Shown here: positions 1 through 51,277 of the stretch, piece after piece
How the letters are laid out: each line of letters begins with the position of its first letter
Numbering within the stretch: position 1 is the first letter of the stretch
Source: Escherichia phage tonnikala
Length of the DNA: 51,277 nucleotides
Sequence record: NC_049817.1
Strand: one strand, 5' to 3'
Position numbers and translations under genes: made by a program
Notes under the pieces: model-generated
Told to the model about the DNA's origin: nothing
Databases searched by the model: none
The model's input: the letters and a program-made list of their open reading frames with translations, nothing else

Positions 1-541
1 CATGCACCAGGTGACAAGGTAGCGCGTGAATGTATCGACCATCCTTGACGCCGCAATCATAATGACAATCTTCCGGCGGATATATCCCCTCATAAACGCT
101 TAAGGGTGTGCGATCGAATTTTAATGTTTTTGCCATCACTTTTTCGCAGCATTCATGACTTGCCTGTTTCCCGAACGAGTAGCCAGAAGAACGTGAAGCG
201 CGCTTGTTTGCTCTGATCCTGTAATCTTGTGGCACTTTGCCGAGGAAGCGGCCCAAAATGTTGATGGCCTCGCTGTAAGGTTCGCCAGTTAATTTCATTA
301 ACCAACCGATCCCTGTGTCGTTACCGCATACGTTGCAGATCGCGCCGCCGTCGCCCTCTTCATTTAGCTTATCAGTCCATCTAAAACGATCCTTACCGCC
401 GCAGTGTGGGCAAGGCTGATGCTTTTTGTTGAAAACATCGCTATGCAGTCCGCAAATGCTTTGTAGTGCTTCACGCCATAACCCCTTCATATATGGCAAA
501 ACATCTTCTTTCTGATAGGTCATAAAGTTTTCAGTATTCAT
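1..541 (-). CDS. DNA primase, N-terminal zinc-binding domain (partial; gene continues past window start)
   Basis: Open minus-strand frame from ATG at 539-541 to window edge, not in ORF track. Translation begins MNTENFMTYQ and has CPHCGG...CNVCG zinc-ribbon cysteines typical of primase-helicase zinc-binding domains. Confidence 0.6.
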   Translation of the reverse strand, partial: MNTENFMTYQKEDVLPYMKGLWREALQSICGLHSDVFNKKHQPCPHCGGKDRFRWTDKLNEEGDGGAICNVCGNDTGIGWLMKLTGEPYSEAINILGRFLGKVPQDYRIRANKRASRSSGYSFGKQASHECCEKVMAKTLKFDRTPLSVYEGIYPPEDCHYDCGVKDGRYIHALPCHLVH

Positions 542-550
542 AGCAACCTC

Positions 551-588
551 AATAAAAAAGCCCAGCAAATATTATCATTTCGCTGGGC
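551..588 (-). terminator. rho-independent terminator-like hairpin
   Basis: GCCCAGC...GCTGGGC stem followed on the minus strand by a T-run, just downstream of the 596..1072 gene. Confidence 0.4.
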
Positions 589-595
589 CTTATCA

Positions 596-1072
596 TTAGC
601 TATTCGTGCTGTTATCACCTTTGTAGAATCGTCCGCCTGGTTCGTAGTCTGAATTTTTGACTACGCGCAACATTTCGTATTTGTCGCAACGGGTAGTAAG
701 AGGCTTGCCGTTAGAATCAAACCGCAGATCTGGACGACAAAACGAGGCGCGGTATCCTTTGCATCCATTATATTTGTAGTCGTTATGCACCTTTTGTGCT
801 CCAGCGGCTGAAATCATACCACGCTTTCGCCATTGGTTAACAACTTGCTGAGATACGCGCAGACGTCGAGCCATAGCAGGAACGCCGCCGTAATACTCGA
901 TCAGAATGTCAAGGCGAGATTTCAGGCTTGCTTTTACCTCATCTCGCAGGATAAGAAATCCGGTTCGGTGTTTTCGTGGCTTTTTGTCTTTACCTCGTCG
1001 CGTTCCGTTGTTACCGTTAATAGTGCGCTTGTCGATCTCACCCGTAGATACTGCAATTCGTGCATCTTTCAT
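596..1072 (-). CDS. helix-turn-helix DNA-binding protein (Cro/YdaS-like)
   Basis: 158 aa ORF with HTH-like segment AMARRLRVSQQVVNQWRKRG and basic N-terminus; sits between primase and helicase. Confidence 0.5.
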   Translation of the reverse strand: MKDARIAVSTGEIDKRTINGNNGTRRGKDKKPRKHRTGFLILRDEVKASLKSRLDILIEYYGGVPAMARRLRVSQQVVNQWRKRGMISAAGAQKVHNDYKYNGCKGYRASFCRPDLRFDSNGKPLTTRCDKYEMLRVVKNSDYEPGGRFYKGDNSTNS

Positions 1073-1084
1073 CTAGTCACCTCA

Positions 1085-1103
1085 TAGCATTTTTTGTTAA
1101 AAC
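1085..1103 (+). promoter_or_regulatory. conserved intergenic motif copy (variant TAGCATTTTTTGTTAAAAC), head of helicase operon
   Basis: Matches the repeated 19-bp motif; -10-like TATTAT about 18 nt downstream, then helicase start at 1160. Confidence 0.45.
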
Positions 1104-1159
1104 AGTTTATTGTAATGAGTCTATTATATGCTCCAAATGGCATTTTTTAAAGGTTTAAG

Positions 1160-3157
1160 ATGATTCCAAATATCGAAAAACAAATATCAGCGTTAGGCGA
1201 GGCAGTAATAAAAAGCATCCAAGAGCGATTCACGGTTGGCAATATAGTGCCTTATCCTTATCAGTGCGTTGCGTATGCCGAGATCGCAAAGCGCATGAAA
1301 AACTATGAGCATCCTTTCTTTGTTAAGGCTTCTGTGTCGGCTGGCAAAACATTGATGTTTGCGATGGTTGCTGCGCAATGCCGCAAAATGGGATTGAAAA
1401 TGATGGTCCTTGCTCGCCAGGCTGAAATTGTTGATCAGGATTCGGAAGAGATCAGCAATCTTGGCGTGCCAAACTCAATCTATTGCGCCGGACTGAAAAC
1501 AAAAAGCGCATACTTTCCGATCGTAGTCGGTTCTGAGGGCACTGTAGTAAACGGATTGTTTAAGTCGTTAGGTGATTATGTTCCGCACGTTATCGGTATT
1601 GATGAATGTCACCAGGTGGATTGGGAGGATCTCGCCGACGCGATAGAAAATAATGAATCTTACCAGCAGATGACCACTAAGAAGGATTTGCCTGTACTGA
1701 TTGGAGAAGAACAGCAATTTGATTCCAATGGCGATCCAATGTTCGGAACAGGGCGCACACAGTACACCGTAATAATCATGGAAATGATGCGCAGGTGTCG
1801 CGAGGCATACGGGCACGAATTGCGAATATTCGGTATGACTGGATCTGAGTTTCGCGGCGTGGTTCCAATACTGGTCGAAGATAAGAACAAAAAGGGATTC
1901 TGGCGTGAGCAGGTGACTAACATAGACACAAACTACTTAATCAAATTTGGTTCGGTAGTGCCAACAAATTTCGGCGACGTAGGCGACCTGGGGTATGACC
2001 TTTCAGAGTTCGAAGCCAGTAGCGAGGATGGCGTTTCAGACTTTGACGCTAAAACATTGCGCAAGATGGAAGAAAAAATCCATCAAGACGCAACAATGAC
2101 ACAGAAAATCATGGCTAAAGTCCATGAGATATGCAAAGACAGGAACGGAGTTTTAGTTACATGCGCAGGGGAAAGACATTGCAAGGAGGCCGCCGCCGCA
2201 CTGCCGCAAGGCGTTGAATACAGGATCATAACTGGCAAAACTGGAGATAATCAGCGTAAAGAGTGGCTGAGGGAGGCATACGAGGGGAAAGTAAAATACA
2301 TCTTCCAGGTACAGGCGCTTACCACTGGCGTTAACGTTCCGTTTTGGGATACTTCGGTAATACTGAGAAAGATAGGATCTCTAACATTGCTTATCCAGCT
2401 TTTGGGGCGCGGTATGCGACTGCTTAAGCAATGGCACATTGAGCAGGGATTCAAGAAAAAAGACCATCTTGTATTGGATTTTGCCGGTACTATGGATGAG
2501 TTAGGGGATTTGTATTTCGATCCAATCCTTGAGCAAGCGCAATTCCAAAAGAGATTTACAAACGGGAAAGAGCCTAAGACTTGTCCGATATGTGGAACGC
2601 TAAACAGCTTTTACGCTCGCCGATGTATGCACGTAGACGATAACGGGAAGAGATGCGAGCATTTTTGGACTTACAGAATTTGCGAGGACCAGGTAGATCC
2701 GAGAACGAAAAAGATAATCAAGCGCGGTTGCGGAACAAAAAACGACGTAGTGGCGAGAGTTTGCCGTTGTTGCGATATTTCTCTTGTCGATCCTAACGAG
2801 AAGTTAAGCGGTAAGCACTACACCAAAAACGATTGGTGCAACGTTAAATCTTTCCGCGTTGATATGACGAAAAACCAGAAAGGAATTGTTTTTTGCTATG
2901 AGCTTGAGGCCAACGGCGACACGTTCAAGGCATACGAAAGATTTTTCCCTGAGTCAGAAAGCAACATTTGCCGGACGATATGGAGAAAAATAGCATTGCA
3001 GCACATACCGGATCGCAAGATTGCTGGTATGGTGGCGAGCTATAGAAATGCGCGTAAAATAATGTCATACGCTCATCACATCATGCCTCCTGTACGCGTA
3101 ACGCATCGCAAAAACGGCAAAGGTGAGGATAACATTGCAAAACGGGAGTTTGTTTAA
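1160..3157 (+). CDS. SF2 DNA helicase with C-terminal zinc-finger region
   Basis: 665 aa; Walker A SAGKT, motif II GIDECHQ, C-terminal CPICG...C...C cysteine clusters. Confidence 0.8.
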   Translation: MIPNIEKQISALGEAVIKSIQERFTVGNIVPYPYQCVAYAEIAKRMKNYEHPFFVKASVSAGKTLMFAMVAAQCRKMGLKMMVLARQAEIVDQDSEEISNLGVPNSIYCAGLKTKSAYFPIVVGSEGTVVNGLFKSLGDYVPHVIGIDECHQVDWEDLADAIENNESYQQMTTKKDLPVLIGEEQQFDSNGDPMFGTGRTQYTVIIMEMMRRCREAYGHELRIFGMTGSEFRGVVPILVEDKNKKGFWREQVTNIDTNYLIKFGSVVPTNFGDVGDLGYDLSEFEASSEDGVSDFDAKTLRKMEEKIHQDATMTQKIMAKVHEICKDRNGVLVTCAGERHCKEAAAALPQGVEYRIITGKTGDNQRKEWLREAYEGKVKYIFQVQALTTGVNVPFWDTSVILRKIGSLTLLIQLLGRGMRLLKQWHIEQGFKKKDHLVLDFAGTMDELGDLYFDPILEQAQFQKRFTNGKEPKTCPICGTLNSFYARRCMHVDDNGKRCEHFWTYRICEDQVDPRTKKIIKRGCGTKNDVVARVCRCCDISLVDPNEKLSGKHYTKNDWCNVKSFRVDMTKNQKGIVFCYELEANGDTFKAYERFFPESESNICRTIWRKIALQHIPDRKIAGMVASYRNARKIMSYAHHIMPPVRVTHRKNGKGEDNIAKREFV

Positions 3158-3576
3158 TGGCTATAACTGATAAAGGCGATTATCTTGAGTTTTACGAAAG
3201 GGATCCAACCGACACGAGAAGGGAAGTTAATCACCAGATAGATAGTTTTCAGTGGTTGACTTATGCTCATCCTTATTTGCTGGCGTGGCATACGGTAAAC
3301 GAGAATGAGAAGTCTAAAGTAACGGCGATGATTGATCAGCAGTCCGGCTTGGTTAAGGGAGTAAGCGATTTCATCATCCTGATTGGTTTAAACGGAAAAT
3401 ACCCCTTTGCAGCGATTGAGATCAAACGAGTGAATAAATCAGGCAAGGGGAAAGCATCACCAGTCAGCGATGAACAAAAGGCTTTTTTGCGTCGCGTTCG
3501 CAGCTTAGGAGGATTCGCTGCGGTAGCCTACGGATTCAATCAGTTTAAGTTGGCTATTGAATACATGCTTAAATAG
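3157..3576 (+). CDS. VRR-NUC domain nuclease (PD-(D/E)XK fold)
   Basis: 139 aa; D...EIK core (DFIILIG...AAIEIKR); start overlaps helicase stop (TAATG). Confidence 0.6.
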   Translation: MAITDKGDYLEFYERDPTDTRREVNHQIDSFQWLTYAHPYLLAWHTVNENEKSKVTAMIDQQSGLVKGVSDFIILIGLNGKYPFAAIEIKRVNKSGKGKASPVSDEQKAFLRRVRSLGGFAAVAYGFNQFKLAIEYMLK

Positions 3577-3592
3577 CACTTTTTGTTAAAAC
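3574..3592 (+). promoter_or_regulatory. conserved intergenic motif copy TAGCACTTTTTGTTAAAAC
   Basis: TAG of motif is the stop codon of the VRR-NUC gene; GC hairpin and CATAAT follow 18 nt downstream. Confidence 0.45.
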
Positions 3593-3656
3593 TGGCGCGA
3601 TGGATTGCGCCATAATTCAATAACACGAGATGGCTTTTAATAGCGGAGAAATGAAA

Positions 3657-4382
3657 ATGGCTAAAGATATTTTAGATAAAGACACCCATGACGCATTCGT
3701 TAGCTTTGAGCAGTTGGAGAGAGAAACGTTTATAGGGAATGCCCTTGCAACTGGAGGCCATTACCAGGCAGTAAAGCCAAATCAATATTATAAGGTAAGC
3801 GGAAACCGATACGCTGGAAGCACTACGCCGGACGTTGTGCGCGATATGTGGAGTACGCCTCAAGAGATCGTGGAGTGGATGGAATCAGAATTTGGTGAAT
3901 ACGATCTCGACGCGGCAGCAAGCCAGGAAAACGCAGTTTGCGAGAAGTTCTATAGCAAGGAGACAAACTGCTTAAAGCGGTGGTGGGGTAGCAACAAGCA
4001 CGTATGGCTTAACCCGCCGTACAGCAACCCAACTCCATTTATCAAGAAAGCAATTGAGCAAATGGAGCACAACAACCAAATTGATGTTTTGTTGCCAGCA
4101 GACAACTCTACAGCATGGTTTTATGAGGCGCAAAAAAACGCGGCTGAAATCATCTGGATCACTGGCGAGGTTTACGAAGAGGGTGGAGTAGAATACTCCC
4201 GCACCGGAAGAATCGCCTTTGTGTCTGGATTGACTGGCGAGCCTGTGCAGGGCAACAATAAGGGAAGCGTGATTTTTGTCATGCGCAAACTTAAAGAAGG
4301 CGAGGAGCAGAAAACGCGATACGTTAAGATCAGCGATATTTGCCCTTCTGTAACCGAACGCCGCGCTCGCAAACGGAGCTAA
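3657..4382 (+). CDS. DNA N6-adenine methyltransferase (phage Dam family)
   Basis: Catalytic NPPY motif (HVWLNPPYSN); RBS GGAG 8 nt before ATG at 3657 (track ORF starts at 3630). Confidence 0.8.
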   Translation: MAKDILDKDTHDAFVSFEQLERETFIGNALATGGHYQAVKPNQYYKVSGNRYAGSTTPDVVRDMWSTPQEIVEWMESEFGEYDLDAAASQENAVCEKFYSKETNCLKRWWGSNKHVWLNPPYSNPTPFIKKAIEQMEHNNQIDVLLPADNSTAWFYEAQKNAAEIIWITGEVYEEGGVEYSRTGRIAFVSGLTGEPVQGNNKGSVIFVMRKLKEGEEQKTRYVKISDICPSVTERRARKRS

Positions 4383-4386
4383 CACG

Positions 4387-4644
4387 ATGAAAAAAGAGAG
4401 AAGCGTTTATTTAAATGAAACTGGCGAATGGTTGTTATTTCGCGCTATGGTGTGCGATGCACTTGATAAAAATCCTAACGTGAAAAAGATGATTGATTGC
4501 GATCCGTGGGAATTTTCAAGCGCATTAGATATGAGCTTTGAGGAGACAAGAAAACTCCCGCTTGAAAAATGGCACGAACAAATCAGAAATGACATGCAAG
4601 AGTTTGTCGATTCGTGGAATTTTCAGCACGGAATGATCCACTAA
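4387..4644 (+). CDS. hypothetical protein
   Basis: 85 aa ORF, tightly packed after the methyltransferase gene. Confidence 0.45.
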   Translation: MKKERSVYLNETGEWLLFRAMVCDALDKNPNVKKMIDCDPWEFSSALDMSFEETRKLPLEKWHEQIRNDMQEFVDSWNFQHGMIH

Positions 4645-4663
4645 TAGCACTTTTTGTTAAAAC
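4645..4663 (+). promoter_or_regulatory. conserved intergenic motif copy
   Basis: Immediately follows TAA stop; hairpin GCCCGGC...CGGGC and CATAAT downstream. Confidence 0.45.
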
Positions 4664-4719
4664 GCCCGGCCTAGTGTCGGGCATAATTATTTCAACGAAG
4701 CAAACATGAGGAAATAAAA

Positions 4720-4899
4720 ATGGTGGTATTCGATAAACGCGCTTTTAATCTTGCTCAAGAAGTAGCAAAAGGTTCAGTGGATGGCGGTTCAAAGGAAGGA
4801 TTCCAGTTTGATTGGGAGATCGCAATGTTTTTACTGAAAGTTGCATACGGTCACGCACCAATTGAACAAGCGGAGGCATATTATAAGCATGAAGGTTGA
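4720..4899 (+). CDS. hypothetical small protein (59 aa, below ORF-track cutoff)
   Basis: ATG at 4720 preceded by GAGGAAA; translation MVVFDKRAFNLAQEVAKG...; stop overlaps next start. Confidence 0.35.
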   Translation: MVVFDKRAFNLAQEVAKGSVDGGSKEGFQFDWEIAMFLLKVAYGHAPIEQAEAYYKHEG

Positions 4900-5131
4900 G
4901 CAAGGAAGAGATGCGGTATGGAATCACGCTAAAGAATGCGGTATTGCCGACGATATAAAGAAGATCGCGCAATACTTTGATATTGCAGATGTGAGCATAA
5001 TTAGCGGCGACAAGATGACTTTCCTCAAGGAAAGGCCGCGAAAAATGGTAAGAGTTCCAGCAGTTCCAACAAAAATTGATTTCAAAGAGGCAATGGCTAA
5101 AATCCGAGAGCCTCGCAAATATTATAAATGA
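4889..5131 (+). CDS. hypothetical protein
   Basis: In-frame ATG (MKVEQGRD) with GGAGG upstream; shorter than the track ORF starting at 4841. Confidence 0.4.
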   Translation: MKVEQGRDAVWNHAKECGIADDIKKIAQYFDIADVSIISGDKMTFLKERPRKMVRVPAVPTKIDFKEAMAKIREPRKYYK

Positions 5132-5225
5132 GGATAGTTATCATGTGGCGCTTGTTTGTTCTACCGTTACCCGTTATCATCGCTGTTACAGTTATGTACC
5201 ATATAGTGATGAGATAGGTAGCAGA

Positions 5226-6341
5226 ATGAAAAATGTAAAAATTACAGATGAGCAATTCAAGATCGAACGGGCGGCAGGTAAGACATATAAACAGATCGCT
5301 CAAGAGTACGGAATGAATGTTAGAAGCGTCGAGCGTCGCGCGGCGCGTCTTGCAAAGCAAGGACAGTTATCGACCATCGGAGCGCCTAGTTTTGGTGTTC
5401 ATGGTGAGTCAGTAATGACTGACAAAGAAGGAAATATAATCCTCAAGTGGACCAAAACCAGCAAGGATAAAGAGCAATTAGAGGCATTGATGCGCGCAGC
5501 TATGGAGGCGTTTAGCGAGGAAGTGCCGCGATTAGATCCAGTTCCATTGCAGGAGCGTAATTATAATGAAACGCTTTCATTGTATCCGATCTTTGACATG
5601 CACTTAGGCGCTATGGCCCATAAGCACGAATGCGGCGAAAATTGGGATACTGCGACGGCAGAGCGCGTTATGAATAACTTTATCGACTATGCTTTGATGT
5701 GCGCACCGGACAGCGAAAAGGCTGTTATCCTGATTGGTGGCGATATGCTGCATAGCGACGGCCTGGAGGCGGTGACACCTGCAAGCGGTCACGTACTTGA
5801 TCAAGATAGCCGATATGCAAAATTGGTTTACGTTGCAATCCGTGCAATGCGTCGCGCAATTAATAAAATGCTGTTAAAGCATAAACATGTTGAGGTCCAG
5901 ATCGTAGAGGGGAATCACGACCAATCAGGAATGATTTGGCTACGCGCAGCAATGGCGGCAGCATATGAGAACGAGCCGCGCGTTTACGTTGATGTTTCTC
6001 CTCGCGTTGTTCACCACACGCAATACGGAAAAACTTTCCTTGCGTACCATCACGGGCACACAGTGCGTAAACCGGAGACTTTGCTAATGATGTGCGCGTC
6101 AGATTGGCGGGAGGACTTCGGAAACTCAAAAACGATGTATGCGCACGTAGGGCACTGGCATCACCAGACCGTGACGGAAACGTCGCTTGGGATCGTGGAG
6201 GTACATAGCACCCTGGCAGCAAAAGACGCATACGCCGCGCGAGGTGGCTGGAGATCTCGACGCCGTGCGGCGGTTATCATTTACGACAAAGAGCATGGAG
6301 AAGTCGGGCGATTTGTTCACTATCCAGAAATGATGAGTTGA
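5226..6341 (+). CDS. calcineurin-like metallophosphoesterase with N-terminal sigma-70 region-4-like HTH
   Basis: Phosphoesterase motifs D-x-H (FDMHLG), GGD (IGGDMLHSD), GNHD (VEGNHDQ), HHGH, GHWHH; N-terminal TYKQIAQEYGMNVRSVERRAARL. Confidence 0.65.
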   Translation: MKNVKITDEQFKIERAAGKTYKQIAQEYGMNVRSVERRAARLAKQGQLSTIGAPSFGVHGESVMTDKEGNIILKWTKTSKDKEQLEALMRAAMEAFSEEVPRLDPVPLQERNYNETLSLYPIFDMHLGAMAHKHECGENWDTATAERVMNNFIDYALMCAPDSEKAVILIGGDMLHSDGLEAVTPASGHVLDQDSRYAKLVYVAIRAMRRAINKMLLKHKHVEVQIVEGNHDQSGMIWLRAAMAAAYENEPRVYVDVSPRVVHHTQYGKTFLAYHHGHTVRKPETLLMMCASDWREDFGNSKTMYAHVGHWHHQTVTETSLGIVEVHSTLAAKDAYAARGGWRSRRRAAVIIYDKEHGEVGRFVHYPEMMS

Positions 6342-6390
6342 TGAATTTTTATTTAAATCAATGACAAATTAAATCAAAAACTTGCAAAGG

Positions 6391-6417
6391 GGCGGCGTTT
6401 GTCGCCTCTTTTTTTTG
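6391..6417 (+). terminator. weak terminator-like hairpin with long T-run
   Basis: Short GGCG/CGCC stem followed by about 10 T residues after the phosphoesterase gene. Confidence 0.3.
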
Positions 6418-6486
6418 TTTAATTTTTTACCATGTGCGTTTATCATGCGGTCAATATATTGACTTTAATTAATATGGAGAATAAAA

Positions 6487-6702
6487 ATGAAAGATTTTAT
6501 TAACGCAGCTACCGCCGGATCTGGCGGTTCATCTATCGCAAGCGCCGCTACAGGGCAGTTAACCATTGCTATTGCCAGTTTTGTTTTAATGGCTGCATTC
6601 GGTGCGTGGGGCGCTTACCTTCGCTGGCGTGATAGTAAAAAATTCCACGAGGCGATCGAAAAAGGTGATATTCAAAAAGCTATTGAGATCAGGGGCAAGT
6701 AA
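6487..6702 (+). CDS. holin (small membrane protein)
   Basis: 71 aa with hydrophobic segment [21 protein letters not shown] and charged C-terminus; immediately upstream of lysozyme. Confidence 0.5.
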
Positions 6703-7193
6703 TGAGCATAAAGAACAGGGTAGCGGCTGCGGCCTTTGGCGTTGCGGTTGCCTTGACTTCTCCACTTCTTGAAGAGATCGAAGGGGTAAGATACAAGCCA
6801 TACAAAGATATTGCGGGAATATGGACGGTTTGCGCAGGAATCACCGGACCAGATGTTATCCTGGGGAAAACGTACACTAAAAAAGAGTGTGATGCTTTGT
6901 TGGCTAAACATATCCAGGTTGCTAAAAAAGAAGTTGACAAGCAGGTTAAGGTTGACATTCCTGATAGTATGCGTGCAGCAATGTACTCATTCACTTATAA
7001 TGCAGGCGTGGGAGCTTTCAGAAATTCAACAATGCTGAAACTCATCAACCAGGGGAAATTAAACGAGGCTTGCGATCAGCTTTATCGTTGGACGTATTAC
7101 CATAACCCCAAAACAGGAAGGCGCGAGAAGTCTAAAGGCTTACTTAACAGGCGCAAGGTCGAATACAAATATTGCACAATGGATCTGAAATGA
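6702..7193 (+). CDS. endolysin, T4-lysozyme-like glycoside hydrolase with probable SAR N-terminus
   Basis: Catalytic E...D...T arrangement (EEIEG...[11 protein letters not shown]); Ala/Gly-rich weakly hydrophobic N-terminus; start overlaps holin stop. Confidence 0.75.
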
Positions 7194-7585
7194 TGAGGAA
7201 ATTTTTACTTACACCAATCGCAATGGCGGTGATCTTGTCTGGATGTTCAAGCGTTACGCCACTGACCGGATTAATCGGCAGTAAGCCGGAAATCACAGCA
7301 CAGGCTGGCGCGGAGAACGTGAAGCAGACAGTTGGCATTACAGCAAAGCAGGACGCCAGCACAAAACAGAAAACCACAATAAAGGAATCTGCGGTTGACA
7401 AGGTGGACACGTCCAGCAAGAAGGATTTCACAACATCAACCATTCAGGCCAATACCATCAAGGCAGACAAAATTCAGGTCGTGCAGGGTAATAACGGCAG
7501 ATGGTACGATCCAGTAATCATATGCGTGGTTGTGTTAATTGTGCTGATTTGTCTTTACTGGAGAGAAAAGAAAAAGGAGGCTTAA
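7190..7585 (+). CDS. unimolecular spanin (T1 gp11-like)
   Basis: Lipoprotein signal with lipobox LSGC at N-terminus plus C-terminal transmembrane segment ([16 protein letters not shown]); ATG overlaps lysozyme stop. Confidence 0.65.
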
Positions 7586-7593
7586 TGCCTCCT
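7575..7593. terminator. bidirectional terminator hairpin
   Basis: AGGAGGC-TTAAT-GCCTCCT stem-loop between converging + and - genes, flanked by A-run and T-rich tail. Confidence 0.45.
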
Positions 7594-7596
7594 TTG

Positions 7597-7779
7597 TTAT
7601 TCGATACGCTTTACAGTAACCAACAAAACGCCGTCTTCATCACACAAATTATGCTCTGATATATCAAACGCTCGCATGTCAGAATGAATGAGCGTTAACA
7701 TTGCGTGCATGAAGTCGTCATGTGAGATTTGAGAAGTGGCGCAAAATTTAAGAATTTCATCTATCAGTTTACTTTCCAT
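7597..7779 (-). CDS. hypothetical small protein
   Basis: Minus ORF; start trimmed to internal ATG (MESKL...) to reduce overlap with HNH gene; no good RBS seen. Confidence 0.3.
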   Translation of the reverse strand: MESKLIDEILKFCATSQISHDDFMHAMLTLIHSDMRAFDISEHNLCDEDGVLLVTVKRIE

Positions 7780-8242
7780 GATTTTTGTGGTAGCCAAATT
7801 TAACCTCCGCCTGTTCCCTTGCCTTAATTGCATCATCAAGACTTAAAAAATATCCTAAATGCACGCTCTTACCGTTATCATATATAGTTGCGTGCCATCT
7901 TTTGTTTTTCTTATTCCAGCAAACACCAACTCGACCAGAGTTATTTCTTTTTAGTAGAGATACGTTTTTGCTGTTATCTAATCTTGATGCAAGCCTTAGA
8001 TTTTCAATTCTGTTATCGCTCCTATTGTGCCATATATGGTCTATTTCCATTCCTTCTGGTATTTTTCCATTGTGCATTTCCCATATTATCCTATGCGCCA
8101 AAAACAATACACCATTATACCTTATTCTCACATATCCATTTTCACATACACATCCCGCAACGCTTCCAGGCTTTGCTTTCCCTCTTCTGTTTCTCCATCT
8201 CAATATTCCATTGTCATATATAAATACTTCATTCCAATCCAT
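7769..8242 (-). CDS. HNH homing endonuclease with AP2-like DNA-binding domain
   Basis: 157 aa; HNH core EIDHIWHNRSDNRIENLR; C-terminal AP2-like segment; gene lies in a visibly AT-rich stretch. Confidence 0.75.
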   Translation of the reverse strand: MDWNEVFIYDNGILRWRNRRGKAKPGSVAGCVCENGYVRIRYNGVLFLAHRIIWEMHNGKIPEGMEIDHIWHNRSDNRIENLRLASRLDNSKNVSLLKRNNSGRVGVCWNKKNKRWHATIYDNGKSVHLGYFLSLDDAIKAREQAEVKFGYHKNHGK

Positions 8243-8624
8243 ATCTTTTCCTTAGAGCTTTTATTTGTTGTCTATTAGCTTTTGCCTGGAACAATTCATC
8301 ATCGCCCATCTCCCCTATTCTCGCCATATCCCTGATCCAGTCGTTGCGCATACCATCCAGGCTATACAATTCGAATCCGAAAGGCCGCTTTGACGATCCT
8401 TTGGACCAGTATTTTCCGCAGACCCCATCTATATAACCAGCCGTCATCATTCTTGCGCAAAATTCCTTAGATGCAAGGCTGGCGAACATTCGCGGCGTAA
8501 GTCCGGCGGCCCGCGCGAGCCGCTCGCATTCTCTATGCTGATAGATAAATTTGGCTATGTGCTGCCTGTTAAACCAGTCGTATGACTCACACCATTTATA
8601 CAGATCAAGCAAAAACATAATCAT
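8229..8624 (-). CDS. hypothetical protein
   Basis: 131 aa; start overlaps upstream gene stop (ATGA). Confidence 0.5.
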   Translation of the reverse strand: MIMFLLDLYKWCESYDWFNRQHIAKFIYQHRECERLARAAGLTPRMFASLASKEFCARMMTAGYIDGVCGKYWSKGSSKRPFGFELYSLDGMRNDWIRDMARIGEMGDDELFQAKANRQQIKALRKRYGLE

Positions 8625-10201
8625 CCCAGCAGTATTGGATTGACAAAAATAACACCATTAATCACGCAAACATAATTTCTTTCTTCCAGCATTGGCAGCA
8701 AGTGCCCCTCTATCCTCTTCATTACGCCAGCCTGACCAACGAAAGGTTTTACCTTTCTCGCTGATTCGTACAGGGCGCGGATATTCAGAATCCCTTTATT
8801 AGCCTTGCCGTGTCTAGTGATCAATTCAATCAATTTACCCATTTCAGCATCATCACCAGCATAACCAGAAGCATTGGCGGCGCTAATGTATGTTTTGCTC
8901 AATTCCTGAAACATGATCAGCGCCTCTTGCATTGTTTCCACGTCGATCTCTTTCAACTTCTGCGGGTATCCGGCAGGATTAAACCAGTTGCGGATAACAT
9001 GCAGGACGGAAGCAAGCCTGATCACCTGTTTATCCATTTTACCCAGCGCACCGCGTAACATTGTATGAGAATACTTTCCGCCGTCTGCAAGATGCGGTTC
9101 CATATCCTGGCGAGCAATGTTGAGCACTCGCATAGCTGAACGGCTTATTTTCAGCGATATATTTGATTCGCTCATGATGTTATGCACCAATTGATAATAT
9201 TGGGCCTTCAATTCAGGATCCACCGCCTCATAGGTAGAATCACCATTTTCATCAATGAATGAGCGACGGCCTAAGAATGATTCCTCACGGACCAACAAAA
9301 AGCGCTCACTCACACCGATACCGCGCGATCCAGCGTCCATGATTCCGCTTATCGTTTCATCCTGGGCTATAACGCTCATACATCCAAGCGCGCGAAAACT
9401 CATGTTATTGTCAGCATTAGCACGGGCAATTGATACGTGACCATTATCCCACGCCTTAAGCACTAGCTCACTGTTAGTCTTCCTTTCGCTATTGGCATAG
9501 GTCAAGCCTAACAGACTGTTAATACTTGTTGCTTCGTCAGATATTACGGCAAAGTTACCTTGCTTGTTGTTGATTTTTGCCAAGCCTTCTGGAGTTGTAT
9601 CTGAAACAGGGAAAGTTATATCACACATCTTTTCCAGCTTCTCCTCCAGATCCTCTTTTTCCTGGTATAGAGATTCCATATCAGCGCCTGATCTTTCGCT
9701 TTTCATCTCCTTTGCAAGACCTGCCAACTTTGCCTGTATTTTCTTTCTTTCCTTGCGGCGTTGCTCGTTGATCTTCTCAACTTCCGCAATCATCGGAGCA
9801 ATAGCCATACTGTTGATCGCAGATTTACCAGTTGACGGCGGCTGGCTTGTAACGACGTAAAGCGCAGTCGGCTGATCGGTCCCGTGATAGTCAACCGTAA
9901 AGCGTCCAAGCATGGCGGCAGAAATGCAGCCGATAAAGTGCATGTAAGCCGATGATTCAGGGAATTGAACGGATCGCGCAATACTGCGTGATAACTTTCC
10001 GACAACATCAATATCATTACCAAGAGAAATTACGGGGTAGCGATCGTGACCGCTATTTACATCCTTCACGTCGCCCCAAAAGCTGGACGACTGGCGATAG
10101 CCGTTAGCCTGAATTGATACGCGAACTGGTGAAAGGTTCTGGCTTTCAGCCATAGCGATTATTTGCTGTGGAGTTAATTTGTTCGTTTCTAATGAAAACA
10201 T
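8621..10201 (-). CDS. P-loop NTPase, putative replication-associated protein (DUF3987-like)
   Basis: 526 aa; Walker A-like SQPPSTGKS and Walker B-like VISDEATS; AAGGAG RBS 10 nt upstream of ATG. Confidence 0.45.
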   Translation of the reverse strand: MFSLETNKLTPQQIIAMAESQNLSPVRVSIQANGYRQSSSFWGDVKDVNSGHDRYPVISLGNDIDVVGKLSRSIARSVQFPESSAYMHFIGCISAAMLGRFTVDYHGTDQPTALYVVTSQPPSTGKSAINSMAIAPMIAEVEKINEQRRKERKKIQAKLAGLAKEMKSERSGADMESLYQEKEDLEEKLEKMCDITFPVSDTTPEGLAKINNKQGNFAVISDEATSINSLLGLTYANSERKTNSELVLKAWDNGHVSIARANADNNMSFRALGCMSVIAQDETISGIMDAGSRGIGVSERFLLVREESFLGRRSFIDENGDSTYEAVDPELKAQYYQLVHNIMSESNISLKISRSAMRVLNIARQDMEPHLADGGKYSHTMLRGALGKMDKQVIRLASVLHVIRNWFNPAGYPQKLKEIDVETMQEALIMFQELSKTYISAANASGYAGDDAEMGKLIELITRHGKANKGILNIRALYESARKVKPFVGQAGVMKRIEGHLLPMLEERNYVCVINGVIFVNPILLG

Positions 10202-10253
10202 TCGTTAGCTTCTCCTTTGTGGGCCGTAAATTTTAACGGCCCAATACTACCCC

Positions 10254-10272
10254 GTTTTGTCAAAAAGTGCTA
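10254..10272 (-). promoter_or_regulatory. conserved intergenic motif copy (minus orientation, variant)
   Basis: Reverse complement reads TAGCACTTTTTGACAAAAC; TAG is the stop codon of the 10270..10491 gene. Confidence 0.4.
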
Positions 10273-10491
10273 TTTGATCCGCTCTATTGCAACCAGAAGT
10301 CGATCAGGCTGGCGGTCGCTGTAGCATTCTCCTGTAATCCCATCCTTAAACGTAAAGTAAAGCGCCTTATGATATGAAAAACCAATCAGCCAACCTACCG
10401 CCGTTTTTTTGATGGGCCTGACTATATCGCCAGGCTTGAAAGTCTTTGTGGTAGAATGCGTTACTTTGTAACGGTTTTCACTGTTTATCAC
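10270..10491 (-). CDS. hypothetical protein
   Basis: 73 aa; 4-nt overlap with upstream gene. Confidence 0.45.
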   Translation of the reverse strand: MINSENRYKVTHSTTKTFKPGDIVRPIKKTAVGWLIGFSYHKALYFTFKDGITGECYSDRQPDRLLVAIERIK

Positions 10492-10874
10492 AGATATTTA
10501 CCCTCAAAAAGATAACAGCCGCCAGCAGAGAATCCGACCTCTTCACGGTACAGGTTCCAGCGGTCGCCGCACTCATCAAAAACATAACCCGCAACGCTTC
10601 CAAGCGGTCGCCCTTTCTCGATCTGGTATCGCTTGCCCTGCTTAAAGTGCTTTTTGCAAGGCATGTTATGATCTACAAACGTGCAAAGAACGGTTTTTGT
10701 GTTAATGGCGCGGTAATCATCTCGGTTTGCTGGAAGCCAGCGGCTACCCTTAACAAGCGTCTTAACCTGGAACTCTTCCACCTCGATCACATCATCACTT
10801 CCTGCAATCTTCTGATAAACCGTTTTAAAACGGCCTTTCATCAATACGTTGGTTTCATTACAGATAACATTCAT
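10488..10874 (-). CDS. hypothetical protein
   Basis: 128 aa minus-strand ORF in the early block. Confidence 0.5.
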   Translation of the reverse strand: MNVICNETNVLMKGRFKTVYQKIAGSDDVIEVEEFQVKTLVKGSRWLPANRDDYRAINTKTVLCTFVDHNMPCKKHFKQGKRYQIEKGRPLGSVAGYVFDECGDRWNLYREEVGFSAGGCYLFEGKYL

Positions 10875-10927
10875 GATCAGATCTCCTTTGTTTGTTCGAT
10901 GTGATTATGCCAGGTTTTTACACCTGG

Positions 10928-10946
10928 CTTTTAACAAAAAGTGCTA
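10928..10946 (-). promoter_or_regulatory. conserved intergenic motif copy (minus orientation)
   Basis: Reverse complement TAGCACTTTTTGTTAAAAG; overlaps stop of the methyltransferase-like gene. Confidence 0.4.
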
Positions 10947-11654
10947 TTTTGAGTTTGACTCAAAGATGGCGCGAGCAAAGCCGCGCGGAGTGAGGGAGCG
11001 GATCATCTTTGTGCGCGATGACTTACCGCCAGTTTTGGCCCAGCCTGGATTATCTTTGTCTTCCTCTTTCGGCAGGATTAAAGCGCGCGGAGGAATAACA
11101 AAGCCGTTGCCAGTCCAGAGGCACGTTTTCTTAAAATAGCGATCCCGTGCCGGAATAATATCAGGGAAGTCGGGATGTTTATCATCTTCCGGCAGATAGC
11201 CAGCGTAATCGCACGGATGGAACGTATAATCAGGCTTACGCCATAACGTTGACAACTTGCCAACCGGATTTTCGATCATGTAAGGAACACCGAAATAATC
11301 AGCTATATCAGCCGCGATTCTGCAAGTGTCGGCGGCCTCATCCTGGAATGATGGATTCTCAAGGCGTTTTTTGGCCCAATGGCGAGATCCGCTATTTGCA
11401 AGGTCGGTGCATGGTGGGAAGGCCATAATAAAATCAGGATTGCCCCACTCATTATTGATTGCCTTAACATAAAAAGCATCATCAATCCAGACGTTAACGT
11501 ATTCGATATTCTCATGCTGTATGCGCACTGACTGGTAATCACCGTGATCGCCACCGTCAGCATTAAAGCAAATGCACTTATAGCCATTATCAGCCCAATC
11601 TTTAACGGCTTTACCAGATCCATCAAATAGGGAGAATATTAAACCTTTATACAT
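10944..11654 (-). CDS. DNA C5-cytosine methyltransferase-like protein (short, atypical)
   Basis: Motif I-like SLFDGSG, catalytic Pro-Cys (AFPPCTD), ENV-like MIENPVG; start set at MYKG with GAGG RBS. Confidence 0.55.
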   Translation of the reverse strand: MYKGLIFSLFDGSGKAVKDWADNGYKCICFNADGGDHGDYQSVRIQHENIEYVNVWIDDAFYVKAINNEWGNPDFIMAFPPCTDLANSGSRHWAKKRLENPSFQDEAADTCRIAADIADYFGVPYMIENPVGKLSTLWRKPDYTFHPCDYAGYLPEDDKHPDFPDIIPARDRYFKKTCLWTGNGFVIPPRALILPKEEDKDNPGWAKTGGKSSRTKMIRSLTPRGFARAIFESNSK

Positions 11655-11664
11655 CGTCATTACC

Positions 11665-11889
11665 TCAAAACGGAAAACAGCGCGCACAACCAGGATCGAA
11701 ATCGCATCCACAATCATTAACAATCATAGTGGGATCTGCAAATATTGCGCTTGATTCAAGATCCATATCCATATCACCTAAAGCCTCATCAAGAGTCTTA
11801 ATTTTATATGCCACTTCAAGCGCCGCCTCTTTATTTAGTCCGGCATCTTCTGCCATTTGAAGGCGCTCAAAAAAACCGTCTTGACTCAT
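11665..11889 (-). CDS. hypothetical acidic protein
   Basis: 74 aa; acidic, Cys-rich C-terminus. Confidence 0.45.
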   Translation of the reverse strand: MSQDGFFERLQMAEDAGLNKEAALEVAYKIKTLDEALGDMDMDLESSAIFADPTMIVNDCGCDFDPGCARCFPF

Positions 11890-12002
11890 CGCATAATCCC
11901 CTTAATAACAGCCAAGATAATAGCCAGGCCAGCAGCAGTAACCAAAAAACCAACCGCGCCAATAATCGAATAAAAAAAGAAATCAATAGCTTTATCTATC
12001 AT
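11886..12002 (-). CDS. hypothetical small hydrophobic peptide (38 aa)
   Basis: Not in ORF track; ATG preceded by GAGGTGG; single predicted transmembrane helix; stop overlaps next start. Confidence 0.3.
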   Translation of the reverse strand: MIDKAIDFFFYSIIGAVGFLVTAAGLAIILAVIKGIMR

Positions 12003-12044
12003 TTTCCACCTCATTTAAAAGGCGGCAAAACGCCGCCAGATTAA

Positions 12045-12272
12045 TTAAAGAGCGCGCCAACTTTGAATATAGAAAGCGTTTTCTTCCAGTAATTCTTTTA
12101 CCTGATCTTTATTGTATTTGCGCACCTTGCCGCCTGGATGGATACCAATAAGATAGCCGCCTTTGCCCTCGGTGATAGTGATTTGGCTAATTCCGCAGGA
12201 CTTATCAAGTTTTACAGCCACGCGGTGATGAGCGTCAATAGTTGCCATAATGTTTAAAACTTTTGCTTTCAT
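12045..12272 (-). CDS. hypothetical protein
   Basis: 75 aa; GC hairpin plus T-run terminator downstream. Confidence 0.5.
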   Translation of the reverse strand: MKAKVLNIMATIDAHHRVAVKLDKSCGISQITITEGKGGYLIGIHPGGKVRKYNKDQVKELLEENAFYIQSWRAL

Positions 12273-12429
12273 TTAAATATCCTCAATTGAAATATGAATG
12301 ACGTGGCGCTCTTTTTCCGTCGCCGCCGTAATGGTCATTTGCAACCGCCACCATCCAGGCGTTTTTGAAAATAAATAGCCTCATTTCTTATTTTTCAGCT
12401 TAAATTTATGATCTGGAACACCAGCGCCA

Positions 12430-12711
12430 TTATGCGATCCCAGTTACGTTAAAACTTACAGCCTTTGTTGCGCTAAATACATAAGCATCAACAGCGCCGC
12501 CAAATACACGAATTTTACCCTGGCCGTACTGCGCATTCATATTTCGCCAAACCGTTCTATTAGAGCAGAATGCGCTACCAGTCTTAATAAGCGTATCCAT
12601 CTCTTTTCTTAGATCGCGATAGTCAAGCCAGAATCTAAAGGCGCGCTGTTTAATTCGCGCCGCCTTGATTTTTTCTCTTGCGCTATTGAAATCATTCTTT
12701 TCGTATGCCAT
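12430..12711 (-). CDS. hypothetical protein
   Basis: 93 aa, basic. Confidence 0.45.
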   Translation of the reverse strand: MAYEKNDFNSAREKIKAARIKQRAFRFWLDYRDLRKEMDTLIKTGSAFCSNRTVWRNMNAQYGQGKIRVFGGAVDAYVFSATKAVSFNVTGIA

Positions 12712-12908
12712 TAAATGATCTCCATGTATGTTTCAAAGCCATTTAACTTGAACAGGCCGTTTTCACATTTGCGCACGTTCCAAGTTAGCCCTGAGTGGTA
12801 CGCCTCCATATCATCAAGGTCAATGGTGATTTCAGCACCTTTCTTAAACAAACCTTTTTCGTGAGACTTGTCGCGCTTAACAACTTTAACATCAACCTGA
12901 TTTTCCAT
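12711..12908 (-). CDS. hypothetical protein
   Basis: 65 aa; start/stop overlap with neighbour. Confidence 0.45.
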   Translation of the reverse strand: MENQVDVKVVKRDKSHEKGLFKKGAEITIDLDDMEAYHSGLTWNVRKCENGLFKLNGFETYMEII

Positions 12909-12963
12909 CTTTAAATCCTCGTTTGTTGTCGATGCGGTAAATATACCAACTTACCGCATACGA

Positions 12964-12980
12964 CTTTTAACAAAAAGTGC
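12964..12980 (-). promoter_or_regulatory. conserved intergenic motif copy (minus orientation, variant)
   Basis: Reverse complement GCACTTTTTGTTAAAAG, directly after the stop of the 12984..13391 gene. Confidence 0.4.
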
Positions 12981-12983
12981 TTT

Positions 12984-13391
12984 TTATTCCGTGGTGTCGA
13001 TAGTGATTGGCCGCAACTCCTGGAGCGTCACACGATGATCGCGAATAATTGATTCTTTATCTTTCAGGCCATTGTAGCAATTTTGCGCTCTCTTTTTAAA
13101 ATGGCCTGCATAACAAAGGGTGGCCCGTCCATTCTCGCGATTAGTTGCAATTACGCGGTAAATAGGCCGTAATTCCTCTTCAAATACTGGTCGGAAAGCG
13201 TAACTTTCAAAGCCAGTGCCATAGAATCGGTTATCATCGTCACGCGAGATGTAAAGAGGTTCGCGATAATCATCAAGAACATACTCATCGCCATATTTTT
13301 CATCGCGCAATACGGCGTATTCAGCGCCTTTTGTGAAAGTCCATGCGTGACTGGTGTTTTCGCCAATGAATTTAAGAGACTGCGATACCAT
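12984..13391 (-). CDS. hypothetical protein
   Basis: 135 aa. Confidence 0.5.
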   Translation of the reverse strand: MVSQSLKFIGENTSHAWTFTKGAEYAVLRDEKYGDEYVLDDYREPLYISRDDDNRFYGTGFESYAFRPVFEEELRPIYRVIATNRENGRATLCYAGHFKKRAQNCYNGLKDKESIIRDHRVTLQELRPITIDTTE

Positions 13392-13405
13392 TTTTTGATC
13401 TCCTG

Positions 13406-13633
13406 TTAGTAAGTGATTGAAGAAATATCATCAAAGCCCTGGAATTCCGCATTCCATACCAGGAAGTTTGAGAGATTCTCACAACGATACCAGCCGCCGC
13501 TCAATTCCATGTATGTAGCATAACCGCCATGGATAGCCTTAACAGCGTAGCGCTTATGGTTGCGAGTGATGAAAATCGCAAAACGTTTGTCGTTTGTCTG
13601 GTCGATTGCTTTCTGGTTGGCGACTACTGACAT
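13406..13633 (-). CDS. hypothetical protein
   Basis: 75 aa. Confidence 0.45.
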   Translation of the reverse strand: MSVVANQKAIDQTNDKRFAIFITRNHKRYAVKAIHGGYATYMELSGGWYRCENLSNFLVWNAEFQGFDDISSITY

Positions 13634-13690
13634 TTTGAAAATCCTCTGTTTCGTTTCGATGCGCTTACTATACCAATCAGCAGCGCATCG

Positions 13691-13709
13691 TTTTTAACAA
13701 AAAGTGCTA
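13691..13709 (-). promoter_or_regulatory. conserved intergenic motif copy (minus orientation)
   Basis: Reverse complement TAGCACTTTTTGTTAAAAA directly after TAA stop of the 13711..13974 gene. Confidence 0.4.
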
Positions 13710-13710
13710 T

Positions 13711-13974
13711 TTAGTCCAGGAATTCGATTTCACGCTCTCCAGTTAACGGATCCACAAGCCAGAATCCGAGCGGTTCGCCGTGAACACCGCCATAGAATCC
13801 AAGCGCCGTCAGATCTTCACCTTTAACAAATACCAGATTCCCGCTACGGCTTACGTGAGACACGTTAACGATAACCGGAAATGTGCGATCCTTAAATGCA
13901 GGCCGCAGGGCGTAACATCCGTTGTTGAGCAAACGTGCTTTGCGCTTAACTGGAATAGGTGCATTAATTTTCAT
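13711..13974 (-). CDS. hypothetical protein
   Basis: 87 aa. Confidence 0.45.
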   Translation of the reverse strand: MKINAPIPVKRKARLLNNGCYALRPAFKDRTFPVIVNVSHVSRSGNLVFVKGEDLTALGFYGGVHGEPLGFWLVDPLTGEREIEFLD

Positions 13975-13986
13975 GGTTATTACTCC

Positions 13987-14199
13987 TTATCGTAAAGATT
14001 TAAAGACGTATAGTTTATTGCGGTAACTATATATCCGCATTGTTATTTCTCGCAGTGCAATATATTCCTTCCTGTTTTCCGGCAGACTGGCGAGCAATAA
14101 CAGGCAGTATTTATAAGCGCGGTCAAGATTCCTTTCCGTGCCACTGCAATATCCCTTGTTGCGCCTGGAGCGGTACAGCCATAACAATTTCTTGAACAT
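13987..14199 (-). CDS. hypothetical basic small protein
   Basis: Trimmed to internal ATG (MFKKLL...) abutting upstream stop (TGAaATG); longer track ORF overlaps neighbour. Confidence 0.3.
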   Translation of the reverse strand: MFKKLLWLYRSRRNKGYCSGTERNLDRAYKYCLLLLASLPENRKEYIALREITMRIYSYRNKLYVFKSLR

Positions 14200-14200
14200 T

Positions 14201-14410
14201 TCAGATACGCCCATACAGATCACAGACTTCGTTGATAAAACAGCGTTGAGACTCTTTATCCTGCTTCTCAAACATCGCACGGCACTCATAGCGGTGATTA
14301 TGTACGATGACAACAACCATATTTTCAGGTGCTGACGGGTGACGCGCGGAAGCGTCGCAGATTGAAACATCCATACCCATCTCATGTGCTTTCTTGATCA
14401 CATCCAACAT
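14201..14410 (-). CDS. hypothetical protein
   Basis: Start set at MLDVIKK with AGGAG RBS 8 nt upstream. Confidence 0.4.
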   Translation of the reverse strand: MLDVIKKAHEMGMDVSICDASARHPSAPENMVVVIVHNHRYECRAMFEKQDKESQRCFINEVCDLYGRI

Positions 14411-14664
14411 TTTTTCTTCTCCTGCAATAAGCAAATATCATTGATAAAATCAGCACGGCCCTTAATGTTGCTGATGTGAAACGTCTTTTCAGCGTACAGG
14501 CCATCACCTTCAATCACGATCATTACGCGAGTCGGTTTATTCACGGGCGCACACGAAAAGAGTGGTCGCGCCGGAAGAAATTTAGTAGCCACATCCAGGT
14601 TAGCCCTGGCGGCCCTGCAAAACGCCTCCGCCAGATCCAAATCATTTTCGGTAATCACCGCCAT
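14398..14664 (-). CDS. hypothetical protein
   Basis: 88 aa. Confidence 0.45.
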   Translation of the reverse strand: MAVITENDLDLAEAFCRAARANLDVATKFLPARPLFSCAPVNKPTRVMIVIEGDGLYAEKTFHISNIKGRADFINDICLLQEKKKCWM

Positions 14665-14936
14665 TACTTCTTGATCTCCTCACTGATAAATTTCAGCACC
14701 TGACGCAAGAAAACCTCGTTGTTGATAGTCGCTGGCAATTCTTCTTTCACTTCTTGCGGCAGATAGATATTGCCGTGCCAGGTCAAGCAATCGTAGTTGA
14801 TGCGATAAGAGCAAAGCCACTCGCAATCGTTATCTGCTTCCCAAATGCAGAGTTGCAGAACATCGCCGAAGTCTTCAACAGTCAGATCCAGACCGTGACG
14901 CTTAGCGAAATTGAAAGTGGTTTTGCTGATGTTCAT
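14664..14936 (-). CDS. hypothetical protein, first gene of leftward early operon
   Basis: 90 aa; AGGAG RBS 6 nt upstream of ATG at 14936. Confidence 0.5.
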   Translation of the reverse strand: MNISKTTFNFAKRHGLDLTVEDFGDVLQLCIWEADNDCEWLCSYRINYDCLTWHGNIYLPQEVKEELPATINNEVFLRQVLKFISEEIKK

Positions 14937-14994
14937 TGCTATCTCCTGAGCGGTTCGTTTCGATGTGTGTAATGTACCCGATCAGGTGGCCTGA

Positions 14995-15013
14995 GTTTTA
15001 ACAAAAAGTGCTA
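14995..15013 (-). promoter_or_regulatory. conserved intergenic motif copy heading the leftward early operon
   Basis: Reverse complement TAGCACTTTTTGTTAAAAC, then 18 nt, then TACATT (-10-like), then RBS and ATG at 14936. Confidence 0.45.
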
Positions 15014-15036
15014 TTTGACGGTTAGCGCCAGGATTG

Positions 15037-15135
15037 TGATCGAAATAATCAGAAGTAATCATTCGTAATCGAATCACGTCAAAATGATGATTGCCTTTGC
15101 AAATTTGATGAGAAAAGTAATCACGTTTAATCATT
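15037..15135. repeat. iteron-like cluster of TAATC-containing short repeats
   Basis: TAATC pentamer five times in about 90 bp (GTAATCA, CGTAATC, GTAATCACG, TTAATCA), beside the divergent promoter hub. Confidence 0.35.
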
Positions 15136-15569
15136 GGTTGCAGGGGAGATAGTGAAACCTTCCCCTCTTGCCTCACTTTTCCGCCTGGCTGTCAGTGGCT
15201 GTTGTCTTTTGTTCGCCCCTGTTACCGATTTCAGGCGGCGTGTTTCCGCGAGGTTTTCCGGTGTAGCGAAAACGGAAAAAACAAAAAAAATCCTATATAA
15301 TACATTGAAAATAAAGATTATTTATTTATATATATCTATAATGTTTTCTTTTTGTTCTCACTGTTACAGTGCTTTTTGCTGGGTGTGGTGTGGTTGTGTG
15401 TTGGTATATATGGATAGTTGCGCGCGCGGCGGATTGCATATGTATATATACTTTTTCCGGCGGATTGCGTTAACAGCGTGAACAGAAAAATAACAGCCCT
15501 GAAATCAACAACTTGCGCATGATTTTGTAGTTTTTCGATATTGGTAACGTTTTGAATACAACAAAAACA

Positions 15570-15597
15570 TTGACACGCACCAAATAGCTTTTATAAT
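15570..15597 (+). promoter_or_regulatory. sigma-70-type promoter for rightward early operon
   Basis: TTGACA (15570-15575), 16-nt spacer, TATAAT (15592-15597); about 30 nt upstream of the first rightward gene. Confidence 0.55.
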
Positions 15598-15628
15598 GCG
15601 CCAACAGTCAACAACTGGAGGAAAGGAA

Positions 15629-16093
15629 ATGGAACAGAAGACCACTAAGGACTATTGCGATTGGCTTCGCGAGCTTGGTCGCCGCCTGGCTAGTGGCGAT
15701 ATTGAAGAGTATAAAATGTCACTAATTGACCTGGCCGGAATGTTAAGCGGTGACGACTGCTACAAGATCACGCGCAGTTCATCCTACAGCCGGACCATTA
15801 TCAACCGCGTTCCAGAAGTAAGGGCCGCAGGTCGGGTAAGCATCAAGGTAGAGGAAACGGAAGATGATAAATTTTACGTTTTCCGCATGGTCCGAGAATC
15901 GAAAAGGAAAATCATCACGCCCGAAGAATTGCCAGCCATCAAGGCAAGGGCGATCAAAAAGTTTGCCGATCGCTTACTGGCAGCAATCCCGAACATCGTG
16001 GACCTGGAAGGGGATAAACTGGCTGGAGCTTGTGAGGGCGTAAGCCGCTACCAGGATATGATCCGCGAAATCATCAAAGAGGAGGAGCAATAA
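15629..16093 (+). CDS. hypothetical protein, first gene of rightward early operon
   Basis: Start set at MEQKTTKDY with GGAGG RBS; the track start at 15596 lies inside the promoter -10. Confidence 0.55.
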   Translation: MEQKTTKDYCDWLRELGRRLASGDIEEYKMSLIDLAGMLSGDDCYKITRSSSYSRTIINRVPEVRAAGRVSIKVEETEDDKFYVFRMVRESKRKIITPEELPAIKARAIKKFADRLLAAIPNIVDLEGDKLAGACEGVSRYQDMIREIIKEEEQ

Positions 16094-16365
16094 TGAAAAA
16101 GGCGTTAATCGGCGTTTTGGTGGCAATGGCATTCCTGACCGGATGCAAAGAAGATGGCGCGCATGTTGGCAATGTGCAGATGGCTAACCCTGGCGATGAC
16201 TACAGCGTAAGGGAGCTATTCACCGCTGACGGTTGCACCGTTTACCGATTCTATGACGGTCGCACTGTTTACTTCACCAACTGCAAGGGCACGACTAGCT
16301 GGGAAGTGTCGAAAAGCAATGGCAAAGGCACGAAGACAGAACATATGACCGTCGAGACAAAATAG
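16093..16365 (+). CDS. small lipoprotein
   Basis: Signal peptide with lipobox (MKKALIGVLVAMAFLTGC); 90 aa. Confidence 0.55.
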   Translation: MKKALIGVLVAMAFLTGCKEDGAHVGNVQMANPGDDYSVRELFTADGCTVYRFYDGRTVYFTNCKGTTSWEVSKSNGKGTKTEHMTVETK

Positions 16366-16381
16366 CACTTTTTGTTAAAAC
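16363..16381 (+). promoter_or_regulatory. conserved intergenic motif copy
   Basis: TAG of motif is the stop codon; hairpin GCCAGGC-GCGAA-GCCTGGC then CATAAT 18 nt downstream. Confidence 0.45.
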
Positions 16382-16437
16382 GCCAGGCGCGAAGCCTGGC
16401 ATAATAGCCTCATCGAAACGAGATTGAGGAAACAAAA

Positions 16438-16623
16438 ATGGCACGTCGCATCACCAAAGACCTTAAAGTCCTGAACAAAGAAAACGTAGTTAAAATCCTG
16501 GTTATCTGGGGCTACAACGAAGAAACAGCAAAGCAGAAGGTAGAGGCAGGTTATGACCTGGCTGTAAAAGCAATGCCAAACGACGACGCCAAAGGCATTG
16601 CAAACTATGTAGCGTTCTTTTAA
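16438..16623 (+). CDS. hypothetical protein
   Basis: 61 aa with GAGGAAA RBS. Confidence 0.45.
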   Translation: MARRITKDLKVLNKENVVKILVIWGYNEETAKQKVEAGYDLAVKAMPNDDAKGIANYVAFF

Positions 16624-16638
16624 TTAGCGGGTGAATAA

Positions 16639-16824
16639 ATGAAAACGAAATTAGTCCATAAATCAGAAATCAAGATCGGCGATACTGTGATTCACAACGG
16701 CGAGCTTAGAACGGTTGGCAAAGAGTCAATAAGCCACGATGAATTTATGGGGATCTTGTTGTTCGGTGACTCTTATCGTCTTGGTTACAAGATGGTTGAG
16801 CTTGTGGAAGAGGTAAAATTCTAA
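16639..16824 (+). CDS. hypothetical protein
   Basis: 61 aa. Confidence 0.45.
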   Translation: MKTKLVHKSEIKIGDTVIHNGELRTVGKESISHDEFMGILLFGDSYRLGYKMVELVEEVKF

Positions 16825-16825
16825 A

Positions 16826-16844
16826 TAGCACTTTTTGTTAAAAC
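16826..16844 (+). promoter_or_regulatory. conserved intergenic motif copy
   Basis: Directly after TAA stop; CATAAT 18 nt downstream. Confidence 0.45.
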
Positions 16845-16922
16845 TCAAAAGCGATAACCAGGCATAATAAATCACATAGGGCGGCACGGCGTCGCCCACA
16901 AAACCAATCAGGAGAAAGCATC

Positions 16923-17537
16923 ATGTTAAAACTTGCTGACATTAAATTCCCGATCACTTTCGAATCTCGTGGCGTTGGTCATTACATTTTTACCGATGAG
17001 AAAACATGCCATAACGTTTGGTTGCACAGCGATAAGCCAAGCCCATCAACAATGGAGATTCAGCACTTCATTGATGCGCATAATCAGCACTACAACTCAA
17101 TCCGTGACTACGGCTACGCAATGCCAGGCTACACATGCTTGCACTACAAGCCATATAAGGGCCAGGTGTTACCAGTGCGCTCGCCGGAACGCGCAGAGAT
17201 TCCGATGGTCCACATGAAAACCTGCGACTACAAAAAGCTGTGGTGCTTAAACGTGGACAATATCAAGTATCCGATCACGTTCCGCTCCGCTGGTAATTCA
17301 ACGATTCGCTACACATCGCGCGACAATGGCGTTTATAGCAATGGTCAGAAATCAGGGTTTAAGGTGGATTTCTTTGTTAATGGTCATAATAAATACAATC
17401 CGCACAATGAAAAGATAAGATTTACTATGTGGAAGACATTACAAAACACTTATTTGGAGAAACACCATTCGGCGGCGGAAAGACGTCAATTCAAAAAATC
17501 ATTGGCGAGGAGATCCACAAAGCGGCTGCCGAAATGA
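16923..17537 (+). CDS. hypothetical protein with internal tandem-duplicated domain
   Basis: 204 aa; two related segments (IKFPITFESRGVGHY... and IKYPITFRSAGNSTI...); C-terminus overlaps next ORF. Confidence 0.45.
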   Translation: MLKLADIKFPITFESRGVGHYIFTDEKTCHNVWLHSDKPSPSTMEIQHFIDAHNQHYNSIRDYGYAMPGYTCLHYKPYKGQVLPVRSPERAEIPMVHMKTCDYKKLWCLNVDNIKYPITFRSAGNSTIRYTSRDNGVYSNGQKSGFKVDFFVNGHNKYNPHNEKIRFTMWKTLQNTYLEKHHSAAERRQFKKSLARRSTKRLPK

Positions 17538-17815
17538 AAGCGCCTGGAGGATGGCGTATTGATAAGAGCGCCTTTGCAAATCAAGAAATCGTAACGAAGG
17601 GCGCGATTGAAGATATGCCAGTTGCAGCTACTCTAAAAGGAGTCCGGCTTGATGACGGCACCTGGTTTGAAGTAACGGCTACACCAAAGACGATCGAGAT
17701 TCATGATGACGTTGTTATTCTTCTGCTTCACTACGGCGGCTATAAAAACCGGACGGTTGCAGGTGAGATCAGCATCAAGCGCGGAACGATGGTTAAGTGG
17801 AAGGTGAAGATTTGA
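17429..17815 (+). CDS. hypothetical protein (GTG start in track; overlaps previous ORF by about 108 nt)
   Basis: 128 aa ORF in another frame; true start uncertain, possible frameshift relationship with upstream ORF. Confidence 0.35.
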   Translation: MEDITKHLFGETPFGGGKTSIQKIIGEEIHKAAAEMKAPGGWRIDKSAFANQEIVTKGAIEDMPVAATLKGVRLDDGTWFEVTATPKTIEIHDDVVILLLHYGGYKNRTVAGEISIKRGTMVKWKVKI

Positions 17816-17891
17816 GTTTGTTCACTGCGGCGCACGTCGCCGCATGGATCGGATTGTTTGCCTACCTGTTTAGCTTTTATTGAGGTGAGAG

Positions 17892-18044
17892 ATGGCTACC
17901 TGGATTTTGCTGATTCTTATGATTGATGGCGGCGTTGACCATATCGAAATGAATAGCCAGCAATCTTGCATTGAGGCACGAGAGCAGATCAAGAACAACA
18001 ACAGGTTTTATGCGTACACTCACACGCTATGTATTAAGAAATAG
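17892..18044 (+). CDS. hypothetical small protein (50 aa, below track cutoff)
   Basis: ATG after GAGGTGAGAG; hydrophobic N-terminus MATWILLILMIDGG; stop TAG is part of the next motif copy. Confidence 0.3.
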   Translation: MATWILLILMIDGGVDHIEMNSQQSCIEAREQIKNNNRFYAYTHTLCIKK

Positions 18045-18060
18045 CACTTTTTGTTAAAAC
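18042..18060 (+). promoter_or_regulatory. conserved intergenic motif copy
   Basis: Followed 17 nt downstream by TATAAT inside a GGCCAGG...GGCCC inverted repeat. Confidence 0.45.
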
Positions 18061-18113
18061 TCAAATGTTGGGCCAGGTATAATGGCCCTGCTTTCAACGA
18101 AGGAGATAAAACG

Positions 18114-18551
18114 ATGTACATTAAAAAGAAGATGAAATGCGTTTCCGTTAACTATGCTTGCTCTGGCATGTTCAAGCCTGGCGAAATCTATACGGCGCAA
18201 AAACTGAAAACATCAACCGGATCTTTTTACGTGAGCAATAGTAAGGGGCATCGCATGTTCCTGAACGGCGGCGAAGGCACTAAGGTTATGGCACACGCTA
18301 TGGTAATGGCTGAATTTGAGGAAGTGAAAGATGAAAACAATAAGCGCGTCAAGCACAGGTTTACTGATAACCACGGCGACGCGATTGATGTATACAAGTT
18401 CGGCGATCGCGTGTTTATTGATGGCACGTTTGAATGTGGGCGTAGGCCGGATTTTAGGTCGATACTTACCGTTGACCAAGTGCGCAAGCTGGCAGATAAG
18501 TTAAATGATCTGGCAGATGAAATAGAATACAAACAAATCCATTTTAATTGA
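18114..18551 (+). CDS. hypothetical protein
   Basis: Start set at MYIKKKMK with AGGAG RBS; 145 aa. Confidence 0.5.
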   Translation: MYIKKKMKCVSVNYACSGMFKPGEIYTAQKLKTSTGSFYVSNSKGHRMFLNGGEGTKVMAHAMVMAEFEEVKDENNKRVKHRFTDNHGDAIDVYKFGDRVFIDGTFECGRRPDFRSILTVDQVRKLADKLNDLADEIEYKQIHFN

Positions 18552-18562
18552 TAGGTTTGATA

Positions 18563-19273
18563 ATGAAAAAATACACTTTCGAACTGTGGGGCAAGAAGTA
18601 CGAATTAATCACCAGCAAGCCGATTGTTATCGTTGACCTGGACGGAACACTATCGGACGGATCGCATCGTTTGCATTTGCTGCCAACTGAAAACTTGCAC
18701 CTTACGGAATCGTGGCGCGAGTTTAACAGGGCCGCCGCCGGAGATTCACCGATTAAAAGCACTATCGCGGTTATTAACGGTTTATGGGTGTCGGGATTTG
18801 CCATCGTCATCTTGACCGGACGCAGCGACGAGGTTCGCTATGAAACCTGCAAATGGTTGAATGAGAACGGCGTGAAGTTTGACGAAATCATCATGCGCCG
18901 CCAGGAGGACAACCGAAAGGATACGGTTATTAAAGAAGAAGCCTTGCGCGCTATTGGCCTGGACAACATTGTTTGCGCCTTTGACGATTCGCCGAACGTG
19001 GTTAAGCACTTCCGCAGCTTGGGGATCACAACCTATCAGGTCACGGAATACGACAAGCCACACGCTCACATACAATCTCACGGCGTGGAATCAATAAAGA
19101 TCACGAAGCGCGCCCTATTCGTCGGCAGCAAAGACAGCCTGGTCAATGCCAGCTTTATCAAAGGCAAGGTTTATGATGTTCATAGCCATGATAAAAACCG
19201 ATTCTTTTTGTGGGATGAAAAAGGTTTTGGCTGGTGCTTTGAACACGACGACGGCGATTTTGTTAATGCGTAA
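18563..19273 (+). CDS. HAD-superfamily phosphatase, polynucleotide 3'-phosphatase-like
   Basis: HAD motif I VIVDLDGTLSD, motif II ILTGRSD, motif III K...AFDDS; extra C-terminal domain of about 70 aa. Confidence 0.6.
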   Translation: MKKYTFELWGKKYELITSKPIVIVDLDGTLSDGSHRLHLLPTENLHLTESWREFNRAAAGDSPIKSTIAVINGLWVSGFAIVILTGRSDEVRYETCKWLNENGVKFDEIIMRRQEDNRKDTVIKEEALRAIGLDNIVCAFDDSPNVVKHFRSLGITTYQVTEYDKPHAHIQSHGVESIKITKRALFVGSKDSLVNASFIKGKVYDVHSHDKNRFFLWDEKGFGWCFEHDDGDFVNA

Positions 19274-19292
19274 TAGCACTTTTTGTTAAAAC
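19274..19292 (+). promoter_or_regulatory. conserved intergenic motif copy
   Basis: Directly after TAA stop; TATAGT 18 nt downstream within a GGGCTTGCGG...AAGCCC hairpin. Confidence 0.45.
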
Positions 19293-19347
19293 ATCTCAAC
19301 GGGCTTGCGGTATAGTAAGCCCATCAACAACAAACGAGGATTAAATC

Positions 19348-19611
19348 ATGGCTAACAAGATCGAATTTTTTAAAGCGGTAGACATTATCGACGGCGCGCC
19401 TAGCTTCTTCGCTATCCATTCTATTGACGGCAAGGATATTGGGTACAACGTTATCCGTCGAGATGGAATATCAAAACTTAGTGACCTGGTAGGCCATATT
19501 GTGTCAATCGGGAAATGCGCATGGCCCGATTCGCCACGAGAGCCGCGCCGCCGCGACATGATTAATCCTGAATTGCTTTACACGCTGGTAGTAGAGGGAG
19601 AAAATAAATGA
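19348..19611 (+). CDS. hypothetical protein
   Basis: 87 aa; RBS-like GAGGA upstream. Confidence 0.45.
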   Translation: MANKIEFFKAVDIIDGAPSFFAIHSIDGKDIGYNVIRRDGISKLSDLVGHIVSIGKCAWPDSPREPRRRDMINPELLYTLVVEGENK

Positions 19612-19793
19612 TTTGGTTACTTGCTTTTTTGGTTGTTTTTCTTTACATTTCAGGCTTGTTTACGTTCCGCGCGTTGGTGAAATATTCCGACACGACAGAC
19701 AAAGACGACAAAATCGTTCTCGCTTTCTGGTTTGTTTGGGTGTGGTTAGCAATTTACGAGATCATCAGAGACAAACAGAAATTTGAGTGGTGA
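19608..19793 (+). CDS. small membrane protein (two predicted TM helices)
   Basis: 61 aa; hydrophobic stretches WLLAFLVVFLYISGLF and LAFWFVWVWLAIY; ATGA overlap with upstream gene. Confidence 0.45.
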   Translation: MIWLLAFLVVFLYISGLFTFRALVKYSDTTDKDDKIVLAFWFVWVWLAIYEIIRDKQKFEW

Positions 19794-19851
19794 TTCTTGC
19801 TATGGCGCATTCATGCAGTGCGCCATGTTGAGAAAACCTAAAGGGGGAAAT

Positions 19852-19995
19852 GATGCGTAACTTTGAAAAAATCATTACCAAAAAGAAGCGTCGCGGGTAC
19901 GATGAGCATGTGGAGTTTGTGAACAAGCAGCGCAAGAAGCGCCATAGACGCGAAATGCTGCATAATATCAACTCACGCTATGGAGGAAACTAAAT
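19852..19995 (+). CDS. hypothetical small basic protein (47 aa, below track cutoff)
   Basis: ATG after AAGGGGGA; translation MMRNFEKIITKKKRRGY...; stop abuts next ATG. Confidence 0.3.
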
Positions 19996-20185
19996 GCAAT
20001 TGCCACCATTTAACGAAAAAAGCGAAGAGATTGCCAAAACTGCATGTCACCTTCGAGAGCTTGCCGACATGATAGAGCGCGGTCAGGTTATGATTGTCAA
20101 TATGACGATCAAAAGCGAGAATAGAAATTTCAAGGTTTTAAGCGAGACAACAGAAATTACCGTCTTGAAAGCAAGGGGAGAGTAA
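19994..20185 (+). CDS. hypothetical protein
   Basis: 63 aa with GGAGG RBS. Confidence 0.45.
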   Translation: MQLPPFNEKSEEIAKTACHLRELADMIERGQVMIVNMTIKSENRNFKVLSETTEITVLKARGE

Positions 20186-20187
20186 TC

Positions 20188-20778
20188 ATGAAACGAGACA
20201 TTATCATCCTTAATGGGCCTCCAGGTTGCGGGAAGGACACTATTGCAGCTTACCTAACAGGCCATCGTTACCCAGCGGTCAAGGCGTCATTCAAACAGCC
20301 GATGTTCGATATTGCGTTTTCCATGCTGGGCGTGTACCGATACGATGAATTTATGGACCTGTACAACGACCGAGAACAAAAAGAAAAGCCTCAAGTTATT
20401 TTGGGCGGCAAGTCACCTCGACAATTCATGATCTGGATTAGCGAGGATGTAATGAAGCCAGTTTTTGGAGATCACTATTTCGGGCGTCGAATGGTTGAAG
20501 AGATTCACGAGATGTACCGAGATTTGGCGGTTGTGATCAGTGATGGCGGATTCCCCGAAGAAATCAAGCCGCTCGTTAAGGCTGGGCATGAGTTGCATAT
20601 TTGCCGATTGCATCGCGACGGATTCACGTTTGCTGGCGATTCGAGAGACTATATTGACCTGAGCGGTTATCACTATCGAATCCATCACTATGATTTCCAC
20701 TTGCAGGACGGCAAGCCTGAACTGGCTGTAAACGAGATCGTCAATGCAGTCAAATGGAAGCACACACAGATTAAATAG
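20188..20778 (+). CDS. P-loop nucleotide kinase, deoxynucleoside monophosphate kinase-like
   Basis: Walker A ILNGPPGCGKDT at N-terminus; overall layout resembles phage dNMP kinases. Confidence 0.55.
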   Translation: MKRDIIILNGPPGCGKDTIAAYLTGHRYPAVKASFKQPMFDIAFSMLGVYRYDEFMDLYNDREQKEKPQVILGGKSPRQFMIWISEDVMKPVFGDHYFGRRMVEEIHEMYRDLAVVISDGGFPEEIKPLVKAGHELHICRLHRDGFTFAGDSRDYIDLSGYHYRIHHYDFHLQDGKPELAVNEIVNAVKWKHTQIK

Positions 20779-20794
20779 CACGAATTGCTAAACG
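20776..20794 (+). promoter_or_regulatory. conserved motif variant (TAGCACGAATTGCTAAACG)
   Basis: TAG is the kinase stop codon; hairpin GCGGGG...CCCCGC then TATAAT. Confidence 0.4.
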
Positions 20795-20848
20795 CGGGGT
20801 TATCGGCCCCGCTATAATGCGCGCATCAACAAGTAAGAGGAAATCACA

Positions 20849-21229
20849 ATGGTTAACATCCGAAAAATCCGCGTCGGCACTAAATTCTTAGTTACTTACG
20901 CAATTCCAGATAGCGGAATGAAGAAGGGCCAGATTGTTAAGGTTGATAGCAAAAGATTCGGAATCCCTGGTATCAATGGCTATCTAATCAATAGAGATCT
21001 TGGATTCGACGGCTTCGCTATCCGTGCGCTTGAGGGTATTGTTGCCACTCTTAAACGAATCACTAATCATCGCGGATGCCCAATCAAGACGATTAAAGCG
21101 CCAATAAATTACGGCAAACTGGATAATCGTCGAATCCGCCGCTTGGCGCGTAACGCGTTAAAATTCCGTGGCGTAGGCGATGATTTCTACTATGGATACA
21201 AGAGGATTGCGCGCAATGCTGGGAAATAA
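20849..21229 (+). CDS. hypothetical basic protein
   Basis: 126 aa with AAGAGGAAA RBS. Confidence 0.5.
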   Translation: MVNIRKIRVGTKFLVTYAIPDSGMKKGQIVKVDSKRFGIPGINGYLINRDLGFDGFAIRALEGIVATLKRITNHRGCPIKTIKAPINYGKLDNRRIRRLARNALKFRGVGDDFYYGYKRIARNAGK

Positions 21230-21328
21230 CAATAACGCAACGAATCCTAAGCCACCTTTTGATTTTCATTACGCAATGATTGCGGTATTATCAATGCTAC
21301 TTTTTCTTTATAGCATGAGGGCGCTACT

Positions 21329-21577
21329 ATGGTTTTTAACGCATTGAAACGACTGTTTAAGCCGGAATACCGGATCGTATTTTGCCGCGACTGTTCTACT
21401 TATCATGTGCAGCGACGCAGCTTAGGCGGCAATTGGCACTATGTTACAGACGACTTTTTCTGCATCATTGCCACTGAATTTAAGTATTACAGTGATGCTT
21501 ATATGTACGTCAAGAAGCGCCACCGCTTACGCAAGTGTCGTTTTTCCGTACTGATTCACGTTAATGATTGTTACTGA
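21329..21577 (+). CDS. hypothetical Cys-rich small protein
   Basis: 82 aa with CRDC...C...C pattern, possible zinc ribbon. Confidence 0.4.
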   Translation: MVFNALKRLFKPEYRIVFCRDCSTYHVQRRSLGGNWHYVTDDFFCIIATEFKYYSDAYMYVKKRHRLRKCRFSVLIHVNDCY

Positions 21578-21584
21578 GGTGAAA

Positions 21585-21767
21585 ATGAAAACTGGTATTA
21601 TTATTCTTTTCCTGATCCTTTTCGGTAGCCATTTAACAATTAACTATGAGGGTATTATGGCCTTTTGGGGCAACTTGATGATTTTTGCCGCTGGTTCAAT
21701 TACTGGCTACTCTGACGGGAAAAAGGACGGCGTTCGCAAGATGCTGATGGGACTTAAACAAAAATAA
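21585..21767 (+). CDS. small membrane protein
   Basis: Start set at MKTGII with GAGGTGAAA RBS; two hydrophobic helices. Confidence 0.45.
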   Translation: MKTGIIILFLILFGSHLTINYEGIMAFWGNLMIFAAGSITGYSDGKKDGVRKMLMGLKQK

Positions 21768-21778
21768 GGGGATCTGAA

Positions 21779-22069
21779 ATGGCAAACAAAACTTACCGCA
21801 AACTACTGGTTAACGCTTTTGAAAACATCGCGCAGTCTAACAAGTGGAACGACTCTAAACACTCGCCAGTCACAATGAAGCGCGCCGGATTCAAAAATGC
21901 TCGTTCATGGGCGCGAGCTTTCGCAGCTTGCTATATGCCGGATGGTGGGCTAGGAACGATGAACGATTTTTTGATCAACATGATAGAGGAAGCGGCGCGA
22001 GAGGATCGACCGCTGACACAGCGAGATTTTGACGACTTCGCGCGCGATGAGCTTTACTATCTGAGCTAA
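21779..22069 (+). CDS. hypothetical protein
   Basis: 96 aa. Confidence 0.45.
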   Translation: MANKTYRKLLVNAFENIAQSNKWNDSKHSPVTMKRAGFKNARSWARAFAACYMPDGGLGTMNDFLINMIEEAAREDRPLTQRDFDDFARDELYYLS

Positions 22070-22088
22070 TAGCACTTTTTGTTAAAAC
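22070..22088 (+). promoter_or_regulatory. conserved intergenic motif copy
   Basis: Directly after TAA stop; GGGCATTTGATAAAGTGCCC hairpin with -10-like box downstream. Confidence 0.45.
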
Positions 22089-22143
22089 TTCCGCAAGGGC
22101 ATTTGATAAAGTGCCCTATTGAAGCGAAACAGAGGAAAGCGCA

Positions 22144-22356
22144 ATGAAAATCAAAATCACCAAAATCGACACCATCAACGGCGACGGATCAATCACTCTT
22201 GAGCAATGCGGTTTGGTTGTTGGTGATGTGCTGGAGGTTGACGGTCATTTCAGCGACGGATCTTATTGTGTTATTGCGCCGCGTAACAGCGAGTTTATCA
22301 AGGCTGGCGACAATATTAGTGTTAACCATGACGAATGCGAGGTAGTAGAAGAATGA
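22144..22356 (+). CDS. hypothetical acidic small protein
   Basis: 70 aa, net negative charge by inspection. Confidence 0.45.
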   Translation: MKIKITKIDTINGDGSITLEQCGLVVGDVLEVDGHFSDGSYCVIAPRNSEFIKAGDNISVNHDECEVVEE

Positions 22357-22616
22357 TCACGATTAACCTGTCAGAGCAGCAAGCGCGCATTATGTTAGCG
22401 GCCTTTGGCTGGCGAGATGATGACGGCATCCAGGCAACGGTTAAAATTCCTGAGCCAGTGGCGCGTGAAGTTTTCAGCCAGCTAGAACACGCATTTGATC
22501 CTGCTGGGACTGAGCAAGCGGAAACTGCCGCATGGTTCGGAGAGAACGGATACAGAGATCAGCAAGTCGAAAACTGGAAGCGCATAAACGAGACTATGGA
22601 GGAATCAGGTTTATGA
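22353..22616 (+). CDS. hypothetical acidic protein
   Basis: Start set at ATG overlapping upstream stop (ATGA) with GAGG RBS; acidic. Confidence 0.45.
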   Translation: MITINLSEQQARIMLAAFGWRDDDGIQATVKIPEPVAREVFSQLEHAFDPAGTEQAETAAWFGENGYRDQQVENWKRINETMEESGL

Positions 22617-22927
22617 TTTACATTCACTACTACCAAATCGGAACTAACGAGAACAAAAAAGAGCATCGTTTCATCCACGATGATTTTGACAAGGCAAAGG
22701 CCCAGCAACAGGTTTTAGGCGGAGTCATTCAGGCTTTTGAGCCTGTGGAAGATATTGAGTACCGCGAGCATTTAAAAGATGTTGTTATTGATGAGATCTC
22801 TTGCTTGATTGATGATATGACAAATCACGGCCCTGGTTCCCCGTGGGAAGATGCAGGATCTGTAACGTGGGATAAGGCCAAAGTTAAGACGCTAAACAAC
22901 TTTCGAGAGATTCTCGACGGTTTTTAA
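22613..22927 (+). CDS. hypothetical acidic protein
   Basis: Start set at MIYIHYYQ, overlapping previous stop; acidic. Confidence 0.45.
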   Translation: MIYIHYYQIGTNENKKEHRFIHDDFDKAKAQQQVLGGVIQAFEPVEDIEYREHLKDVVIDEISCLIDDMTNHGPGSPWEDAGSVTWDKAKVKTLNNFREILDGF

Positions 22928-23125
22928 TTAAAAACGCATAGCCGTTAGAGCGCCTCAATCGCATTCTAACGAGCTATTTTTCTGGTAAGGTGATTTAATG
23001 GATGAGTACAAACAACCTTCGCAGTGGTGCAAAGAGAAGCAAGAAGAGGCACTGGAGCGCGGAGATGTGGAAGAAGCTATGAACTATTTCAAACTTGCGG
23101 AAGAGTGGAAGGGGAGAGGATACTG

Positions 23126-23356
23126 ATGTTCGGCATGAATGAGGCGCAATTCAACGCAGCTAAACGCCAGGCTAAAAAGTGCGGCGAGGCGATGAAAGCG
23201 GATGTGGAAAAGCGCGGGAAGTATGTTGATGAAGTAATGAAGGGCATCATTGCAGAACACTACCAGCCAATCGCGCCAATGTTGACGATCACTCAATTCA
23301 TTTGGCTGTGTGGTTACTTGCGCGGACGTTGGGGGAACGCTTTCGACAGGGAATGA
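23126..23356 (+). CDS. hypothetical protein
   Basis: Start set at MFGMNEAQ with GAGAGGA RBS; a possible 42-aa ORF precedes it at 22998..23126. Confidence 0.4.
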   Translation: MFGMNEAQFNAAKRQAKKCGEAMKADVEKRGKYVDEVMKGIIAEHYQPIAPMLTITQFIWLCGYLRGRWGNAFDRE

Positions 23357-23385
23357 TTGACAACTCTTTCCTGATTGGTTAGCAT
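23357..23385 (+). promoter_or_regulatory. sigma-70-like promoter candidate
   Basis: TTGACA, 17-nt spacer, TAGCAT; followed by palindrome GTGACGCGATAGTCAC at 23422-23437. Confidence 0.35.
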
Positions 23386-23517
23386 GGCGTCGTTTACATA
23401 AGAGCGGCTTAGTCCGAACGCGTGACGCGATAGTCACACAACAACGGCGATATGCAGGAGGTTTTTGCATTGCAAAATAATCCGTAAGACGTATCGCCTT
23501 TTTAATGGGGATCCAAA

Positions 23518-23751
23518 ATGATTAAATACAAATTAACCGTTTCTTTCCGTGATGCCGTTATTCATCCTTTCCTCAAGAGCTTTGTTAAATGCTTTACGGT
23601 AGAAGTTACAGAGGATCAGCTGGACGGTGACGAAACTTGCATTTCTATTGGAAATGTTGCCTACCCGATTCACAACATTACCAGCATTAAGCGTGAGGTT
23701 GTCGCTGATGAATTACAAAGTGAAGATGACGATCCGGCGAATGGGGCGTAA
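23518..23751 (+). CDS. hypothetical protein
   Basis: 77 aa. Confidence 0.45.
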   Translation: MIKYKLTVSFRDAVIHPFLKSFVKCFTVEVTEDQLDGDETCISIGNVAYPIHNITSIKREVVADELQSEDDDPANGA

Positions 23752-23893
23752 TTGCCAATCATGCAAACAGGAATATGAATGCGTAGTTGATGCTCTTGAT
23801 GAACTGGAAGCAGTAGCAAAAGCAAAAGAGCAATCGGGCGCTAATCCTGAAACACATCAATTTTCAATTAATCTTGTGAGGGCTTTACAATGA
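23744..23893 (+). CDS. hypothetical Cys-containing small protein
   Basis: Trimmed to internal ATG (MGRNCQSCKQ...); track ORF from 23627 overlaps previous gene; start uncertain. Confidence 0.3.
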   Translation, partial: GRNCQSCKQEYECVVDALDELEAVAKAKEQSGANPETHQFSINLVRALQ

Positions 23894-24114
23894 TCGCATT
23901 ATCTTTCTGCATTGGTTTTATCATGGCTATCATTATCTTTTCCGTTGTCATGCGCTTTGCTTATAAGTTCGTGATTAATAAAGGTTGGTACGCTTCTGCC
24001 ATCTGGAGCGAAAAACAAAAGAAATGGCTTGTTCGTGGTCAATACCTGACAATCGGTAGCAAGATCCTTAATTCCATTCGAGCCAAAGATGGAAAAGTAA
24101 AATACACAGCTTAA
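23890..24114 (+). CDS. small membrane protein
   Basis: 74 aa; N-terminal transmembrane helix (LSFCIGFIMAIIIFSVVM). Confidence 0.45.
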   Translation: MIALSFCIGFIMAIIIFSVVMRFAYKFVINKGWYASAIWSEKQKKWLVRGQYLTIGSKILNSIRAKDGKVKYTA

Positions 24115-24120
24115 AAATCA

Positions 24121-24145
24121 CCCGCCGAACGGCGGGTTTTTTATT
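24121..24145 (+). terminator. rho-independent terminator
   Basis: CCCGCCG-AAC-GGCGGG hairpin followed by TTTTTT. Confidence 0.6.
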
Positions 24146-24155
24146 GCCCGTTGTC

Positions 24156-24164
24156 TGGTATAAT
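24156..24164 (+). promoter_or_regulatory. extended -10 promoter candidate upstream of packaging genes
   Basis: TGGTATAAT matches TGnTATAAT; about 30 nt upstream of the terminase small subunit start. Confidence 0.35.
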
Positions 24165-24192
24165 CAGGCATCTAACAAAAGGAGGATTAACA

Positions 24193-24720
24193 ATGGCTAA
24201 AAATGTTGAGCCTGCTGTAAAGGCATTAAATTTCAAAGAGTTATATAATAAAACCTATGGCGATATTGTTACGCTAAACAACCGCCACAAGTACACGCCG
24301 GAACAGGTTTTTGATATGGCGATCCGCTATTTCACTTGGGCCGAAGAGAATCACATCCAGGCGGCTGAAACTGCCTCCTTTCAGGGTGACGTGTACGAGA
24401 GCAGGGTTTACAAGCCTCGCGTTTTCACGGTAAACGGATTCAGCTTGTATCTCGGCGTTACTGAGGCGGCTGTAAGCAAGTGGCGTAAAGAGCCTGGATT
24501 CTGCGATGTGATGGAGTTTGTTGATAAAGTAATTTACGAGCAAAAATTCCAGCTTGCGGCAAACAACATGATTAACGCTGGATTTATCGGTAAAGAGATC
24601 GGAGTAGAGAAGCCAGCAACAGTGAGCGTTGAAGCGAGCGCGGCAGCTAATGCAAGCATTGACGCAGTAACTGCCGATGAGGTGAAAGAGGCTGTGATTG
24701 ATATTCTGGAGCAACTTTAA
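24193..24720 (+). CDS. terminase small subunit
   Basis: Start at MAKNVEP with AAGGAGG RBS; immediately upstream of and overlapping the large terminase. Confidence 0.6.
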   Translation: MAKNVEPAVKALNFKELYNKTYGDIVTLNNRHKYTPEQVFDMAIRYFTWAEENHIQAAETASFQGDVYESRVYKPRVFTVNGFSLYLGVTEAAVSKWRKEPGFCDVMEFVDKVIYEQKFQLAANNMINAGFIGKEIGVEKPATVSVEASAAANASIDAVTADEVKEAVIDILEQL

Positions 24721-26288
24721 TGATCATATGGGAAGATTTGACGGCGGCGCAAAAGCGAGCCATTAAAGAAATCAGTGAGCATTCATTCGAAAAGATGATC
24801 AGAATCTGGTTCCAATTATTGCAGGGGCAAAAATTCCAGAGCAACTGGCATTTTAGCTTATTGTGCAGTGAGGTAGAGAAGATCATCAATGGAGAGTCGC
24901 AGAATGTGATTTTCAACATTACGCCAGGTAGCGGCAAGACTGAGATTTTCTCGATCCACATGTCACCCTACGCGTCATTGAAAAGCCGGAAAGTGAGAAA
25001 CCTTAACCTTTCGTTTAGTGATGGCCTTGTCCAGCAAAACAGCAACCGGATAAAGGAGATTATTGGTTCTCCTGAGTGGCAAGAGCTATGGCCTGGAAAA
25101 CTGGCAAAGGCGAGCGCTAAAGATCTGATAGTCACCGAAGGCGGCAAGGTTAAATTGCAAGTTAACTCACGTTCTATTGGCGGCCAGGTAACAGGTTTGC
25201 GTGGCGGCTATATGGATGATGGTTTTACTGGTATGCTGGTTCTTGACGATCCAGACAAGCCGGATGACATGCTTTCTAAGGTCAAGCGCGAGGCTATTCA
25301 CATGCGGTTAAAAAACACAGTGCGATCGCGTCGAATGAAAGACACCACGCCAATCGTTATGGTGCAACAGCGACTACACGTTAATGATTCCACTTGGTTC
25401 ATGCTTAATGGCGGGATGGGTGGTATTGAGTTTAAAGTCGTGAGCATTCCGGCGCTGGTTACGAAAGAATACCGCGAAACGCTTCCTGATTGGTTGAAGT
25501 CTGAATTTGATCGTGATGTGCTGTCAAGTAAGCCAGTGATGATAGATGGTGTTGCTCATTATTCATTTTGGCCTGCGAAGGAAAGCGCGGAGGAGTTGCT
25601 CGCATTGCGCAATGCAGATCCTTACACGTTCGCCAGCCAATACCAACAGCAACCAATCGCGCTGGGCGGGAACGTGTTTAAAACAGAGTGGTTCCAGTAT
25701 TACGGCAGCGGCGAAAAATGCGCACTTCCTAAACCGGATCGCTTTGAATACACATTTATTACTGGAGATACCGCGCAGAAGGCCGGAGAGCTTAACGACT
25801 ATTCAGTTTTTTGTTATTGGGGGATGTATAAGAATCGCGTTTACTTCATTGATGGCATTCGCGGAAAGTGGGAAGCGCCGGATCTTGAATTAAATTTTAT
25901 TGCCTTCGTTAACCAGTGCTGGAAGCGCAATAAGGAGTGTGGCAGCTTGCGACGTATCCACATTGAGGATAAGGCCAGCGGCACGGGTTTGATTCAGGGG
26001 GCCAAAAAGAAGATCCAGATTGATATAAATCCCGTTCAGCGAAGCAATGACAAGGTAACGCGAGCAATGGACGCCGCGCCAGTGATGAGGGCAGGACGTG
26101 TGGCGCTGCCAGAAAATCACCCAATGCTGCCTGAGATACTGGCAGAGGTTGCAGCATTCACTTTTGATGATTCTCATCCCCATGATGATATTGTCGATAA
26201 TATAGTTGATGCTGTTAACGTCGAAATGAATTTGGCAGATGATCCGGTAGCAAGGATGAAAAAGCTGGCAGGTCTACGCAATAAATAG
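24720..26288 (+). CDS. terminase large subunit
   Basis: 522 aa; Walker A-like ITPGSGKTE in N-terminal ATPase region; precedes portal. Confidence 0.8.
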   Translation: MIIWEDLTAAQKRAIKEISEHSFEKMIRIWFQLLQGQKFQSNWHFSLLCSEVEKIINGESQNVIFNITPGSGKTEIFSIHMSPYASLKSRKVRNLNLSFSDGLVQQNSNRIKEIIGSPEWQELWPGKLAKASAKDLIVTEGGKVKLQVNSRSIGGQVTGLRGGYMDDGFTGMLVLDDPDKPDDMLSKVKREAIHMRLKNTVRSRRMKDTTPIVMVQQRLHVNDSTWFMLNGGMGGIEFKVVSIPALVTKEYRETLPDWLKSEFDRDVLSSKPVMIDGVAHYSFWPAKESAEELLALRNADPYTFASQYQQQPIALGGNVFKTEWFQYYGSGEKCALPKPDRFEYTFITGDTAQKAGELNDYSVFCYWGMYKNRVYFIDGIRGKWEAPDLELNFIAFVNQCWKRNKECGSLRRIHIEDKASGTGLIQGAKKKIQIDINPVQRSNDKVTRAMDAAPVMRAGRVALPENHPMLPEILAEVAAFTFDDSHPHDDIVDNIVDAVNVEMNLADDPVARMKKLAGLRNK

Positions 26289-26305
26289 CACTAATTGCTA
26301 AAAAG
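26286..26305 (+). promoter_or_regulatory. conserved motif variant (TAGCACTAATTGCTAAAAAG)
   Basis: TAG is the terminase stop codon; TATAAT follows, then a terminator hairpin. Confidence 0.4.
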
Positions 26306-26317
26306 TTATATAATCAA

Positions 26318-26342
26318 GGCTGGATTTTTCCAGCCTTTTTTA
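26318..26342 (+). terminator. rho-independent terminator between terminase and portal
   Basis: GGCTGGA-TTTT-TCCAGCC hairpin followed by TTTTTT. Confidence 0.5.
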
Positions 26343-26358
26343 TTATGGAGATTTGACG

Positions 26359-27651
26359 ATGAGCGAAAAAACAAGGCTAGTTAAGGCCGATGGATACAAC
26401 GAGATTTTCAAGGGTAGCAAGGGTAATGGGCGTGTAGAGTTGCCTTTCTTTATGCAAGGGTTCGAATACACCACGCACGCTGATTTTTACATTCGCGACG
26501 GCCTAGCAAAACGAATTATCGACGTTGTTCCAGAAGAAATGGTGACGCCTGGATTTAATATTGATGGCGTGGAAGATGAGGAGAGTTTTAGATCTTTGTG
26601 GGATGAGAAGCGACTAAACGATAAAATCATTGATGCGCTTTGCTGGTCGCGTCTTTTTGGTGGCGCTGCAATCGTGGCAATCGTTCAGGATGGCAGGTCG
26701 TTAAAGTCACCTGTAGCGCCTGGTGCAATCCTTGAAGATGTTCGCGTTTACGATCGCTTTCAGGTTAGGGTAGAAAAGCGCGAAACTAATCCACGCAAGG
26801 TAAGATATGGTGAGCCATTAATTTACACCATTTCACCTGGTGCCGACTTGCCAGAATACCAGGTTCACTATTCGCGAGTCTGTATTATCGACGGTGAGCG
26901 GCTACCAAATCAGCGGCGTAAATCAAATGATGGGTGGGGTGAGTCGATCCTGAATAAGCGACTTGTTGAGGCTATTTGTGATTATAACTACTGCGAAAAC
27001 TTAGCAACTCAATTGTTGCGACGTAAGCAACAGGCGGTATGGAAAGTTAAAGGTCTTGCTGATCTTTGTGATGATGATGATGGTGTTAGTGCCGCACGTT
27101 TGCGACTTGCTCAAGTTGATGATGAGGGTGGCGTAGGCCGTGCGATCGGCATTGATGCGGAAGATGAGGAATATGATGTTTTAAATTCTGATATTTCTGC
27201 CGTCGATTCGTTCTTGGAAAAGAAGATGGATCGCATTGTATCTCTTTCCGGCATCCATGAAATCATCCTCAAAAACAAGAACGTTGGCGGTGTTAGCGCG
27301 AGCCAAAACACGGCGCTTGAAACCTTCTACAAGCTGATCGACCGAAAGCGAAAGGAAGAATACAAACCAATCCTTGAATTTCTGATCCCGTTCCTTATTC
27401 AAGAGGAAGAATGGAGTATTCAGTTTGCGCCGTTAAGCGTTCCCAGCGAAAAGGACCAGGCCGAGATCTTGAACAAGAATATTGATTCTTTGAGCAAGGC
27501 TATTGACGGTCAATTCATGGATACAGAGGAGGCGCGCGACACATTGCGAGCCATTGCGCCTAACGTTAAACTAAAAGACGGCAATAACATTAAATTACCT
27601 GAGCAGGACGTAGAGCCGGAGCCAGGAACAACCGAGGGTAACGATCAATGA
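26359..27651 (+). CDS. portal protein
   Basis: About 430 aa directly after terminase, acidic C-terminus; start set at ATG with GGAG RBS (track begins 6 nt earlier). Confidence 0.7.
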   Translation: MSEKTRLVKADGYNEIFKGSKGNGRVELPFFMQGFEYTTHADFYIRDGLAKRIIDVVPEEMVTPGFNIDGVEDEESFRSLWDEKRLNDKIIDALCWSRLFGGAAIVAIVQDGRSLKSPVAPGAILEDVRVYDRFQVRVEKRETNPRKVRYGEPLIYTISPGADLPEYQVHYSRVCIIDGERLPNQRRKSNDGWGESILNKRLVEAICDYNYCENLATQLLRRKQQAVWKVKGLADLCDDDDGVSAARLRLAQVDDEGGVGRAIGIDAEDEEYDVLNSDISAVDSFLEKKMDRIVSLSGIHEIILKNKNVGGVSASQNTALETFYKLIDRKRKEEYKPILEFLIPFLIQEEEWSIQFAPLSVPSEKDQAEILNKNIDSLSKAIDGQFMDTEEARDTLRAIAPNVKLKDGNNIKLPEQDVEPEPGTTEGNDQ

Positions 27652-28403
27652 TAGTGAAAGGCGTCGTTAAACAATGGCGCTTTCCTGAAGCAAGCGAGCG
27701 GCAATTGCGCCGCTCAATTCAGGAGGCGATAAGGGATCTTGTTGTGCTGATGCGCAGAAAAACAAAGGAAATGAAATTTGACGCGGACACCGAAGAAATC
27801 AACGCCGCAGAGGATGAGATTAGTAGCTTCGCGTTAAAGCTAATAGCTGGCATCGCCGCATCACTTCCGGCTATCGGCCTTGCTGTTTATAAATTCAACG
27901 CAAAGCAATTTATTAACGTAGCGAAATCAACGGGAGGTAAGTCAAATTCCGCCGTTATCATCCTTATGGCTATTGGGGCCAATGCGAATGAGAGTTGGTA
28001 TAGGACGCTATACGGTCAATGGCATGACATGACGATCGCATCTCTTCAAAAACTATTTGGAAACATTGTGTCTGACTGGTCAACCAATATCAGATCGGCA
28101 AACTTTCGCGGAATGAGAGATAGTCAGGTTAATGAATTGGCTGGTAAGAGGTTCGCAGTTTATAGCTCTTGGGGTAAGACAAGGGCGGAAAACATCATAG
28201 GCGCTTGGAATAGTAGACTCATGCGCCAGCGTCTGTATGATGCAAAAGTAACTCATTATTTTTGGCATGGTATGCTTGATGACAGAGAGCGATTGCAGCA
28301 TGTACAATGGGAAGGTAAGCGCATTGCGCTAGATTCTGAACATGATTTTCCTGGTGAGCCTTTCGGTTGTCGTTGTTGGGCCATACCAGATTGGAACAGT
28401 TAA
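27648..28403 (+). CDS. head morphogenesis / minor head protein (Mu F / SPP1 gp7 family)
   Basis: Position after portal; C-terminal H...CRC motif (HDFPGEPFGCRCWAIP). Confidence 0.6.
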   Translation: MIVKGVVKQWRFPEASERQLRRSIQEAIRDLVVLMRRKTKEMKFDADTEEINAAEDEISSFALKLIAGIAASLPAIGLAVYKFNAKQFINVAKSTGGKSNSAVIILMAIGANANESWYRTLYGQWHDMTIASLQKLFGNIVSDWSTNIRSANFRGMRDSQVNELAGKRFAVYSSWGKTRAENIIGAWNSRLMRQRLYDAKVTHYFWHGMLDDRERLQHVQWEGKRIALDSEHDFPGEPFGCRCWAIPDWNS

Positions 28404-28413
28404 GAGGTGTTAA

Positions 28414-29529
28414 ATGAAGGCAAAACAAAGATTTGATAGCGCCAAAGTAAAGGCGCACTTTGATGATAACGGATTTTTAGTTGATCGCCCTATCGTGGCG
28501 CGAATTGGTTTACAAGTCTATCAGACTCCTTTCGGTGAGCGCAGAGAATTTCGTCCGGCGTCCGAAGTATTCAAGGCCGACTCACTCGCCACCTTCGCAG
28601 GGAAGCCAGTCACGGTTGGTCACGTTACGGTAACTCCAGAAAACGCCGAGAAGGTTGTGGTTGGTTCTTGTGCTGGCGCTGGTGTGCCGAACGGGATCGG
28701 CGTAGAGGTTCCGTTAAGCATTTACTCAAAACGAGCAATCGAAAGCGCGAAGAAGCGAGACACGGCGGAGATTTCAGTTGGTTATACATCGGTTGATATT
28801 GATAAACCAGGCTGGGGCAATAATAAAACTGGTGAGTACGTTTTCGATGAGGATGTTAGCGAAGACTGGAAACCTGATTCTCCTGATTGGGTTAAGTTTG
28901 ATGCAATCCAGACTGAAATCAAGGTAAACCACATCGCTTTAGTTTTCCGAGGTCGAGCCGGTATTGCAAAATTAAACCTTGATAGCCAGCAAGATTTTCC
29001 GTATAGTGACGACGTTATTAACAACAAAGAGGATCAAATCATGACTGTAAAAATTAAACTGGATGGCGCTGTAGAATTTGATGTGCCGAAAGCAGTTGCG
29101 GATCACATTGAAACGCTTAAAGCTGATGCCAAAGCACAGAAAGAAAAGGCGGATGGCCTGGAAGCTGAGCGCGATGCGCTGCAAACCAAAGTAGATGGCA
29201 TTCAGGATCAGATTGATGCCGCAGTCAAGAAGGCAAAAGAAGATGCCGAGCAATATGCTCAATTAGTGGCAGACGCTAAAGAGTTAGGCATCAAGTGCGA
29301 CGGCCTGGACGCGAAAGCAATCAAGGTTGCATACATCAAAGAAGTTATGGGTAATGACGTTTCTGATAAAACTGATGCCTATATCGAAACAGCTTTCGAC
29401 ATCGCCAAAAACTCTGATAAAATGTCGGCGCAGCGTAAGAGCATTAAGGGTGACTCTTTCGCGAATGAAAAACAGGATGAAGCAGGTTCTAAGCTGAATC
29501 CTAACGCTCGTTTTGAGAAACTGAAATAA
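28414..29529 (+). CDS. putative capsid scaffolding / prohead core protein
   Basis: 371 aa between head morphogenesis and capsid genes; Ala/Lys/Glu-rich coiled-coil-like C-terminal half. Confidence 0.45.
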   Translation: MKAKQRFDSAKVKAHFDDNGFLVDRPIVARIGLQVYQTPFGERREFRPASEVFKADSLATFAGKPVTVGHVTVTPENAEKVVVGSCAGAGVPNGIGVEVPLSIYSKRAIESAKKRDTAEISVGYTSVDIDKPGWGNNKTGEYVFDEDVSEDWKPDSPDWVKFDAIQTEIKVNHIALVFRGRAGIAKLNLDSQQDFPYSDDVINNKEDQIMTVKIKLDGAVEFDVPKAVADHIETLKADAKAQKEKADGLEAERDALQTKVDGIQDQIDAAVKKAKEDAEQYAQLVADAKELGIKCDGLDAKAIKVAYIKEVMGNDVSDKTDAYIETAFDIAKNSDKMSAQRKSIKGDSFANEKQDEAGSKLNPNARFEKLK

Positions 29530-29541
29530 GGAGTAATTAAA

Positions 29542-30051
29542 ATGGCTAAAATTGGAGCAAGTTATTTTGACACTATGGCGCGTGCGCTTCCTGGTCAGGT
29601 ATCCGACACGTCAGCATATAACATCGACGGCGCTTGCGTTCTTGACAAGGAAGACGGCATCCCAATCCTGGTTGGCGTGGCTGTTAAGCTAAAAGGCGTT
29701 GACTCAATGGGTAATAAGCTGATCGACGCTATTTCTGGTGGTGGTGATGTTCCTTATGGCGTTGGCGTTCGTTCGCACTTTCAAACTACGGCTGATAATG
29801 GTCGAATGGTTTATGAGGCTGGCGGCGGAATCAACGTTATGACTGAGGGCCGTGTCTGGATGATTGGCGATGATTCCGATAAAAGCAAAAAGCCAGAATA
29901 TCGTGAGCCTGTAAAAATTGATGAAAACTCTGGCAAGGTGAAAAGTGCTGGCGCTATCAATACAAACTGGGTTTACACTGGCGATAAAACCACTTTTGGA
30001 ACTGGCAATAATATGTTGACTTTGTTTGAAGTTCAGGTCTTCCCAAGCTAA
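29542..30051 (+). CDS. head-associated protein, possible decoration protein
   Basis: 169 aa; N-terminal domain paralogous to the next gene (YNIDG...; RVWMIGDD versus GVVWCVTQ). Confidence 0.4.
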   Translation: MAKIGASYFDTMARALPGQVSDTSAYNIDGACVLDKEDGIPILVGVAVKLKGVDSMGNKLIDAISGGGDVPYGVGVRSHFQTTADNGRMVYEAGGGINVMTEGRVWMIGDDSDKSKKPEYREPVKIDENSGKVKSAGAINTNWVYTGDKTTFGTGNNMLTLFEVQVFPS

Positions 30052-30057
30052 AATCAA

Positions 30058-30083
30058 GGCGCTCGCTTGAGCGCCTTTTTTTA
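30058..30083 (+). terminator. rho-independent terminator
   Basis: GGCGCTC-GCTT-GAGCGCC hairpin followed by TTTTTTT. Confidence 0.55.
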
Positions 30084-30102
30084 TTATGTAAGGAGAAATG
30101 AA

Positions 30103-30885
30103 ATGGCTAAAGATTATTCATCTGTTATGGGTCTTTCTTGTCCTGGTTGTTTGGTTGATTCTACTCGCTACAATATTGATGGTACTGGCGTTTGTGGTTC
30201 TGAATCGATCATTGCTGGTAAGGTTGTTTTCTTTAAGGAGAGAATCGGCGGTTACAACATATTTGTTGACCACAAAGAGGAGGACGCTGTGGTTGCAGGT
30301 GTTGCGCTAAGGAGCAACATAACAACGACAGTTAACGAGGAAGACGGGTATTCCGACTACAAGGAAGGAGACGCCATCAACATTTTGACAAGAGGTGTTG
30401 TATGGTGTGTAACTCAAACAATTGAATCTCCCCCTGAGCATGGGGATCTTGTTTATGTTAACAATGATGGTTTTGTAGCAAAGAGTGATGGCGATGAAAT
30501 CGTCGATGGCTGGATTTTTACTGGTGACTTCTACAAGTTTGATGAAACAATAAACATAGTCGGAGTCAGAATAACGCCGCTTTATCATAGAAAATATCTT
30601 CTCACTGGTGCGATCATTGAGGCTGAAAATGGATACATAGAGGGAACAGAGACGATTGATAACGTCCAATTAAAGGTGACAGTTGTTCCGACTTGGGCCG
30701 ACGACAAAACTGGTCATTGGACAATTACAAATCCACAAGATCCAATGGTTGCCAGTGTTAGTCGAACAGGCCTTGTTGTTCCTACTGGTGTGGGAGGTAG
30801 AGTTAACGTCAACTGGACTGCTAATGATGGTTCTGGAGTTGCTGACCAGTTTGATATTGTATTTACGAAAACCGCTGGCGAATAA
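30103..30885 (+). CDS. head-associated protein with C-terminal Ig-like domain
   Basis: Start at MAKDYSS with AAGGAG RBS; N-terminal domain paralogous to previous gene; C-terminal beta-rich Ig-like segment. Confidence 0.45.
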   Translation: MAKDYSSVMGLSCPGCLVDSTRYNIDGTGVCGSESIIAGKVVFFKERIGGYNIFVDHKEEDAVVAGVALRSNITTTVNEEDGYSDYKEGDAINILTRGVVWCVTQTIESPPEHGDLVYVNNDGFVAKSDGDEIVDGWIFTGDFYKFDETINIVGVRITPLYHRKYLLTGAIIEAENGYIEGTETIDNVQLKVTVVPTWADDKTGHWTITNPQDPMVASVSRTGLVVPTGVGGRVNVNWTANDGSGVADQFDIVFTKTAGE

Positions 30886-30910
30886 CTAATAGCATAAAAA
30901 AACATTGCAC

Positions 30911-30928
30911 GTTTAACAAAAAGTGCTA
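30911..30928 (-). promoter_or_regulatory. conserved motif copy in reverse orientation upstream of capsid gene
   Basis: GTTTAACAAAAAGTGCTA on + strand, followed by terminator hairpin and capsid RBS. Confidence 0.4.
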
Positions 30929-30935
30929 TCATCTA

Positions 30936-30961
30936 GGCCGTTACATTTAACGGCCTTTTTT
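30936..30961 (+). terminator. rho-independent terminator immediately upstream of capsid gene
   Basis: GGCCGTTA-CATT-TAACGGCC hairpin plus TTTTTT, 15 nt before capsid ATG. Confidence 0.5.
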
Positions 30962-30975
30962 ATGGAGGAAGCAAA

Positions 30976-31947
30976 ATGGCTAAAAAATATGATGAACTAG
31001 ATGCTACGATTGTGGCGAATCATTTGCAGATTCAGGGTGTTAAGTCCGACGCTTCTGATATGGGCATTTGGACCGCTCAAGAGCTACACAAGATCCGCTC
31101 TACCGCATACGAGAAAGAGTATCCGGCAGGTTCCGCGCTTCGCGTATTCCCTGTAACAAACGAGCTTTCTGATACTGACAAGACTTTCGAATATCAGACT
31201 TTTGATAAGGTTGGCTACGCGAAAATTATCGCCGACTACACCGATGATCTGCCGACTGTGGACGCGTTGATGACTTCTGAGTTTGGCAAAGTGTTCCGCC
31301 TGGGTAACGCTTATCTAATCTCCATTGATGAGATTAAAGCAGGTCAGCGAACTGGCAAGAGCCTGTCAACTCGCAAGGCTAACGCTGCGCAAAATGCGCA
31401 TGATCAGTTGATTAACTTCCTGGTGTTCAAAGGTTCCAAGCCTCATAAGATCGTTTCCGTTTTCGATCATCCTAACCTTACGAAAATTGTTTCTAAAGGC
31501 TGGATGAGCCAGGACGGCAATACCAAGTTCCCGGAAGTGGCAAGCGATGAACTGGAGGCCGCAATCGAAACGATCGAGGAAGTAACCAAAGGTCAGCACC
31601 GCGCGACCAATATCCTGATCCCGCCGTCCATGCGCAAAGTCCTGACGGTTCGAATGGAAAATACCACTGAAAGTTATCTGGAATACTTCCAGAAGCAAAA
31701 CGGCGGTATCACTATCGACTCTATCGCAGAGCTTGAGGATATTGACGGCAAAGGTACGAAAGGTTGCTTGGTTTACGAAAAAGATCCAATGAACATGAGC
31801 ATTGAGATTCCAGAAGCGTTTAACATGCTTCCGGCGCAGCCAAAAGACCTACATTTCAAGGTTCCTTGCACTTCCAAGTGTACTGGCCTTACGATTTATC
31901 GTCCGTTTACGATGGTGCTCATTACCGGCTTGAAAAAAGCTGAGTAA
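30976..31947 (+). CDS. major capsid protein
   Basis: 323 aa, strong GGAGG RBS, position between scaffold-like and connector genes, flanked by terminators. Confidence 0.7.
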   Translation: MAKKYDELDATIVANHLQIQGVKSDASDMGIWTAQELHKIRSTAYEKEYPAGSALRVFPVTNELSDTDKTFEYQTFDKVGYAKIIADYTDDLPTVDALMTSEFGKVFRLGNAYLISIDEIKAGQRTGKSLSTRKANAAQNAHDQLINFLVFKGSKPHKIVSVFDHPNLTKIVSKGWMSQDGNTKFPEVASDELEAAIETIEEVTKGQHRATNILIPPSMRKVLTVRMENTTESYLEYFQKQNGGITIDSIAELEDIDGKGTKGCLVYEKDPMNMSIEIPEAFNMLPAQPKDLHFKVPCTSKCTGLTIYRPFTMVLITGLKKAE

Positions 31948-31958
31948 TTAGATAACAT

Positions 31959-31988
31959 GGGGAGCCTTAAGGGTTCCCCTTTTTTTAT
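31959..31988 (+). terminator. rho-independent terminator after capsid gene
   Basis: GGGGAGCC-TTAA-GGGTTCCCC hairpin plus TTTTTTT. Confidence 0.55.
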
Positions 31989-32004
31989 TTATGGAGTGCA
32001 TAAA

Positions 32005-32271
32005 ATGAGCAAAAATTTAAAACTTAAAGTAACTGGCGTTTGCATGATTATTATGGACGGTAAGCGTTATCATCCTGGTGATGAAATTGAAATTGAATCT
32101 GAACGCATTAATGATTCCGCAATTGAATACCTGATCGCTCGCGGTGATGTGGAAGTTAAAGACAATTCCGAAATTAACGAGCAAATCAAGGCGAAAGCGG
32201 AGAAGAAGCGCAAAAAAGATCCTACCGAGGGCAAGAGCCGCAAAGAGCTAGAGGACGGCGGCGAATATTAA
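32005..32271 (+). CDS. hypothetical head-module protein
   Basis: Start set at MSKNLKLK; Lys-rich C-terminus; 88 aa. Confidence 0.4.
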
Positions 32272-32276
32272 TAATT

Positions 32277-32299
32277 GGGGCGCTTATGCGCCCTTTGTC
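32277..32299 (+). terminator. terminator-like hairpin
   Basis: GGGGCGC-TTAT-GCGCCCC then TTTGTCA; near-identical to the hairpin at 47787. Confidence 0.4.
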
Positions 32300-32317
32300 A
32301 CATCTGGAGAAAACAAA

Positions 32318-32737
32318 ATGGTAGATGAATTTTACACAGACGCTGAAATCATGCAGCAAATCGTAAAGTTAGCGCCGCCAATGCAACAGGTCGATCCCGA
32401 TTTAATTGTGGCATGGATTGAGCTTGCTAAAGAGTTTGTTTGCAAAAAACGGTTTAAAAACTCATACCCTAAAGCGGTTGCGCTTTACACTCTTCACCTT
32501 ATGACCTTAGACGGGGCAATGAAACAGGAAGGTGAAAGCGTAGAAAGCTATTCCCGCCGCGTCGCCTCGTTCACTCTGACTGGTGAGTTTAGTCAGACGT
32601 TTGATCGAATCTCTTCCGATACAAGCGGAAAGCAGATCCGACAAACGCCGTGGGGCAAAATGTACGAAGTGTTAAACCGTAAGCACGGTGGCGGCTTTGG
32701 CCTTGTGACTGGATTGCGCCGGAGATGCTGCCGATGA
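32318..32737 (+). CDS. head-tail connector protein (gp6-like)
   Basis: 139 aa; position and size fit head-tail adaptor proteins. Confidence 0.45.
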
Positions 32738-33105
32738 ACTACAATGAGATTGCAAGAATGGCTACGGCTGGGATTAACTTTTTCAGCGACGCTAACGGTA
32801 TGTTTAAGTGCATCACGCAGCAGGGAGGGGTTGAGATTATCGGTGGAGAGGAAGTTACCAAGCCGGAGATTTCAGTGATGATAAAGGGGCTTGTTAGATC
32901 TCCGAGGACTAGAGAGGTTGACGGTGAAACAATCCGAGTAACCGACAAGTTGGGGATATTCACCAATGAAACTGAGATCAAAAATGGTTATCAGATTGAA
33001 ATTGATGGCGAACGTTATGTTGTCGTTGAAGCAAGACCAGTCAGGCAGACTAACATCACGGCGGCTTATCGTCCGATATTAAGGAGGATTGCTGTGCATG
33101 GCTGA
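32734..33105 (+). CDS. head-tail joining protein
   Basis: Start set at MNYNE overlapping previous stop (ATGA); small neck-module protein. Confidence 0.4.
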
Positions 33106-33541
33106 TAATTATAAGATCAGGGAATTTCACGGTGATATAAGCAGGTGGATTGATTCAGTAAGCAGCGGCCTTGTTGATTGCGTTGAAATGTTCGCGACAA
33201 ACGTCCACGAGGATCTTGTAAATCGCTCGCCAGTTGATGCGGGCCGATATAAAGCCAACTGGCAGATAACAGCAAACAAGCCGCCGCTATATGCGCTCAA
33301 CCAATACGATCGCGATGGTGGTAAAACCATTGCAGAAGGTAAGCGAGCAATATATGCAATCATGCGTGGCGGTGGCGCGGTGCGGTCAATCTATTTTTCA
33401 AACATGCTCATTTACGCCAACGCGCTTGAATACGGGCATTCAAAACAAGCGCCGTCCGGCGTACTTGGAATCGTGGCGGTAAAGCTGCGATCTTATATGG
33501 CTAAGGCAATAAAGGATTCGAGGGCAAAAAATGCACTATGA
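33098..33541 (+). CDS. HK97 gp10-like neck / tail-completion protein
   Basis: Motif RSPVDAGRYKANW resembles the conserved PVDTG segment of HK97 gp10 family; AAGGAGG RBS. Confidence 0.5.
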   Translation: MADNYKIREFHGDISRWIDSVSSGLVDCVEMFATNVHEDLVNRSPVDAGRYKANWQITANKPPLYALNQYDRDGGKTIAEGKRAIYAIMRGGGAVRSIYFSNMLIYANALEYGHSKQAPSGVLGIVAVKLRSYMAKAIKDSRAKNAL

Positions 33542-33932
33542 TTTAATGTTGGCGGCAAGAAAGGCGCTGGCGGCTGAATATGAATCACGATTTAAGATAG
33601 CCTATGAAAACGTTGATTTTGTGCCGCCTGGAGATGGTTCTATGTGGTTAAAATTTAACTACATGGAAGCAGACACGGATCGCATATCTCTTGATAGAAA
33701 ATGTGTTTCTTATATCGGTTTGGTTCAGGTTGGAATTGTCATTCCTCCTGGCGGTGGCACTGATAAAGCGCGTTTGCTGGCTAAAGAGATTGCGAGATTT
33801 TTCTATGATGGTAGAATGCTTGAAACTGGCTATATTAGCGAGGGGGCAAACGTCCACACGTTACTAAAAAGTGAAACAGGTTGGTTATTGCCGATCCGTT
33901 TCAGTGTTAGGCTTGATACAAAGGAGGAATAA
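33531..33932 (+). CDS. tail terminator protein
   Basis: 133 aa immediately upstream of major tail protein. Confidence 0.45.
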   Translation: MHYDLMLAARKALAAEYESRFKIAYENVDFVPPGDGSMWLKFNYMEADTDRISLDRKCVSYIGLVQVGIVIPPGGGTDKARLLAKEIARFFYDGRMLETGYISEGANVHTLLKSETGWLLPIRFSVRLDTKEE

Positions 33933-33934
33933 TC

Positions 33935-34597
33935 ATGCACTTGCCTAATGGTTCTCAAATTTTCATCGGCGTTAATATGGGTGAGCCAATTAGCGCGACT
34001 CAAATCAGCAATGCTGATAATCCTGTTTTTACAACCGAAAACACTCAAAGCATCCAAAAAGGCGCTTATGTTCTTATTGAAACATCTTCCTGGGGCAAAC
34101 TGGTTAGTCGTGTGTTGCGAGTAAAGGAAGTATCTGATAACGCAAGTGTAACTCTTGAAGGAGTAGATACAACCGATCAGAACGTGTTTCCGGCTGGTTC
34201 TAATACAGCAACCTTCCGAGAAGTAAAATCATGGGTAGAGATTCCTTGCGTACAGGATCTTGCGCAGGACGGAGGCGAGCAACAGTATTACACTTATCAG
34301 TGTTTGGCTGATGACCAGGAGCAGCAGTTACCGACATACAAGAGCGCAGTTTCTCTTACCTACACCTTCGCGCATGAATATGATAATCCGATTTATCCGA
34401 TCTTGCGCGAGGCTGAGGAATCCGGCGACGTAACCGCTTTGCGTATGTACGTTCCGAAAGCTAAAGAGATGCGTTGCTGGGCTGGCGTATTGTCCTTTAA
34501 TGACATTCCGCAAACCACTATGAACGAAATGGAAACTGTTTCCCTTTCCGTATCTCTGAAAGGTCGATTCACGTTCTTACCTTCTGACGTTAAGTAA
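33935..34597 (+). CDS. major tail protein
   Basis: 220 aa with strong AAAGGAGG RBS, directly upstream of the chaperone/frameshift pair and tape measure. Confidence 0.6.
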   Translation: MHLPNGSQIFIGVNMGEPISATQISNADNPVFTTENTQSIQKGAYVLIETSSWGKLVSRVLRVKEVSDNASVTLEGVDTTDQNVFPAGSNTATFREVKSWVEIPCVQDLAQDGGEQQYYTYQCLADDQEQQLPTYKSAVSLTYTFAHEYDNPIYPILREAEESGDVTALRMYVPKAKEMRCWAGVLSFNDIPQTTMNEMETVSLSVSLKGRFTFLPSDVK

Positions 34598-34602
34598 AAC
34601 AA

Positions 34603-34624
34603 GGGGCGTTGCGCCCCTTTTTTC
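34603..34624 (+). terminator. rho-independent terminator
   Basis: GGGGCG-TTG-CGCCCC hairpin plus TTTTTTT after major tail gene. Confidence 0.5.
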
Positions 34625-34662
34625 ATTCCTGTAAAATCAATCTATCAAATAAATTAATTCCA

Positions 34663-34681
34663 CTTTTAACAAAAAGTGCTA
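34663..34681 (-). promoter_or_regulatory. conserved motif copy in reverse orientation abutting RBS of tail chaperone gene
   Basis: CTTTTAACAAAAAGTGCTA followed directly by AAGGAG and ATG at 34697. Confidence 0.4.
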
Positions 34682-34696
34682 TAAGGAGATCTTGAG

Positions 34697-35014
34697 ATGG
34701 CAAAGATGAAACTAACGTTAGGCCCACTGCCTGATTTTAAACTGCCTGTTTCTTTCGTGCTTCCAAATGGTGATGAGCAAGTTATTGTTTTCACTGTGCG
34801 CCACAAGAAGGCAAGCGAGATTCACGAACGATACACGGCAGAAAAGCCGATGAGCGACGTAGAAATGATCACCTTCCTTGCTTCCGGTTGGGATCTGGAA
34901 GATGAATTTAACGAGGAAAACGTTGCTAAATTGCTGGATTATTACCCTTCTGCGTCATTATCGCTGACTGGTCATTATATGAAAGCACTTGCGGGGCAGC
35001 GGGTAAAAAACTAA
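34697..35014 (+). CDS. tail assembly chaperone (gpG-like)
   Basis: 105 aa directly upstream of tape measure; ends at slippery site. Confidence 0.65.
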   Translation: MAKMKLTLGPLPDFKLPVSFVLPNGDEQVIVFTVRHKKASEIHERYTAEKPMSDVEMITFLASGWDLEDEFNEENVAKLLDYYPSASLSLTGHYMKALAGQRVKN

Positions 35015-35331
35015 AGCGGGCGGTTTACCTGTTTTACCTCAAGCCGCCAACTGACGCACAATTAGAGGCCGTCGGCCTATCCCGTTCAGACTACGAAGGG
35101 GAGGAGCCGCCGGAGGTAATTTTTGATGAATCAATGTTTCAATCTTGGGATCTGTTTTGCGCAATGCAGACGCAATGGAGATCTACTAGCGGCAGCGTGT
35201 ATGGGTTCGACTATAACGTTTTGCCCATGCTTTTTGACATTTACAAGATTGATGATCGTGAGATGGCGCTAAATGATTTGCGCATCATGGAACAAAAGGC
35301 GCTAGAAATGATTCATTCAAACAAAACATAA
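34697..35331 (+). CDS. tail assembly chaperone frameshift product (gpGT-like, -1 shift at 35005-35011)
   Basis: Slippery heptamer A_AAA_AAC at 35005-35011; -1 frame open with no stops to 35331. Confidence 0.55.
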
Positions 35332-35352
35332 GCGCCGCGAGGCGCTTTTTTA
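35331..35352 (+). terminator. terminator-like hairpin
   Basis: AGCGCC-GCGA-GGCGCT plus TTTTTT. Confidence 0.4.
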
Positions 35353-35370
35353 ATATCTGGAGGTTTTAAA

Positions 35371-38052
35371 ATGGCTGAAAAATACGCTGGCCTAACGCTA
35401 GGCGTTGACGTGTCGCAGGTCAACAATGCTGTTAAATCATTGCAGCAATTCAAGAAGGCAAACGACGACGCAAAAAAAAGCGTTAATGAATTTGTTGATT
35501 CTGAGGTTGTGGCCCGACAGCAAGCAAAACAGCTTGCCGAAGAACTGGCGCGCCAGAAAGCAGAATTTAAGAAAATCCAGGAGTCAATTGATCCCACCGC
35601 ATCAAAGATGGATAAGCTGAGAAAGGCAGCGACACAGCTTGATGCGCTATGGAAAAAGGGCGTTGTTCCTGATCAGACTTTTTTTGAGCTTGGGGCAATT
35701 CTTGAGACGCAGCAAAACAAGCTGATCGCAACAAAAAAAGCGATGACAGAGGAAGGCCGCGCGGCGCTTGAGGAATCAAAGAACAAGGCGCGCGCAGCGG
35801 AAGAGGCTAAAAAATTCGTCAAGGCTTTGCGTGAGCAGGAAGAAGCAGCAGGAAAAAGCAAGTCTGAATTGCTGGAAATGAAAGCGGCACAGCTTGGAGT
35901 TAGCCAGGAGGCAGCACCTTACATCGCAAGGCTGAAAGAGCAGGAAAAGCAGATCCAGAAACTTGGGATTTCTACAGGCCAATACAAACAAGCAATGCAG
36001 CAATTGCCAATGCAGATCACAGACGTGGTGACTTCACTTGCTTCTGGTATGCCTGTTTGGCTGGTTGCAATCCAGCAGGGCGGACAGATTAAGGATTCTT
36101 TTGGTGGCGCATCCAATGCTTTAAAAGCGTTGCTATCTTTCCTTAATCCGGTAAACGTTGCGTTTGGCTTGCTTTCCGGCACGCTGGCAATTGCTGCATA
36201 TAATGCCTACAAAACACAGACAGAGTTTGAGGCAATTAAAAAAACCGTTCAGGAAACAACTGGCTTGACTGGTGATTTTGCCGAAAAGATTGCTACCGGA
36301 ATCCAGGAGCTTTCCGACAAGACAGGCGAAAGCGCCGAAGATCTGGCAAAGGCTTACATCACCACGAAAGACGGCGCGAGCGAGGCGATTAAAAAACTGG
36401 TTGACGTTGGCATGACTTATGATGACGCAAAAAAGAAAGTCAACGAGTACAAAGGCGCATCTAGCTTTGTTGGCCTGAATAACGACATTGCAAACCACAA
36501 AAATAAAATCCTTGAGTTGGGCGAGTCGTGGTATGAAGTTTTGAAAGCGAAGCGTGATTACGCTTCCCCGTCCGGCGGCCTGTTAGGTAAAGAGCTTGGC
36601 TATGTTAATCCTATGCTTAAGTTTGCACTTAACACTTATGAAGACATTGGAAAGGTCGTAAAAGATGCTAATAAGGACATGGCTGAACGAGCGGAGCGCA
36701 TCGACAAAGAAAACCTGGCCTTGAACAGAGTGAGAGCAGCACAGGAGGCTTTAAACAAAGCCATTGAAGATCAGAAGGGCGTGGCGCGTTCGGCTGATGA
36801 AGAACTGAAAAAGCGTGCGGCTGAAAACGTGGAGTTCAGACGCAAAGAGCTTGAGGAGATCAAGAAGCAGGAGCAGAAAAAGAAAGAGGCTAAAGGCGGA
36901 ATAGTTCGCGGCCCTACTGAGCAGCTTGATAAAGAGTTGTACGTTTTAAAAGCGCAACTGGAAACTCTTAAAGAGCATCGCACTGTTAATGATGTTATTT
37001 CTCGCCAGCGTAAATCTTTATGGAGCATCGAAAAGCAGATCGAGATCCTGGAGGATGCGCAGAGCAAGCGTAAATTGACCGGAGCGGAACAGGCGCTACT
37101 AAACGAGCAAAAATCCGTTTTGGAAATGGCAAGGCAAAAGGCTGAATTAGGGGATCAGATTGTTTTGCAGGAGCGCAAAAACAAGCTGGAGCAAGATAGC
37201 ATTAAGTTTATCCGTGAAACGCAGGCGGCTATTGATGTGCTTGGCCTTAAGCAACTTGGCTACACTGAAAAGCAGATCGAGCGTGAGCTAGAGTTACGCA
37301 AGCTGCGCACAGACTACGAGGCGCAAGGAGGAAGCGTTAGCGATGAAGTTTTTCAGCAAATGGAGGCGAAACTTAAGCAGTATTATCAGACACAGGATGA
37401 GGTTCAAGGCAACTGGTTGGCAGGAGCAAAAAACGCATGGGAGCTATTCGCGGAAGATGCAAACAATGCCTATGGCAATGTTCAGCAGATCGCAAGCGAG
37501 GCGTTAAACGGCCTTACAAACCAATTAGCGAATTTTATCGCTACTGGCAAGGCAAACTTTAAAGACTTCTCGACGGCTATCATCAAAATGATTATTCAGA
37601 TGATCACGAAAATGGTTGTCTTTAATGCGTTATCTGGCCTGATGGGTGGTCAAACCTGGACGATGGGGAGCTTGCTTAAGAACATTGGCGGATTTGCTGG
37701 CGGTGGATACACTGGCGACGGCGGGAAGTATGAGCCAGCCGGAATTGTTCATAAGGGCGAATTTGTCATGACGAAGGAGGCGACGCAGCGTATCGGGGTA
37801 GGCAACTTGTACCGCATGATGCGAGGCTATGCTAACGGCGGCGCGGTTGGTAGTTCCGGCTATACTGGCGGTGGAGTTGTCACTGGTGGAGCACCTCAAT
37901 TTAACATCGGTGGGATTGATGTTAGCATCAATAACGGCAGCGATCCGAAGGGCATCGAAACTGGCGTTAAGATGATCTTTACTGATATGATTAAACGTTC
38001 CTGTATGCAGGGCGGAGAGGTTTACGAATTTGTTATGAGCAAGCGAGGTTGA
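35371..38052 (+). CDS. tail tape measure protein
   Basis: 893 aa, coiled-coil-rich Ala/Lys/Glu/Gln composition, Gly-rich C-terminal region, position after G/T pair. Confidence 0.85.
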   Translation: MAEKYAGLTLGVDVSQVNNAVKSLQQFKKANDDAKKSVNEFVDSEVVARQQAKQLAEELARQKAEFKKIQESIDPTASKMDKLRKAATQLDALWKKGVVPDQTFFELGAILETQQNKLIATKKAMTEEGRAALEESKNKARAAEEAKKFVKALREQEEAAGKSKSELLEMKAAQLGVSQEAAPYIARLKEQEKQIQKLGISTGQYKQAMQQLPMQITDVVTSLASGMPVWLVAIQQGGQIKDSFGGASNALKALLSFLNPVNVAFGLLSGTLAIAAYNAYKTQTEFEAIKKTVQETTGLTGDFAEKIATGIQELSDKTGESAEDLAKAYITTKDGASEAIKKLVDVGMTYDDAKKKVNEYKGASSFVGLNNDIANHKNKILELGESWYEVLKAKRDYASPSGGLLGKELGYVNPMLKFALNTYEDIGKVVKDANKDMAERAERIDKENLALNRVRAAQEALNKAIEDQKGVARSADEELKKRAAENVEFRRKELEEIKKQEQKKKEAKGGIVRGPTEQLDKELYVLKAQLETLKEHRTVNDVISRQRKSLWSIEKQIEILEDAQSKRKLTGAEQALLNEQKSVLEMARQKAELGDQIVLQERKNKLEQDSIKFIRETQAAIDVLGLKQLGYTEKQIERELELRKLRTDYEAQGGSVSDEVFQQMEAKLKQYYQTQDEVQGNWLAGAKNAWELFAEDANNAYGNVQQIASEALNGLTNQLANFIATGKANFKDFSTAIIKMIIQMITKMVVFNALSGLMGGQTWTMGSLLKNIGGFAGGGYTGDGGKYEPAGIVHKGEFVMTKEATQRIGVGNLYRMMRGYANGGAVGSSGYTGGGVVTGGAPQFNIGGIDVSINNGSDPKGIETGVKMIFTDMIKRSCMQGGEVYEFVMSKRG

Positions 38053-38054
38053 TA

Positions 38055-38405
38055 ATGAAGCTGGATCAGTTTAAGTGGTGTACGCAGGTTCAGAATGGCG
38101 GCGGGGCCATGACGTCATCGAATAACGATCGAGAGATTGCATTCGGTAACGGATACACACAGGTAGCATCTGGAGGTTTTAACACAATCCGGCGAGAGTT
38201 TAGCATTGTTTACGTTGGGCTTGACTACAGAGATGTTGTCAATTTCCTGAATGAGCACAGGCTAAAACCTTTCTTGTGGATCATGCCTGATGGAAGCCCT
38301 GGATTGTTCAGGGTGAAAAGCGGCAGCGTCGGCCTTACTCCACTGTCGCCAACCGTTCAGGAAGTAAAAGCCACTTTTACGGAGCAATTTACATCAATGC
38401 AGTAA
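38055..38405 (+). CDS. minor tail protein (lambda gpM-like)
   Basis: About 117 aa immediately after tape measure, first of an M-L-K-I-J-like series. Confidence 0.6.
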   Translation: MKLDQFKWCTQVQNGGGAMTSSNNDREIAFGNGYTQVASGGFNTIRREFSIVYVGLDYRDVVNFLNEHRLKPFLWIMPDGSPGLFRVKSGSVGLTPLSPTVQEVKATFTEQFTSMQ

Positions 38406-38410
38406 TTTAA

Positions 38411-38433
38411 AGCCGCCTTTGTGCGGCTTTTTC
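38411..38433 (+). terminator. terminator-like hairpin
   Basis: AGCCGC-CTTTGT-GCGGCT plus TTTTT. Confidence 0.4.
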
Positions 38434-38466
38434 TTGATGTTACAATGAGCAAAAAGGAGGTAGAAA

Positions 38467-39228
38467 ATGGCTAATAAAGAATCAGGTAGAGTTGAATTTG
38501 AGAACTGCCTACAAAGTTTGTACCCAGGAGAAATTATAACGCTTGTAGAGATTGACGGGACGAAGTTCGGGGCAAATATTTACCGATTTCACAATGAGAA
38601 CATCTCTTATACTGCCGAAGAATTAATGCAAGCGCAGCAAACCGGAATCTTGCCGCCGAAAGATATTATTTTCCAGGGTGAGGTTTACGGAGCGCGGCCT
38701 TTCGGTGTGAGCGGGATTAACTTCACAAGTAACGGCAGGGCAGATAAGCCTCAGCTTATAGTGTCAAACCTTGACAGCAGGGTTAGCGCCATGATCAGAA
38801 ATTACAATGGCATGATGCAAGCAAAGGTGACTTTCTGGATTACGGCAAAGGAATTTATAGGAGAAGGCGGAGCAATCAAAGATGGCGCTTACAGAAAATT
38901 GGTTTATTACATTGAGCGCCCAAGCCAGTATAATAGAGAGGTGGCGAAATTTGATCTGACATCGCCTTACGATATGGATGGATTAATGATCCCGCCGCGC
39001 ATCACTCAAAGCGTTTGCTATTGGGCGCAAAGGGGGTGGTACAGGAGCGGAAAGGGTTGCTCTTATAACGGATCGGCAATGTTCGATAAAGACAATAAGC
39101 CAGTAACAGATCCATCACAAGACTATTGCGCCGGAACTGTAACGGCTTGCAAATTGAGGTTCGGTCAGCAAAACGAATTGGATTTCGGCGGTTGCGCGGT
39201 TGCCTCACTGCTACGGAGGAATCAATAA
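38467..39228 (+). CDS. minor tail protein (lambda gpL-like)
   Basis: 253 aa; C-terminal cysteine cluster (CYWAQRGW...C...C...C) as in gpL-type Fe-S tail tip proteins. Confidence 0.65.
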   Translation: MANKESGRVEFENCLQSLYPGEIITLVEIDGTKFGANIYRFHNENISYTAEELMQAQQTGILPPKDIIFQGEVYGARPFGVSGINFTSNGRADKPQLIVSNLDSRVSAMIRNYNGMMQAKVTFWITAKEFIGEGGAIKDGAYRKLVYYIERPSQYNREVAKFDLTSPYDMDGLMIPPRITQSVCYWAQRGWYRSGKGCSYNGSAMFDKDNKPVTDPSQDYCAGTVTACKLRFGQQNELDFGGCAVASLLRRNQ

Positions 39229-39959
39229 TGATTAGTGCAAAAATTAAACTTGAAATAATGCAGCACGTTAAAGAGGAATACCCTAAAGAGGCTTGCGGCG
39301 TCATAACTCAAAAGTCACGGGTACAGAAATATCACCGCATAACCAACGTGCATGACGATCCAGAAAATCATTTTGAAATGGACGCTGTAGAATACGCTGA
39401 ATCGCTCGACAAAGGCGAATTAATCGCGGTGGTGCATTCCCATTGCGGGGATGGTGCTAGCACGATACCGAGCGCGCACGACTCATGTATGTGCGATGAA
39501 ATGGGTGTGTCGTGGATTATAGTGTCATGGCCCGAAGGTGATATGAGAATTGTCGAGCCGCAGGAGAGGCCGCTTATCGGTCGCCCGTGGTCGCTTGGGT
39601 CGTTCGATTGCTGGGGTCTTATCATGGCGTGGCATAAACAGCACGGAGTAGTATTGAATGACTTCCGAAAGCCTTACGAGTGGTGGAAGTCAGAATATGG
39701 TGAAAATCTTTACCAGGATAATTATTTAAAAGAGGGATTTATTGAAACTAACGAGCCTCCAAAGCCTGGCGATATGGTTATCATGCAACTATCATCGCCA
39801 GTCTGGAATCATGCGGGTATATATTTGGGAAACAACCAGCTATTACATCATGCGTTTGGAAAGCTATCTCGCATTGACTTGTATTCTGGATGGTATCAGG
39901 AGCACACTGTAAAAATTTGCCGACATAAGGATCTGAAATATGACATTGAAAGTAATTAA
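39228..39959 (+). CDS. tail assembly protein (lambda gpK-like; JAMM/MPN plus NlpC/P60 domains)
   Basis: JAMM-like HSH...D motif (AVVHSHCGDGASTIPSAHD) and C-terminal Cys/His peptidase-like region; start overlaps gpL stop. Confidence 0.65.
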   Translation: MISAKIKLEIMQHVKEEYPKEACGVITQKSRVQKYHRITNVHDDPENHFEMDAVEYAESLDKGELIAVVHSHCGDGASTIPSAHDSCMCDEMGVSWIIVSWPEGDMRIVEPQERPLIGRPWSLGSFDCWGLIMAWHKQHGVVLNDFRKPYEWWKSEYGENLYQDNYLKEGFIETNEPPKPGDMVIMQLSSPVWNHAGIYLGNNQLLHHAFGKLSRIDLYSGWYQEHTVKICRHKDLKYDIESN

Positions 39960-40536
39960 GCTATCTGGTTCCCTGGGGCGTAGATTTGGCGTCTTTCACA
40001 AAATGGCGGTTGACTCATACCCCGAAGCAATACGCGCGCTATCTTCCCAGGTTGAAGGGTTCAAAGACTACATGCAAAGCGAAGTAGGATCGCGCATGAA
40101 GTATGCTGTATTCGTTGACGGTAAAAACGTTGGTCAGCATGATGAAAAATCATGGAAGTGCGCGCGAGAGGTTAGAATAATTCCCGTTCCAACTGGTTCT
40201 AAGTCCGGCGGCCTGTTCAATGTTGTTTTTGGCGCTGTAATTATGGCTACTGCGTTCATTACTGGTGGTGCAAGCCTTGCGGCTATGGGCGCTTTTGCAT
40301 CTTCCGCATTTATGATGGGTGGTGCTATCGCGCTGGGGGGTGTCATGCAAATGATTTCGCCGCAGCAGGGCGGAATGAAACTGCAAAGCCAATCAGCAGA
40401 AAACAGGCCTTCTTACGCTTTCGGCGGTGCAGTAAATACCACGGCGGCAGGTTATCCGGTTCCTTTGCCATATGGATATAGGACGGTAGGCGGCGCGATC
40501 TGGTCGGCTGGCAGCTACGCAGAAGATAAAGCATAA
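39940..40536 (+). CDS. tail assembly protein (lambda gpI-like)
   Basis: 198 aa with Gly/Ala-rich hydrophobic C-terminal half; position between K-like and J-like genes. Confidence 0.6.
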   Translation: MTLKVIKLSGSLGRRFGVFHKMAVDSYPEAIRALSSQVEGFKDYMQSEVGSRMKYAVFVDGKNVGQHDEKSWKCAREVRIIPVPTGSKSGGLFNVVFGAVIMATAFITGGASLAAMGAFASSAFMMGGAIALGGVMQMISPQQGGMKLQSQSAENRPSYAFGGAVNTTAAGYPVPLPYGYRTVGGAIWSAGSYAEDKA

Positions 40537-40543
40537 AAAAATA

Positions 40544-40565
40544 CCCGCCTTGCGCGGGTTTTTTT
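40544..40565 (+). terminator. rho-independent terminator
   Basis: CCCGC-CTTGC-GCGGG plus TTTTTTT. Confidence 0.45.
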
Positions 40566-40614
40566 GTGCCTTTATAATGTGTAAACCAAGAAACAGCACA
40601 AAAGGTTAAAAGTC

Positions 40615-43600
40615 ATGGCTAAATATATGATAAGCGGCAGTAAAGGGGGCGGTCAAAAGCCCTACGTGCCAAAAGAGATGGAAGATAACCTGATCTCGAT
40701 AAACAAGATTAAAGTTTTGCTGGCTGTATCTGATGGCGAGTGCGATCCAGATTTTACGTTGCGTGATCTTTATCTTGATGATGTTCCGGTTATTGCCAGC
40801 GATGGCACTGTTAACTACGAGGGAGTTACGGCTGAATATAGGCCAGGTACGCAGACGCAAGATTACATCCAGGGTTTTACTGACACATCAAGTGAGGTTA
40901 CAGTTGCCAGAGATATTACCGGAGACAATCCTTATGTTATTTCTGTTACAAATAAAAACCTATCTGCGGTAAGAATAAAGATCCTGATGCCAGTAGGCAT
41001 TAAAACAGAGGATAATGGCGATCTTGTTGGCGTAAGGGTTGAGTATGCCGTAGATATGGCTGTTGATGGCGGTTCTTATAGCGAGGTTATGAGAGATGTA
41101 ATTGACGGCAAGACAAGATCAGGATACGACCGCAGCAGAAGGATTGATCTTCCTAAGTTTGATGAGCGCGTTTTAATCAGGGTTAAGCGACTTACCCCAG
41201 ACAGCACATCTTCAAAGGTGACTGATAAAATCAAACTGCAAAGTTACGCTGAGGTTGTGGATGCAAAATTCCGTTATCCTCTGACTGGCCTTGTATTTGT
41301 AGAGTTTGACAGCGAATTGTTTCCTACACAAATACCTAACATTTCTATAAAAAAGAAGTGGAAGATTATTAATGTGCCAAGCAACTATGATCCAATATCA
41401 AGAGAATATCACGGGTCATGGGATGGGACTTTTAAAAAAGCGTGGTCAAATAATCCTGCATGGGTTCTTTATGATCTGGTGACTAATCAGCGTTATGGAC
41501 TTGACCAGCGAGAGTTAGGAATACAGATCGACAAGTGGAGCTTATACGAGGCAGGCGTTTACTGTGATCAGAAAGTTCCAGACGGTAAGGGCGGTACAGA
41601 GCCTCGCTACCTATGCGATGTGGTGATTCAGAATCAAGTTGAGGCTTATCAGCTAATCCGTGACATTTGCTCAATCTTTCGCGGAATGAGCTTTTGGAAT
41701 GGTGAGAGCTTATCAATCGTGATTGATAAGCCGCGCGATCCATCATACGTGTTTACTAATGAAAACGTCATCAACGGTGATTTTCAGTACACAACCGCAA
41801 GCGAAAAAAGCATGTACACGCAATGTAATGTGACGTTTGACGACGAACAAAACATGTATCAACAGGACGTCGAGGGGGTTTTTGATACTGAGGCGGCATT
41901 ACGATTTGGATACAATCCAACAAGCATTACAGCGATCGGGTGTACACGCAGGAGCGAAGCGAATCGTCGAGGTCGGTGGGTTTTGAAAACAAACCTTAGA
42001 AGCACTACTGTAAACTTTTCTACCGGACTAGAGGGGATGATTCCATCCATAGGTGATGTGATTGCTATCGCTGATAATTTTCAGAGCAGCAATCTAACGT
42101 TAAATCTTTCGGGCCGAGTAATGGAAGTTTCAGGCTTGCAAGTTTTCGTTCCGTTTAAGGTTGATGTGCGTCCTGGTGATTTTATTATCATCAACAAGCC
42201 GGACGGAAAGCCAGTTAAGCGAACGATCTCAAAGGTGAGCGCAGACGGAAAAACCATTGAGTTAAATATTGGCTTTGGTTTTGATGTTAAGCCTGATACT
42301 GTTTTTGCGATTGACCGTACTGACCTTGCGTTGCAGCAATACGTTGTGACAACTATCAGCAAGGGTGATGACGAAAACGAGTTTACCTTTTCAATCACGG
42401 CTGTGGAGTACGATCCGAACAAATACGACGAGATTGATTATGGCGTAAACATTGATGACAGGCCAACTTCAATTGTTCAGCCTGACGTGATGGCAGCGCC
42501 GGAGAATGTTCAGATCTCATCTTATTCTCGCGTCGTGCAGGGTGTTAGCGTTGAAACTATGGTTGTTTCATGGGATAAGGTTCCTTACGCATCGCTTTAT
42601 GAAATGCAGTGGCGAAAAGGTGATGGTAACTGGCTGAACACGCCGCAGACCGCTAACAAAGAGATAGAGGTAGAAGGAATTTATTCAGGCAACTACCAAG
42701 TAAGGGTTAGATCTGTTTCTGCAAGTGGGAACACCTCCCCGTGGTCAAAGATTGTAACCGCCACCCTGACAGGTAAAGTTGGCGAGCCAGGAGCGCCGAT
42801 TAATCTTACAGCTTCTGATAATGAAGTTTTTGGCATTCGTGTCAAATGGGGTATGCCGGAAGGATCAGGAGATACGGCTTACATTGAGCTTCACCAATCG
42901 CCAGATGGAACGGTGGAAAACTCAAGTTTGCTTACGCTGATCCCGTATCCTCAATATGAGTATTGGCATAGTACGTTACCAGCTGGGAAAGTTGTATGGT
43001 ATAGAATCCGTAGCGTTGACAGAATAGGCAACGTTTCCGGCTGGACTGACTTTGTTCGTGGCATGGCGTCAGATGATGTTGAATCTGTTTTAGGCGACAT
43101 TCTGGACAAGATTTTTGATACCGAAGCTGGTCAAGAAATCAAAGAGAACGCCATAGACAGTGCCAACAAAATCAAAGACCAGGCGCAATCAATCATCCAG
43201 AACGCTTTGGCAAATGATTCTGATGTTAGAGTTATGAAAAAGGAGAATGGGAAACGGAAAGCTGAATTTAGGCAATCTATACAGATGATTGCTGATGAAA
43301 CAGAGGCAAGGGTAACAGCGTTAACGCAATTAAAAGCAGAATTTGATGAGGAGATAACTAGCGAAGTAACAAGACTTGATCAGGCGATCGCAACAGAATC
43401 AGAAACGCGAGCAACAGCTATAGAGGAATTAAAATCACAGATTGGTGATGATATTCAGGGGCAGTTAACGAGAGTTGAGGAAGCGATTGCAAGCGAAACA
43501 GAGGCGCGCGTTTCTGCCGATACTGCATTAACGGCAAAGTTTGGTGATCTTGAGTCGGCACTTACTGAAAAACTTGATTCATGGGCTGGCGTTGATTCCG

Positions 43601-44040
43601 TTGGTGCTCAATATTCAATGAAGCTGGGCCTAACCTATAATGGTCAGCAGTACAGCGCCGGAATGGTTATGCAGTTAACGCAATCACCGCAAGGATTAAT
43701 ATCACAGATTCTGTTTGACGCTAACAGATTCGCGATCATGACAAGTTCTAGCGGCGGGGCATATACGCTTCCTTTCGTGGTTGAGAATAACCAGGTTTTC
43801 ATCAATAGCTTACTTGTGAAAGATGGTTCAATAACTAATGCCATGATTGGAAACTTTATTCAGTCAAACAATTTTGTTCAAAATCAGCAAGGTTGGAGGC
43901 TTGATAAAAACGGAACATTTGAAAACTACGGATCAACTCCAGGAGAGGGAGCTACTAAATTCACCAACGAAGGATTGAAGGTAAAAGATGCAAACGGAGT
44001 ATTGAGGGTTGAAGTCGGAAGGATTACCGGAAGCTGGTAA
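40615..44040 (+). CDS. tail tip / central fibre protein (lambda gpJ-like host specificity protein)
   Basis: 1141 aa, position after I-like gene, beta-rich domains in the middle, coiled-coil segment near C-terminus. Confidence 0.8.
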   Translation: MAKYMISGSKGGGQKPYVPKEMEDNLISINKIKVLLAVSDGECDPDFTLRDLYLDDVPVIASDGTVNYEGVTAEYRPGTQTQDYIQGFTDTSSEVTVARDITGDNPYVISVTNKNLSAVRIKILMPVGIKTEDNGDLVGVRVEYAVDMAVDGGSYSEVMRDVIDGKTRSGYDRSRRIDLPKFDERVLIRVKRLTPDSTSSKVTDKIKLQSYAEVVDAKFRYPLTGLVFVEFDSELFPTQIPNISIKKKWKIINVPSNYDPISREYHGSWDGTFKKAWSNNPAWVLYDLVTNQRYGLDQRELGIQIDKWSLYEAGVYCDQKVPDGKGGTEPRYLCDVVIQNQVEAYQLIRDICSIFRGMSFWNGESLSIVIDKPRDPSYVFTNENVINGDFQYTTASEKSMYTQCNVTFDDEQNMYQQDVEGVFDTEAALRFGYNPTSITAIGCTRRSEANRRGRWVLKTNLRSTTVNFSTGLEGMIPSIGDVIAIADNFQSSNLTLNLSGRVMEVSGLQVFVPFKVDVRPGDFIIINKPDGKPVKRTISKVSADGKTIELNIGFGFDVKPDTVFAIDRTDLALQQYVVTTISKGDDENEFTFSITAVEYDPNKYDEIDYGVNIDDRPTSIVQPDVMAAPENVQISSYSRVVQGVSVETMVVSWDKVPYASLYEMQWRKGDGNWLNTPQTANKEIEVEGIYSGNYQVRVRSVSASGNTSPWSKIVTATLTGKVGEPGAPINLTASDNEVFGIRVKWGMPEGSGDTAYIELHQSPDGTVENSSLLTLIPYPQYEYWHSTLPAGKVVWYRIRSVDRIGNVSGWTDFVRGMASDDVESVLGDILDKIFDTEAGQEIKENAIDSANKIKDQAQSIIQNALANDSDVRVMKKENGKRKAEFRQSIQMIADETEARVTALTQLKAEFDEEITSEVTRLDQAIATESETRATAIEELKSQIGDDIQGQLTRVEEAIASETEARVSADTALTAKFGDLESALTEKLDSWAGVDSVGAQYSMKLGLTYNGQQYSAGMVMQLTQSPQGLISQILFDANRFAIMTSSSGGAYTLPFVVENNQVFINSLLVKDGSITNAMIGNFIQSNNFVQNQQGWRLDKNGTFENYGSTPGEGATKFTNEGLKVKDANGVLRVEVGRITGSW

Positions 44041-44046
44041 AAAAAA

Positions 44047-44061
44047 GGGGGCGTAGCCCCC
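44047..44061. terminator. bidirectional terminator
   Basis: GGGGGC-GTA-GCCCCC hairpin flanked by A-run (5') and T-rich (3') between converging genes. Confidence 0.5.
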
Positions 44062-44068
44062 TTTAATT

Positions 44069-44683
44069 TTAATCATAGTGTGATGCATTTATAACCAAAA
44101 CAGATGAAGCGGTGTAAATACCAACAGGTCCAGGGGTTTGTGCAACCTGCCTGGAAAAAGAGTAGATCCCGTTACCATACGCGGCAGCTTGAGACTCAAA
44201 AATCATAAATCCACCTAAAGCCGGATTAGGTACAGAGTTTAACGCTGTTAGTGATGGCATTATTGCGCAAGGGTAGCCCAGGTTAACATCAAACGCGATC
44301 CCGCTCACACCAACTTGCTTTGCATCAAGCGGCCTCATTTTTCCATGATAAACCATTTCACCATGAGCGTTATAAAACGCTATGCCGTGACTACCTGGAG
44401 GAGTCACCATGTTACTAAAAGCATAAACAATAACCTCCCCTTGATTATCAGATCTATCAATTCTTATTGCGTGCCTTCCACCATTGTTAAATTGCGTAAA
44501 TGATATGTATGATTTAGCAGTCAATCTAACAAAGAAAAAACATACCCTATCAACAGGAATTGACGAAGTAAAAACGGTTCCGGTATTAGCAGATATTACT
44601 GCCCGATCAATTAGATTAACTGGAGTGAAATCTGGACTTAACCATAACGATCCGTCTGATTTTTTTATACTCATCCCGTACAT
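44069..44683 (-). CDS. hypothetical protein (leftward module adjacent to tail genes)
   Basis: Start set at MYGMS with GGGGGTGA RBS; 204 aa; shares short sequence pattern with upstream 92-aa protein. Confidence 0.5.
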   Translation of the reverse strand: MYGMSIKKSDGSLWLSPDFTPVNLIDRAVISANTGTVFTSSIPVDRVCFFFVRLTAKSYISFTQFNNGGRHAIRIDRSDNQGEVIVYAFSNMVTPPGSHGIAFYNAHGEMVYHGKMRPLDAKQVGVSGIAFDVNLGYPCAIMPSLTALNSVPNPALGGFMIFESQAAAYGNGIYSFSRQVAQTPGPVGIYTASSVLVINASHYD

Positions 44684-44685
44684 TA

Positions 44686-44964
44686 TCACCCCCAAAAAGT
44701 ATATATATATCTTGAATCAGATCCAGAAAGCCCACTCCATGTAACGGTGTCGCCACTTACCCCTAAGTTTGGCGCCCCAGGGTCGCCACCGCGCCAGGAA
44801 TTCATGCCAACATATATTGCTTTCAATGATTTACCTGGCGGCCTGTTTTGGTAAGTCTTGCTACCTGATGGCTGAGTGAATTTATCAAGAAAGAAAACAG
44901 GCGTTAAAAGTCCTGTAACTTCCCTCCCTCGATCGTCATATATTGCATAACCATATTGCGCCAT
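44686..44964 (-). CDS. hypothetical protein
   Basis: 92 aa, Gly-rich. Confidence 0.45.
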   Translation of the reverse strand: MAQYGYAIYDDRGREVTGLLTPVFFLDKFTQPSGSKTYQNRPPGKSLKAIYVGMNSWRGGDPGAPNLGVSGDTVTWSGLSGSDSRYIYTFWG

Positions 44965-45239
44965 TAATTACACCTCAAATCAATAAATTTACTTTCATTT
45001 TGCCAGCGGTTGATAAATTTAACTTCTTTATTGTCAACGCTCAACCTGTATTGCTTTTGGCTGAATCTGTTTTCGCGGACTGCATTAATTTTGACCTCAT
45101 GGAATCCGTTAACAGGGAATGTTTTAACGTTAAATTTTGCCGTGCAATCGATCTCTTTGAAGCCGCCAGTAGGCGACGCTGCGCATCCGGTCAGAGCGGC
45201 TACGGTGGCGATAACTGCGATTAATTTTTTCATCTTCAA
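44964..45239 (-). CDS. lipoprotein, candidate superinfection-exclusion protein
   Basis: Signal peptide plus lipobox (MKKLIAVIATVAALTGC); first gene of leftward operon next to tail-tip genes. Confidence 0.55.
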   Translation of the reverse strand: MKMKKLIAVIATVAALTGCAASPTGGFKEIDCTAKFNVKTFPVNGFHEVKINAVRENRFSQKQYRLSVDNKEVKFINRWQNESKFIDLRCN

Positions 45240-45288
45240 TACTCCTTAGTTGTCGTTGCCTGTAACTATACACGATCCGACAAGCGGC

Positions 45289-45306
45289 GTTTAGCAAAAA
45301 GTGCTA
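45289..45306 (-). promoter_or_regulatory. conserved motif copy (minus orientation, variant) heading leftward operon
   Basis: Reverse complement TAGCACTTTTTGCTAAAC, then 18 nt, then TATAGT, then AAGGAG RBS and ATG at 45239. Confidence 0.45.
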
Positions 45307-45677
45307 CTTGTTATTTTTTGTTTTTCGGTGTTATCGAATTTAAGACGGCGTAAATTTAGCTCAAATTTTAGCCAACATGAGAGCGATAAACAATCAATAA
45401 AATAGATATATACATATAAAATCAATAGTTTATTTATTTATGTATGTATATTTGTTTTTTCTTGTTATCTGTGTTTCTTGTGGTTTTGGTTGTTTGTGGT
45501 GATTTTTCTTTCTGAGTATCTGTATGTGCCATCATTCATGTGTATGTATATAATCCGGCGTATCTGAGAGAACAAAGGGAACAAGAAAAATAACACATAT
45601 TAATCATTGACTTACATTTCAAATTTGTTTTCTTGCAATCTAAGAACGTTTAGAAAACAGAAAAAACAAAACAACTA

Positions 45678-45705
45678 TTGACTAAATCAACCAAATGGCT
45701 ACAAT
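45678..45705 (+). promoter_or_regulatory. sigma-70-type promoter for rightward recombination operon
   Basis: TTGACT, 16-nt spacer, TACAAT; shares CCAAAT(A/G)GC spacer with the promoter at 15570. Confidence 0.5.
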
Positions 45706-45735
45706 GCACACACAAAGCAACAAGGAGCATCAAAG

Positions 45736-46791
45736 ATGAGTGATTTTAACGCCTACACTAGCGAAGAAATGAGCAATGAGCTTTATCATGATCCTAACGC
45801 GTGGACGGCTGAATACGTCAGCGGTTCCAGCTTGGCGGAGATTTACAGCACTTGCCCGGCGTACTGGAAGTACAAGCCTCGCCAGGAAACTAAGGCACTT
45901 GTTTTCGGTACGCAGTCGCATACCAATTTTGAAAGCAAGGAGTTATTCGAAAAAACATATCGCCGCGCACCGTCGCAGGATGATTTTAAAGATCTGATCA
46001 CAAGTCAAACGGCGTTAGCCTCAAAGCTGAAATCTTTTGGCCTGAAAGGTACAACGGGTAAGCAATACCCAGAATTGCTGGAAATGCTGTACAAGTGCGG
46101 TGAGGATCTCAATGTATGGTGGCTTATCGAAATGATGGCAGAATGCCAGGCCGCAGCGGACGGCGTGCAGTTAATCGACGCGAAAGATTATGATGCCTGT
46201 GTAGCGATGCGGCGCGTACTTGAGGCAATACCTGAGCATAATGCTTGCATGAATAGCCCAACCGCGCAGCGTGAAATGTCAATATTCGGGATCATCAATG
46301 GCGTAAAAGTTAAAGTGCGCCTTGATCACGTTGACGTAAACAAGGATGTAAAGGCCACAATCATTAACGGTTACGACGAAAAAGGCCGACCGATTTATGA
46401 AGAAGTCATCTATCCAGAAGCTGTGATTATCACTGACTATAAAACAACGGTTAGCGCAAATCCGGTTGACTTCCAGCGCCTGGCTTACAATCACGGCTAT
46501 TATCTCAAAATGGCTTTGCAGCATGATTTATTTAAAAAGGCGTATCCAGACGAGGAAAGGCCAGTAATTGTGAGATTGCTTGCTCAAGAGAAGAAAGAGC
46601 CTTACTTGCCGCTCGCATTCCGCATGAACATTGAGCAATTGAAGATCGGGCGTATCCAGTACATGAGCGTGATCAACAAGTTCAACGTTTGCCAACAGTT
46701 AGATGAATGGCCTTCGTATGCAAACGGGCAGCCAGAAATTGATCTTGATACTCCTGATTGGGTGCGCGCTCAATTCAGGCAGTATCTATGA
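45736..46791 (+). CDS. PD-(D/E)XK-family exonuclease (RecE/exonuclease VIII-like)
   Basis: 351 aa; D...E-x-K style core (VIITDYKTT); encoded just upstream of Erf and SSB. Confidence 0.5.
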   Translation: MSDFNAYTSEEMSNELYHDPNAWTAEYVSGSSLAEIYSTCPAYWKYKPRQETKALVFGTQSHTNFESKELFEKTYRRAPSQDDFKDLITSQTALASKLKSFGLKGTTGKQYPELLEMLYKCGEDLNVWWLIEMMAECQAAADGVQLIDAKDYDACVAMRRVLEAIPEHNACMNSPTAQREMSIFGIINGVKVKVRLDHVDVNKDVKATIINGYDEKGRPIYEEVIYPEAVIITDYKTTVSANPVDFQRLAYNHGYYLKMALQHDLFKKAYPDEERPVIVRLLAQEKKEPYLPLAFRMNIEQLKIGRIQYMSVINKFNVCQQLDEWPSYANGQPEIDLDTPDWVRAQFRQYL

Positions 46792-46866
46792 CAAACTAAA
46801 CAAATAGCTAAACTTTTATAATGGTTGGTGATATAATTCGCCAACCAGATAACGGGAGAATGAGAG

Positions 46867-47124
46867 ATGACAGATAAAGACAATGCCACATTATTGCATT
46901 TAGAGCGATTCATTGATCGAGTAACCATTGCAATGAAAGAATTTATTAAGCCGATGAACATTAAAGAGTCGGAAGAAATGAAGACTTACATCAAGGACGT
47001 GGTTGCATCCATTGACAACGTTATCCTTGTTGCAACGATGAGCAAGGGAAACAAAGAGCGCGAGAGATTGGTTGCTGAATCAACAGAAGAATTTATTAAA
47101 ATGCTTGAAAGCGAGAAGGAATAA
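46867..47124 (+). CDS. hypothetical protein
   Basis: 85 aa between exonuclease and Erf. Confidence 0.45.
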   Translation: MTDKDNATLLHLERFIDRVTIAMKEFIKPMNIKESEEMKTYIKDVVASIDNVILVATMSKGNKERERLVAESTEEFIKMLESEKE

Positions 47125-47781
<657 letters not shown>

Positions 47782-47786
47782 TAAAC

Positions 47787-47806
47787 GGGGCGCTTGCGCC
47801 CCTTTT
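47787..47806 (+). terminator. terminator-like hairpin
   Basis: GGGGCG-CTTG-CGCCCC then TTTTGTCA. Confidence 0.4.
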
Positions 47807-47824
47807 GTCATAGGAGAAAACAAA

Positions 47825-48271
47825 ATGCACGTTATTACAGGTGAGATCCGAAAAGAGCCAAAAGTAAAGCAAATGCCTAACGGTAGCACGCTATATGTTG
47901 TTGAGCTTTCCGAACGATATAAAGACCGTGAAGGCAATTGGCAGTATACAAACTATGTATTTTTCTTTAACGCGAAAACAGACGGCCTGAATGGTTGGTA
48001 TGCTGAGGCGTTCCAGGTAGGCAAGGTTATTTCTGTTTCCTGCGATACCTTGCGAGTTGAAACGCGAGAATACAACGGAAAGATTTACAGCACCGTGCAG
48101 CCTGGCGGATTTGCAAACTTGCTATTTAGCCAGCGTGGGGAAAGCCAGCAACAATATCAGCAGCGCACTCAAGGTGGATGGGGGCAACCACAACAGCAAC
48201 AAATCCCTCAACAGCAACCACAGCAAAGCAATCAGCCGCCGATTGACTTTGATGACGATATACCTTTCTGA
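47825..48271 (+). CDS. ssb: single-stranded DNA-binding protein
   Basis: OB-fold-like N-terminus, Gln/Pro-rich linker and acidic tip DFDDDIPF; AGGAG RBS before ATG at 47825. Confidence 0.8.
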   Translation: MHVITGEIRKEPKVKQMPNGSTLYVVELSERYKDREGNWQYTNYVFFFNAKTDGLNGWYAEAFQVGKVISVSCDTLRVETREYNGKIYSTVQPGGFANLLFSQRGESQQQYQQRTQGGWGQPQQQQIPQQQPQQSNQPPIDFDDDIPF

Positions 48272-48276
48272 TAAAA

Positions 48277-48296
48277 AGCCCCGCACATGCGGGGCT
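48277..48296. terminator. bidirectional rho-independent terminator
   Basis: AGCCCCGC-ACAT-GCGGGGCT flanked by A-run and TTTTTTTT; between converging ssb and tail fibre genes. Confidence 0.6.
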
Positions 48297-48301
48297 TTTT
48301 T

Positions 48302-50782
48302 TTAGTCTGTATCTGTTGGATTGTTGATTAATTTCGCTACCGCTTTTCTTAGATCATCTATCTCTTTCTCCATTTTCTCAATTTTCCCCCCCATGTAGAC
48401 CATAGCGCAAGCCATATCTGTTAGCATAACATTGCTATCTAGCGCCAATGTGTCATCATTTCTGTCAGTTTCAATCTGACGATCAATGTATTCCTCACCA
48501 TTTTCATCAACTCCAATCACATCCTCAAATACCGGCGAGCCTGGAACTAGCTTTACATATTGTGGATCGATTTTTAACAGATCTTGAGCTATCAGGCCAA
48601 AACGTTGAACATCAGATCCGTTATATTTAAACATAGCAGGCAACCATTGCATTACGCGATCGTAGCTTTCCTTTCCGTCTGTGTATTTAATGTCGTGTTT
48701 CAAATCACGATCGGACGTTGGGTTTTTTGCGAAAATAAAAGAACCTCCGCCGAAACCTTGCTCCCATGTAGTAATGTCACCAGCATATGTAAAATGATAA
48801 GCACGATGAAAACGACCATCACCATTTAACTTTAGCGCTACATCAGGCCACGCGGCATTTCCTTTTGATACAACACCAAGCCCAACTCGCATATGATAAC
48901 CGCCAGTTGATAAAGAGCCACCAGAAACAACAGGACTCCAACCAGAGTCATTGTTTGTAACTGAGTTTGCGTAGTATGGCGCCCCCATGTGATCCCATTC
49001 AAGACCCCATGCGCCTTGTACACACTGACCATTAAAACCACGCTGCGCAGTCATGTATCCACCGTAATCATTGTGGAATCTAAACTCTTTGACGTCAGAT
49101 CCTTGATTATTAACCAATACTTTTACATGGGCTATATCAGTAGAGCCGCCTCTTACAGCGCCAAATTGCCAGAATCCACCGTACCAGTTGCCTTGTAGCA
49201 AGTTTACCCATCCATAAGCTCCACCATCTCCTGATGCGTTTGTCAGGTAAATATCTTTATCACCTCCTTCGGCAGTTCCGCAGCCAACTCGCATTGCCTG
49301 TTTTGCAGTAATCCACCCGTTAGAGTAAAGCCCACCAGTTCCATTGATTTCAACATGATGTAGACCTGATAACTTTGAGTTTTCATCAAATTGCAGGTAT
49401 CCGTGCTTGTCTCCTTCATTGTTTGCTGTATGTATTGTTGTTTTCCATAATCCGCCTTGCTTTTCAGCGTATACCCGAGAATAACCCCGAGAAACACCAT
49501 CATCACCCTTTGCGTGTAAATTCAAGATTCCACTAAGCTCAGCAGCTCCAGCATATTGATGAACAAGATCTAGATCGGAAAATCTTGGTGTTTGTCTCTC
49601 ACCCAATCCAAGACCATCCCTAAACAAAAGAATATCGCGGATAACATAATCATTAATCGCATAGAATCCTGTGTTAGTTAAAACCATTGCCCTTACTTCT
49701 GTACATTCAGCGGCAGGATCTGTCGCACCAAACTTAAAAACTGTTGCGTTTTCAACAAAACCATCTGGCGCATAATCTGATGTTGGGACAACAACATCAA
49801 TATTGCTTTCACAGTGAATGCTAACAGGAAATGCGCCGCCTCGAATGTAAACTGCAAACGCCTTTTGTGTTGCTTTCGCTGGCATCAAAATAGAATCAAT
49901 AGTTCTTTCATCTTTCTGATAGATGGTGAAATTACCATAAACGCTATCAACGCCGTCAGACCATCCAGAAGTACGAGCATAGCCAGCAAATGACGCTGAA
50001 TTATAAGGATAATCACCAGTCCTATTACTAGTTGAGATCTGGAAGAAAACGCCTAATTGACTCATATCACCAACGTTCTTTTCTTGGAAGATCACAGGGT
50101 AATATTTTGCATCTTCCGCACCCGCTGGAGCGTTTACAGTTCTTTCGTATTTCCAGCCCTGATAACCTACAACTGCTTGATGCGCTCTATCAGCTTCCAT
50201 TTCGGCGCGGTTTGCTTGCTGCAATGCGTTGGCTGAATGGTTAGCAGCCTGATCTCGCGCCGAGTTAATTTCCGCTACCGCTGAATCTTTGATCTGTTGC
50301 GTTTGTTGCATGTAGCCTTTTGCTGATTCAGCATGATTAAAAGATTGACCAGCCCATGTTTGCGCGTTTTGTTCGCTTTGTGCTGCTGATGCCGCATTTC
50401 TCACTGTTTCATCACGTAAGTCAATCAGCTTTTGCAGATCAAAGTTCCTGAAAAATTCAATTGCTTCCTCTATCTGCGTTTCCTTGCTTTGATAGTAGCG
50501 CAGCGTTTCAGCTACATCTTGCGCCAGACCGTCAACAGTGATCGAGTCATGCAGTAAAATGATGTAATTGCTTCGCGCAATTTCAGATCCGCCAGTTGTG
50601 ATGGCGCGGATTTGCGTATCACTAATAACCTCACTGATTACCGCCGCCTGAAAAGGGGCGTCAATAAAAAATATTGTCGCACCTGGGCGAATCAAGGTTA
50701 ATTGCTCACGCCATTTTGTGTCGTAACCAGTTACATAACCTTGCGCGTCCATAGACGCTTGGCCTTGTCTGTAAATTGCCAT
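48302..50782 (-). CDS. tail fibre protein with C-terminal intramolecular chaperone (peptidase S74) domain
   Basis: 827 aa from ATG with AGGAGG RBS; C-terminal segment (DRDLKHDIKYTDG...RFGLIAQDL...) typical of S74 auto-cleaving chaperone domains. Confidence 0.7.
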   Translation of the reverse strand: MAIYRQGQASMDAQGYVTGYDTKWREQLTLIRPGATIFFIDAPFQAAVISEVISDTQIRAITTGGSEIARSNYIILLHDSITVDGLAQDVAETLRYYQSKETQIEEAIEFFRNFDLQKLIDLRDETVRNAASAAQSEQNAQTWAGQSFNHAESAKGYMQQTQQIKDSAVAEINSARDQAANHSANALQQANRAEMEADRAHQAVVGYQGWKYERTVNAPAGAEDAKYYPVIFQEKNVGDMSQLGVFFQISTSNRTGDYPYNSASFAGYARTSGWSDGVDSVYGNFTIYQKDERTIDSILMPAKATQKAFAVYIRGGAFPVSIHCESNIDVVVPTSDYAPDGFVENATVFKFGATDPAAECTEVRAMVLTNTGFYAINDYVIRDILLFRDGLGLGERQTPRFSDLDLVHQYAGAAELSGILNLHAKGDDGVSRGYSRVYAEKQGGLWKTTIHTANNEGDKHGYLQFDENSKLSGLHHVEINGTGGLYSNGWITAKQAMRVGCGTAEGGDKDIYLTNASGDGGAYGWVNLLQGNWYGGFWQFGAVRGGSTDIAHVKVLVNNQGSDVKEFRFHNDYGGYMTAQRGFNGQCVQGAWGLEWDHMGAPYYANSVTNNDSGWSPVVSGGSLSTGGYHMRVGLGVVSKGNAAWPDVALKLNGDGRFHRAYHFTYAGDITTWEQGFGGGSFIFAKNPTSDRDLKHDIKYTDGKESYDRVMQWLPAMFKYNGSDVQRFGLIAQDLLKIDPQYVKLVPGSPVFEDVIGVDENGEEYIDRQIETDRNDDTLALDSNVMLTDMACAMVYMGGKIEKMEKEIDDLRKAVAKLINNPTDTD

Positions 50783-50800
50783 TTGTAAAATCCTCCTAAA

Positions 50801-50819
50801 TAGCACTTTTTGCTAATGA
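50801..50819 (+). promoter_or_regulatory. conserved motif copy (variant) abutting RBS of the leftward tail fibre gene
   Basis: TAGCACTTTTTGCTAATGAC on + strand, immediately 5' (in gene sense) of the tail fibre RBS. Confidence 0.4.
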
Positions 50820-50847
50820 CAATGCAGATAATAGCATTTTCAAATGC

Positions 50848-50872
50848 AAAAAAAAACCCCGCATAAGCGGGG
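50848..50872 (-). terminator. rho-independent terminator (minus strand)
   Basis: CCCCGC-ATAA-GCGGGG hairpin with A-run on + strand (T-run on minus), downstream of the 50889.. gene. Confidence 0.55.
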
Positions 50873-50888
50873 TAATACTAGCGGAGTT

Positions 50889-51277
50889 TTATAGCAGTGA
50901 TTCGGGCTTGTAGAGTTTTCTTTCTACGCCCTGTTTAAAATTATCGTTAACAGGCATCATTATGTCAAGACCTCTTTCCTCTGCCGCGATTATCACATCA
51001 CGATCATCCTTCCGGCAGACTACGCGCATTCTTCTTTCTCCTTTATATCTATGCGCAACCATTTCAAGATTTGAAGGAGTAAAGCAAGCCCACACCTCTT
51101 GACCAGTTGATAAATGAACATGCTGGGAATCAACCCAATCAAGGCACAAATAGATCGTCTTATCCGTGCTACCTGTTTTAACAACAGATCCGCGCGTGTA
51201 GTCGCGAGCTAAAAACCAATCCTTTCCATCCTCATCAATGAAAAGCACGTTACACATTTCATCATCCACCAGGTGAC
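50889..51277 (-). CDS. hypothetical protein (5' end may lie beyond window)
   Basis: Open minus frame to window edge; track start at 51269 is GTG; internal ATG at 51255-51257. Confidence 0.4.
   Translation of the reverse strand, partial: HLVDDEMCNVLFIDEDGKDWFLARDYTRGSVVKTGSTDKTIYLCLDWVDSQHVHLSTGQEVWACFTPSNLEMVAHRYKGERRMRVVCRKDDRDVIIAAEERGLDIMMPVNDNFKQGVERKLYKPESLL

What the first reader, a model, noticed from the sequence alone, without database searches (positions are those of the whole stretch)
47825..48271. Phage SSB ends in DFDDDIPF, matching the host-type SSB tip
The last residues follow a Gln/Pro-rich low-complexity linker and match the acidic tip that bacterial SSB uses to recruit partner proteins. 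The phage SSB may therefore hijack or compete for host SSB-interacting proteins.
Basis: partly seen in the sequence, partly recalled or inferred. Interest (0 to 1): 0.35.

Follow-up and report, generated by a model that had tools for sequence, protein, structure and literature searches.

The report
T1-like phage SSB with host-type tail

Summary
The ORF at 47825-48271 (+) encodes 148 aa ending ...SNQPPIDFDDDIPF*. The last 8 residues are identical to those of E. coli K-12 SSB.

The window is a T1-like phage, about 95-99.9% identical to Escherichia phage FritzSarasin/Bas04 (Drexlerviridae), where this gene is already annotated as SSB.

The protein has three parts:
- **OB fold (aa 1-105):** confidently predicted. 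It matches bacterial SSBs by structure only (14-22% identity) and falls below the Pfam SSB threshold.
- **Linker (aa 106-139):** disordered and 50% Gln. It contains QGGWGQPQQ, which is also present in E. coli SSB.
- **Acidic tip (aa 140-148).**

The tip is the most conserved part of the protein. 113 of 120 related clusters keep it, while linker length varies from 24 to 41 residues. DNA comparison gives no sign of recent capture from the host ssb gene.

The gene closes a conserved exonuclease-Erf-SSB module. The phage has a primase and helicases but no DNA polymerase.

Best reading (inferred, not shown): the tip lets phage-SSB-coated ssDNA recruit host SSB partners, such as Pol III chi, and probably the phage's own Erf annealase. 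"Hijack or compete" is plausible and has published precedents (SPP1 G36P, HK620 SSB, Bas52_0087), but it is untested here.

Novelty and interest are low.

The parts
47825..48271 (+). ssb gene of the phage (148 codons plus TGA stop; TAA follows directly)
   Evidence: Translation. phrog_44 'single strand DNA binding protein' at 3.2e-26. Equals CDS bas04_0029 of phage FritzSarasin at 99.9% nt identity.
47825..48139 (+). N-terminal OB-fold ssDNA-binding core (aa 1-105), strongly diverged from canonical bacterial SSB
   Evidence: AlphaFold2 gives pLDDT above 90 over aa 1-106 with a beta-barrel plus one helix. The top 50 Foldseek PDB hits are almost all bacterial-type SSBs (plus P. falciparum SSB and two E. 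coli PriB chains): probability 1.0, E 8e-6 to 5e-4, 13-22% identity. Pfam PF00436 scores only 17.1 bits against a cut-off of 26. phmmer with the core alone finds only 40 clusters among 1.84 billion representatives, and the 30 of those 40 that were fetched and read include no canonical single-domain bacterial SSB.
48140..48241 (+). Intrinsically disordered Gln/Pro-rich linker (aa 106-139)
   Evidence: pLDDT is below 50 from residue 107. Composition is 17 Q and 5 P of 34 residues. Across relatives the length varies from 24 to 41 residues and the mean entropy is 1.31 bits.
48170..48196 (+). Linker motif QGGWGQPQQ (aa 116-124), identical to E. coli SSB aa 133-141
   Evidence: Alignments. Only 2 of 9 codons are identical to E. 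coli ssb. The motif is present in 33 of 120 close and 6 of 39 distant family clusters.
48242..48268 (+). Acidic C-terminal tip IDFDDDIPF (aa 140-148); the last 8 residues equal the host SSB-Ct
   Evidence: D143, D145, I146, P147 and F148 are invariant in 115 full-length relatives, and the mean top-residue frequency is 0.95 against 0.83 for the core. The motif is unique in the window, with 0 of 100 shuffles matching.
47812..47816 (+). Shine-Dalgarno AGGAG, 8 nt upstream of the ATG
   Evidence: Read directly from the sequence.
47787..47802 (+). GC-rich hairpin GGGGCGCTTGCGCCCC followed by TTTT, between erf and ssb (terminator-like, or a 5' leader hairpin)
   Evidence: Terminator scan. A promoter-like TTGACA-18-TAAAAT (11 of 12 matches) lies just upstream at 47726-47755.
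48273..48300 (.). Strong hairpin plus T-run directly after ssb, between the convergent ssb and lateral tail fibre genes
   Evidence: 12-bp stem with 7 GC pairs, followed by a T-run. The tail-fibre ORF at 48302-50806 lies on the minus strand.
47128..47781 (+). Erf-family single-strand annealing protein gene, directly upstream; a candidate phage partner of the tip
   Evidence: PF04404 ERF at 7e-20. phrog_155 at 2.6e-44.
45736..46791 (+). Exonuclease VIII / PD-(D/E)XK (DUF3799) gene, first gene of the exo-erf-ssb recombination module
   Evidence: PF12684 at 3.9e-13. phrog_412 at 2.5e-96. The same gene order is found in Webervirus, Rogunavirus, a Serratia phage and metagenomic contigs.

Best explanation
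The gene encodes the SSB of a T1-like (Drexlerviridae, Warwickvirus) coliphage. It has three parts: a highly diverged OB-fold core that binds phage ssDNA, a disordered Q/P-rich linker, and a terminal peptide DFDDDIPF identical to that of the host SSB.

Proposed mechanism. Phage SSB coats the ssDNA made during phage replication and exo/Erf-driven recombination. The free C-terminal Phe and the preceding acidic residues dock into the same pockets of the SSB-interacting proteins that normally read the host SSB-Ct. The phage supplies a primase and helicases but no DNA polymerase, clamp or clamp loader. The most important client is therefore probably the host Pol III holoenzyme, through chi. The phage's own Erf annealase, encoded immediately upstream, is a likely second client.

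What is shown: the sequence identity of the tip, the OB fold, the disorder of the linker, strong purifying selection on the tip, the conserved synteny, and the absence of a polymerase gene.

What is inferred: ssDNA binding, every protein-protein contact, and whether the net effect on host processes is recruitment or competition.
For: - **Tip identity:** the tip is identical to host SSB over 8 residues and unique in the window.
- **Conservation:** the tip is the best conserved segment. 113 of 120 related clusters end in [MI]DFD[DSE]DIPF-type tips. DxDIPF is invariant in 115 full-length relatives, while the linker varies in length and sequence.
- **Distant relatives:** an xDIPF/DDIPF ending persists in relatives at 35-55% core identity and in Webervirus, Rogunavirus, Serratia-phage and Vibrio-phage proteins.
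- **Structure:** OB fold with pLDDT above 90 and a disordered tail. The best structural matches are bacterial-type SSBs.
- **No polymerase:** the FritzSarasin annotation lists a primase, two helicases, Dam, Dcm, exoVIII, Erf and SSB, but no polymerase. Pfam confirms a primase Zn-ribbon, an SF2 helicase and DUF3987, and finds nothing in the two largest unknown ORFs.
- **Synteny:** exo-erf-ssb order is conserved.
- **Precedents:**
  - The SSB-Ct recruits at least 17 E. coli proteins (PMC7145534).
  - Pol III chi and DnaG bind the SSB-Ct (PMC3045619, PMC3632105).
  - The SPP1 rolling-circle reaction needs an SSB with its C-terminal tail, and the phage SSB G36P has a host-like C-terminus (PMC3561973).
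  - The last 6 residues of HK620 SSB are needed to stimulate its annealase (PMC5928155).
  - Red-beta binds the WMDFDDDIPF peptide (PMC6393309).
  - SSAP activity depends on the SSB C-tail, and phage SSBs often sit in SSAP operons (PMC12054835).
Against: - No binding or genetic data exist for any T1-type SSB in the literature searched.
- The host SSB is present during infection and could serve Pol III on its own, so a phage SSB tip is not logically required for replication.
- Some relatives carry about 15 extra residues after the tip. These would bury the terminal carboxylate that host partners need, so an exposed host-type tip is not obligatory in this family.
- The oligomeric state is unknown.
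- The absence of a polymerase rests on annotation and Pfam, not on an exhaustive fold search of every ORF.
Confidence: 0.6

Rival explanations
1. The tip's main client is phage-encoded. It recruits the Erf annealase (and perhaps exoVIII, the primase or the helicases) onto SSB-coated ssDNA for recombination-dependent replication. It looks like the host tip only because Erf must also work on host-SSB-coated DNA, so one Erf pocket reads both tails.
For: - ssb is the last gene of a conserved exo-erf-ssb module.
- The HK620 SSB tail is required for Sak4 binding and annealing (PMC5928155).
- The Red-beta C-terminal domain binds the SSB-Ct with a Kd of about 11 uM (PMC6393309).
- SSAPs are specific for the SSB C-tail, and SSBs are frequent in SSAP operons (PMC12054835, PMC13490951).
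Against: - A single phage partner could co-evolve with a drifting tip, as in HK620 (NDYPPF) or T7 gp2.5. Here all 8 residues are held at the host sequence.
- Vibrio phage K137 keeps a DEDIPF tip although no Erf gene lies within the 3-kb flanks examined on either side.
- This reading is not exclusive of the best explanation.
Confidence: 0.25
2. Decoy or takeover, which is the first reader's 'compete' reading. An abundant phage SSB titrates host SSB-interacting proteins (ExoI, RecJ, RecQ, PriA, chi) away from the host chromosome. This would shut down host replication and repair, or protect phage recombination intermediates from host nucleases.
For: - The tip is identical to the host's.
- SPP1 G36P inhibits the host replisome even when host SsbA is saturating (PMC3561973).
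- Bas52_0087, an SSB-like protein with an FDDDIPF motif, is proposed to compete with SbcB/ExoI (bioRxiv 10.64898/2026.04.29.721553).
Against: - Purely inferential here.
- The SPP1 authors concluded that the inhibition probably needs contacts outside the C-terminal motif.
- Competition is an unavoidable side effect of any host-type tip and need not be the selected function.
Confidence: 0.12
3. The host-like tail is a historical remnant of recent capture of the 3' end of the host ssb gene (a chimeric gene), with no selected function of its own in the phage.
For: - The tail is far more host-like than the core: 26 of 43 aligned tail residues are identical, against 14-22% identity in the core.
- The family profile hits only full-length Ec/Kp SSB chains in the PDB.
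- The last 39-43 nt are 87-92% identical to E. coli ssb, with 7-9 of 11 synonymous sites shared.
Against: - Outside those 39-43 nt, the only DNA-level match to E. coli genomes at E of 10 or less is one weak hit (72% identity, E = 6) to a prophage ssb; nothing else in the linker aligns to the chromosomal ssb.
- The shared QGGWGQPQQ motif uses different codons at 7 of 9 positions.
- The tip is retained across relatives whose cores are only 35-55% identical, and it is the most conserved segment. That indicates long-term purifying selection.
Confidence: 0.03

Closest known systems
E. coli / Klebsiella chromosomal SSB (Pfam PF00436; PDB 1eqq, 7f2n)
   Same: Same three-part architecture of OB core, disordered Gly/Gln/Pro linker and acidic tip. 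The last 8 residues, DFDDDIPF, are identical. The linker 9-mer QGGWGQPQQ and the SN(E/Q)PP segment before the tip are shared. The OB fold is of the same type by Foldseek.
   Different: The core is only 14-22% identical and falls below the Pfam gathering score (17.1 against 26 bits). The whole protein is shorter (148 aa against 178 aa in E. coli), and the predicted ordered core ends at about residue 106. His55 of the E. coli tetramer interface falls in a gap in the HMMER alignment. The linker is Gln-dominated rather than Gly-dominated. The oligomeric state is unknown.
Bacillus phage SPP1 G36P SSB
   Same: An SSB encoded by a phage that has its own helicase and loader but uses the host polymerase. 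Its C-terminus is host-like. An SSB with its C-terminal tail is required in the reconstituted phage replication reaction (PMC3561973).
   Different: G36P is 48% identical to the host SsbA throughout (PMC3561973). The T1-type core is unrecognisable to phmmer as a bacterial SSB. The host phylum and tip sequence also differ.
Phage HK620 SSB, partner of the Sak4 annealase
   Same: A distant SSB homologue encoded next to a phage single-strand annealing protein. Its last six residues are needed to recruit and stimulate the annealase (PMC5928155).
   Different: The HK620 tip is NDYPPF, which has diverged from the host's. Its partner is a RecA-like Sak4, not Erf. Relatedness of the two cores was not tested here.
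T7 gp2.5 / T4 gp32 type phage SSBs
   Same: An OB fold plus an acidic C-terminal tail ending in an aromatic residue, used for protein-protein contacts.
   Different: Those tails bind the phage's own polymerase and helicase (as summarised in PMC13402713 and bioRxiv 10.64898/2026.02.22.705581). The fold subtype also differs: no gp2.5 or gp32 structure is among the top 50 Foldseek hits. This phage has no polymerase of its own.
Bas52_0087, an SSB-like trigger of DRT10; rV5 gp209 may be its homologue (not tested)
   Same: A coliphage SSB-like protein with an FDDDIPF-type motif near its C-terminus, for which competition with the host SSB partner SbcB has been proposed (bioRxiv 10.64898/2026.04.29.721553).
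   Different: Bas52_0087 has two OB folds. rV5 gp209 is 423 aa, and in it the motif is internal and followed by a 15-residue extension. The window protein has one OB fold and a truly terminal tip.

Membership tests
Bacterial-type SSB (Pfam PF00436 sequence family) | Score at or above the Pfam gathering threshold (26 bits) | tested here: not met
   17.1 bits, E = 0.0059, over aa 3-73. Only 3 of 33 family members reach E below 0.01.
Bacterial-type SSB (structural and architectural class) | N-terminal OB fold of the SSB type | tested here: met
   AlphaFold2 pLDDT above 90 for aa 1-106. The top Foldseek hits are almost all bacterial-type SSBs, with probability 1.0 and TM about 0.5 normalised to the target.
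Bacterial-type SSB (structural and architectural class) | Intrinsically disordered low-complexity linker after the core | tested here: met
   pLDDT below 50 for residues 107-148. Q+P+G make up 74% of the linker. Linker length varies across relatives.
Bacterial-type SSB (structural and architectural class) | Acidic C-terminal tip ending in Ile-Pro-Phe with a free carboxylate (SSB-Ct, MDFDDDIPF in E. coli) | tested here: met
   The protein ends IDFDDDIPF and is followed immediately by TGA TAA. The last 8 residues are identical to the E. coli ssb product.
Bacterial-type SSB (structural and architectural class) | Homotetramer (or dimer of two-OB chains) presenting four OB folds | not tested
   No multimer prediction was available. 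His55 of the E. coli tetramer interface has no aligned counterpart.
Bacterial-type SSB (structural and architectural class) | Sequence-independent, high-affinity ssDNA binding | not testable with these tools
   Only indirect evidence: Y44 and F48 align with the E. coli base-stacking residues W54 and F60 in the HMMER alignment, and Y41/N43/Y44 are invariant in the family.
PHROG 44 (phage single-strand DNA binding proteins) | Significant full-length match to the family profile | tested here: met
   E = 3.2e-26, 93.7 bits, aa 1-148.
SSB-Ct interaction hub (binds host SSB-interacting proteins) | Physical, tip-dependent binding to chi, ExoI, PriA, RecQ, RecO, DnaG and others | not testable with these tools
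   Only the identity of the motif is shown. Binding is inferred from the E. coli literature (PMC7145534, PMC3045619, PMC3632105).
T7 gp2.5-type phage SSB | gp2.5-like OB fold (PDB 1JE5) | tested here: not met
   No gp2.5 structure appears among the 50 best Foldseek hits, which are almost all bacterial-type SSBs plus two PriB chains.

The most novel reading that the evidence does not exclude
The C-terminal tail of T1-type SSBs (linker motif plus tip) may be an exchangeable cassette kept matched to the enterobacterial host SSB, while the DNA-binding core evolves freely.

On this reading the phage SSB joins or displaces the host SSB hub. It would divert host factors (chi, ExoI, RecJ, RecQ, PriA) to phage DNA and help set sensitivity to SSB-sensing defences. 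The variant tails with a conserved 15-residue cap after IPF would be a regulated or partner-switching form of the same cassette.
Probability: 0.12. Interest if true: 0.5.

Novelty: new member of a known kind. Interest (0 to 1): 0.2.

Why it matters
If the tip works as inferred, T1-like phages rely on a host-compatible SSB tail to couple their own primase/helicase and Erf recombination module to the host polymerase. That would be a simple genetic handle, through tip deletions or swaps, for studying Drexlerviridae replication. It would also matter for building portable exo-Erf-SSB recombineering cassettes. Finally, it could help explain why some SSB-sensing defence systems discriminate phage SSB from host SSB through the core rather than the tail.

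None of this would overturn current views. Phage and plasmid SSBs with host-type acidic tips are well documented, and the gene is already annotated as SSB.

Tried and rejected
1. **Recent capture of the host ssb 3' end.** blastn of window 48120-48275 against 5,426 E. coli genomes aligned only the last 39-43 nt to the chromosomal ssb, at 87-92% identity. The linker gave one weak hit to a prophage ssb (72% identity, E = 6). Codon comparison showed 7-9 of 11 synonymous sites shared in the tip, but only 2 of 9 codons shared in QGGWGQPQQ. I rejected this as a recent event. An old exchange or convergence remains open.

2. **Host-tracking of the tip.** Every identified host of the family is a gammaproteobacterium, whose SSB tips I recall (not checked here) to be DFDDDIPF or very close. 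The test therefore has no power. Only upstream tip positions vary: RFTEEDDIPF in Rogunavirus and MADEDIPF in a Vibrio phage. I did not fetch Vibrio host SSBs, so linker tracking is untested.

3. **Sequence search with the core alone**. I hoped to connect the core to canonical SSBs. It found only 40 clusters, including a spurious 1605-aa tandem-repeat protein (P0121) and an unrelated 812-aa repeat protein (P0151).

4. **Profile search against the PDB**. It hit only full-length Ec/Kp SSB chains, so the signal is driven by the tail. It gives no independent support for core homology. That support comes from the fold only.

5. **Literature on T1/Drexlerviridae SSB**. Nothing specific turned up. The Retron-Eco8 triggers SECphi4/6/18 are gp2.5-like SSBs from polymerase-encoding phages, not this family. 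I therefore dropped the idea that this protein is a known retron trigger.

6. **Modelling a tip-Erf complex.** This was not attempted. The structure tool takes single chains of window sequences only.

Full report
**What is there.** The window carries an ATG at 47825, preceded 8 nt upstream by AGGAG. The frame is open to TGA at 48269-48271, followed directly by TAA. The 148-aa product ends ...GGWGQPQQQQIPQQQPQQSNQPPIDFDDDIPF.

The chromosomal ssb of E. coli K-12 (strain MC1061), fetched here, encodes a protein ending ...SNEPPMDFDDDIPF. The last eight residues are therefore identical, and position -9 is Ile instead of Met. A back-translated DFDDDIPF pattern occurs once in the 51-kb window, even with two mismatches allowed, and never in 100 shuffles. 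Residues 106-139 are 50% Gln and 15% Pro.

**Whose gene it is.** The 2.6 kb around the gene is 99.9% identical to Escherichia phage FritzSarasin (BASEL Bas04; Drexlerviridae, Tempevirinae, Warwickvirus). It is 95-97% identical to many other T1-like coliphages. The whole window is a circular permutation of that genome at 95-99.9% identity, cut inside the primase gene. In FritzSarasin the CDS is already annotated 'single-stranded DNA binding protein'.

The gene is the last of a plus-strand block:
- exonuclease VIII / PD-(D/E)XK at 45736-46791;
- a small 85-aa ORF;
- an Erf-family annealase at 47128-47781;
- then ssb.

A strong hairpin with a T-run follows ssb (48273-48300), and then the convergent lateral tail fibre gene. 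The exo-erf-ssb order recurs in Klebsiella Webervirus, E. coli Rogunavirus, a Serratia phage and metagenomic contigs.

**Anatomy of the protein.** AlphaFold2, run with a 33-sequence family alignment, gives a confident beta-barrel plus one helix for residues 1-106 (pLDDT above 90). It gives no structure for residues 107-148 (pLDDT below 50).

Foldseek against the PDB returns almost only bacterial-type SSBs among the top 50. These include S. coelicolor, P. aeruginosa, E. coli, K. pneumoniae, S. aureus and others, plus P. falciparum SSB and two E. coli PriB chains. Probability is 1.0, E runs from 8e-6 to 5e-4, and sequence identity is 13-22%.

At the sequence level the core is barely recognisable:
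- Pfam SSB scores 17.1 bits against a cut-off of 26.
- Only 3 of 33 family members reach E below 0.01.
- phmmer with the core alone, against 1.84 billion cluster representatives, finds just 40 clusters. The 30 of them that I fetched and read include no canonical single-domain bacterial SSB.
- PHROG 44, the phage SSB family, matches well at 3e-26.

The protein is therefore an SSB by fold and architecture, and a member of a distinct phage lineage. It is not a member of the Pfam sequence family at its curated threshold.

**The tail resembles the host far more than the core does.** phmmer of the full protein against PDB sequences hits K. pneumoniae and E. coli SSB. The alignment is carried by QGGWGQPQQ and SN(Q/E)PP(I/M)DFDDDIPF. 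A family profile hits only those two full-length chains (6.8e-14 and 3.5e-10) and none of the many OB-only SSB chains. In a pairwise alignment, 26 of 43 tail residues are identical to E. coli SSB.

I tested whether this reflects recent capture of host DNA. blastn against 5,426 complete E. coli genomes aligns only the last 39-43 nt to the chromosomal ssb, at 87-92% identity. There, 7-9 of 11 synonymous sites agree, depending on the E. coli allele. The linker DNA gives only one weak hit, to a prophage ssb (72% identity, E = 6). The shared 9-mer QGGWGQPQQ uses different codons at 7 of 9 positions. The resemblance is therefore maintained at the protein level and is not a recent transfer.

The GWGQPQQ motif is patchy in the family, present in 33 of 120 close and 6 of 39 distant clusters. 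I cannot say whether that reflects an unknown linker function or old tail exchange.

**Selection on the tip.** Of 120 related clusters (65-88% identity), 113 end in [MI]DFD[DSE]DIPF-type tips. In 115 full-length relatives, D143, D145, I146, P147 and F148 are invariant. Mean top-residue frequency is 0.95 for the tip, 0.83 for the OB core and 0.66 for the linker. Linker length ranges from 24 to 41 residues.

Relatives at 35-55% core identity still end in xDIPF-type tips:
- from the representative search: HDFDDDIPF, MDFEDDIPF, MDFKDDIPF, GWDDDIPF and MPYDDNIPF;
- in sequenced phages: GMDFDDDIPF in Webervirus, RFTEEDDIPF in Rogunavirus, PPMDFDDDIPF in a Serratia phage, and MADEDIPF in a Vibrio phage.

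A segment that is both disordered and the most conserved part of the protein is the signature of a linear docking motif.

**How it most likely works.** The E. coli SSB-Ct is the docking site for at least 17 genome-maintenance proteins (PMC7145534). These include the chi subunit of Pol III and the DnaG primase (PMC3045619, PMC3632105).

This phage encodes a primase (Zn-ribbon primase-helicase type), an SF2 helicase, a DUF3987 helicase-like protein, Dam, Dcm, exoVIII, Erf and SSB. It encodes no DNA polymerase, clamp or clamp loader. No unassigned ORF is large enough to be one, and the two largest unknown ORFs have no Pfam match. Phage DNA must therefore be copied by the host Pol III holoenzyme. 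That step is an inference from gene content.

If phage SSB coats the template, a host-type tip keeps that nucleoprotein legible to chi and other host factors. The closest experimental analogue is Bacillus phage SPP1. It brings its own helicase, loader and SSB (G36P) but uses the host polymerases. Its reconstituted reaction needs an SSB with its C-terminal tail, and G36P has a host-like C-terminus (PMC3561973).

A second client, not exclusive of the first, is the phage's own Erf:
- the HK620 SSB needs its last six residues to load and stimulate its annealase Sak4 (PMC5928155);
- Red-beta binds the WMDFDDDIPF peptide (PMC6393309);
- annealase activity depends on the SSB C-tail, and phage SSBs are frequent in annealase operons (PMC12054835, PMC13490951).

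The 'compete/hijack' reading also has precedent. G36P blocks the host replisome even with saturating host SSB (PMC3561973). A 2026 preprint proposes that Bas52_0087, an SSB-like protein with an FDDDIPF motif, competes with SbcB/ExoI (10.64898/2026.04.29.721553).

None of these contacts is shown for a T1-type SSB. I found no paper on one. The phage SSBs known to trigger Retron-Eco8, DARNA and similar systems are mostly gp2.5-like, and their activation does not need the C-tail. I therefore make no claim that this protein is a defence trigger.

The tip is certainly a conserved host-type docking motif. Whether its selected role is productive recruitment of host enzymes, recruitment of the phage's Erf, or competition cannot be decided from sequence.

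**Novelty.** The gene is already annotated, and phage SSBs with host-like acidic tips are a known kind with experimental precedents. What is mildly new is the description of the T1-type SSB as a lineage with a very divergent core, below the Pfam threshold, joined to a host-like linker motif and tip. I rate it a new member of a known kind, with interest about 0.2.

**Seen in passing.** Some phage SSBs carry a conserved extension of about 15 residues after the tip, with consensus DIPF-A-[PS]-[VF]-x-L-x-[YF]-x-x-x-x-[IM]-[HY]-x-[LI]. It occurs on:
- T1-type cores (5 of 120 clusters, one of them with 178 member sequences; also a Vibrio phage);
- a canonical-core lambdoid prophage SSB;
- the 423-aa rV5 gp209.

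A tblastn search with tip plus extension finds 150 phage records covering at least 80% of the query. In Sf6 the extension sits instead at the C-terminus of an HNH endonuclease encoded immediately after an SSB that stops at IPF. This looks as if the endonuclease gene lies between the tip and the extension.

Such an extension would bury the terminal Phe carboxylate that the chi subunit of Pol III binds through a salt bridge (PMC3561973). The window's own SSB lacks the extension. It is unexplained, and it is probably more interesting than the finding itself.

Noticed in passing
Not in the window (its SSB stops at 48269). Seen in P0024/P0026/P0031/P0052/P0120, P0138, L012:2501-2983, L002:2625-3131, L011:2054-2587 and L010:316-1587.: A conserved extension of about 15 residues directly after the SSB tip (...DIPFASVGLQYGKHRIYAL...DIPFAPVTLPFPRHTIHAI...DIPFAPVGLQFGKKFMHVI...DIPFAPVGLQYGKSRIHAL). 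It occurs on unrelated SSB cores: T1-type, canonical lambdoid prophage, and the 423-aa rV5 gp209. 150 phage records match tip plus extension. It would mask the terminal Phe carboxylate that host partners need. Its function is unknown.
   Followed up: partly
L009 (Shigella phage Sf6) 583-1056 and 1066-1545: The Sf6 SSB ends ...NFDDSDIPF*. The next gene, an HNH endonuclease, ends ...DEEPVTLPFPRHAIHAI, which is the same extension motif. The endonuclease gene appears to lie between the SSB tip and its extension, or its loss fuses the two.
   Followed up: partly
window 48170-48196: The linker 9-mer QGGWGQPQQ is identical to E. coli and Klebsiella SSB but is encoded with different codons at 7 of 9 positions. 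Its distribution in the phage family is patchy (33 of 120 close and 6 of 39 distant clusters). It may be a functional linker motif or a sign of old tail exchange.
   Followed up: partly
window 47726-47802: A near-consensus promoter-like site, TTGACA-18-TAAAAT (11 of 12 matches), lies inside the 3' end of erf. It is followed by the GC hairpin GGGGCGCTTGCGCCCC plus TTTT, just before the ssb ribosome-binding site. ssb may be transcribed separately or carry a 5' hairpin.
   Followed up: no
window 46867-47124: The 85-aa ORF between the exonuclease and erf matches phrog_11265, whose label is 'tail length tape measure protein'. Several RefSeq phage records carry that name for this gene. The label is implausible for an 85-aa protein inside a recombination module and is probably a propagated misannotation.
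   Followed up: no
window 1-51277, compared with MZ501069.1: The window is a circular permutation of the FritzSarasin genome, cut inside the primase gene. The primase C-terminal part is at 50889-51269 on the minus strand. Identity varies by segment from 95.4% to 99.9%. Window 7596-8267 does not align to FritzSarasin, and there is an indel of about 100 nt in the lateral tail fibre gene near 50245-50260. It is therefore a close relative rather than the same isolate.
   Followed up: no
L005 (Vibrio phage K137) 2995-3483: This T1-type SSB is followed by a gene annotated 'DNA repair exonuclease' (a metallo-dependent phosphatase-like protein in the related Vibrio phage 1.248.O) and an HNH endonuclease. 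No annotated Erf lies within the 3-kb flanks examined. Its tip has drifted to MADEDIPF.
   Followed up: no

What the first reader, a model, noticed from the sequence alone, without database searches (positions are those of the whole stretch)
48302..50782. Tail fibre with S74 auto-chaperone encoded on the opposite strand, bracketed by bidirectional terminators
The fibre gene is isolated from the rightward structural operon: leftward, with a bidirectional terminator shared with ssb at its 3' end and the inverted motif at its 5' end. The C-terminal intramolecular chaperone domain and the separate transcription unit fit a swappable receptor-binding cassette.
Basis: partly seen in the sequence, partly recalled or inferred. 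Interest (0 to 1): 0.45.

Follow-up and report, generated by a model that had tools for sequence, protein, structure and literature searches.

The report
Known T1-like phage lateral tail fibre
This is the lateral tail-fibre gene of a T1-like coliphage almost identical to the published phage FritzSarasin; its self-cleaving folding domain and its variability between related phages are real but already described, so the finding is correct in outline and ordinary.

Summary
The window is a circularly permuted Warwickvirus genome (Drexlerviridae), 98.3% identical over the 21 kb compared to Escherichia phage FritzSarasin (Bas04). The gene at 48302-50782 (-) is the annotated 'lateral tail fiber protein' bas04_0030, at 99.9% nt identity. 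It encodes 826 aa:
- an N-terminal anchor shared across the family;
- a long helical shaft;
- a central domain;
- a distal tip about 49% identical to fibres of T5-like phages;
- a C-terminal Peptidase_S74 intramolecular chaperone, with S690 and K695 invariant.

The 3' hairpin shared with ssb is a true bidirectional terminator by sequence. The 5' hairpin terminates leftward only. It ends the upstream primase gene, which lies on the same strand as the fibre, so 'bracketed by bidirectional terminators' is half right. The 'inverted motif' is real and is a copy of the known T1-like intergenic repeat.

Against four same-genus genomes, the fibre body is the largest block without nucleotide match. A phage of another genus (egaa) carries the same allele. 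This supports modular exchange, but the exchanged unit starts at about codon 116, not at the gene boundary. Maffei et al. 2021 already reported this.

The only new detail is a 43-aa in-frame shaft deletion between 13-bp direct repeats.

The parts
48302..50782 (-). Lateral tail fibre gene, 826 codons plus stop
   Evidence: ORF. 99.9% nt identity to FritzSarasin bas04_0030 'lateral tail fiber protein'. PHROG tail-fibre families, best E 7.9e-139.
50438..50782 (-). N-terminal anchor domain, aa 1-115: beta domain aa 1-76 plus first helix
   Evidence: tblastn finds it in 874 phage records, including 397 Klebsiella phages. aa 1-178 match the N-termini of Webervirus depolymerases 7lzj/7vyv/7vz3, E about 1e-45. 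The AF2 model gives strands at aa 5-76.
50168..50437 (-). Alpha-helical (coiled-coil-type) shaft, aa 116-205
   Evidence: The AF2 full-length model gives helices at 84-113 and 116-205, with pLDDT 65-87 over aa 110-190. Homologous N-termini form a triple-helix bundle in DpK2 (PMC8552709).
50247..50260 (-). Junction of a 129-bp (43-aa) in-frame deletion relative to FritzSarasin and five other records
   Evidence: Protein alignment. In FritzSarasin the deleted segment is bounded by a perfect 13-bp direct repeat, GCGCGAGATCAGG.
49643..50164 (-). Central domain, aa 207-380
   Evidence: 80% aa identity to the T5-like Citrobacter phage CitS1; about 38% to P1 and lambdoid side tail fibres. Poorly modelled, pLDDT about 30.
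48716..49642 (-). Distal beta-rich tip, aa 381-689: presumed receptor-binding part of the mature fibre
   Evidence: About 49% aa identity to lateral tail fibres of T5-like phages, 254 records. pLDDT is mostly 77-95, mean 86, over this part in the model of aa 381-826.
48305..48715 (-). Intramolecular chaperone (Peptidase_S74) domain, aa 690-826. Ser690 codon at 48713-48715, Lys695 codon at 48698-48700
   Evidence: PF13884. S690, D691, R692 and K695 are invariant in 69 homologs. A profile matches solved chaperone domains 6f45, 8hqz_d, 7dc3 and 3gud.
48273..48300 (.). Bidirectional intrinsic terminator between the convergent ssb and fibre genes
   Evidence: The hairpin is conserved in four relatives, with a compensatory G-C to T-A change at the stem base in MikeNSara.
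50856..50873 (-). Leftward-only intrinsic terminator after the primase gene (stem CCCCGC/GCGGGG plus T9)
   Evidence: Conserved in Warwickvirus, Hanrivervirus, BabyEgg and Sazh. Annotated as a terminator in the Chapo and Sazh records.
50828..50836 (-). Candidate extended -10 promoter element TGCTATTAT for the fibre gene (inferred)
   Evidence: It lies between the terminator and the ribosome-binding site. TGCTATTATCTGC is conserved in KarlJaspers and in Klebsiella phage Sushi, where the upstream gene differs. The Chapo record annotates a promoter at this position. The pattern alone is not rarer than chance: 6 found against 4.4 expected.
50800..50816 (+). Inverted copy of the T1-like intergenic repeat (ATAGCACTTTTTGCTAA), abutting the fibre ribosome-binding site
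   Evidence: It matches the 21-nt repeat aaATAGCACnnnTTGnTAAAA described for TLS, T1 and Rtp (PMC11447400). It is also present before the fibre ribosome-binding site in Chapo and BabyEgg.
50792..50797 (-). Shine-Dalgarno sequence AGGAGG, 9 nt before the ATG
   Evidence: Read from the sequence.
47825..48271 (+). ssb gene, convergent neighbour (context)
   Evidence: PHROG 44, E 4e-26. Annotated in Bas04.
50889..51277 (-). 3' part of the DNA primase gene, upstream neighbour on the same strand. It continues at window 1-541 because the sequence is circularly permuted
   Evidence: PHROG 510. Bas04 annotation gives 930 nt, which equals 389 + 541.

Best explanation
The gene encodes the lateral tail fibre of a Warwickvirus (T1-like siphovirus).

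Shown:
- Its identity with the annotated FritzSarasin lateral tail fibre.
- Its domain order: family-wide N-terminal anchor (aa 1-115), helical shaft (to about aa 205), central domain (207-380), tip related to T5-like fibres (381-689), and S74 intramolecular chaperone (690-826).
- Its mosaic relationship to fibres of other phages.

Inferred from the family:
- Three chains assemble, with the C-terminal chaperone templating trimer folding.
- The Ser690/Lys695 dyad then cuts the chain at Ser690. This leaves a 689-residue mature fibre attached to the tail by its N-terminus.
- The tip makes the first, reversible contact with a surface glycan (LPS or O-antigen).
- Irreversible binding to BtuB is done by the separate receptor-binding locus downstream of the J-like gene.

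Inferred for expression: transcription runs leftward from a weak sigma-70 promoter with an extended -10 element, placed just after the primase terminator. It stops at the hairpin that also terminates ssb coming from the other side.

Evolution (shown by comparison): new specificities arise by recombination that replaces the segment from about codon 116 to the stop codon, or the tip and the chaperone separately. The homology arms are the conserved anchor and upstream region on one side and the terminator and ssb region on the other.
For: - Identity and synteny (ssb, then fibre and primase on the opposite strand).
- Domains.
- All five other alleles examined also carry PF13884.
- Variability and breakpoints. 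Flanks are 90-96% identical. There is no nucleotide match from 48303 (tiwna, Poky), 48331 (tonijn) or 48707 (MikeNSara) up to 50435. The 48707 breakpoint is codon 692, the chaperone junction. The 50435 breakpoint is codon 116.
- Cross-genus sharing. The egaa (Hanrivervirus) fibre body is 90% nt identical while its flanks are about 80%. Pieces are 84-86% nt identical to T5-like phages.
- Of 53 phage records that cover at least 80% of window 30000-51277, only six carry this allele at 99% or more.
- Terminators and promoter context.
- Literature. The locus is described as highly diverse with only its 5' end conserved (PMC8594841). A Drexlerviridae fibre is described as a coiled coil, a T5-like tip and a chaperone domain (PMC11990801). 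Bas04 receptors are listed as 'LPS / O-antigen?' and BtuB. Two residues in a Drexlerviridae fibre with the same chaperone domain change O-serotype range (PMC12090712).
Against: - No experiment on this protein shows cleavage, trimerisation, virion location or glycan binding.
- The solved T5 fibre tip did not appear in the sequence search of solved structures at E up to 1.
- Fold searches with the monomer model gave only non-specific beta-sheet matches.
- No canonical -35/-10 promoter was found upstream. The extended -10 pattern is not statistically unusual in itself.
- The phages carrying this allele were mostly isolated on K-12, which lacks O-antigen. The allele therefore cannot be linked to a host range from these data.
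Confidence: 0.9

Rival explanations
1. The fibre gene has no promoter of its own. It is expressed by partial read-through of the primase terminator, as the last gene of the leftward regulator-primase-fibre string.
For: All three genes share a strand and are adjacent. The consensus scan found no sigma-70 promoter in the 106-nt gap. TGNTATWAT is no rarer than chance.
Against: The hairpin with a T9 tail is a strong terminator by sequence. The 74 nt between it and the ATG are 96-100% conserved within the genus. TGCTATTATCTGC persists in two other genera, including Sushi, where the upstream gene is ssb rather than primase. The Chapo record annotates a promoter there. A structural gene would normally be timed differently from a primase.
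Confidence: 0.25
2. The protein is an enzymatic tailspike (a polysaccharide depolymerase or esterase) rather than a binding fibre.
For: Its N-terminus is homologous to those of solved Klebsiella phage capsule depolymerases. S74 chaperones were first found on endosialidases.
Against: The homology to the depolymerases stops at residue 178. No hydrolase, lyase or beta-helix family is detected by Pfam or NCBIfam. The distal part is homologous to lateral fibres of T5-like phages.
Confidence: 0.05
3. The variability reflects relaxed constraint on a dispensable gene, not exchange of specificity modules.
For: Lateral fibres are not needed on K-12, the isolation host of most relatives (PMC8594841). The window itself carries a 43-aa deletion.
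Against: All alleles are intact ORFs that keep the anchor and the S74 dyad. Boundaries are sharp and coincide with domain junctions. The same allele is found at 90% identity in another genus whose flanks are only 80% identical. Segments are shared with T5-like phages. These patterns indicate recombination rather than drift.
Confidence: 0.07

Closest known systems
Lateral tail fiber protein bas04_0030 (QXV79387.1) of Escherichia phage FritzSarasin, Warwickvirus, BASEL collection
   Same: 99.9% nt identity. Same neighbours, same terminators and same upstream region.
   Different: The window lacks 43 residues of the helical shaft, a 129-bp deletion between 13-bp direct repeats. It also has two amino-acid changes, K/N and S/A.
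L-shaped / lateral tail fibres of T5-like phages (T5 pb1, DT57C-type LtfA, PDB 8hqz chain d)
   Same: A distal tip followed by a self-cleaving S74 chaperone. The tip is about 49% aa identical to many T5-like fibres. The chaperone segment is 85-86% nt identical to EscoHU1 LtfA and Klebsiella phage 150049. The presumed role is reversible binding to O-antigen.
   Different: The N-terminal attachment domain is different and the shaft is much shorter. The solved T5 tip itself was not detected by sequence.
Capsule depolymerase tailspikes of Klebsiella Webervirus phages (DpK2 7lzj; Depo32 7vyv/7vz3)
   Same: Homologous N-terminal anchor and start of the helical bundle, aa 1-178, E about 1e-45. Both belong to the Drexlerviridae.
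   Different: Beyond residue 178 those proteins carry a catalytic beta-helix instead of a fibre tip with an S74 chaperone. In Sushi the gene follows ssb on the same strand.
Intramolecular chaperone of K1F endosialidase, GA-1 neck appendage (3gud), S16 gp37 (6f45) and MYRF (7dc3)
   Same: The S74 domain has a serine and a lysine five residues apart and a terminal long helix.
   Different: The upstream passenger domain is different. No cleavage data exist for this protein.

Membership tests
Peptidase S74 / intramolecular chaperone auto-processing domain | Match to the family profile above the curated threshold | tested here: met
   PF13884: 34.5 bits against a cut-off of 22, aa 690-744.
Peptidase S74 / intramolecular chaperone auto-processing domain | Catalytic serine and a lysine five residues downstream | tested here: met
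   S690 and K695 (motif TSDRDLK) are invariant in 69 homologs and in six Drexlerviridae alleles. The dyad spacing is from established knowledge of endosialidase and MYRF.
Peptidase S74 / intramolecular chaperone auto-processing domain | Similarity to solved chaperone domains | tested here: met
   The profile of the C-terminal 250 aa hits 6f45 (3e-15), 8hqz_d (1e-9), 7dc3 (4e-6) and 3gud (5e-3). Fold searches with the monomer model were uninformative.
Peptidase S74 / intramolecular chaperone auto-processing domain | Autoproteolytic release of the domain after trimer folding | not testable with these tools
   Needs protein chemistry: SDS-PAGE or mass spectrometry of wild type against S690A.
Drexlerviridae lateral tail fibre | Family-wide conserved N-terminal attachment domain | tested here: met
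   aa 1-115 are found in 874 phage records, 873 of them covering at least 80% of the query. The feature is described in PMC8594841 S1C Fig.
Drexlerviridae lateral tail fibre | Position between the recombination/ssb module and the primase/helicase module | tested here: met
   The order is the same in FritzSarasin, MikeNSara, tiwna, Poky, tonijn and egaa.
Drexlerviridae lateral tail fibre | Virion component that binds a surface glycan reversibly | not testable with these tools
   The literature itself marks this as presumed: 'LPS / O-antigen?' for Bas04.
T5 pb1-type receptor-binding tip | Detectable similarity to the solved T5 tip (PDB 4UW7/4UW8) | tested here: inconclusive
Bidirectional intrinsic terminator | G+C-rich hairpin flanked by an A-run and a T-run between convergent genes | tested here: met
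   Met for 48273-48300. The 5' hairpin at 50856-50873 fails: it has a T-run on the minus strand only.

The most novel reading that the evidence does not exclude
The flanking signals may be more than plain punctuation. Three observations point this way.

1. The stem CCCCGC-N4-GCGGGG occurs only twice in the genome, at the two hairpins on either side of the fibre gene (0.03 expected). These could act as short recombination handles that define the cassette.
2. The copy of the T1-like intergenic repeat at 50800-50816 has near-dyad symmetry (TAGCA-N5-TGCTA). It sits between the candidate -10 element and the ribosome-binding site.
3. About 15 forward copies sit a fixed 20-21 nt upstream of a -10-like hexamer.

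One phage DNA-binding protein could therefore activate the forward promoters and hold back the fibre gene. It might do the same at the major capsid and tape-measure-chaperone genes, which carry the other two inverted copies. That would give a temporal switch. The function of this repeat is an openly stated question for T1-like phages (PMC11447400).
Probability: 0.1. Interest if true: 0.45.

Novelty: already known. Interest (0 to 1): 0.1.

Why it matters
It matters little as a discovery. The gene, its chaperone domain, its position and its hypervariability are all in the published description of the BASEL Drexlerviridae. It is useful for annotation and engineering. The breakpoints at about codon 116, about codon 692 and the stop codon show where a fibre can be swapped while keeping tail attachment and expression signals. 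The natural 43-aa shaft deletion shows that shaft length can vary between otherwise near-identical intact alleles; whether the shortened fibre is functional was not tested.

Full report
**What the window is.** Megablast of window 30000-51277 against the phage collection gives Escherichia phage FritzSarasin (Bas04; Drexlerviridae, Tempevirinae, Warwickvirus) at 100% coverage and 98.3% identity. Dozens of other Warwickvirus genomes follow at 95-98%. The window is a circular permutation of such a genome. The primase ORF that runs off the right end (50889-51277, minus strand) continues at 1-541. The two parts add up to the 930 nt annotated in Bas04.

**The observation: the gene.**
- The ORF at 48302-50782 (minus strand) has 826 codons. 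AGGAGG lies 9 nt before the ATG.
- It matches the FritzSarasin gene bas04_0030, 'lateral tail fiber protein', at 99.9% nt identity.
- Pfam places Peptidase_S74 at aa 690-744, above the curated threshold.
- A profile of the C-terminal 250 residues of six Drexlerviridae alleles hits solved intramolecular chaperone domains: S16 gp37 (6f45), an L-shaped tail fibre (8hqz_d), MYRF (7dc3) and the GA-1 appendage (3gud).
- Ser690 and Lys695 are invariant in 69 homologs.

The gene and the chaperone are therefore real.

**The observation: the terminators.** The hairpin between the stop codons of ssb and the fibre (48273-48300) folds strongly on both strands and has a T-run on each. It is bidirectional by sequence. 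It is conserved in relatives, with one compensatory stem change.

The upstream hairpin (50856-50873) has a T9 tail only in the leftward direction. It sits 15 nt after the primase stop codon, so it is the primase terminator and not a bidirectional one.

**The observation: strand and motif.** The fibre is opposite to the structural operon, but it shares its strand with the primase gene and a regulator gene.

The 'inverted motif' is a copy of ATAGCACTTTTTGYTAA at 50800-50816 on the + strand. The window holds 20 copies against 1.85 expected. This is the 21-nt intergenic repeat already described for TLS, T1 and Rtp (PMC11447400).

**Anatomy of the protein.**
- aa 1-115, anchor. It is found in 874 phage records, including 397 Klebsiella phages. 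Together with the start of the shaft (to aa 178) it is homologous to the N-termini of the solved Webervirus depolymerases 7lzj, 7vyv and 7vz3.
- aa 84-205, shaft. It is modelled as long helices. The homologous part of DpK2 is a triple-helix bundle (PMC8552709).
- aa 207-380, central domain. It is 80% identical to a T5-like Citrobacter phage protein and about 38% to P1 and lambdoid side fibres.
- aa 381-689, distal tip. It is a confidently modelled beta-rich region, about 49% identical to lateral fibres of many T5-like phages.
- aa 690-826, the chaperone.

Relative to FritzSarasin and five other records, the window lacks 43 residues of the shaft. The 129-bp deletion is bounded by a 13-bp direct repeat.

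**Variability.** I compared the whole window with four Warwickvirus genomes and one Hanrivervirus genome.

| Relative | Where nucleotide similarity stops, coming in from the ssb side |
|---|---|
| tiwna, Poky | the fibre stop codon (about 48302) |
| tonijn | 48330 |
| MikeNSara | 48706 (codon 692, the chaperone junction) |

- For all four Warwickviruses, similarity resumes at 50435-50438, which is codon 116.
- The flanks are 90-96% identical.
- This 2.1-kb block is by far the largest block without match. The others are a homing-endonuclease ORF and a few small ORFs.
- The receptor-binding locus after the J-like gene is conserved among these relatives.
- All alleles keep the S74 domain.
- The Hanrivervirus egaa carries the same allele at 90% nt identity, although its flanks are only about 80% identical.
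- Pieces of the gene are 84-86% nt identical to T5-like phages.
- Gene position is constant throughout.

This supports modular exchange. The exchanged modules begin inside the gene, and the expression signals form part of the conserved arms.

**Expression.** The 74 nt between the primase terminator and the fibre ATG are almost invariant within the genus. They contain TGCTATTAT, an extended -10 pattern. TGCTATTATCTGC is kept in a Hanrivervirus and in Klebsiella phage Sushi, where the upstream gene is different. The Chapo record annotates a terminator and a promoter in the same place.

The pattern alone is not statistically unusual, and no canonical promoter was found. No transcript data were found in the paper search I ran. 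A separate late transcript is therefore the likeliest reading but remains an inference.

**Function.** By family knowledge, the chaperone drives trimer folding and then cuts itself off at Ser690. The mature fibre attaches by its N-terminus and makes reversible contact with a surface glycan.

The BASEL tables list 'LPS / O-antigen?' as the primary receptor and BtuB as the terminal receptor of FritzSarasin. The terminal receptor is assigned to the locus after the J-like gene. Point changes in a homologous Drexlerviridae fibre alter O-serotype range (PMC12090712).

**Comparison with what is known.** Maffei et al. 2021 state that the Drexlerviridae lateral tail fibre locus lies between conserved recombination and primase/helicase genes. 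They also state that it is very diverse and that only its 5' end is conserved. Humolli et al. 2025 describe a Drexlerviridae fibre as an N-terminal coiled coil, a T5-like tip and a C-terminal chaperone. The finding is therefore already known. The shaft deletion is the only new detail.

**Open side issue.** Most forward copies of the repeat lie a fixed 20-21 nt upstream of a -10-like hexamer, which fits a promoter-associated element. Three copies are inverted relative to the local genes. They lie before the major capsid gene, before the tape-measure chaperone gene and before the fibre gene. The two hairpins flanking the fibre share a stem found nowhere else in the genome. Whether either feature has a regulatory or recombinational role is untested.

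Noticed in passing
window, 20 sites, e.g. 3573-3589 (+), 10931-10947 (-), 16362-16378 (+), 45291-45307 (-): The repeat ATAGCACTTTTTGTTAA occurs 20 times against 1.85 expected. At about 15 of the 17 copies that point in the direction of transcription, 20-21 nt follow the repeat, often GC-rich and hairpin-forming. Then comes a -10-like hexamer (CATAAT, TATAAT or TATAGT), then about 35 nt, a ribosome-binding site and a start codon. It looks like a phage promoter class with an upstream element. Its function is an open question in the TLS paper (PMC11447400).
   Followed up: partly
window 30913-30929 (-) and 34666-34682 (-): Two further copies of the repeat are inverted relative to the rightward late operon. 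One lies before the major capsid gene. The other directly abuts the ribosome-binding site of the tape-measure chaperone gene, after the terminator that follows the major tail gene. Both have a weak -10-like hexamer 21 nt downstream on the minus strand, so they are possible antisense promoters.
   Followed up: partly
window 50247-50260: A 129-bp in-frame deletion (43 aa of the helical shaft) relative to FritzSarasin, NorthRox and mar001J1. In those genomes it is bounded by the 13-bp direct repeat GCGCGAGATCAGG. The exact 826-aa protein is not on record in public assemblies.
   Followed up: yes
window 48279-48294 and 50857-50872: The two hairpins flanking the fibre gene share the stem CCCCGC-N4-GCGGGG. 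This stem occurs nowhere else in the window (0.03 expected by chance).
   Followed up: partly
window 7769-8242 (-): A 157-aa ORF with HNH-type endonuclease motifs is absent from all five relatives compared. It is probably a mobile homing endonuclease.
   Followed up: no
window 12984-13633 (-) and 15596-16093 (+): Small ORFs that are absent from all relatives compared (12984-13633) or from some of them (15596-16093). These are accessory-gene variable spots.
   Followed up: no
L006 (egaa) 18162-19986: Phage egaa has the same fibre allele followed by its own terminator. Four extra genes without Pfam matches lie between the fibre and ssb. The window lacks them.
   Followed up: partly
window 44044-44064: A second hairpin, with only a partial T-tract on the + strand, lies between the J-like gene and the leftward receptor-binding/Cor cluster (44069-45239). 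This is the locus that the literature links to the terminal receptor, BtuB in FritzSarasin.
   Followed up: partly
phage collection hits H142, H143: About 20 records named 'Campylobacter phage' carry this Drexlerviridae fibre N-terminus at up to 96% identity. They are about 50 kb and T1-like, so the host labels look doubtful.
   Followed up: no
window 556-600 (-): Between the regulator and primase genes, a weak copy of the repeat (two mismatches) is followed by a hairpin with a T-run. A GATAAT lies in the hairpin loop, so promoter-like and terminator-like signals are nested.
   Followed up: no
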